Assembly (NCBI GenBank): GCA_048886185.1
Contig: JBHLKY010000018.1
Location: 1-32,000, forward strand
Origin: Candidatus Hermodarchaeota archaeon
GTDB taxonomy: Archaea; Asgardarchaeota; Heimdallarchaeia; Hodarchaeales; Hodarchaeaceae
DNA length: 32,000 bases
Direction: 5' to 3'
Notes under the pieces: generated by a model
What the model was told of the DNA's origin: nothing
Database searches by the model: none
The model's input: the letters and a program-made list of their open reading frames with translations, nothing else
Translations under genes and position numbers: made by a program
Shown here: piece by piece, positions 1-32,000 of the stretch
Layout of the letters: the number at the start of each line of letters is the position of its first letter
Numbering within the stretch: position 1 is the first letter of the stretch

Positions 1-61
1 TGAAATAGTAATTATTAGTGAACGTTCATATAAACTTTATTAAAGTTCACATCTAAACAGT

Positions 62-1174
62 TCAAAAAAATTTCGAATAATGAAAGCGTCGTAATGGGCT
101 TTTCTCACGGAGAATCAGGACTAGAATACCCCCAGTGATCATAATACGAATGAGGAAAGGAATTAGCAACGATACTTGTCCAAACAAGGTGGATAGTAAA
201 AAGTTCACCATGAGGGAGAGTCCAATACCCAATGGGAGCAGAAGAATAGTAATAACAAGATTTAAACTGTGGAAAGAATCAGGATCAGCAAGTTGTCCCT
301 TTTTAACTAAGTGGATTCGGTAAAAGATCGATCCAAAAAAAAGAAGGGCAAAAAGGTCTACCCAGAAGAAGCAGAGAGAAGTTGTGAGGGGATGGAGGTG
401 GTCAAGTTCCGACGCCCAGCTCATGGGCGGATAAATCACCGTAGGCGCCTTCCAACTAATTTGGTTTAAGACCATGAGTAAAAAGGAAAAAACTGCTACT
501 TGAGAGACAAATAATGGAAAAAGGCGTTCTCGGAATAGACGGGGAGTTAGAGCGTTATCATAGAGGACACTGCCAAGGATCAGGAAATAGACAGGCATGA
601 CGAAGACAACAACAATGGAGAGAACTCGGAGGGGATAGATGAAGGAGGCTTGGAGTAAATACGGGGGTCGCGTACTGGACGATCCAAACCATTTTGGGAA
701 ATCACGGGGATCTATAAACCAAAGATAACGGATAATGTCCCCCATTTCCATGTGATCATCAGGATCATATCCAGCGGGGAGCCAGTGAAGGTAAAACACA
801 AGAAGAGTCACGAATATGAGGAATGAGTATTTAATAATCATCCAAGAAATCCCCTGACTGTTTCCAGGGTGTCTTTCATTCATTTTCATCTGCTGAATGA
901 TTTTAGCACCCCCATACATTGCGAAGGCTCCACATAATAATTCAATAGCGATGGTCTCAGGTGTGAAAAAGAGGGTAACATATTCAGGGTCAAGTAAAGG
1001 GGGAATCATCCAATGTGCTGTCTCTGGAAGTGTTTGCATATAGCGAATATAAAGGGTATAGAATACCCAAATGCCAACATAGATGACCCCCATGGAAATT
1101 GTAAACAGAATTATCGCGAAGAACAGGAGAAAATAAACATTCCCTAATCCTTCTTCAGCGTTACTGTCTGTCAA
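62..1174 (-). CDS. Hypothetical polytopic membrane protein (about 8-9 TM segments)
   Basis: 370-aa ORF with a TTG start, a GGAG motif upstream and many long hydrophobic stretches. No family recognised. Confidence 0.75.
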   Translation of the reverse strand: MTDSNAEEGLGNVYFLLFFAIILFTISMGVIYVGIWVFYTLYIRYMQTLPETAHWMIPPLLDPEYVTLFFTPETIAIELLCGAFAMYGGAKIIQQMKMNERHPGNSQGISWMIIKYSFLIFVTLLVFYLHWLPAGYDPDDHMEMGDIIRYLWFIDPRDFPKWFGSSSTRPPYLLQASFIYPLRVLSIVVVFVMPVYFLILGSVLYDNALTPRLFRERLFPLFVSQVAVFSFLLMVLNQISWKAPTVIYPPMSWASELDHLHPLTTSLCFFWVDLFALLFFGSIFYRIHLVKKGQLADPDSFHSLNLVITILLLPLGIGLSLMVNFLLSTLFGQVSLLIPFLIRIMITGGILVLILREKSPLRRFHYSKFF

Positions 1175-1258
1175 TGTCGATTACTTCTCCATCGATTAAT
1201 TTAGCTAAGATTTTGCTTATAAAAACCTAAATTAGCCTTTTTTCCAAAGGTGAGGAAC

Positions 1259-3265
1259 TTATGTTCCACCACTTATGAAATAATCCAACCAGTTAAAAGC
1301 TTCACCACTCATGAGGGCAATCTCATAGTCATCAAAGGTCAAATAGATCATTTCATCAGAATCGAAAGCCCCAGTAGCCTCAGCCCAGATCATCGTGGCC
1401 CCTCGCGCAACTGTTCCATCTAAATCAAGAGTGTACATATATAGCCCATACAAAAGGGGGCCCAAATTCTCTCGGAAGAAACACTCCTTTGGAGAAATGA
1501 CAACATCAAGCAGGTGACATAAACCTGAGATTGCTAATGCAGCAACGACATCTCTAACCTCCAAAATGAAGGTACTTATCCCCCAAGCAAGGGTTGGATT
1601 AATGGTGCTTATCCCAATAACCCCACTGACCATAGCTAATCCGAAAATAGCACTCCAAACAAATTTTGACGCCATTCCCATTAGTATTCCTCCTGTGGTC
1701 AATGTGGTACCGAATATCACCGCTCCTGCTCCCCAAAGAAAAGCACCAACGACAGCGGCCGCTACAACCATGATTACTAATCTCCATAAATTATTCCAGA
1801 ACTGCTCCCAATATTCAGTTTCTACATCTTTTGCAAGTTGTGCAGAGAAGTCAATCGACATTGTCTGGAATGTGGTTGCCATGTTGCAATTATAGCGAAG
1901 TGAACCTGTAGTATCCTTATCGTTTTCTATAGCTGCAATTGCTATATTGTATGAACCCCCGCAATATGCCCGGTAACCGATATGCTCAGATTCACCCAAA
2001 GGAACCCAATATTTGCCTCCATTAAATGCACCCTCGATTTCTTTTGCACTATAGCGGATACTATCCTCCGCTGCATCCATCATGATTATTTTCGACTCGA
2101 GAGGTTCGTAAGAGGTTACTGTCCGTCCATACAAGTACACTTCTGCAATTCCACCAAAGTTGTCAGAAGCTGTGCCTGTTCCCTTGTTCATCTGACTGTA
2201 ATCATCATCCCATACCTCTAGGATCTGAAACTCCACCATCTCTGGGTAGATAGCATGTTCTGCGTCTCCCTCAGGATTGACAATAATAACTATGTCGGAT
2301 GTTTGCCATGGTTGGAAATGGATGGTGTATTGTCTTATTATTGGTGATGACCAACTTGTTCCATCTCGGAGTGTAACCTTGAGTGTCTTAACTGGGTCCA
2401 CATTTAAGTACGCATCATCTCCTTCATCTGACCACTGACAATTGGAGGCAGGTGCAATCCTAATAACATCAATAGGAGGATTGGCTAACGCAGGAACTAA
2501 TGTATCAATTCCGATCTTGTGATCTGGTCCTGAAGATAACCACTGTAATGGTGTTCCATCGCTTTGCGTACCACCATAACTGTCGCCATCAGTATACCCA
2601 TCAGAGTCAAAGGAGTATGTATCAACAACACAAGATGGGTAGAAATATTGGTTGGTTCCTCCTTTCGACCAGGTGAGAGTTGAACCACCTGTCTGCTGAG
2701 TCATGTTAAAGTAATCCATGGCAGATCCAGAAGTAACATCAGAGATGTCGGTTATTACATCATCAACGATGAGCCCCGAATATAGGGCCCATGGAATCCC
2801 TGCCCCGTAGTTTTTTCCATTTCCATATGTATCATAATCGGATCGTCCACGTGGAATGAATTTCTCACCATTAAATTCCCCGATTTCTGATGTGTTAAAA
2901 TCATAATGGACACTACTTTCATATGCTTTTTTGTTGTTAAAGTTGTTAACCAATGGATGACGCAGGATAATTTCGTTAGTAAGGTTACTATTGTGATACC
3001 AGTACCAGAAATTTGTATTGGTAAAAACCCAACCATTCGATGAGTTTGTTAAGTCTGTTGAGAGCGAGATATTCGGGGTCACAGAATTAGTGTTTCCACG
3101 AGGAAAAACGCTCCAGGAGAAACAATCATTTGTGTTTATCCCATGATGTGTCTCTACTGGAGTAGTTTTCACTCCAAAATTGTATCTGGAGCCCGAAGTA
3201 GCAGCAGTTTTCTCTGCTTGATATATTGCGGTCACTGTGTTCCAATGGGGAACTTGAGATCCCAC
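1259..3265 (-). CDS. Large secreted/surface-type protein with an F5/8 type C (discoidin/galactose-binding-like) domain and a hydrophobic C-terminal region; possibly 5'-truncated
   Basis: 668-aa ORF rich in G/S/T/N/D/W with N-glycosylation sequons. The segment DG..DG...QWLS...IGIDT...IDVIRIAP...VKTLKVTLRDGTSW...FQILEVW...IAEVYLYG fits the discoidin-like sandwich pattern. A G/A-rich hydrophobic stretch follows near the C-terminus. The frame stays open upstream to 3325 with no ATG and no signal peptide. Confidence 0.7.
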   Translation of the reverse strand: MGSQVPHWNTVTAIYQAEKTAATSGSRYNFGVKTTPVETHHGINTNDCFSWSVFPRGNTNSVTPNISLSTDLTNSSNGWVFTNTNFWYWYHNSNLTNEIILRHPLVNNFNNKKAYESSVHYDFNTSEIGEFNGEKFIPRGRSDYDTYGNGKNYGAGIPWALYSGLIVDDVITDISDVTSGSAMDYFNMTQQTGGSTLTWSKGGTNQYFYPSCVVDTYSFDSDGYTDGDSYGGTQSDGTPLQWLSSGPDHKIGIDTLVPALANPPIDVIRIAPASNCQWSDEGDDAYLNVDPVKTLKVTLRDGTSWSSPIIRQYTIHFQPWQTSDIVIIVNPEGDAEHAIYPEMVEFQILEVWDDDYSQMNKGTGTASDNFGGIAEVYLYGRTVTSYEPLESKIIMMDAAEDSIRYSAKEIEGAFNGGKYWVPLGESEHIGYRAYCGGSYNIAIAAIENDKDTTGSLRYNCNMATTFQTMSIDFSAQLAKDVETEYWEQFWNNLWRLVIMVVAAAVVGAFLWGAGAVIFGTTLTTGGILMGMASKFVWSAIFGLAMVSGVIGISTINPTLAWGISTFILEVRDVVAALAISGLCHLLDVVISPKECFFRENLGPLLYGLYMYTLDLDGTVARGATMIWAEATGAFDSDEMIYLTFDDYEIALMSGEAFNWLDYFISGGT

Positions 3266-3372
3266 GTTCAGGAAACCGTCACTCGCACCACTATAACGGA
3301 CATTTTCAATGGATAAGTATTGCTTTTATACCAAGAATCTTTTATTTTTAACGATCAAGATTCACTTTATTA

Positions 3373-3933
3373 ATGAAAAAAGAAATAAACTTCGAGAGAT
3401 TAATGATGGCCTCAAAAACAACTCCAGAAGCAAAAAAATTGGAAAATTATCCAATTAAAATTGTTTGTGTCTCTGCAACTCTCACTATTATCAGCTATTT
3501 ATTAGGTACGGCCGTTTTTTATGTTCTTTCTCCATTACTAGGTGTTCTTTTTCTAATACTTACAATCACTAACATAGGAGTCAGTATGAAATTACGATGC
3601 ACCAATTGCTTTTATCTCGGAAAGTACTGCAATTTTGGCTTGGGAAAACTAGCTGCAATACTTTTTAAGAAAGGAAATCCAGAGGAGTTCAGTAATCGCA
3701 GAAAAGTAATTCCAACAGCTGTTTTAAGTTTTGGAACAATGCTTCTTCCAATAGTTGCTGGTATTTTACTACTCCTAATTGATTTTTCAATAGGAAATAT
3801 CACTCTTCTATCAGTGTACATTTTATTCGGCATTGTACCAAACTTCTTCGTACGAGGCTCATTCTGTGAGAAATGTATGCAAGGTCAGCTAGGTTGTCCA
3901 TCTTATGAACAAATGATTAAGTCACGACAGTGA
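3373..3933 (+). CDS. 4-TM membrane protein with two CxxC-x6-C motifs
   Basis: Two TM hairpins, followed respectively by CTNCFYLGKYC and CEKCMQGQLGC. Confidence 0.8.
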   Translation: MKKEINFERLMMASKTTPEAKKLENYPIKIVCVSATLTIISYLLGTAVFYVLSPLLGVLFLILTITNIGVSMKLRCTNCFYLGKYCNFGLGKLAAILFKKGNPEEFSNRRKVIPTAVLSFGTMLLPIVAGILLLLIDFSIGNITLLSVYILFGIVPNFFVRGSFCEKCMQGQLGCPSYEQMIKSRQ

Positions 3934-3967
3934 TGACTCGTTCATTGGAGCACCTTGCTGTAGCATT

Positions 3968-3994
3968 TCAAGTTTCTTTGAGAGTAAATCGACT
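3968..3994 (-). repeat. Orphan copy of the last 8 codons plus stop of the ABC permease (SRFTLKET*); imperfect direct repeat of 5587-5613
   Basis: Minus strand reads AGT CGA TTT ACT CTC AAA GAA ACT TGA versus the permease end AGT CGA TTT ACT TTA AAA GAA ACA TAG. 22/27 nt are identical and all differences are synonymous or stop-to-stop. Confidence 0.8.
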
Positions 3995-4070
3995 CGAAAA
4001 ATTATATCTTATGTAAGGTATTTCATGGACTCAGAGAATTAAATTCTTTCGATGTTTCAGTGTGGTGATT

Positions 4071-5519
4071 CTAAACTTTTTTCCTTTTTTTATAGTAAAT
4101 AAGTTCCATTAAAAATATCACGAAAACTAGATGTGTCCCAAATCCAGTGAAGAACATAGATGAACTATCTGACACACTTAAATTCTTGGAGATAGTTTTC
4201 GTTGGAATTATTTCTTCCTCTGTCTTGATTGTTACTTCTGTGGTTGTATCTTTTACTTCAGAGAGTTTTACTAACCACATATCATAATCACCCACTCCAT
4301 AGGAATTCGTAGCACCAATGATGAGGAACCCGTCAGCAGCAGTCTGAATAACTGATCTACCAAATTCTTCTCCTGATCCGCCAAGAGTTTGATTCCATTT
4401 GATTGTTCCATTGGCCCAAGTCTTGACAAGCCAGATATCGTCATTACCAGCTCCATAGGATTCAGTCGTACCAACAATGAGAAACTCATCAGCAGCAGTC
4501 TGAATAACTGAAGAAGGTCTGTCTCGTTTTACTCCCCCATAAGTCTGATTCCATTTCTCGGATCCACTCTCATCAGTCTTCACAAGGCAGATATCCGAAT
4601 CATTGGTCCAGAAATTTGTCACACCAGCAAGGAGAAATCCTCCATCAATAGTTGGAATCAATGATATAGCATAATCACTCTCCGATCCCCCATAGGTTTG
4701 ATTCCATTCAACCGACCCATTCATGTAAGTCTTGAGTAGCACAATATCCTCATCATAAGCCCCATAGGTTCCAGTTTCACCAGCAATGAGGAACCCACCA
4801 TCAATTGTTTGAATTACTGAGTAACTACGATCATCCATTGATCCATAGGTCTGGTTCCATTCAACAGACCCATTAATAAAAGTTTTTATAAGCCAAATAT
4901 CCAAATTATTGGGTCTCGAGCCTTGAAAATAATCTGATGTATAACCTGAAAGGAGGAACCCCCCATCAACAGTCTGAATTACCGAATTTAAAAAGCAATG
5001 TTCATCTGCCTGCCATCTGCTTCGTAAGTAATAATAAGACTGACACCAATCTTCCGTTCCATTAGCGAATACTTTCCAAGCTGACCCCCAATAAAGAACA
5101 GGAAGCATATTTTGGATTGAGGAGGTCCCTATTAAGAGGAAACCTCCATCCTTGGTCTGGATTAAATCAGAAGCCCAGTCACTCCCAAAGATATCACGAG
5201 TTTGGTTCCATTCTACAGATCCATTCGCATTTATCTTCACTAACCACATATCTGAATCTCTTTCACCATAGGATTCAGTGGAGCCAGCAAGGAGGAACCC
5301 CCCATCAGTAGTCTGAACTCCTTCAACAGCATAGTCTCTTTCTGGCCCACCAAAGGTTAGATTTAGTTGAATTTGGATAATGTCCGTTTTTTCATCCGTA
5401 ACAGGCTCATTTAAAAGAATATTCCCTTTATTTTCACGAGTTTTCATCCAAGGGAATGGTAAGCTCAGGAGAATAACAAGAATGATCAAAAATCCTCTCA
5501 TCACTCTCTTCTGAAACAT
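4071..5519 (-). CDS. Membrane-anchored extracellular beta-propeller-like protein with 7 repeats of about 50 aa (QTxDGGFLxxG...DxWLVKxxxNGxxxWNQTYGG)
   Basis: N-terminal signal/anchor, seven visible repeats, a T/S-rich stalk, a C-terminal TM helix and a KKRKK tail. About 13 N-x-S/T sequons. Repeats 6 and 7 share 23 identical nt (4333-4355 and 4489-4511). Confidence 0.85.
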   Translation of the reverse strand: MFQKRVMRGFLIILVILLSLPFPWMKTRENKGNILLNEPVTDEKTDIIQIQLNLTFGGPERDYAVEGVQTTDGGFLLAGSTESYGERDSDMWLVKINANGSVEWNQTRDIFGSDWASDLIQTKDGGFLLIGTSSIQNMLPVLYWGSAWKVFANGTEDWCQSYYYLRSRWQADEHCFLNSVIQTVDGGFLLSGYTSDYFQGSRPNNLDIWLIKTFINGSVEWNQTYGSMDDRSYSVIQTIDGGFLIAGETGTYGAYDEDIVLLKTYMNGSVEWNQTYGGSESDYAISLIPTIDGGFLLAGVTNFWTNDSDICLVKTDESGSEKWNQTYGGVKRDRPSSVIQTAADEFLIVGTTESYGAGNDDIWLVKTWANGTIKWNQTLGGSGEEFGRSVIQTAADGFLIIGATNSYGVGDYDMWLVKLSEVKDTTTEVTIKTEEEIIPTKTISKNLSVSDSSSMFFTGFGTHLVFVIFLMELIYYKKRKKV

Positions 5520-5586
5520 TATTTCCCCTGGCTTTTCATGAGAATTTACTAATTTTTTAAGTTTACCTTAACTGAAACGATTACTT

Positions 5587-6750
5587 CTATGTTTCTTTTA
5601 AAGTAAATCGACTACCAATCAGAAACAATCCAAAGAATATTAACATGGCAATTAGATCGACATTGAACAACTCTAAAACATATCCTTCGATGGCGACTTG
5701 CCGTAACAGATGAACTCCATATGTAGTAGGTAGTAAATAACAGACCCAGCGAATAATTTCTGGGATTTGACTAATGGGAATAACTATTCCTGACAATAAA
5801 AGTGCGGGTAAGATTACTAATGGGACGAATTGGATTGCTTGAAATTCAGACCTGGCAAAGGATGATAAAAAGATTGCAAGGACTAATCCATTCCATCCAA
5901 GGATGACAGCACCGATATAGAGAGAAATATAATGAGCTAAAGAGGTTCCAAAGGAAACATCAAACATTACTCTTGCCACGAAAATTATTACGGTTGTTTG
6001 AGCCATGCTGACAATGGAGAAAGCTGCAAGATAGCCCAGAATAATTTGACCTTTATCATAAGGACATTGGAGAAGTAATGGCAATGTCCCTCCCTTCCTT
6101 TCGCCGATAAGATTCATCATTACAAGTATAAAAGAGAAAAAGAAGACACCAAAGATTATCATAGCGGGGGCAAAAAAGTCAAGGGTTGTTGAATCCTCTC
6201 CAAAAGCATAACCTATATCAAATTTCAGATTCTCACGAAGTTCCCCAGTAGCTTCTTGAAATGCCTCTTGAAACGCTTGGATTATTACGCCACCTTCTTG
6301 AGGATTACTATTATCTAAAAATAGTTTTACTGAGACATTCTCACCAGAAAAAGAAGCAAGATTGTAGGTGAAGTTTACAGGAATCCAGATAACACATTTA
6401 TATTGTTTCTGGATCACTAGTTCTTTGGCATCCGAATAATTGAGAGAACTGAGGGTAATATCGACTTTAACAGATTTATCTAAAGAATTAACAATCTTAG
6501 CTCCTAAAGCTGAAACTTTCTGTTCTGTAATGTTTATGAACGGATAAATAGGAAGTAATTCTATTTTCGGTATTTGAGCATCGCTATCCTCATTAATGAC
6601 AATTACTGGTTCATGTTCGATTTCACCACCGAATGCAATCCCAAAAACCATGATATAGATAATTGGAGCGAATAGTAATAATCCTAACGTTCGCCTATCA
6701 CGTAGGAGTTGTTTCCATAATCTTATAGTTATTAAATAAGCAAATCTCAT
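5587..6750 (-). CDS. ABC-2 type exporter permease
   Basis: N-terminal TM, extracytoplasmic loop, five C-terminal TMs, ERKGGTL and LLLSGIVIPISQIP motifs. Start overlaps the ATPase stop (ATGA). Confidence 0.92.
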   Translation of the reverse strand: MRFAYLITIRLWKQLLRDRRTLGLLLFAPIIYIMVFGIAFGGEIEHEPVIVINEDSDAQIPKIELLPIYPFINITEQKVSALGAKIVNSLDKSVKVDITLSSLNYSDAKELVIQKQYKCVIWIPVNFTYNLASFSGENVSVKLFLDNSNPQEGGVIIQAFQEAFQEATGELRENLKFDIGYAFGEDSTTLDFFAPAMIIFGVFFFSFILVMMNLIGERKGGTLPLLLQCPYDKGQIILGYLAAFSIVSMAQTTVIIFVARVMFDVSFGTSLAHYISLYIGAVILGWNGLVLAIFLSSFARSEFQAIQFVPLVILPALLLSGIVIPISQIPEIIRWVCYLLPTTYGVHLLRQVAIEGYVLELFNVDLIAMLIFFGLFLIGSRFTLKET

Positions 6751-7487
6751 GCCATATCCCCCTTTATTAACTCAAAAAACATATTTTCCATATTATTTTG
6801 TCCAGTTTGCTTTAACAGGTTTTCTGGGGTATCGACAGCAAGGAGAGAGCCATTTCTCATCACACCCACTCTATCCGCCCACTCTGCTTCATTTAAGTAG
6901 TGAGTAGTAACTAAAATTGTTGTTCCTTGTTCTTGAGCTATTTCTCGAAAATATTGCCAGAATTCTCGCCGTAAGACAGGATCAAGACCAACAGTTGGTT
7001 CATCAAGGAAGGCAACTTCTGGTTTATTTACCATTGCTTGTGCAAGAGCAGTTCTTTGTTGTGTGCCTCCTGATAAATGAAGTGCCAATTTGTTTTTATG
7101 CTCGTTGAGAGACAATTTTTTGATCATTAAGGAGGTATTTTCACTTGCCACATCACTGGGAACACCTTTTGCTCGTGCAAAGAATTTAATGTTCTCTTTT
7201 GCAGTTAAAAGATCATAAAGCGCCCTTTGTTGAGGAAGATACCCCATAATCCGTCTAAGCTTCTTCTTTTCTTTAGGAATATGATAACCCTTAACTAGAA
7301 TTTCTCCTGAACCTTTTTCAGATTTCAAAATTCCTAATAGCAAACGTATGGTAGTAGTTTTACCTGCTGCATTCGGCCCAACGAGACAAAAGATTTCTCC
7401 ACGTTTTACCTGAAGATCTAGCTCATCGACTGCGATAACATCTCCAAATCGTTTGGAAACATGATTTATTTCAATATCAAATGTCAT
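6747..7487 (-). CDS. ABC transporter ATP-binding protein (ABC-2/multidrug type)
   Basis: Walker A GPNAAGKTT, signature LSGG, Walker B FLDEP, H-loop TTH. Start placed at ATG 7487 behind a GGTGAG SD rather than the TTG at 7499. Confidence 0.95.
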   Translation of the reverse strand: MTFDIEINHVSKRFGDVIAVDELDLQVKRGEIFCLVGPNAAGKTTTIRLLLGILKSEKGSGEILVKGYHIPKEKKKLRRIMGYLPQQRALYDLLTAKENIKFFARAKGVPSDVASENTSLMIKKLSLNEHKNKLALHLSGGTQQRTALAQAMVNKPEVAFLDEPTVGLDPVLRREFWQYFREIAQEQGTTILVTTHYLNEAEWADRVGVMRNGSLLAVDTPENLLKQTGQNNMENMFFELIKGDMA

Positions 7488-7586
7488 AAATCTCACCAAA
7501 ACTATCTACAATATCAGGTTTCAATAAAAAATCTTAGCTTCACATCAATGTTTCGATGTTAATATTATATACTTTAAGGAACAATA

Positions 7587-8987
7587 GTGAATAAAGGGAC
7601 TCTGGGTGATATGATGAACACAAATGAATTTCTTCAAAAATTCGAAGAGAAGTTAAATTTTCAGTCTTTCTCCACTAAGACAAAAATGGTAAAAGTGGAC
7701 TTCTTTCTTTCCCATATCTTGCCCCAAGTAGAGGTAACCGCCATTATCCCTCCCTTTCAGGCGAGGGGTCATGAACTTAGTGATCTATTAGCAATTTATA
7801 CCCTCCCTAAAACTTTTGATGAGACATGGCTTAAGGAGGGTGGAAGTTTGGCAACAAGACCTCCTTGTGGTGTTTTATTTTATGGTATTGGATTTCCTCC
7901 AAAAGATCGTCACGGACCTCTTAGTGAGTATTCAGTAAATGTGTTGTATTATCGAAGTATATGGGTGACTCATCCGAAAAAGGAAGAGAAATCTAGTCAG
8001 TCAATCCCAGAAGAAGAAGTCATTCAAATAATTCGGGATGCTCAGGAAGAAGAAGATCAAAGAGTTCGATGTCAAAAGATGTCAATGGCGGAGATTATGA
8101 CCTCTATGAGTCGAGAGTTCATTGATGGATGGTTTTGGACTTTAGGAGCATATATGGAGCGCATCCTACCCCAAACAACAGATGATGAAGATTTGGTATG
8201 GCCTCTCTCCTATTTCAGTGGGGGGTACGACCCCGCCACCGTATCACGTTATTCTGATTTTTTTTACTCTGATTTCAAGTGGTTTTTCCCTCCTCCAAAT
8301 CTTGGACCAGATTTCAGGAGTGGCGGAAGGAATGCAAATAGAATCCAAATACAGCACCTGAAGCAGATAAAACAGGGGGGTCTCGCATTAATAGATGTAC
8401 TTAGAATGTTGATTCAGGATGTGAAGACGATAGTACAGAACCGTGATGAGACTGCAAAGGGGCGCATTTTCTTTCCAGAGGCATTATCTGCAAATATCTT
8501 GGAGGAGAAACCTCAGCTTATCACTCTTGTATTTGACGATATGGATCGGCCCACTCCAACAGAGTACCTCCAGCAGTTCGAGAGATGTCTAGATATTCAC
8601 CCTTTAATAACAGGGAAAGAAAGGAAGGTAAGTACTGACACACTCATTAACTATATTCTCCCACAGGTGGTCATCTTAACTAGACCAATAGATTTGGACA
8701 AAAGTCTTAGAATTATGACGGAAATTAGAATTGTAACGGTAGATAAGACAGGATATAAAGACCTTCTAGAGGGGAAGTTACGGGATACGATTGTTTTTCA
8801 TGCGGTCATTTTTGACGAACAGACTGGACAACGTGGAGAGTTGGATTCCTTTCGATATTATCTGAGTCCTCTGTCTGACCATATTTGGAATATGAGGTCT
8901 CACGATTTGGGATTTCGTATAGTGAGCGAGTTAGAGGAGGTGAGTTTCGTGATTCGACATTTACAAGATGAGTCTCACAATTATTAA
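7587..8987 (+). CDS. Hypothetical soluble protein with an internally repeated module (ILPQ motif three times)
   Basis: 466-aa ORF. Likely true start is ATG about 7611-7614 after GGTGAT. Two similar segments end in ILPQV. Confidence 0.75.
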   Translation: MNKGTLGDMMNTNEFLQKFEEKLNFQSFSTKTKMVKVDFFLSHILPQVEVTAIIPPFQARGHELSDLLAIYTLPKTFDETWLKEGGSLATRPPCGVLFYGIGFPPKDRHGPLSEYSVNVLYYRSIWVTHPKKEEKSSQSIPEEEVIQIIRDAQEEEDQRVRCQKMSMAEIMTSMSREFIDGWFWTLGAYMERILPQTTDDEDLVWPLSYFSGGYDPATVSRYSDFFYSDFKWFFPPPNLGPDFRSGGRNANRIQIQHLKQIKQGGLALIDVLRMLIQDVKTIVQNRDETAKGRIFFPEALSANILEEKPQLITLVFDDMDRPTPTEYLQQFERCLDIHPLITGKERKVSTDTLINYILPQVVILTRPIDLDKSLRIMTEIRIVTVDKTGYKDLLEGKLRDTIVFHAVIFDEQTGQRGELDSFRYYLSPLSDHIWNMRSHDLGFRIVSELEEVSFVIRHLQDESHNY

Positions 8988-9003
8988 AAAGGTTAAAAAG
9001 CCT

Positions 9004-9037
9004 TGCTATTTTGATACCCCTCAAGGGGTAAATAGCA
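9004..9037. promoter_or_regulatory. Palindrome TACCCC-N4-GGGGTA nested in a TGCTATT...AATAGCA inverted repeat, directly before the TrmB start; candidate operator
   Basis: Perfect 6-bp and 7-bp inverted repeats at 9015-9030 and 9004-9010/9031-9037, ending 4 nt before the ATG at 9042. Confidence 0.5.
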
Positions 9038-9041
9038 TATC

Positions 9042-9953
9042 ATGAGCACTAATGAATTATTAATTTCTGATTTTCAGACACTGGGGTTGTCACAGAACGA
9101 AAGTAAAACACTATTAGCTCTAGTTCAACTTGGTGGATCAGGAGAGGTGTCTAAAATTGAAGATAAAACTGATATACAGCGTAATAAAATCTATCAAGCT
9201 CTTGGAGGTCTTATTACTAAGAAATTAGTTTTAAAAGGAGAAATTAAGGGTAGTGCCAACACCTTTCGTCTTCTTTATAGTAATCCATCCGATCTTATTT
9301 CATATATGCAGAAATCACTCGTTGATCCAATAACTATAGCTGCCGAACGTACTATCCAGAACCTTGAGAAATTTACTGAAATTCCAGAAAAGTCTCCTCA
9401 AGAAATATGGATGATCAAAGGTAACTCCAACATTGAAAGAATTGAGAAAGAAATCATAGATTCAGCAAAGGTTTCGATTATCAGCAACCTGTTCCCTGAA
9501 TATATCAAACCTGTTATCTCCAATCTTCAAAATGCAATTAAAAGGGGAATCAATGTCAAACTTCTTATGTTGGAAGAAGAGACTATCCAGTTGAACGTGC
9601 CTCTAGAGGAAATATGTTCAGAACATCTGGGAATCAATGCAGGTAAATTAACCAAACTTGCGGAAATGATTCCCCTTGAAGCAAATCCCATGCTTAGCCC
9701 GATTTTAGATAGTCTTGGCCAATTCCTAACAATAAGGCCCAATTTTCTCTTTGTTGATCCAAAGGGTGAAAATGCCTCAGGATTGCTGATCATTAAATCT
9801 ACAACAGACACATCTTATTCAATTGCTTTACAAACCTTTAATCAAGATTTTATAAGCTCTTTTAAGTACTTAATAGATTTTATTCAGAATATTGCGATGA
9901 ACATGAAAATATTGCAGGATCAGTTCTTTCCAAGTCTTGAAAATGAGGAATAA
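9042..9953 (+). CDS. TrmB family transcriptional regulator
   Basis: N-terminal wHTH (LGLSQNESKTLLAL...RNKIYQALGGLITKKLV) and C-terminal effector domain (IWMIKG...IIDSAKVSI...AIKRGINVKLL). Confidence 0.88.
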   Translation: MSTNELLISDFQTLGLSQNESKTLLALVQLGGSGEVSKIEDKTDIQRNKIYQALGGLITKKLVLKGEIKGSANTFRLLYSNPSDLISYMQKSLVDPITIAAERTIQNLEKFTEIPEKSPQEIWMIKGNSNIERIEKEIIDSAKVSIISNLFPEYIKPVISNLQNAIKRGINVKLLMLEEETIQLNVPLEEICSEHLGINAGKLTKLAEMIPLEANPMLSPILDSLGQFLTIRPNFLFVDPKGENASGLLIIKSTTDTSYSIALQTFNQDFISSFKYLIDFIQNIAMNMKILQDQFFPSLENEE

Positions 9954-9955
9954 TT

Positions 9956-10882
9956 ATGACAGATGGTTCAAATAAGGATTTAATACTTGTTTTAGGGGGA
10001 ACAGGTCATTATGGCAAACACATTGTTAATGCTTTAATCAAAAGTAAACAACAAGTTCGAGTATTATCTCGAAATGAAACAAAAGCAAGAGAAATTTTAG
10101 GTGAGGAACCCGAAATTATTGAGGGAGACATTACTTCGAAAGATGCTGTAATCAATGCACTTGTAGGAGTAAAAGCAATTATCATCAGTATTTCCGCCTT
10201 CAATCGAAAAACAATACGTAAGTTGAAACTTATTGAAAGAGATTCTGTGCTAATGGTCTTTGAAGAAGCAGAGAAGTTAGGGATAGCTCGAATTGTATAT
10301 ATTTCTGTATTTGGAAAACCCGATGAAAATGTAGATATGCTTCAAGCCAGAATTAAATGTGAAATTGAGGAATCATTAGAACAATCAAGGTTCAATTATA
10401 CCATTCTAGGTGCTCCACCTTCGATGGATATTTTCTTTACAATGATTCGTAATGGAAAGATGACTGTTCCTGGGGGAGGCCCACCAGCATTACCAACGAT
10501 CGCGCCTATCGATCTTGGGATTATTGCTGCACAAGTCGTTAAACGAACTGATTTGAATAAAAAACGATTTAGTCTAGTTGGTTCTGACGTGATATCTTTT
10601 AGAGAAGCTGCAGAAAGGATATCGAAAATTTCTGGAAAGGAAGTTGGCTTTCGAAAGATCCCATTACTTCCTATAAAGGTAGCAGCCACAATTACAGGAT
10701 TATTAACTCCAATTTTTCCATATATCTCTCAAATGTTGAAGTTTATTCTTTTAATGAATACAGCATTTACGGCTGAGATTATAGAACAAGTGTTTGAACA
10801 TCAAAAACTACTTAAACAGACTTTTGATTATCAACCACTTTCTATTGAAGAATATGCCATACAATATTATGAAAAAAAGTAA
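9956..10882 (+). CDS. NmrA-like/atypical SDR NAD(P)-binding oxidoreductase
   Basis: ILVLGGTGHYG, VRVLSRN, IIEGDIT and RIVYISV motifs. Starts 2 nt after the TrmB stop, so probably co-transcribed. Confidence 0.88.
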   Translation: MTDGSNKDLILVLGGTGHYGKHIVNALIKSKQQVRVLSRNETKAREILGEEPEIIEGDITSKDAVINALVGVKAIIISISAFNRKTIRKLKLIERDSVLMVFEEAEKLGIARIVYISVFGKPDENVDMLQARIKCEIEESLEQSRFNYTILGAPPSMDIFFTMIRNGKMTVPGGGPPALPTIAPIDLGIIAAQVVKRTDLNKKRFSLVGSDVISFREAAERISKISGKEVGFRKIPLLPIKVAATITGLLTPIFPYISQMLKFILLMNTAFTAEIIEQVFEHQKLLKQTFDYQPLSIEEYAIQYYEKK

Positions 10883-10928
10883 TCTTTAAAAAAACTCCAG
10901 TTTAATTTTCTCTGTTTTTTTTCTAAGT

Positions 10929-11804
10929 TTACATTTTCCATATTCGAATCTTCTTATCTGCTGCTCCAACGGCTAACCATTTTCCGTTCGGGGAGAAGGT
11001 CACAGAAGTAACTCCCTTAGGTTTTAATGCCTTTTGAGTTATTATTTTGCCATTCTCAATTGACCAGAGCATTATTTGATATGCAGCGATTATAACAAGG
11101 GTTTTATTGTCAGGTGGAAATGCAGAATGAGAAAATCCCTATGATTTTAGTTTAATTTCTTGTAGAATCTCCCAACTACTTATATCCCATAGTTTTACTG
11201 TTCCATCGTAACCTGAAGAAGCTAGATATTTACCATCAGAGGAAATCGTGAGAGCGGTGACAGCTGTTCTGTGGCCTTGTAAGCTTTTGACCAAATCACA
11301 AGATGGAACTTCATAAATCATAATATCTTCAGCAAGACCTGATACTAATAATGTCCTATTATCTGGAAGAAAAACGTTTGATGATACATTTCGTTTCAAA
11401 GCATTAATAGTGCCGATACTCTCACCAGTTTTTGAATCCCAAAGTCTAACATAACCATCATAAGAGCCTGAAACGAGAATTCTACCATTAGATGATATAT
11501 TCACACAAGTAACTGTTTTCTTATGCCCTTTAAGCGTCATTTTTACTCTTCCATCTGGGAACGACCAGAGTTTCACCGTTGAATCCGAGGAGCCTGAAAT
11601 TAATGTTTTAGTATCTGGTGAAAGTGCAATAGTATTTACACTCTGCGTGTGACCTGTTATTCTACCTTTTAACTTCCAATCAGGGACATCCCACAAATTA
11701 ATTATATTATCCATTCCTGAAGAGATCAATGTTTGATTATCAGGGGTAAAAATGAGGTCTAAAACATAGCTAGAATGTACTGAAATTATTTCTGGATCAT
11801 CCAT
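10929..11804 (-). pseudogene. 7-bladed WD40 repeat protein interrupted by an in-frame TAG at 11139-11141 (nonsense mutation, sequencing error or readthrough)
   Basis: Five WD repeats lie before the TAG. The same frame continues GFSHSAFPPDNKTLVIIAAYQIMLWSIENGKIITQKALKPKGVTSVTFSPNGKWLAVGAADKKIRIWKM to TAA at 10929, completing blades 6 and 7. Probable start is ATG 11804 (MDDPE). Confidence 0.85.
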
Positions 11805-11997
11805 AAGTCTAGAGTTCCGTTGTAGGTGTTTCTGAGTATAAATAGAATAGATTAAGTACAATTCCTTATTGAATAGTTAAGTTAATTGGATCAATTTTAA
11901 GTAATCGAAGATATTTTCGAAATATTAACACAAATTGGATTTTATAAAGCAAAAAAATATTCATAGAAGACATTTTAAAGATGAAAGAGGAATTTAC

Positions 11998-12711
11998 ATG
12001 CATCTATTGAAAAGATTTTCAATTATATGCACATTAGGACTTGTTATTGTACTGTGTGGATGCACAGAAGGACCAAACATTATGATAGAGGAGTTTCGAA
12101 ACTATACAACTGAATCTGAAGAACAAGTATTAGCAGCAATTGAAAGGGCTGATTTTAATAATTTATTTTATTTTGATCTGAATCTCTCGAAATTGGATCT
12201 GAAACCAGAGATTACAGTATATTCGAAATCTGTTAATGGTTCACTCTTCTTACCTCCTCCTCCCCTACAATATTGTGAGTGGAACTCTTTTTATGTAGAT
12301 CCTGCAAGAAACAGACAGTTCTTTTATGGTGATAATGTCACCAGCTTATCAAATCTTTCTTGTCTCTATTGTGCTAATGCTGCAGAAATCATTAACATCT
12401 CTTCAACACAAATGATTACTCCAACTCTTGAAAAGGTTGCTTATATTGAAACTTTCCCACTGACGCATTTTATCATGTTTAACTTTGAGAGCGAATCATA
12501 TTCCATCAATAAAAGCGACGATATTAGTTTCTTAACTACTTTTTCTAATTTTAGCTATTCAGGCTATCGTGTTGAACAATTATTCGAATATACCATCACT
12601 AGTATATTTGATCTGAGTAAAATACGATATCACCAAGCTTTCTTGGTTAATAAAGAACAACAAATCGTCTTAGGAATTTTCTATCTGGAAATTCGGACAT
12701 CAATATATTAG
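11998..12711 (+). CDS. Putative lipoprotein, function unknown
   Basis: MHLLKRFSIICTLGLVIVLCGC is a basic N-region, hydrophobic core and lipobox-like LCGC. A GAGG SD precedes ATG 11998. Confidence 0.7.
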   Translation: MHLLKRFSIICTLGLVIVLCGCTEGPNIMIEEFRNYTTESEEQVLAAIERADFNNLFYFDLNLSKLDLKPEITVYSKSVNGSLFLPPPPLQYCEWNSFYVDPARNRQFFYGDNVTSLSNLSCLYCANAAEIINISSTQMITPTLEKVAYIETFPLTHFIMFNFESESYSINKSDDISFLTTFSNFSYSGYRVEQLFEYTITSIFDLSKIRYHQAFLVNKEQQIVLGIFYLEIRTSIY

Positions 12712-12742
12712 AATTTTAGTTTGCATATGAGATAAAAAGTCT

Positions 12743-12883
12743 TCAAGTAACAACAGTCCCTTGACCCCATTTCTCGTTTTCATCATTTATTTTATTTTTA
12801 TTATAATCTTTATTTGATTCATATCGGGAGAGAGCAGCCATAAAAGCCTCTGGAGATGTTAATTTGATTCTTTCAGCCTTCAT
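12743..12883 (-). CDS. Possible 46-aa small protein (MKAERIKLTSPEAFMAALSRYES...)
   Basis: ATG-to-TGA ORF in an otherwise unexplained 560-bp gap. No homology recognised. Confidence 0.25.
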   Translation of the reverse strand: MKAERIKLTSPEAFMAALSRYESNKDYNKNKINDENEKWGQGTVVT

Positions 12884-13277
12884 TTTCTTTCATCCGTAAA
12901 ATCAAGTTTATTCTATAAGACAACACTCGTGAATAAAAGCAACTATAACATCTGGGGAAGAGAGTTGTAGAAACTCCTTTAATTTTTTGTCTTTTTAACC
13001 ATTAAGAAGGCGCTTTTATAATTAAAACTAGGTAGGAAAACATTCTTAATGGATTTCAATTGATTATTAACTCAATTGACTCTGTTATCTTTATGAGATT
13101 AAATCAAATTGAGAATCAAATGAAATTAAGGGCCCAAGGATATTAATATATCCTTAATGAGAATTAACAATTAAAACCAATTGTCCTTCTTTTGTCATTA
13201 ATTTCAGAGCGACAGTCTTCTTTGACATTAACTCCCAAATAAGTAATTTCTCATCCTTTTATATTGTTTGAACAATT

Positions 13278-14135
13278 TTATTTATACTTAAGGAAAGTTC
13301 CTCTATTGTATTCATCAAACGCAATTTTGAGCTCTTCTTGGGTGTTCATGACAATTGGTCCATACCAAGCTACAGGTTCCTTAATTGGTTTTCCTGATAC
13401 CAATAAAAATCGGACAGAACTATCTTCTTGTCCTTTAATCTGGACATAATCACCATCGCTGAAAATTATAAGCTGTTCTGCGGATACTAATTGGTCATAA
13501 CTAGGTTCAAAATAACCCTTTCCATCAAAACAGTATGCAAAAACGGTATAACCTTCTTTAACCTTGTGTTCAAATTTTGTGTTTGGAGGGACGGTAATAT
13601 CAAGGTACTCGGGGTTTGTTACAATGTCTTGTACAGGCCCTTTAGTCCCATTGATTTCTCCAGAAAGAACTCTTATTTTAACCCCGTTCTTTTGAGTTAT
13701 CTCTGGTACGAGAGTCTTAGGAATGTCCTGGTAGCGAGGTTGCATCATTTTATTCTTTGCAGGTAAATTAACCCATAATTGAAAGCCCCACAACAGATTG
13801 TCTACTTGAGCTGGCATCTCAGAATGAATAATACCAGAACCCGCAGTCATCCATTGAATATCTCCACCATTGATAATACCATGGTTTCCAATGCTATCTT
13901 GATGTTCTACTTTTCCCTCTATCATATAAGTAACAGTCTCAATTCCACGATGAGGATGCCAGGGGAACCCTGCGATATAGTCATCTGGCTTATCAGAATG
14001 GAAATCATCAAGTAGTAAGAATGGATCAAGGATTTTTACCTCTTGATGCGCAAACACCCTTTTTAAACGAACACCAGCTCCCTCAATTGTCGGTTTACTT
14101 TTTGAAATTCTCTTGATTTCCCTGAATTTTCTCAT
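13278..14135 (-). CDS. Pirin family protein (bicupin)
   Basis: DPFLLLDDF, GFPWHPHRGIETVTY, QWMTAGSGIIHSE, GFQLWVNLP and PVAWYGPIVMNT are canonical pirin motifs. Confidence 0.96.
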   Translation of the reverse strand: MRKFREIKRISKSKPTIEGAGVRLKRVFAHQEVKILDPFLLLDDFHSDKPDDYIAGFPWHPHRGIETVTYMIEGKVEHQDSIGNHGIINGGDIQWMTAGSGIIHSEMPAQVDNLLWGFQLWVNLPAKNKMMQPRYQDIPKTLVPEITQKNGVKIRVLSGEINGTKGPVQDIVTNPEYLDITVPPNTKFEHKVKEGYTVFAYCFDGKGYFEPSYDQLVSAEQLIIFSDGDYVQIKGQEDSSVRFLLVSGKPIKEPVAWYGPIVMNTQEELKIAFDEYNRGTFLKYK

Positions 14136-14334
14136 AGGACTACATATCCTTCTGTTAATTTAAAAGTACTTTTCCATTAATCGTAATAAGACTGTTCAAG
14201 TGAAAAATCCAAGACTTGTTTAAGTCCCAACCAAATAATGACCCTCAAAAAATTAATCCTATGGTTTATAAGAGTAAAAGCTAGTAGATTTAAGTGACTA
14301 TTTTTGAGATCCCTGAATTATAGGACTAGTAAAA

Positions 14335-14802
14335 ATGTCTAATTTTGACCAATTTGAATATAAGAAATCCACCAAAAAACCTGTTAGAACCAAGGATATT
14401 GAATCCCAGCAACAATGGCTAACAGATCATCTTCATTATCTTCAGAGGGTGGAAACCTATAATCAGCTCATAAGAGAAATCTTTGTGTGTCACAAATGTG
14501 GAAAAAGAATCACAAACTCACAATGGGTTCACAATTTAGAATCCTCTGAAACACATGAAATAACACATTATTATCACGCTAAACGTCAATGTAACCCCCA
14601 ATTCACGAAAACTTGTCTCATTTGTGATAAAAGTTTTCGAATAAACCGAAAAAATCAAAAACTCTGCTCCAAGAAGTGTTCAGTTAAATATATGACCAGT
14701 CCAATCCTACTTAAACGATGTGAGACTTGTGGGATGGAATTCAAAGTTCGGATCATAAATAACAAGAAAAATAAAGAGAAAAAATGCCTTAGATGTCGGT
14801 AG
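14335..14802 (+). CDS. Small basic multi-zinc-finger protein
   Basis: CHKC...H...C, CLIC...CSKKC and CETC...CLRC motifs; Lys/Arg-rich. Confidence 0.7.
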   Translation: MSNFDQFEYKKSTKKPVRTKDIESQQQWLTDHLHYLQRVETYNQLIREIFVCHKCGKRITNSQWVHNLESSETHEITHYYHAKRQCNPQFTKTCLICDKSFRINRKNQKLCSKKCSVKYMTSPILLKRCETCGMEFKVRIINNKKNKEKKCLRCR

Positions 14803-14931
14803 CTATCCACAAGTTACTAGTCAACGTTTTAATGAGGTTTCTTGTCAAACTGTGATTTTTATAAAAAGGGATTTATTGTAGTTACTGTTGATCCCGGTTA
14901 AGGAAGAACAGCTGAGTCTAATATAATGAAT

Positions 14932-15744
14932 TCAATTTTCACCGAATTCTCCAAGGATCTCCTTCGGTAAAGCGTAAAATCCAGTTAAAAGAATGGCTAA
15001 AGAGACTAAAAATATATTGAACCAAACAAACCAGATATATCTCAATTCGTCAAAGTGCCATGGAGCCCATGCAAGATATGCTATTCCAAAGAGAGTGAAT
15101 CCAGCTGTTATAACTTTTGGTGAATTTAAACCTGCACCTTTACCATAATTATACCATAAGATAGCTAAAATGAAAGCCATAGGCACAAATTCCCAATACA
15201 AAAATCCATACATTGTAAGCTCAATGTCACCAACTAGGATTAAACCGATAAAAAACCATAATTCTCCTAAAATTACTATTATAAGAGCTGCAAGATAAGT
15301 ACATTTAGGACAATCTGTATAGAGCTTCGTTACACCTATCCACATTCCCGCAACCCAAAGGATCATGGGTGATCGCCATATTAGAAAGATAAATGGATCT
15401 GTCATATCAGCCCAATCAACCCCCCAAGCCTGCAGAAGTAAACCTAAAAATGTTATTGAATAAATAAGGAAGGAAGAACCCCAAATAAGTTGGAAGGGGG
15501 CCTTTTCTAAGGGCCTTGCTTTAGCAAAGTAACGATAAAGTAAATATCCTCCAATGATAAGGAGGAGAATAAATCCTGTGAGTGAAGCACCAAATAAATC
15601 ATAAGAATCTATTATTTCAGATACAGCAAAACCTTTGGGTTTAGCTACTACTATAATAGTAGTAAATATATATATTACTACCATTATAACAATATATCCA
15701 CTATTTCGGGTAATGAAATCCGTTATATCTTTTTGTAATGACAT
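14932..15744 (-). CDS. 8-TM membrane protein (paralog A), possible stand-alone sensor-type domain
   Basis: Eight hydrophobic segments and a GGTGG SD. Aligns end to end with 16514-17347 (WGxSFLxY..FLGL, GMWIGxxKL, GExW, W.PW, GFY.LxK). Confidence 0.85.
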   Translation of the reverse strand: MSLQKDITDFITRNSGYIVIMVVIYIFTTIIVVAKPKGFAVSEIIDSYDLFGASLTGFILLLIIGGYLLYRYFAKARPLEKAPFQLIWGSSFLIYSITFLGLLLQAWGVDWADMTDPFIFLIWRSPMILWVAGMWIGVTKLYTDCPKCTYLAALIIVILGELWFFIGLILVGDIELTMYGFLYWEFVPMAFILAILWYNYGKGAGLNSPKVITAGFTLFGIAYLAWAPWHFDELRYIWFVWFNIFLVSLAILLTGFYALPKEILGEFGEN

Positions 15745-15890
15745 TGTATACCCACCTTAAATCAAATTACAAACAGAGGTCTTAAAATTATCTTTTAATC
15801 TATTATAAGAATTTTCTCATAAAAAAACAAAATCACACAAGAATTCACAAATAGAAGAAAACAAACTAAATTTGCATATCTTTTATCAAC

Positions 15891-16403
15891 CTAAGACCCC
15901 AATTGCTTTATAGTGCTTTCTAAATCCTTAGATAGAAAATTACGCTCAAAAGACGTCAAACAGATAATACTTCTTGTTCTTGCTACTCCTTCTAAACGGC
16001 TAAGCTTGATTAGATTTTGCTCAAATGAGGCAATATTTCGTGTTCGTATTTTAATGATCACATCCTCTTGCCCCGCAATATGATGAATCTCGAGTATTTC
16101 TAATTCATCCATTCGTGAGAGCATTTTCTCATCGATAATACCATGATAAGCTATTCCTTTAGGGGTCTGATATTCTAGGAAGATAAATGCAGTGATTTCT
16201 TTCCCAAGTAAATAATCGTTAGTCAAGACAGTATAACGTAAGACATCATTATCTTCTAGATATTTAATACGTTTCTGAATGGTTTGTCTGGATAATTGCA
16301 TTTTATTGGCGATTTGAGAATGTGACCATTTTGGATGCTTTTTTAGAAAAGTAATGATCTTTCTGTCCTTTTCGTCAATTTTTATTGAATTTAATTCATT
16401 CAA
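15891..16403 (-). CDS. Lrp/AsnC family transcriptional regulator
   Basis: IDEKDRKII, HTH SHSQIANKMQLSRQTIQKRIKYLEDNDVL and RAM domain HHIAGQEDVIIKI...EGVARTRSII. Start placed at TTG 16403 behind GAGGG. Confidence 0.92.
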   Translation of the reverse strand: MNELNSIKIDEKDRKIITFLKKHPKWSHSQIANKMQLSRQTIQKRIKYLEDNDVLRYTVLTNDYLLGKEITAFIFLEYQTPKGIAYHGIIDEKMLSRMDELEILEIHHIAGQEDVIIKIRTRNIASFEQNLIKLSRLEGVARTRSIICLTSFERNFLSKDLESTIKQLGS

Positions 16404-16543
16404 AATTAATACCCTCGTTGTCAATACCCTATATAAATGCAATTATCAGATAGTTAAAAATATTTTGGTGAAACTGACTTGTTGACTATCAATAAATTTA
16501 TATAATTTACAAAGTGTTAGATTACATGAAAAGAAGTGATGAA
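16404..16543. promoter_or_regulatory. Divergent promoter region between Lrp and 8-TM paralog B
   Basis: TATA-like CTATATAAAT and TTTATATAAT, plus a TTGA-N3-TCAA inverted repeat (TTGACTATCAA) between the divergent starts. Confidence 0.4.
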
Positions 16544-17347
16544 ATGAAGACAAGAAATTTACAAGAAAATTATTATCAACAAATAGTTGACTTTGGACGT
16601 TCCCGTCCTTGGCTACCCTTAGTTGGGATAATATACATATTCTTGGCCACAATCATATTAACGCAATCTTCTTCCCTTCTCATTCCTGAACTGAATGTCT
16701 CAACGATCCAATTTGTTCTATCTTTCATCGTACTACTCATCTTATCAACAATAGGACTTTATTTACTCGTTAATAACTATCAAATTGTTTGGGGATTATC
16801 TTTCCTCCTATATGCGTTCTCTTTTCTTGGACTTTGCTTAAGGATATTTGGTCTTCCTTTAACTGATATAAATAATCCGATTATCTTCCATATTTGGTTA
16901 TTACCCTTGATTTTCTTTACTTCTGGCATGTGGATTGGTACCAGTAAGCTTCTCTTTGAAGATAAAATATCTAATTATCTTCCTGCTCTCTTAATCCTTC
17001 TAGTTGGAGAATGTTGGTCTCTTGTTGGTCTACTCATGTTAAAAAATGTTACACTGACAATCTTGGGACTTCAATATGGTTTATTCATACCAGTAGTCTT
17101 ATTTTTTACCTATATTTGGATTTATTTAGCTAAAACCTCACCATATAGTTCTCCTTGGTTTCTAGCTCTTGGTTTTCTTGTATTGGCTGTAATATATTGT
17201 TTCTGGAATCCTTGGATGTCTAGCGATCTCCTTCTATATAGTGTTTTTTTCAGTCTCTTCAATATCGCTCTTGGGATTATTCTTATTGGATTTTATTTCT
17301 TAACAAAGGATCTAAAGATGAATCAAGATTACATCCAAGCAAAATAA
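16514..17347 (+). CDS. 8-TM membrane protein (paralog B)
   Basis: Eight TM segments and a clear paralog of 14932-15744. True start may be ATG 16526 or 16544. Confidence 0.85.
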   Translation: MLDYMKRSDEMKTRNLQENYYQQIVDFGRSRPWLPLVGIIYIFLATIILTQSSSLLIPELNVSTIQFVLSFIVLLILSTIGLYLLVNNYQIVWGLSFLLYAFSFLGLCLRIFGLPLTDINNPIIFHIWLLPLIFFTSGMWIGTSKLLFEDKISNYLPALLILLVGECWSLVGLLMLKNVTLTILGLQYGLFIPVVLFFTYIWIYLAKTSPYSSPWFLALGFLVLAVIYCFWNPWMSSDLLLYSVFFSLFNIALGIILIGFYFLTKDLKMNQDYIQAK

Positions 17348-17350
17348 CCT

Positions 17351-17388
17351 AAGACTAGGTGTAAAATCCCTAGTCTTGTTCTTTTTTT
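17351..17388 (+). terminator. Hairpin plus T-tract terminator between convergent genes
   Basis: AAGACTAGG-(9 nt)-CCTAGTCTT is a perfect 9-bp stem, followed by GTTC and T7. Confidence 0.6.
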
Positions 17389-17420
17389 CTATTAGGTTTT
17401 TTTAAAAATGAGTATCATTA

Positions 17421-18524
17421 TTAGAATTCTTTATAATGGTTAAACTCTTCTAGCTCTTTCTGAAGTACCATTTTCTTCTCTATCTCTCCCTCAGTCGGAT
17501 AAGGTGTATCAATCCAGAGATCAACTTCAGGGAGTCTCAAATTTTTTCGAACTCGCTTCTCTAATACCCCAAATCCGACACGAGATGCCATAAATTTAAT
17601 AAACTTAAACTTGATTTTTGTAACAACCTTTTCCCATTCTTTCGCAAACTCACCGTTTTCAATATGATGTAAAACGCCTTTCTGAATAAGTAACACTTCA
17701 TCAATGACTTTTTTATATCTCATTCCTCGACTTAAGAGCCCATATTGAGATCGGTCATCCAGAAGTCCAACCTGATTTATTATCCCGACATCCAACATAT
17801 TCTGAAATAAATGTTTCATGGTTCCTGAAAGGATGAATTCAACCAATACTGCTTCTTCGGGGTACCCTGCTTCAATAAGTAAATCAATAGGCTTCATCAT
17901 TATTTGACTACTTGCTGGCCCAAATCCCTGTTCCGTAAATAGGTCAAGAAAGGTCTCTTGTTCAAAAGTAACTCTGATTCCAGCCTTACTTAAACCCCCT
18001 ACAGCTTTACTTAATGCTAATAATTTCTCCTCCGCCTTTCCAGAAGCATCTTGATGAATTCCAATGAAACTAAAATATCCCTGACCATTTAAAATACATT
18101 CTCTCACCCCAATACCAATCATTCTTGGTGCTATTAAGAGTACGTCAATATTCTTAGGGGGAATGATCAATTTAAACGCGATATTGTACCCATGAGCAAA
18201 AATGAGAGCAGCCTGGGTTTTCAAATAGGGTTCCACTTGTTTCCTGTATACTTGATTCATTATTTCATCTGGAATTAGCAAGAAAAGAGCATCGGCCATT
18301 TTTGTTGCTTCAAAAATTTCAAAAGTTGGGAATCCATCCTTTTCTGCTCGTACCCGATAATCATCTTTGCGATTACCAACAACAACATTAATCCCCACAT
18401 CACGCATATTGAGGGCTTGCGATCGTCCTTGATTTCCATATCCAATTATTGCTACAGTTTTTCCCTCCAAGACATCTAAATCGCCATCAGTTTCATGATA
18501 TAACTTTGCATCCACTCTTATCAC
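17421..18524 (-). CDS. Ketol-acid reductoisomerase (class I IlvC)-like protein, subunit A: cis catalytic residues intact, trans residues lost
   Basis: GYGNQG, LIPDE, FAHGYNI and TFEQETFLDLFTEQ are intact. LVEFILSGT and LLDDRSQYG replace the SGE and HSxTSQYG motifs seen in the paralog. Confidence 0.9.
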   Translation of the reverse strand: MIRVDAKLYHETDGDLDVLEGKTVAIIGYGNQGRSQALNMRDVGINVVVGNRKDDYRVRAEKDGFPTFEIFEATKMADALFLLIPDEIMNQVYRKQVEPYLKTQAALIFAHGYNIAFKLIIPPKNIDVLLIAPRMIGIGVRECILNGQGYFSFIGIHQDASGKAEEKLLALSKAVGGLSKAGIRVTFEQETFLDLFTEQGFGPASSQIMMKPIDLLIEAGYPEEAVLVEFILSGTMKHLFQNMLDVGIINQVGLLDDRSQYGLLSRGMRYKKVIDEVLLIQKGVLHHIENGEFAKEWEKVVTKIKFKFIKFMASRVGFGVLEKRVRKNLRLPEVDLWIDTPYPTEGEIEKKMVLQKELEEFNHYKEF

Positions 18525-18530
18525 TACCTG

Positions 18531-19628
18531 TCATAATTCATCATAAAATTCTTTCATCTCCTCCAATTCTTCCTTTAAACTTGGATATTTATTAATTTCA
18601 GTCTCAGGAGGAAAAGAAAGTTTTTCAGCAATGATAGATTTCTTAAAACCAAGAGTATCACGAACTTCCTGCTCAATGCTAGCAAATTTAGTCTTTGATT
18701 CAAGATATCTCATAATTCTTAGTCTAAGTTTACTCTCGTCCTTTTTCCACTCTTTAGTGAACCTTCCATCTTCAATTTCTTTGAGAATGACTCTTTGTAT
18801 TTCTTCAACTTCTTTAGCCACTTTTTGAAATTTCATTCCTCGTGTCATCTGTCCATATTGGGATGTTTGAGAATGGAAATTCATTTGTCTAATCATGCCG
18901 ACATCGATGATCTTATCCACCGTGAACCCACCTTCTCCTGATAGAATTAGTTCAATAAAAATAGCCTCAGGTGGATATCCATCTTCAATCAATCTGAGAA
19001 TAGATCTCATAAGAACTTGAGTCAGAGCATATGTAAATGTTTGAGTGACAAAAAGACTTAATACTGCTTGTTGTTTGAATGTAACTTCAATCGCGGGTTT
19101 TATTAATCCTCCAATTCCCCTGACGAGGGCTAATAGAGTTTTTTTCGCAAGACCTGTAAAATCCTGATAAATCCCCACAAAGGAATAATATCCTTTTTTA
19201 GTAATGAAACTCTCTCTTATAACAATTCCAGGAACTCTAGGAGAGATAAGGATAACATCTACATTTTTGGGGGGAGAAATCATATCATAGGCGACTGTAT
19301 ACCCACTGCCAAACACAAGCGTATGCTTATCCTTCAAATACGGCTTTACCTGGTCATTAAAGATTCTTACCATATCATCATCTGATACAAGTAAGAAGAG
19401 AATATCTGATTTTTCTATTATTTCAGGGATTTCACCAATGGAAAATCCATCATTTTTAGCTCGTTGTTTGTAGATATCATTCTGTGGCCCTATTATGACC
19501 TGCAAACCTGAATCTTGTAAATTTAAAGCTTGAGCACGAGCTTGATTACCATAACCTATTATAGCTATTATTTTATCCTTCAAGAGTGATAGGTTTCCCT
19601 CTTCTGTATAATAAATAGAAGTCATCAT
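18531..19628 (-). CDS. Ketol-acid reductoisomerase (class I IlvC)-like protein, subunit B: cis residues lost, trans residues intact
   Basis: GYGNQA, LVSDD, FGSGY and TFKQQAVLSLFVTQ are degenerate. IELILSGE and HSQTSQYG are intact. Confidence 0.9.
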   Translation of the reverse strand: MMTSIYYTEEGNLSLLKDKIIAIIGYGNQARAQALNLQDSGLQVIIGPQNDIYKQRAKNDGFSIGEIPEIIEKSDILFLLVSDDDMVRIFNDQVKPYLKDKHTLVFGSGYTVAYDMISPPKNVDVILISPRVPGIVIRESFITKKGYYSFVGIYQDFTGLAKKTLLALVRGIGGLIKPAIEVTFKQQAVLSLFVTQTFTYALTQVLMRSILRLIEDGYPPEAIFIELILSGEGGFTVDKIIDVGMIRQMNFHSQTSQYGQMTRGMKFQKVAKEVEEIQRVILKEIEDGRFTKEWKKDESKLRLRIMRYLESKTKFASIEQEVRDTLGFKKSIIAEKLSFPPETEINKYPSLKEELEEMKEFYDEL

Positions 19629-19678
19629 GTATTACCCATTAATTTTCTCTTTTACTATTAATTTCTGATAATGGAGTA

Positions 19679-21115
19679 TTAAATAATGTAGAAAGCCTTG
19701 AGGAGGAAGAATCCATAGAAGATTATTGAAAGACATATGATTATTACCTCAAAAATGGAAAAACGATATTCTTTAGGCAACAATATGTAATTAACCGCAA
19801 GTAGGCCAATAGAAAAAATAACACCACCAATATTTGCCAATGATCCAGCTAGGAGAACCATGGTTACAGGAGGAGTACCTATAATAATTATGAAAATCCA
19901 GAGTACGATAAAAATACCAAGAATTCCGTAATAAACGGGGCGAATATCCCCCCTAAAACGCTCATGAAGACTTGGGAAACTATTCCAGATAATATTCGCA
20001 AACTGTCGTATAATACCATCAACGACACCTGTTCCATCAGCAAAAAACACTAAAGCAAACATAATTAGAATTAAGGCCCAAGAGAAAACTATGACTGTAC
20101 CTAAGTTTTGAGCGAGGCTAGCGGTAAATCCAAAGATGTTTTCAGTGGCTGCTTCGGAGGGAACATAATAGTAAAAAAGAGCACAAGGGAATAACATTGT
20201 AATCAAACTCCCAAAAAAGAAAATTGGTATTAATTCCAATAGAATATATTTGTACCATTTTTTTACCCGTTGTTTATTCTCCTCATCTACTTTTGGCATA
20301 TATCCTTTTACTAAGAAGTCTACTTTTTCACCTCCAAGAGCCCCAGGAATGTGACCCAGTTTAGAGGCCATTCCCCATCCAGTATCACGATAATAAGCGG
20401 AGATACTCATTCCAGCACTGGCAGCAAGGCCTGCAAATCCCGCTACTGCTCCTAATGCTAACCAATCTGCACCCTCAGGCAGGTAACCAAAGCTAAAAAA
20501 CCCAGAAAAAACCTCCACTATCGTTCCAAGTGGAACAGTGAATAGGGTTATGATTATTAGTAGGGGAATGATAATCAAGAAGTGTATAATGAAGAACATT
20601 AATCCTAGAGTTCTCATTACCTTTTTACCTAAAAAAAGTGGAATCAAAATAATTCCTAAAGCAACTAATGTGAAAATAACCCACAAAAATTGACTTTCAG
20701 AAGTGGGAACGTCGTTTATGATCATAGCTACAAAAGTTACTCCAAGTAATGCGGGATAATAAGGAAATATTGCTGATAATGTTCCAAGAACCACCCATAT
20801 AGCTGTCCATCCTTTTTTACTGAACCATAAGCGATTCAATCCAATTTGAAACGGTTCCCCAGTTAGAATAGTATATTTGGAAGCGCTAATAGCTGTTACG
20901 GTCTGTAGAAAAATACTGATGAGTGCTACCCATAAAATGAGAGGCCCATGCCTTACTATTAGATACGGCCCAGATACAAGTTCACCAGTACCTAAACCAA
21001 GTCCTAAAGCGATAATTCCTGGTCCTATAAGAAATTTAAGGTAATCTCGCCAACTTTTTATTTCAAAAGATTCTGGAATATCCGCTACACCAGTAAATTC
21101 TTTATCTGTACCCAT
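19679..21115 (-). CDS. APC-superfamily (Nramp-like) secondary transporter, non-canonical
   Basis: GPGIIALGLGLGTGE TM1 motif, G.LILWV..ISIFLQ and about 11-12 TMs. Lacks the DPGN motif of true MntH/Nramp. Confidence 0.85.
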   Translation of the reverse strand: MGTDKEFTGVADIPESFEIKSWRDYLKFLIGPGIIALGLGLGTGELVSGPYLIVRHGPLILWVALISIFLQTVTAISASKYTILTGEPFQIGLNRLWFSKKGWTAIWVVLGTLSAIFPYYPALLGVTFVAMIINDVPTSESQFLWVIFTLVALGIILIPLFLGKKVMRTLGLMFFIIHFLIIIPLLIIITLFTVPLGTIVEVFSGFFSFGYLPEGADWLALGAVAGFAGLAASAGMSISAYYRDTGWGMASKLGHIPGALGGEKVDFLVKGYMPKVDEENKQRVKKWYKYILLELIPIFFFGSLITMLFPCALFYYYVPSEAATENIFGFTASLAQNLGTVIVFSWALILIMFALVFFADGTGVVDGIIRQFANIIWNSFPSLHERFRGDIRPVYYGILGIFIVLWIFIIIIGTPPVTMVLLAGSLANIGGVIFSIGLLAVNYILLPKEYRFSIFEVIIICLSIIFYGFFLLKAFYII

Positions 21116-21284
21116 TATATTACCTCACTGTATATTTATGCCATTGTTTTTCATCATTCTAAAATTATATGAAATTTTACTAAATTTCACAATAAAATCT
21201 TTAAAGGTTGATCTACTAATCTAATGAAAGACTAAAGATTTGTTACTCCATTATCTACTTTTAGGAATTTCTGGAGTGTTTGAA

Positions 21285-23456
21285 TTGGCAAAAGTAAAAT
21301 TTTCTACAAGGAGTAGAATTGATATAAAACGGTTAGTCCTTCGAATTTTTCGTATTCTGATCTTTCTTCTAGGTGTTTTCTCTATAATATTCTTCTATTT
21401 CGATGTCATTGGCTTAATAATTGGTTTTCTGTTTTTCTTAGTTTTTAAGGGTGATTGGAAACTTCATGGATTAGTACTCGCGTTTTCAACGGCAATCTCA
21501 TCATTATTACCACAAAGAGGTATAGCAGATATCACAGGTATATATCCCTTATATCTTGTGATTCTTACAGGGTGGGGGATGATTTGTACATACTTTCTAA
21601 TATTTATTCTTTTTAGAATTGCCTCAAAGTATGAGTTCTTTACTCAGTGGAGATCTACATTACATCAAAAACTGAATTATTACAAATTTCCCCAGAAATA
21701 TAACTCTTATTTTCTTATTGGTCTAATTCTCATTCCTATTACAATTTGGATGAATATAAACATAAATTTTTCTGTTATACTTGATAATAACCCCAAACTC
21801 TTATGGATTAATGCACCTTCAACTGTTGACGAAAATACTTCTTTTAATATCACAGTTGAAGCTTGGGATCGTTTTGAGAGATTAAGTGCGATATATCAAG
21901 GAACAGTTGCATTTTCTTTGGAATCATATAATTTAACGACATTAACTCCCCTTTCTGTTGTAATAGCAGAACTTCCTTCTGATTATACATTCACAGGACA
22001 GTTTCTCCCTTCGGATATCGCCTATAACATTAATAATGGTAAAGATAATGGATTGCATGTATTTAATGTAAAAATTGATACTCCTGGTATCCACTATATT
22101 CTCGTACAAGATTCTGTAACCCGCAATAAATACTATAGCAATCCAATTGTGGTTCAAGATACAGAGATTAACATTTATTGGGGAGATATTCATAATCATT
22201 CATATTTAAGTGATGGAAGTGGATCTGTAACCCATGCATACTACTATGCAAGGTATATTGCCTGTTTAGATTATTTCGCACTGACAGATCATGGTGAGAT
22301 AGTCTCCTTTGTAAATAATGGTTTCAGAAATTATCAGATTTCAACTGAGAACGCTTATGAATCAAATAAATTTGTAACTTTTCATGGGATGGAATACACT
22401 AATCATCAAACTGGGCATTTTGCATGCATTTTCAACAGCATCAATCTGCCTGAAGATCCCATAATCTCATCCTATGCAGGAATTAGTACACCATTTGATT
22501 TGTGGAGTATTTTGGATAATTTTACGGTATCAACGGGTGATAGGGTGCTGGCATTACCTCACCATTGTGTGAAGCGAAGTTATATGCAAGATTGGACATA
22601 TATGAATCCCAATTACGTTAAGATTGCAGAAGTAACATCTGTCCATGGGGATTCTCTCTTTGAACCAAGCCATCCACTGAGTTACCGAGGATCTACAGTC
22701 CCACCTCCTAAACACACAAATGGTTGTTCCATTATAGATGCTTTGAAAATGGGTTATCGATTATCCCTATATGCTAGTAGTGATAGCCATGATGGCCATC
22801 CAGGACATTCAATATCTCATACCCCTGCACATGTTGCTCATCAAAATCCCTGGACAACATGGTGGACAAGAATTGACAAACCCTATCCTGGGGGATTAAC
22901 CGCAGTCTATGCTCATAGATTAACTCGAAGAACTGTATTTTCATCGTTAGAAGAACGGAGAATTTTCGCTAATTCAGATCATGGACGTCCAATATTAGAT
23001 TTTACTATTAATGATCTAACAGTAGGAGAATCAAATTCAACTCTCATAGTTGTAAATGCCACTGTTCCCCGTCATATTGAAGTATTTCTAGCTCAAGATG
23101 GTTCCCCAGCAAGTACTAAGCGCTCAGCTGCTTCTGTAAACCCAAATTGGAAACCTAATTGGAATGCTACTATTGAAATCATAAAAAATGGAGAAATTCT
23201 TACGCAGATCCTGATCACTAATCCAATAAGTGCTGTGACTTTTGTAGATAACTCTCCAGTTAGCGGTACAAAATATGGAGAAGAAAGCTGTACAAAGAGA
23301 GGAAATAACTATTATATCAACAAGTTTAGTGATAACCCGGTAGAAAAACCAGAGGATCTTAAGACCAATAGTAGCGATTTTTACTTAATCAGAGTCGTTG
23401 GAGCGAATGGACGTCATTCATTTATTGGGCCTATCTGGGTAGAAGTAATGCAATAA
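21285..23456 (+). CDS. Membrane-anchored PHP-fold metallohydrolase (CehA/McbA-, DUF3604-like) with an Ig-like linker
   Basis: N-terminal TM bundle, then a beta-rich linker, then YWGDIHNHSYLSDG, LDYFALTDH, GMEYT, GH, PHH, EVTSVHG and ASSDSHDGHPG metal-binding motifs. Many sequons. Start placed at TTG 21285 behind GGAGTG. Confidence 0.85.
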   Translation: MAKVKFSTRSRIDIKRLVLRIFRILIFLLGVFSIIFFYFDVIGLIIGFLFFLVFKGDWKLHGLVLAFSTAISSLLPQRGIADITGIYPLYLVILTGWGMICTYFLIFILFRIASKYEFFTQWRSTLHQKLNYYKFPQKYNSYFLIGLILIPITIWMNININFSVILDNNPKLLWINAPSTVDENTSFNITVEAWDRFERLSAIYQGTVAFSLESYNLTTLTPLSVVIAELPSDYTFTGQFLPSDIAYNINNGKDNGLHVFNVKIDTPGIHYILVQDSVTRNKYYSNPIVVQDTEINIYWGDIHNHSYLSDGSGSVTHAYYYARYIACLDYFALTDHGEIVSFVNNGFRNYQISTENAYESNKFVTFHGMEYTNHQTGHFACIFNSINLPEDPIISSYAGISTPFDLWSILDNFTVSTGDRVLALPHHCVKRSYMQDWTYMNPNYVKIAEVTSVHGDSLFEPSHPLSYRGSTVPPPKHTNGCSIIDALKMGYRLSLYASSDSHDGHPGHSISHTPAHVAHQNPWTTWWTRIDKPYPGGLTAVYAHRLTRRTVFSSLEERRIFANSDHGRPILDFTINDLTVGESNSTLIVVNATVPRHIEVFLAQDGSPASTKRSAASVNPNWKPNWNATIEIIKNGEILTQILITNPISAVTFVDNSPVSGTKYGEESCTKRGNNYYINKFSDNPVEKPEDLKTNSSDFYLIRVVGANGRHSFIGPIWVEVMQ

Positions 23457-23479
23457 ATTGCACTTTGGAGTATATATTC

Positions 23480-23789
23480 ATGTCCTTAAAGGATTATAAT
23501 ACTATTGTCTTGTTCACATGGGAAGTTAATGACCGTCTTAAGGGGTATCTAAAAGATAATCTTGAGAATACTCCAAAAAAACCATCTTCCCAATCTTGAC
23601 GATCAGGGCTGTAAATATCCTTATAAATTCCCGTTTCACACCTTGGATAATGTTATCTTATCTCCTCATCGCGCAGCATCCCCTTTTAGTGATCTAGAAA
23701 GATGAATTGAAGTTATTGAGAATATATTACGATTAAATTATGGAGAACAATCCTTTCTTAACGTGATTGACCTAGAACAGGAATACTGA
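23480..23789 (+). pseudogene. Internally deleted D-2-hydroxyacid dehydrogenase remnant
   Basis: About 30 N-terminal codons (MSLKDYNTIVLFTWEV...) are joined out of frame near the A7 run at 23575-23581 to a C-terminal piece YPYKFPFHTLDNVILSPHRAASPFSDLER*IEVIENILRL...FLNVIDLEQEY*. That piece has the (S/T)PH catalytic-His motif and an internal TGA at 23703. Confidence 0.8.
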
Positions 23790-23870
23790 TCCTGAAATAA
23801 AAGAATAGGAGTAAATAGAGGTGGAAAAGACTTTGAACAAACCAAAAGCCTTAATGGAGCTGAATATTAA

Positions 23871-24716
23871 ATGAGTATAGAATTACCTGAAGCACTAATC
23901 CTCACCAAACAGATGACCAAAGAATTAGTAGGAAAACAAATACATTCATGGTATTTACAGGATTTTGAGAGATTAATCAAAGTTGGTTTCCTGAATAAGA
24001 ATATTAAAGATTTTGATCAGTTGGTTAAAGGGAAAGTACAATCAGTTGTTTCTAGAGGTAATAGTATTGTTGTAAAACTTGATAATAAAATGAATCTTCT
24101 TCTTGCACCAGAGTATGGTGGAAAGATCCTTTATCATGAAAAAAATGTCACAATTCCAAAGAAAGTCCATTTACTAGTACAGTTTTCTGACAACACCTCA
24201 TTAACAGTGAGACTAACGAGTATGGGATGCATATATGCTGCTAATGATAAAGAATTGAAACAATTGTACATTTATGAACGAGATTTTTCTGGTACCTTGT
24301 CACCTATAGACGTTGAATTTACATTCAAGCGTTTTTCCCAATTAATAGCTGGAATGAGAAGAAATATTAAGTCAGTACTTGTTGGAAAGGAAGCAGTAAT
24401 AGTAGGTGTCTCAAACAGTGCTTTTCAAGATATTATCTACAGAGCGAAAATCCATCCTAAAGTGAAGGTATCTGAACTTACTACTGATGAGAGAAAAACA
24501 GTTTTCTACGCTATCAAGACACTTATTCAGGAGAGAATTAAGTTTGGAGGTAAAGACCAGTTTCTTGACTTATATGGCAATTCAGGGAAGTACATACCTA
24601 CAATGGGACCAAATATGAAGAATAAAGCCTGCCATCATTGTGGAACAACCATTGAGAAGTTAAGTATGGGTGGAGGACAAGTTTATTACTGCCCAAGGTG
24701 TCAAGTACCTAAATAG
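23871..24716 (+). CDS. Fpg/Nei-family DNA glycosylase/AP lyase-like protein with atypical catalytic residues
   Basis: ELPE N-terminus, H2TH region (GVSNSAFQDIIYRAKIHP) and C-terminal zinc finger CHHC...CPRCQ. Confidence 0.88.
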   Translation: MSIELPEALILTKQMTKELVGKQIHSWYLQDFERLIKVGFLNKNIKDFDQLVKGKVQSVVSRGNSIVVKLDNKMNLLLAPEYGGKILYHEKNVTIPKKVHLLVQFSDNTSLTVRLTSMGCIYAANDKELKQLYIYERDFSGTLSPIDVEFTFKRFSQLIAGMRRNIKSVLVGKEAVIVGVSNSAFQDIIYRAKIHPKVKVSELTTDERKTVFYAIKTLIQERIKFGGKDQFLDLYGNSGKYIPTMGPNMKNKACHHCGTTIEKLSMGGGQVYYCPRCQVPK

Positions 24717-24790
24717 CTATTTAAAACAAATGTTTTAATGAGAAGAAAAACCTCTAATTATTTTACTCTTATGAAACGAGATGAAAAATC

Positions 24791-25126
24791 ATGTCTTTTA
24801 TTAATCTTAAAGAAGTTACTGATAGAGAAGTTGTCCCTGGATTTAAAGGGAAATTTATCCATACTAAAAACGTTACAGTAGTCCATTGGGCAATAGTTGC
24901 AGGATCAAAGCTTTCTGAACATAATCATCCCCATGAACAGATAACAAATATTATTGAAGGACAATTAGAACTGACCATGGAGGGAAAAACGAAAATATTA
25001 AATCCAGGGGAAGTAGTAGTCGTTCCTTCAAATGTTAAACACCGTGGAAAAGCAATTTCTGATTGCATTGTAATTGATGTATTTTATCCTGTTAGAGAAG
25101 ATTATAAGGTTGAATTAAACGGGTGA
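24791..25126 (+). CDS. Cupin domain protein (KdgF-like monocupin)
   Basis: HNHPHEQ...IEGQLEL...PSNVKHRG...DVFYPVREDY. Confidence 0.9.
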   Translation: MSFINLKEVTDREVVPGFKGKFIHTKNVTVVHWAIVAGSKLSEHNHPHEQITNIIEGQLELTMEGKTKILNPGEVVVVPSNVKHRGKAISDCIVIDVFYPVREDYKVELNG

Positions 25127-25150
25127 GACCCTCGACTGGAAAGAGGCTTA

Positions 25151-25641
25151 ATGATGAGTGATCAATATTCGAAAAAATTCATTTTTCCCTCGGTTTTAGG
25201 AAGCTTGGGCTTTTTAACAATTTTGATCTCTGAATTCATTGTCTTGCTTCATGGTTCGAAAATTGTTCAAGTTACTTGGATTGCTAGTGGTCTTGTTTTG
25301 GCTTCAACTATTGTTATTAGGTTTTATTCCATTGACCTCGATTTTTTTCATAAAATTATTCGAGAAACCAATCCATTAAAGAATAAAACGCTACATTCGT
25401 CACGTTTCTTGAACTGGATTGTCATAGCAATAGCTATTGGACGACACTTCGCTGGATGATGGTTATTGCCTCCCTTTTATTTGTATTCTCTGACACATTA
25501 GTTGGTAACGCAAGGTATGGTCTAATTCGTATCGAAATGGATCAATTGATTGATGTCACTTATGTACTTAACATTGTGCTTATGTCTCATGCGATTCTTT
25601 TCCTTAAAGATCCTTCTGGGCAAACACCAATAAAAGATTAG
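25151..25641 (+). pseudogene. Fragmented YhhN/lysoplasmalogenase-like membrane protein
   Basis: Two overlapping frames. The second is open from 25387 (ATFVTFLEL...LRWMMVIASLLFVFSDTLVG...TYVLNIVLM) and carries the LFxxSD motif typical of YhhN. Total length is short for the family. Confidence 0.5.
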
Positions 25642-25775
25642 TATAGTTTGACTGATTATCTTGTAATTGATAGCACTAGACTGGCAGAAGGAGATTATTT
25701 AGCAAGAAGAATTATTTGCCTAAGTAATAACATTCATAATTGAATATCGATTGAAGAAATGATCGAGGTTTCAGT

Positions 25776-26672
25776 ATGGTACCTATCGAAATTAAAGGAT
25801 TTGAACCAAATCGTTTAGAAGAATTAGCAAAGATCCAAACAGAGATCTATAATGCTGCAACTTCCTCTCTACCCAATTCTCCAGCAAAAGTTGAAGACAC
25901 CATTGCCCGTTTCAAAAGAGAAGCTTTTGATCAAAGTCGAATGTTTTATGCTTATAAGGGTGATCAAATTGTTGGTTATTCAGGATTAACTGGAAAGGAT
26001 ACTGAACAAAATTTACGAGGAATAGGTTATCCTTGGCTTACTGAAGGGACCGACACGAGCGTTAGGGATCTTCTTTATGAAACTATGGTGAAAAAATGCC
26101 GTGATGAAGGCACCAAGCTCTTACGAGTCTTTTATTCCCTTAACTATCCTGATCAACTCGAATTTTTTAAATCAAAAGGATTTGAGTTAAAACATGAATT
26201 CCTAGTACATGAAAAAGATCTCACGAAAAATGATTATGAGTTGCCTGCTGGATATATCTTCCGTCCATTGAAGCGTGAAGATCTCCCCATCCTTGAGGAA
26301 GTGTCACGAAAAGATCCAAAAATGAAAAGCCCTTTTGTAGCTTCAGATTATGAACAGTATATGGATTCAAGTACATATGATCCTGATAATGTTATAGTAA
26401 CAGAGAAAGATGGTACTGTAGTAGGATTTTTTGGAATATTCATCCCACCTGATCCTGAAAGAGAGAGAGCGTTTTTTGCAGGAGTGGCAATACACGGAGA
26501 TCATCAGGAAATTGAATCCTTTTTAATGAAAGAAGCTGAGAATAGAGCCCTCGCAAAAGGAAAACAAAAGATGGATATCACCTTCTATCCTGATTCTCCC
26601 CGTTTGCCGTTTGCGCAAAAGCAAGGTTATAAGCAATATAGTCACAGCTACCAATTGGAAAAAAAACTTTAG
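25776..26672 (+). CDS. Tandem-domain GNAT family N-acetyltransferase
   Basis: Two GNAT folds: MFYAYKGDQIVGYS...FFKSKGF and VIVTEKDGTVVGFF...FAQKQGY. Confidence 0.85.
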   Translation: MVPIEIKGFEPNRLEELAKIQTEIYNAATSSLPNSPAKVEDTIARFKREAFDQSRMFYAYKGDQIVGYSGLTGKDTEQNLRGIGYPWLTEGTDTSVRDLLYETMVKKCRDEGTKLLRVFYSLNYPDQLEFFKSKGFELKHEFLVHEKDLTKNDYELPAGYIFRPLKREDLPILEEVSRKDPKMKSPFVASDYEQYMDSSTYDPDNVIVTEKDGTVVGFFGIFIPPDPERERAFFAGVAIHGDHQEIESFLMKEAENRALAKGKQKMDITFYPDSPRLPFAQKQGYKQYSHSYQLEKKL

Positions 26673-26836
26673 GCTAACTTGTAATTTCGAGAAGAATTAG
26701 ATGATTATCATCAATATGACTATGAATAGCGTGTTATTTTGCTAAAAGTATGAGTACCAACTAATACCAAATCTTAAGTCTCAAGCGCATAAAAACATGC
26801 TAAAATTTCAGTGATCGATTTACTAATATAGTTTCA

Positions 26837-27853
26837 ATGGTAAACTTCCTTCTGATCAGATTGCGTAAGAAAATTTTTTTTCTTTTAATCATAATATTCT
26901 CATATCCCTATTCATTTTCATGTATTACTCAGAGGAATGCTCAGGGATCAACTTTTTATACTCAGGAGAATGTTAAAGGGCCTAATTCTCTTAAATGGCA
27001 TGAAAATTTAAAATTAGACACTATCCTAGGTTGGCAATTGACCGAATACTTCCTAAATGGTACACCTTTTTCAATTGCAAAGATTATGATAAAAGAATTT
27101 GATGTAGTACAAATTGGTTTTGTCCGAGACCCACCCAGTAGTGCAAGAGAATTCTTCGCTCTAGATGCTTTAGCATTCAACTACAAACCACCGATTTGGT
27201 TAAATCTTTTTATAGATAGTATGTGGATCGATCTAGATTTAATAGAATTCAACCTTGAAATAGGTAAAAATGATGAACTATCATTTTTACAGCTATTTAT
27301 TCTACCAATTGAGTATATTTTTAAAAACGGTAGCTCTTTATCTCTCGATTACTTTTTAGATGTCTTTGGAACAGTAATTTTCAACTTTCAAGATTATTCT
27401 GTTTCTTCAGAAAATTCTTTCTTTATTGTGGAATGGGGAGTAGGAAAAGGAATCAATTATACAACTTATTCTTACACAATTTCTCAAACCACAGGAGTTA
27501 CAACACGCTTTTCTTGGAATACTTCTGATTTTAGGATGATTTGGAACTTCTGTGATGAAGCATCAAATTTTGACCTCAATGGCAGGTTTGATCTATTAGC
27601 AGATCGCTATTCTGTGAGACTCTCGTATCCAGTAACAACTCCTATAGAATTTGTAATCCTAATTTTTCTCTTCTTGATTCCTATTAGTCTTTTAGTTCTA
27701 AAAATATCTCTTGATAAATTGGAAAAGCTGATTATCCATGAACAGTCAATAACAACATCAGATCCTCATAGAATCCATTACTTAATGAAAAAATCCAGAT
27801 TTCCTTATCATAAAAACCTCAATAAACCAAGGAAGAATAATAAAAGTTCCTAA
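26837..27853 (+). CDS. Hypothetical surface/secreted protein with an N-terminal signal and C-terminal TM anchor
   Basis: Basic plus hydrophobic N-terminus, sequons, C-terminal TM (IEFVILIFLFLIPISLLVL) and a basic tail. Confidence 0.7.
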   Translation: MVNFLLIRLRKKIFFLLIIIFSYPYSFSCITQRNAQGSTFYTQENVKGPNSLKWHENLKLDTILGWQLTEYFLNGTPFSIAKIMIKEFDVVQIGFVRDPPSSAREFFALDALAFNYKPPIWLNLFIDSMWIDLDLIEFNLEIGKNDELSFLQLFILPIEYIFKNGSSLSLDYFLDVFGTVIFNFQDYSVSSENSFFIVEWGVGKGINYTTYSYTISQTTGVTTRFSWNTSDFRMIWNFCDEASNFDLNGRFDLLADRYSVRLSYPVTTPIEFVILIFLFLIPISLLVLKISLDKLEKLIIHEQSITTSDPHRIHYLMKKSRFPYHKNLNKPRKNNKSS

Positions 27854-28136
27854 GCAGCAAGAGATTTATTTTTTTAAAATTTTCATTCACTGATATTAGG
27901 AACTTTAAATCTCATAATATGACTACAACAACATGATTAGGGTGGAATAATCCTCATTGAAGTTCGTTATTATTCGATTATTGAATATTTAGGACATCAA
28001 GGGAGTAGAATAGAAGAAATGACTAAATCATGCAGGGTAAGATTTTAAGCCAAGAATAAGCAAGAAATTACTTCGAACCACCCCCTACAAAGCTTTTTGA
28101 AAAAAAACATCTATCTTCAGATGTTGGCTGCATTAA

Positions 28137-29294
28137 ATGGGTTCATTAGAAAGAAAAATTGAAATCTTAGGTGATGCGAGTAAATTCGATGTTTGTGCTT
28201 CGATGGCTTCACCAAGAAATGTGTCTGGAGTAAATCGAATCGGTAATCCGGATAAAGTGGGGATATGTCATGCTTTCGCCCCTGATGGCCGATGTATAAG
28301 TCTTTTCAAAGTACTCATGACTAATCACTGCATTTATGACTGTAAGTATTGTGTAAACAGCTGTGGTAAAGCCAAAGAAAAGGTTATGTTTGAACCTGTG
28401 GAGTTAGCGCGAGCTTTTACAGGCCTCTATATTCGAAACTATGTTGAAGGGTTATTCTTGTCATCGGGAGTCTGGAGAAGTGCAACTGAGACAACAGAGA
28501 AAATGATTGAGGCACTTATGCTCATTCGTCATAAATATCATTTTCAGGGGTACATTCACCTAAAGATCCTGCCAGGAACTGATAAAGAATATATCTATCA
28601 GCTGATGGAGCTAGCTGATCGTGTTAGTCTTAATGTAGAGTTACCTAGTGCTTCCCGTCTTAATGAAGTTTCTAGTATGAAAAATTATGATACAGATATC
28701 ATTAGGTGCCAAGAAATTATCTATCAATACATTAAAAAAGGATTAGTACCAGCAGGTCAGACAACACAATTCATTATTGGAACAACTGAAGAATCTGATC
28801 AAGAGATCGTTGAAAGACTGTATTGGGAGTACAAACGATTAGATTTAAAAAGAGCATACTTTTCTGCATTCACACCAATCAAAGGTACACCATTAGAGGA
28901 TAAAAAAGTATCAGAGACATATCACCAGAGAAGGGAAAATTTCCTCTACAGGGTAGATTGGTTATTTCGGCGATATAAATATGAAATTGAGAGTATTTAT
29001 TCGATTATGACTGATCAAGGAATGATTCCTCTGAATATCGACCCAAAGATCTTACTTGCCCTGAATGATGATATTTTTCCATTAGATGTAAATAAAGCTT
29101 CTTATTCGGAGTTATTAAGGGTTCCTGGGATTGGAGAAGTTTCCGCTAGACGTATCATTAATTTAAGAAAAGTGAACAACAAAATTCACAGTTATAAAGA
29201 TTTACAGAGATTAGGTGTTGTGGTTAGGCGCGCTAAATCATTTCTTACTATTAATGGCAAAAGGCAGACAAGAATAAGGGAATTTTTTCAATAA
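28137..29294 (+). CDS. Putative DNA modification/repair radical SAM protein (TIGR03916-type) with a C-terminal helix-hairpin-helix
   Basis: KIEILGDASKFDVC, GICHAFAPDGRCISLFKVLMTNH, CIYDCKYC (CxxxCxxC) and VNKASYSELLRVPGIG. Confidence 0.93.
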   Translation: MGSLERKIEILGDASKFDVCASMASPRNVSGVNRIGNPDKVGICHAFAPDGRCISLFKVLMTNHCIYDCKYCVNSCGKAKEKVMFEPVELARAFTGLYIRNYVEGLFLSSGVWRSATETTEKMIEALMLIRHKYHFQGYIHLKILPGTDKEYIYQLMELADRVSLNVELPSASRLNEVSSMKNYDTDIIRCQEIIYQYIKKGLVPAGQTTQFIIGTTEESDQEIVERLYWEYKRLDLKRAYFSAFTPIKGTPLEDKKVSETYHQRRENFLYRVDWLFRRYKYEIESIYSIMTDQGMIPLNIDPKILLALNDDIFPLDVNKASYSELLRVPGIGEVSARRIINLRKVNNKIHSYKDLQRLGVVVRRAKSFLTINGKRQTRIREFFQ

Positions 29295-29302
29295 GGATCC
29301 TG

Positions 29303-29914
29303 GTGCTTATAGTGTTTAGAAAAATCACAAGAAAACAAGTTTTAGATTCATTATCAAGGCATAAAAATGCTACAACAGAACTTTTAGAGAATGTAAAACT
29401 TATTCCAAAAGAAATACTTGAAAATATTGGAACAGATGTAGCTAAAAGGGCTGTAGCAATGAGTCAAGAAGTAGATAGGGATCTTCATTCTCACAAAGCC
29501 TTCTTACGTCTCTCTGCATCCCCATATGGCATATTATATGCAAAATCAGATAGAATGAAACATTATAATGAAGAGCATCTAATTAAGTTCTTTCATACTA
29601 GGTTTCCTACCTTTATAATTCTATTTGAATCGAAAAGAGGGACTTTTTCAATCAACCAGGATTCAATAATAGAAAATTCAACTAAATCATTAGATGAGGC
29701 TCTTCAGGAGTATGAAAAAAAACTCCCGATCAATCCTTTATTTATAAACTCTGATGAAAGGGAATACCTAGAATTATGGGAAAGCTTTGCCCATTCCCAA
29801 ATAATTAGAGGTAGAAGAACATCAAAACAATTGATCAGTTTATCGAAAAGATGGGGAGGAACAGTAGCAAAAGATAAAACTGAATCCAAGAAATTAGATG
29901 AATTTTTTGAATAG
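29303..29914 (+). CDS. DUF4130 (TIGR03915-type) partner of the radical SAM protein
   Basis: EVDRDLHSHKAFLRL, ILYAK, FFHTRFP and YLELWESF motifs, 8 nt after the radical SAM gene as in the known gene pair. Confidence 0.8.
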   Translation: MLIVFRKITRKQVLDSLSRHKNATTELLENVKLIPKEILENIGTDVAKRAVAMSQEVDRDLHSHKAFLRLSASPYGILYAKSDRMKHYNEEHLIKFFHTRFPTFIILFESKRGTFSINQDSIIENSTKSLDEALQEYEKKLPINPLFINSDEREYLELWESFAHSQIIRGRRTSKQLISLSKRWGGTVAKDKTESKKLDEFFE

Positions 29915-29938
29915 TAATTAGGAGTATTTGGTGAGGGT

Positions 29939-32000
29939 CTATTCTTCAGCTTCAGAAAAAGGAATGAATATCCTAAAAGAGGTTCCTTTGATATCCGATT
30001 GTACGGATACCTCCCATCCATGAGCCTCAATTATTTTTCGTACAATTGATAAACCAAGTCCCATACTATCTTTGAGGGTTGTGAATCCATAATTAAAAAT
30101 TCTTTTCTGGACCTCACGGGGGATCGGAATACCATCGTTACGAATGTGGATTTCCAAATATTTATCAGCTTGAACTAATTTAATTTTAATTGTATTTGGT
30201 TTTCCATGAATTATTGCATTTTCAAATATGTTTTTAAATACTTGGGCTAATCTCTCTTGATCACACATCACAGTTGGTAAATTATCGTGGTAAAAATTGA
30301 CATTCTTTGGAATTGTGGTCTCAGCAATTCTTTCCACTAAAACATTCAAATCTATATTATCATCTTTATTAACAGCTAATCCTGCATCTGCTAAAGAGAG
30401 AGAACGTGTTAATAGTCCTTTCATATACTCGATTTGTTTACTTATGATATGAGTCTCATCATATTCAAGGTCAAGTAATTGAGTGTATCCTTCGATAGTA
30501 GTAAGGCAATTGTTTATGTCATGTGCAATAAAATGAGCAAACTCACTTAATTCTTCCTTTTGTCTAATTAATTTTTCTTCCGCTAATTTCCTCTCAGTAA
30601 TATCCCTCAAAATCCCTATAAAGTTGGTTGGATTACCCATTCTATCAAATATAACAGCAACACTTAAATCAGCTGGAAAAATAGCCTGGTCTTTTTTGAT
30701 CATTGAATACTCAAGATTTCTAATACTCCCGGTTTTTAAAAGCCTCTGAATATTTTGGGTGGCAAATTCATGATCCTCAGAGACAATAAACTCAAATATA
30801 TTCCTTCCAATCAGTTCTTTCTCATCTGTGGCTCCGTAGAGCTTCACAGCACGATCGTTTACCATAACAATTTTCGAGTTTAAGTCAGTAAGAATTATAG
30901 CATCAGGAGAGAGGTCTATCAGCATTCGATAACGTTCTTCACTTCTTTTAAGTTCTTCCTGTGTCTGGATAAGACTCGTGATGTCTGTTACAATTCCCAG
31001 GATCGCCCTCTCACCCTCAAAATCAATCAATTTTGTTGTTAGAATTCCAGTAATTCGTTTTCCTTCTTTGGATATTAGAATATATTCGATTGGCTCAACT
31101 TCGTCTCCATTTAAATGTTGTTGGAAATTTAAACTGATGGTTTCTCTGTATTCCGGAGCGATCAAGCATTGATAGTCAAAATCAGGAGAATAAAATTCAT
31201 CACAAGTGTAACCTAGGACCTCCTCACATTTTTTGTTTGCATATACAACGAGGCCCTTTTTATTAATGAAAATTAAATTTGGGGATTTTTCTGCTAGAGT
31301 TCTGAATTTTTCCTCAGATTCTTTTAGTGTCTTCTGAGTTTTTTCAAGTTGTGCAATACTTACCCTCAAGGATTTTTCTACTTGTTTTAATTTGGTAATG
31401 TCAATCACTGAAACAATGATTTTTTCTAGTGTTTCTTCATAGCCAGAAACCACTGATAATCTAATGATACAATTAATTTTTTCCCCGGTCAATTTGTATC
31501 CTGGAAACTCACTTTGATAGAAAGTTCTCCCATTATACAAAGCAACAAGCTCCTCTTTAAACAGGCTTGACGCCTCTTCATCAAAAAAGGAACTTAATCC
31601 CGTGAAAAACTCGGTTACGTTTTCTGCATTGTACATTTTCAAAGTGGTATAGTTCACATTTATGATTTTAACCAGTTGTGTGAGTTTTTTGACTTCGTCA
31701 GGATGTTTATTCAGGTACTGGCCTAAATCATCAATCCCTTGGGCCTTTAGTTGATCGAAATACAGCTTTACAGCAGAGAAGTCCTCCTCCCAAAGACTTA
31801 TTGGTGAATCATCAAAAATTGTTCTATAACGTTCCTCACTTTCTCTTAATGCCTTTTGGGTGCGCCTGTGTTTGTCTACCTGCTTGATAACATGACGGAG
31901 TTCACCAAACTGACTCTCCAAATCAAAACTTTTCTCGATATAGTAATTGGCACCTAAGTTTAATGCTTTAATGGCAACTTCTTCTCGGCCTCGACCAGTG
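29939..32000 (-). CDS. Hybrid sensor histidine kinase REC-PAS-PAS-PAS-HisKA-HATPase (5' end outside window)
   Basis: The frame is open to the window edge and reads TGRGREEVAIKALNLGANYYIEK, the end of a receiver domain. Three PAS/PAC domains, H-box AHDINN, N-box NIFENAIIHG, and GLGLSIV. Confidence 0.93.
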   Translation of the reverse strand, partial: TGRGREEVAIKALNLGANYYIEKSFDLESQFGELRHVIKQVDKHRRTQKALRESEERYRTIFDDSPISLWEEDFSAVKLYFDQLKAQGIDDLGQYLNKHPDEVKKLTQLVKIINVNYTTLKMYNAENVTEFFTGLSSFFDEEASSLFKEELVALYNGRTFYQSEFPGYKLTGEKINCIIRLSVVSGYEETLEKIIVSVIDITKLKQVEKSLRVSIAQLEKTQKTLKESEEKFRTLAEKSPNLIFINKKGLVVYANKKCEEVLGYTCDEFYSPDFDYQCLIAPEYRETISLNFQQHLNGDEVEPIEYILISKEGKRITGILTTKLIDFEGERAILGIVTDITSLIQTQEELKRSEERYRMLIDLSPDAIILTDLNSKIVMVNDRAVKLYGATDEKELIGRNIFEFIVSEDHEFATQNIQRLLKTGSIRNLEYSMIKKDQAIFPADLSVAVIFDRMGNPTNFIGILRDITERKLAEEKLIRQKEELSEFAHFIAHDINNCLTTIEGYTQLLDLEYDETHIISKQIEYMKGLLTRSLSLADAGLAVNKDDNIDLNVLVERIAETTIPKNVNFYHDNLPTVMCDQERLAQVFKNIFENAIIHGKPNTIKIKLVQADKYLEIHIRNDGIPIPREVQKRIFNYGFTTLKDSMGLGLSIVRKIIEAHGWEVSVQSDIKGTSFRIFIPFSEAEE

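Follow-up and report, generated by a model that had tools for sequence, protein, structure and literature searches.

A tandem pair of Asgard ketol-acid reductoisomerase paralogs with reciprocal active-site losses, predicted to form an obligate heteromer

Introduction

Ketol-acid reductoisomerase (KARI) serves as a standard model of knotted folds, of active sites shared between subunits and of the origin of a class II enzyme by duplication of a knotted domain. Known class I KARIs are homo-oligomers in which every chain carries all of the ligands, with two sites per dimer. In the class II enzyme of E. coli one knotted repeat supplies the Asp and Glu, and the other supplies the Glu, Glu and Ser. 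In class I, one subunit contributes both its N and its C domain to each site and its partner adds a C domain, and class II KARI arose by duplication of the C domain (PMC13753588). Several enzymes of the family combine altered sites with new chemistry, for example BurG and ApnO (PMC13753588). BurG (PDB 7pcc and others) and ApnO (D-apionate oxidoisomerase) have the KARI fold and act outside branched-chain synthesis, and the substrate of a KARI-like protein therefore cannot be read from its fold alone.

Paralog heteromers in which one shared site is live and the other dead are exemplified by the trypanosomatid deoxyhypusine synthase DHSc/DHSp and the yeast NAD-isocitrate dehydrogenase IDH1/IDH2. 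In both, a homomer with an interface site was duplicated, the copies suffered complementary losses and the heteromer became obligatory, with fewer sites. The two KARI paralogs described here, A and B, would be a comparable case, although these precedents differ from them in fold and chemistry and are eukaryotic. As the original prediction had supposed, such a KARI appears to be new: a literature search found no published heteromeric KARI and no published Asgard KARI.

Results

Two adjacent class I KARI genes

The window analysed is a single stretch of 32,000 nucleotides, in which two ORFs had been called as tandem class I KARI paralogs. Both are present, on the minus strand (Table 1), and both match the Pfam domains KARI_N and KARI_C (1.7e-55 and 4.8e-14 for A, 2.2e-46 and 1.6e-16 for B), giving each the class I layout of a Rossmann KARI_N domain and one knotted KARI_C domain in ~330-370 aa. 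The two proteins are 43% identical. The best PDB match of A is 6jcv (5.7e-67), and B matches 7q03 at 2.6e-59; BurG chains are also present among the PDB matches of both. Each protein scores under the NCBIfam ilvC equivalog cutoffs, at 211 (A) and 201 (B) bits against 226 for TIGR00465, and at 242 (A) and 230 (B) bits against 336 for NF004017.

The gap between B and A is 6-15 nt, with an SD-like GGTAGTGA ahead of GTG 18515. Because this element precedes GTG 18515, and because the homologues are 364 aa long, GTG 18515 is more likely to be the start of A than GTG 18524. The sequence of the junction is consistent with co-transcription and coupled translation of the two genes.

Table 1. Coordinates of the KARI pair, its diagnostic codons and the neighbouring genes in the window.
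Feature	Position	Strand	Description
Paralog A	17421..18524	(-)	367 aa from GTG 18524, probably 364 aa from GTG 18515; predicted catalytic subunit
A R258	17751-17753		T253' position
A D256	17757-17759		S251' position
A T235	17820-17822		E230' position
A E198	17931-17933		E194 position
A D194	17943-17945		D190 position
B-to-A junction	18516..18533	(-)	B stop TGA, then CAGGTAGTGATAAGA, then GTG 18515
Paralog B	18531..19628	(-)	365 aa; upstream gene of the pair; predicted trans half-site donor
B H252-S253-Q-T255	18864-18875		trans set
B E232	18933-18935		trans set
B E226	18951-18953		trans set
B T195	19044-19046		cis position
B S191	19056-19058		cis position
Polytopic membrane protein	19679..21115	(-)	478 aa; distant NRAMP-like (LeuT-fold) transporter; directly upstream of B
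Membrane-anchored DUF3604 protein	21240..23456	(+)	738 aa; divergently transcribed; Pfam DUF3604 3e-11

Each paralog has lost a different half of the active site

Residues were equated by HMMER alignments to the solved KARIs 5yeq, 7q03 and 6jcv and by a MAFFT alignment of 203 Asgard homologues, and the equivalence to solved class I enzymes presupposed by the original prediction holds. Asp190 of KARI bridges both metals, and Glu226, Glu230 and Ser251 are the ligands that we take to come from the partner subunit, on the basis of the KARI structures of P. aeruginosa and S. aureus together with the A-B contacts modelled below. Paralog A keeps the cis ligands D194 and E198 and retains E229 as the counterpart of E226', and its other trans positions are degenerate (T235 at the second trans Glu, D256 and R258). 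Paralog B has lost the cis ligands, with S191 and T195 in their place, and has an intact trans set of E226, E232 and H252-S253-Q-T255. The full ligand set (Asp190, Glu194, Glu226, Glu230 and Ser251) is thus absent from either chain alone and complete only in A and B jointly. The codon coordinates of these diagnostic residues were checked. Since the subfamily to which A and B belong has a 2-residue insertion (SG) ahead of the second Glu, the match of E232 to Glu230' is one drawn from the alignment.

The ligand residues first read as kept in A and B, and the Thr of A, were borne out in this way, and the cis losses first listed for B were borne out in part. S191 and T195 stand, and GxGxxA, the form seen in B (GYGNQA), is specific to the B-type (31/34). 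The FGSG motif does not belong on the list. Ser at the 'His107' position (FxSG) is found in 129 of 135 Asgard copies with a complete site and Arg at the 'Lys130' position (APR) in 131 of them, both also occurring in the solved Sulfolobus enzyme 6jcv, and as judged from the alignment these states are the default of the whole archaeal subfamily and not B-specific losses. With this Ser107/Arg130 subfamily (6jcv and the complete Asgard copies), A and B share the two Pfam domains, FxSG, APR and the SG insertion. GxGxxA is not necessarily disabling. The GYGNQA loop is nearly invariant in B, and the N domain of B is therefore not simply decaying.

We consider it likely, in agreement with the original prediction, that A and B together make up an obligate heteromeric enzyme of the class I KARI type, with one competent site per dimer. 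An ancestral homodimeric Asgard KARI of the complete type would have been duplicated in tandem, and the copies would have lost opposite halves, as is permitted by a class I site shared between subunits. A would have kept the Rossmann/NAD(P)H pocket with the cis Asp and Glu, and B the trans Glu, Glu, Ser and Thr. The knotted A:B dimer would then join the cis ligands of A to the trans ligands of B in one complete two-metal site, its other site, made of B cis and A trans, would be dead, and neither subunit could complete a site with itself. We thus infer that A and B associate physically, that each dimer has a single active site and that the homodimers are inactive.

The reciprocal pattern is conserved across Asgard pairs

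The 203 Asgard homologues comprise 135 of the complete type (~359 aa), 33 A-type and 35 B-type sequences, and none of them has lost both halves. Column states were tallied for 32 A-type and 34 B-type sequences. D190, E194 and E226 are invariant in 32/32 A-types, in which the E230 position is K, N, Q, R, W, T or A and never E; A-types show seven different residues at this position and five each at the S251 and T253 positions. Conversely, E226, E230, S251 and T253 are invariant in 34/34 B-types, in which the D190 position is S, K, N, G, A, E or Q and never D; a Glu at the E194 position is retained in 15/34. Homologous pairs therefore keep the complementary pattern, as had been predicted, and its recurrence in every A-type and B-type sequence tallied places it far beyond chance.

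The same division emerged when the 141 columns that the complete type conserves were scanned without bias. Thirty-nine are kept only in A and lie in the N domain (29-145) and the cis helix (187-203); a further 19 are kept only in B, with 12 falling within 235-267. Identities among A-types exceed those among B-types in the N domain (0.665 against 0.502) and in the cis helix (0.661 against 0.479), and the order is reversed in the trans segment 226-270 (0.491 against 0.750, with B above A in 65/66 comparisons). This segment is the least conserved part of A and the only region in which A is not the more conserved of the two. Overall B evolves faster (0.507 identity against 0.612), there are 72 invariant columns in A and 35 in B, and the C-terminal tail is twice as conserved in A. 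Reciprocal constraint of this kind extends across ~35 pairs.

These data bear on the possibility that A alone is the whole enzyme, a homodimer (A2) whose metal site is reduced to Asp, Glu and Glu and which acts, for example, as a plain reductase, with B a non-catalytic partner or regulator or a separate protein. A does retain the entire cis set and E226, the altered-site enzymes BurG and ApnO offer precedents, and B is the faster evolving protein. However, the trans positions of A are unconstrained and lie in its least conserved segment, the invariance of the trans residues of B is unexplained unless they serve a live site, and A was never seen without B nearby at the loci examined. We therefore regard this reading as unlikely. 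On the heteromeric reading, the invariant trans residues of B must lie opposite a cis half that works, which A alone possesses, so that B would serve the site of A.

A and B are inherited together

In the tree of the family the A-type forms one clan (SH-aLRT 99) and the B-type another (SH-aLRT 100), with mirrored sub-topologies, and pairwise identities of A and of B correlate across 12 genomes (r = 0.83). Adjacent KARI pairs do occur in other genomes, as the original prediction suggested might be found: B lies upstream of A at 17/17 pair loci examined, 15 of them adjacent, with intergenic gaps of about 5-50 nt, and two separated by 2.8-4.4 kb. At loci with enough flanking DNA no degenerate copy lacks a partner nearby, and no other KARI_N match is present in any of the ~10 pair genomes checked. 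The complete-type copies located in species genomes are, in 20/20 cases, the only full-length copy at their locus. At least three Asgard families have kept the pair.

Alternatively, A and B could be independent homodimeric isozymes with different non-canonical activities, adjacent only through tandem duplication. Genomes with multiple ilvC paralogs are common, the PDB title of 6jcv is 'Putative ketol-acid reductoisomerase 2', and in two genomes (G150 and L056) 2-3 other genes separate B and A. Against this, a B2 dimer would lack the metal-bridging Asp190 in both sites, the exact complementarity of the losses has persisted across three families, and neither type is found alone where the flanking DNA suffices to tell, with sub-trees that mirror one another; we consider such independence very improbable. 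That one or both genes are decaying, functionless duplicates is scarcely credible, since both ORFs are intact in three or more Asgard families and the invariant columns reflect region-specific constraint, even though both proteins score under the ilvC cutoffs, the pair is found in only 4/22 species of the genus and one genome has a KARI copy with internal stop codons.

A model of the A-B complex

The A+B complex was modelled with an ipSAE of 0.91 against 0.00 for the best control, a pass that rests on likeness to solved KARI homodimers and that any two class I KARIs would probably achieve. The mark used is reached by 58/80 solved complexes and by 2/110 mismatched pairs. Three runs agreed in at least 95% of contacts, with a partner pLDDT of 89. 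The modelled dimer is intertwined as in class I KARI and has ~400 contacts, among them A229-B190, A226-B190 and residues 85-87 and 134-136 of A against B; the placement of A229 against B190 in the model is trans geometry. The GYGNQA loop of B touches A, whereas the equivalent loop of A makes no contact with B.

Neighbouring genes

The 478-aa membrane protein upstream of B has no Pfam match and has Atlas feature matches to Nramp/MntH clusters at 0.98. In Foldseek its AF2 model (pLDDT 61, pTM 0.69) best matches YcsG, a Deinococcus Nramp and EleNRMT (TM 0.55-0.67), with LAT/APC transporters ranking next. Homologues of this protein (60-87% identity) lie beside or between B and A at six other loci (G067, G076, G057, L012, G131 and L056), and linkage of the transporter to the pair extends over three lineages. 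By eye, a PHP-like HxH metal hydrolase motif can be seen in the DUF3604 protein, which recurs beside the module, with homologues (55-57% identity) at the same position in L012 and G131.

Substrate and metabolic context

The chemistry of A:B is most likely the Mg-dependent reduction of a 2-keto/2-hydroxy acid by NAD(P)H, which alkyl migration may or may not accompany. Whether acetolactate or acetohydroxybutyrate has remained the substrate is somewhat doubtful. Because neighbouring pathway steps are missing from the genome of the pair studied (G000, 96% complete) and because the pair travels with the NRAMP-like transporter, we give at least equal weight to a role in the salvage or catabolism of an imported acid.

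The large and small subunits of acetolactate synthase and the dihydroxy-acid dehydratase, by which the branched-chain pathway was judged, were not found in G000: no acetolactate synthase scored above cutoff, ilvN is absent, and ilvD is absent, with a syntenic gap relative to G067. Loss of ilvD to an assembly gap was considered and rejected, since the G067 cassette is cleanly absent between syntenic genes on contig 13 of G000. That cassette, which encodes a GFO/MocA oxidoreductase, an IlvD/EDD dehydratase, a TPP enzyme and an MFS_2 sugar carrier, looks like sugar-acid catabolism and not ilv. Assignment of the TPP enzymes of G000 as acetolactate synthase was not supported; they score below cutoff and lie in unrelated contexts, beside ADH/GNAT or AOR/epimerase/3-hydroxyacyl-CoA dehydrogenase genes. 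Matches to the IlvD/EDD family are present in ten other pair genomes.

A role for A:B as the ketopantoate reductase was likewise rejected, as contig 19 of G000 carries a 306-aa ApbA/PanE gene ~2 kb from panB. In most congeners these genes lie 2-3 kb apart, and across the genus ApbA matches are found in 22/22 species and panB in 21/22. For the complete-type Asgard KARI, the context at 3/3 loci is an Arf-like GTPase, KARI, EamA and then an ADP-forming acyl-CoA synthetase, and at none of the three is the gene inside an ilv operon.

Discussion

Whereas in known class I KARIs each chain has the full set of ligands, in A and B the set is complete only across both chains. A close parallel to the proposed A:B dimer is class II KARI (E. 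coli and plants), together with the engineered duplicated-domain KARI of Ignisphaera (5e4r), in which two knotted C-domain copies likewise serve one site. The resemblance is functional, and A and B are not class II members. A class II enzyme is a single fused chain (~490-525 aa) with one Rossmann domain, whereas A and B are separate ORFs of 367 and 365 aa with a stop codon between them, and a second Rossmann domain, that of B, is retained under relaxed constraint. Their duplication was also independent of that of class II, involving the whole gene and falling inside the Asgard clade. BurG and ApnO differ from the proposed enzyme in being homodimers, ApnO with Zn and His ligands, whereas the composite A:B site would keep the canonical Asp/Glu/Glu/Glu/Ser.

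A search among 50%-identity representatives, in which the Asgard family is collapsed to a few sequences, found no second independent heteromer system, the other degenerate KARI-like matches being solitary or on very short contigs.

A more far-reaching proposal, which taken as a whole we think rather unlikely, is that the spare Rossmann domain of B has a new job in what would amount to an unfused, class II-like KARI. The dead site might then bind a nucleotide or effector in a regulatory role, or receive the tail of A as a docking socket, as suggested by the near-invariance of GYGNQA in B, its contact with A in the model and the doubled conservation of the A tail. Together with the NRAMP-like carrier and the DUF3604 hydrolase, the enzyme would process an imported hydroxy or keto acid in an Asgard pathway not yet described, instead of serving valine/isoleucine synthesis.

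If the heteromeric reading is correct, a natural two-gene KARI would be a living parallel to the origin of class II, kept in several Asgard families, and would offer a clean, testable case of complementary degenerative mutations locking a homomer into an obligate heteromer. Genes of the A- and B-type now carry the label 'ketol-acid reductoisomerase' or 'NAD(P)-binding protein' and are counted as ordinary IlvC in Asgard metabolic reconstructions; in G000 an ordinary IlvC label would wrongly imply a branched-chain pathway.

Two KARI paralogs with complementary active-site losses

The two KARI genes of the window are listed with their neighbours in the table. At their junction the B stop codon TGA is followed by CAGGTA, a first GTG (18524), ATAAGA and a second GTG (18515). 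Since homologues of A in the databases have a length of 364 aa, A probably starts at GTG 18515, behind the SD-like GGTAGTGA, and the intergenic gap is 6-15 nt. Both proteins match Pfam KARI_N and KARI_C, both score below the NCBIfam ilvC equivalog cutoffs, and they are 43% identical in an alignment without gaps. Among solved structures, archaeal class I KARIs come closest (6jcv for A, 5.7e-67; 7q03 for B, 2.6e-59). No further KARI gene was found in the window's genome (4.84 Mb, 96% complete), and the named homologues come from Asgard archaea throughout (Hod-, Heimdall-, Loki-, Thor-, Odin- and Hermod-archaeota).

Features of the window around the KARI pair
Feature	Coordinates	Strand	Description
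Lrp/AsnC regulator flanked by two paralogous membrane proteins	14932-15744, 15891-16442, 16514-17347		membrane proteins ~270 aa, polytopic, no Pfam family
A	17421-18524	-	ORF, 367 aa, second of pair, downstream of B
B	18531-19628	-	ORF, 365 aa, first of head-to-tail pair
Spacer	19629-19678		50 nt, between NRAMP-like gene and B
Membrane protein	19679-21115		478 aa, no Pfam match, directly upstream of B
DUF3604 gene	21240-23456	divergent	recurs in L012 and G131

We take Asp190 and Glu194 to be supplied by a subunit's own chain (cis) and Glu226, Glu230 and Ser251 to be donated by its partner (trans), as in the structures from P. aeruginosa, S. aureus and E. coli. Residue equivalence was assigned from HMMER alignments to 5yeq, 7q03 and 6jcv and from a MAFFT alignment of 203 homologues. 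The two agree, and they bear out the reciprocal ligand loss of the original prediction. A has the cis half (Asp194 and Glu198 at the Asp190 and Glu194 positions) together with Glu229 at the Glu226 position, and is altered in the trans half, with Thr235 at Glu230, Asp256 at Ser251 and Arg258 at Thr253. B is altered in the cis half (Ser191 at Asp190, Thr195 at Glu194) and intact in the trans half (Glu226, Glu232, Ser253, Thr255). The FGSG motif of B had also been counted as a loss, which has to be withdrawn: serine at the 'His107' position is the subfamily norm, found in 129 of 135 complete Asgard copies and in 6jcv, and among A-type homologues the position holds His in 13 and Ser in 19. Nor is the APR motif of A and B a loss, arginine at the 'Lys130' position being present in 131/135 complete Asgard copies and in 6jcv.

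The pattern is kept across Asgard homologues

When the 203 homologues were sorted by six ligand columns (Asp, Glu, Glu, Glu, Ser, Thr in the complete type), 135 proved complete, 33 A-type and 35 B-type; by these columns, none of the 203 had lost both halves. The column counts leave out two database entries that duplicate A and B of the window. In the remaining 32 A-types neither the cis Asp and Glu nor Glu226 ever varies, and the Glu230 position holds K, N, Q, R, W, T or A, never E; in the remaining 34 B-types Glu226, Glu230, Ser251 and Thr253 are invariant and the Asp190 position holds S, K, N, G, A, E or Q, never D. The complementary pattern expected of homologous pairs is kept, and the variety of replacements shows that positions in the lost half went on drifting after the split, with the opposite half frozen.

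In a maximum-likelihood tree A and B each form one clan (SH-aLRT 99 and 100, respectively) with mirrored internal branching, and A and B pairwise identities correlate across 12 genomes (r = 0.83). Both observations are consistent with one old duplication followed by co-inheritance. In one species genome (L042, G163:C57:678-1700) a B-type copy with five internal stop codons adjoins a truncated A-type ORF, representing either a decaying pair or poor assembly. Outside the Asgard pair clade, four KARI-like representatives (P0222, P0251, P0264, P0289) lack at least one metal ligand, for example with Asn at the Asp190 position; the two that were looked up are solitary or on a 1-kb contig.

Adjacent pairs, sought in species-representative genomes and long metagenomic contigs, were found with B immediately upstream of A at 15 of 17 pair loci, separated by ~5-50 nt. 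In one sub-lineage (genome G150 and BAJALOKI2 contig L056) the genes lie 2.8-4.4 kb apart. Some ten pair genomes were checked by family search and gave exactly two KARI_N matches each, so that no other KARI is present in any of them; of 20 complete-type copies mapped to species genomes, each is the sole full-length copy at its locus. Two Loki-type pairs (L011, L057) are flanked by a Ras-like GTPase gene and an EamA-like gene, a neighbourhood that in other Asgard genomes holds the single complete copy, which fits duplication of KARI in place. The complete gene has a ~202-aa Arf/Ras-like small GTPase gene upstream on the same strand, then an EamA carrier gene in convergent orientation and one for an ADP-forming acyl-CoA synthetase, in this order at 3/3 loci from different MAGs (L048:7319-9083, L049:7332-9080, L050:7324-9080). 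We know of no reason for the GTPase-KARI linkage.

Reciprocal constraint points to a probable heteromer with one competent site

Among 141 alignment columns with a conservation of at least 90% in the complete type, A and B both retain 56. Thirty-nine are kept in A only, almost all in the N domain (29-145, including the GxGxxG, LxPDE and APRMIGxGVRE loops) and the cis-ligand helix (187-203), and 19 in B only, 12 of them within the trans-ligand segment 235-267. Mean pairwise identity over 12 pair genomes is 0.665 in A and 0.502 in B for the N domain, 0.661 and 0.479 for the cis helix, and 0.491 and 0.750 for residues 226-270, where identity is higher in B in 65 of 66 comparisons. The invariant columns of the A and B alignments agree with these regional values.

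Having no cis half of its own, B would use its trans cluster to serve the site of A: the frozen Glu/Glu/Ser/Thr cluster would face a working cis half-site, and the drifting trans residues of A would face a site of no consequence, that of B. No other simple explanation of the reciprocal constraint suggests itself, and we consider it quite probable, from these comparisons of sequence, that A and B form an obligate heteromer with one competent site per dimer. Every comparative test run supported this interpretation.

A and B were also co-folded, with a separate alignment per chain, in three runs with three controls. The model reached an ipSAE of 0.91 (three runs) against 0.00 for the best control, a score that shows likeness to solved KARI homodimers and not mutual preference; the ipSAE mark is reached by 58/80 solved complexes and 2/110 mismatched pairs. 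The runs share at least 95% of contacts, with a partner pLDDT of 89, and the interface has ~400 contacts, as for an intertwined knotted dimer. A226, A228 and A229 contact B190 and B148, the N-domain loops 85-87 and 134-136 of A reach B, and B 225-238 and 250-264 reach A. In the model, these contacts are the trans geometry that the heteromer hypothesis requires. The interface is asymmetric, in that nucleotide-loop residues 25 and 27-32 of B touch A and the equivalent loop of A is not listed as touching B. The C-terminal tail of A (354-367) makes many more modelled contacts than that of B and is about twice as conserved (0.544 vs 0.277 identity); it may sit on the vestigial cofactor cleft of B.

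By fold and sequence A and B are class I KARIs, of the archaeal Ser107/Arg130 subfamily of 6jcv. A full ligand set per chain defines class I; A and B each have part of the set and score below the equivalog cutoffs. Each class I active site combines the N and C domains of one subunit with the C domain of the other, and in class II KARIs duplication of the C domain built this shared-site architecture within one chain (PMC13753588). The functional likeness is two knotted domains forming one site; the pair differs in having two polypeptides and an extra Rossmann domain. In concept the pair also resembles heteromers of paralogs in which one shared site is live and the other dead, such as trypanosomatid DHSc/DHSp and yeast IDH1/IDH2. 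No heteromeric or Asgard-specific KARI was described in the literature searched.

Possible substrate

With all canonical ligands retained, the composite site would most likely reduce a 2-keto or 2-hydroxy acid with NAD(P)H in an Mg-dependent reaction, which may or may not include a rearrangement. Neither ilvD nor ilvN was found in the window's genome, and its two TPP enzymes are not supported as acetolactate synthase, as they score below cutoff and lie in unrelated gene contexts. The absence of ilvD is real, given a clean syntenic gap relative to the complete genome of a congener (G067). There, a cassette (L051:6449-12767) encodes an IlvD/EDD dehydratase that passes the ilvD cutoff, together with a GFO/MocA oxidoreductase, a TPP enzyme and an MFS_2 sugar carrier; all four genes are precisely missing between syntenic genes on contig 13 of the window's genome (about 96640-97038). 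The cassette looks like sugar-acid catabolism, so 'ilvD' calls in the genus should not be taken as valine synthesis. Ketopantoate reduction was rejected as the role of the pair: a PanE gene lies near panB, and both are present across the genus. The pair occurs in only 4/22 species of the genus and is thus accessory there. IlvD/EDD-family matches were found in all ten other pair genomes tested, where a true KARI role is possible.

Genes flanking the pair

Homologues of the 478-aa membrane protein (60-87% identity) adjoin the pair in G067, G076, G057, L012 and G131, and in L056 one sits between B and A. Language-model features group it with Nramp/MntH clusters at 0.98. Its AF2 model is modest (pLDDT 61, pTM 0.69), with YcsG, Deinococcus Nramp and EleNRMT as top matches (TM 0.55-0.67); LAT/APC carriers come next. 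In place of the canonical metal motif DPGN, inspection by eye gives GTGE, so a metal substrate should not be assumed. An AT-rich TTAATAGT, also noted by eye, lies in the spacer ~30 nt before the B start codon. It could be an archaeal TATA box, in which case the B-A pair would have a near-leaderless transcript of its own. The two membrane proteins flanking the Lrp/AsnC regulator are ~37% identical to each other's homologues, and the trio is conserved in G067 (L010:13477-16451).
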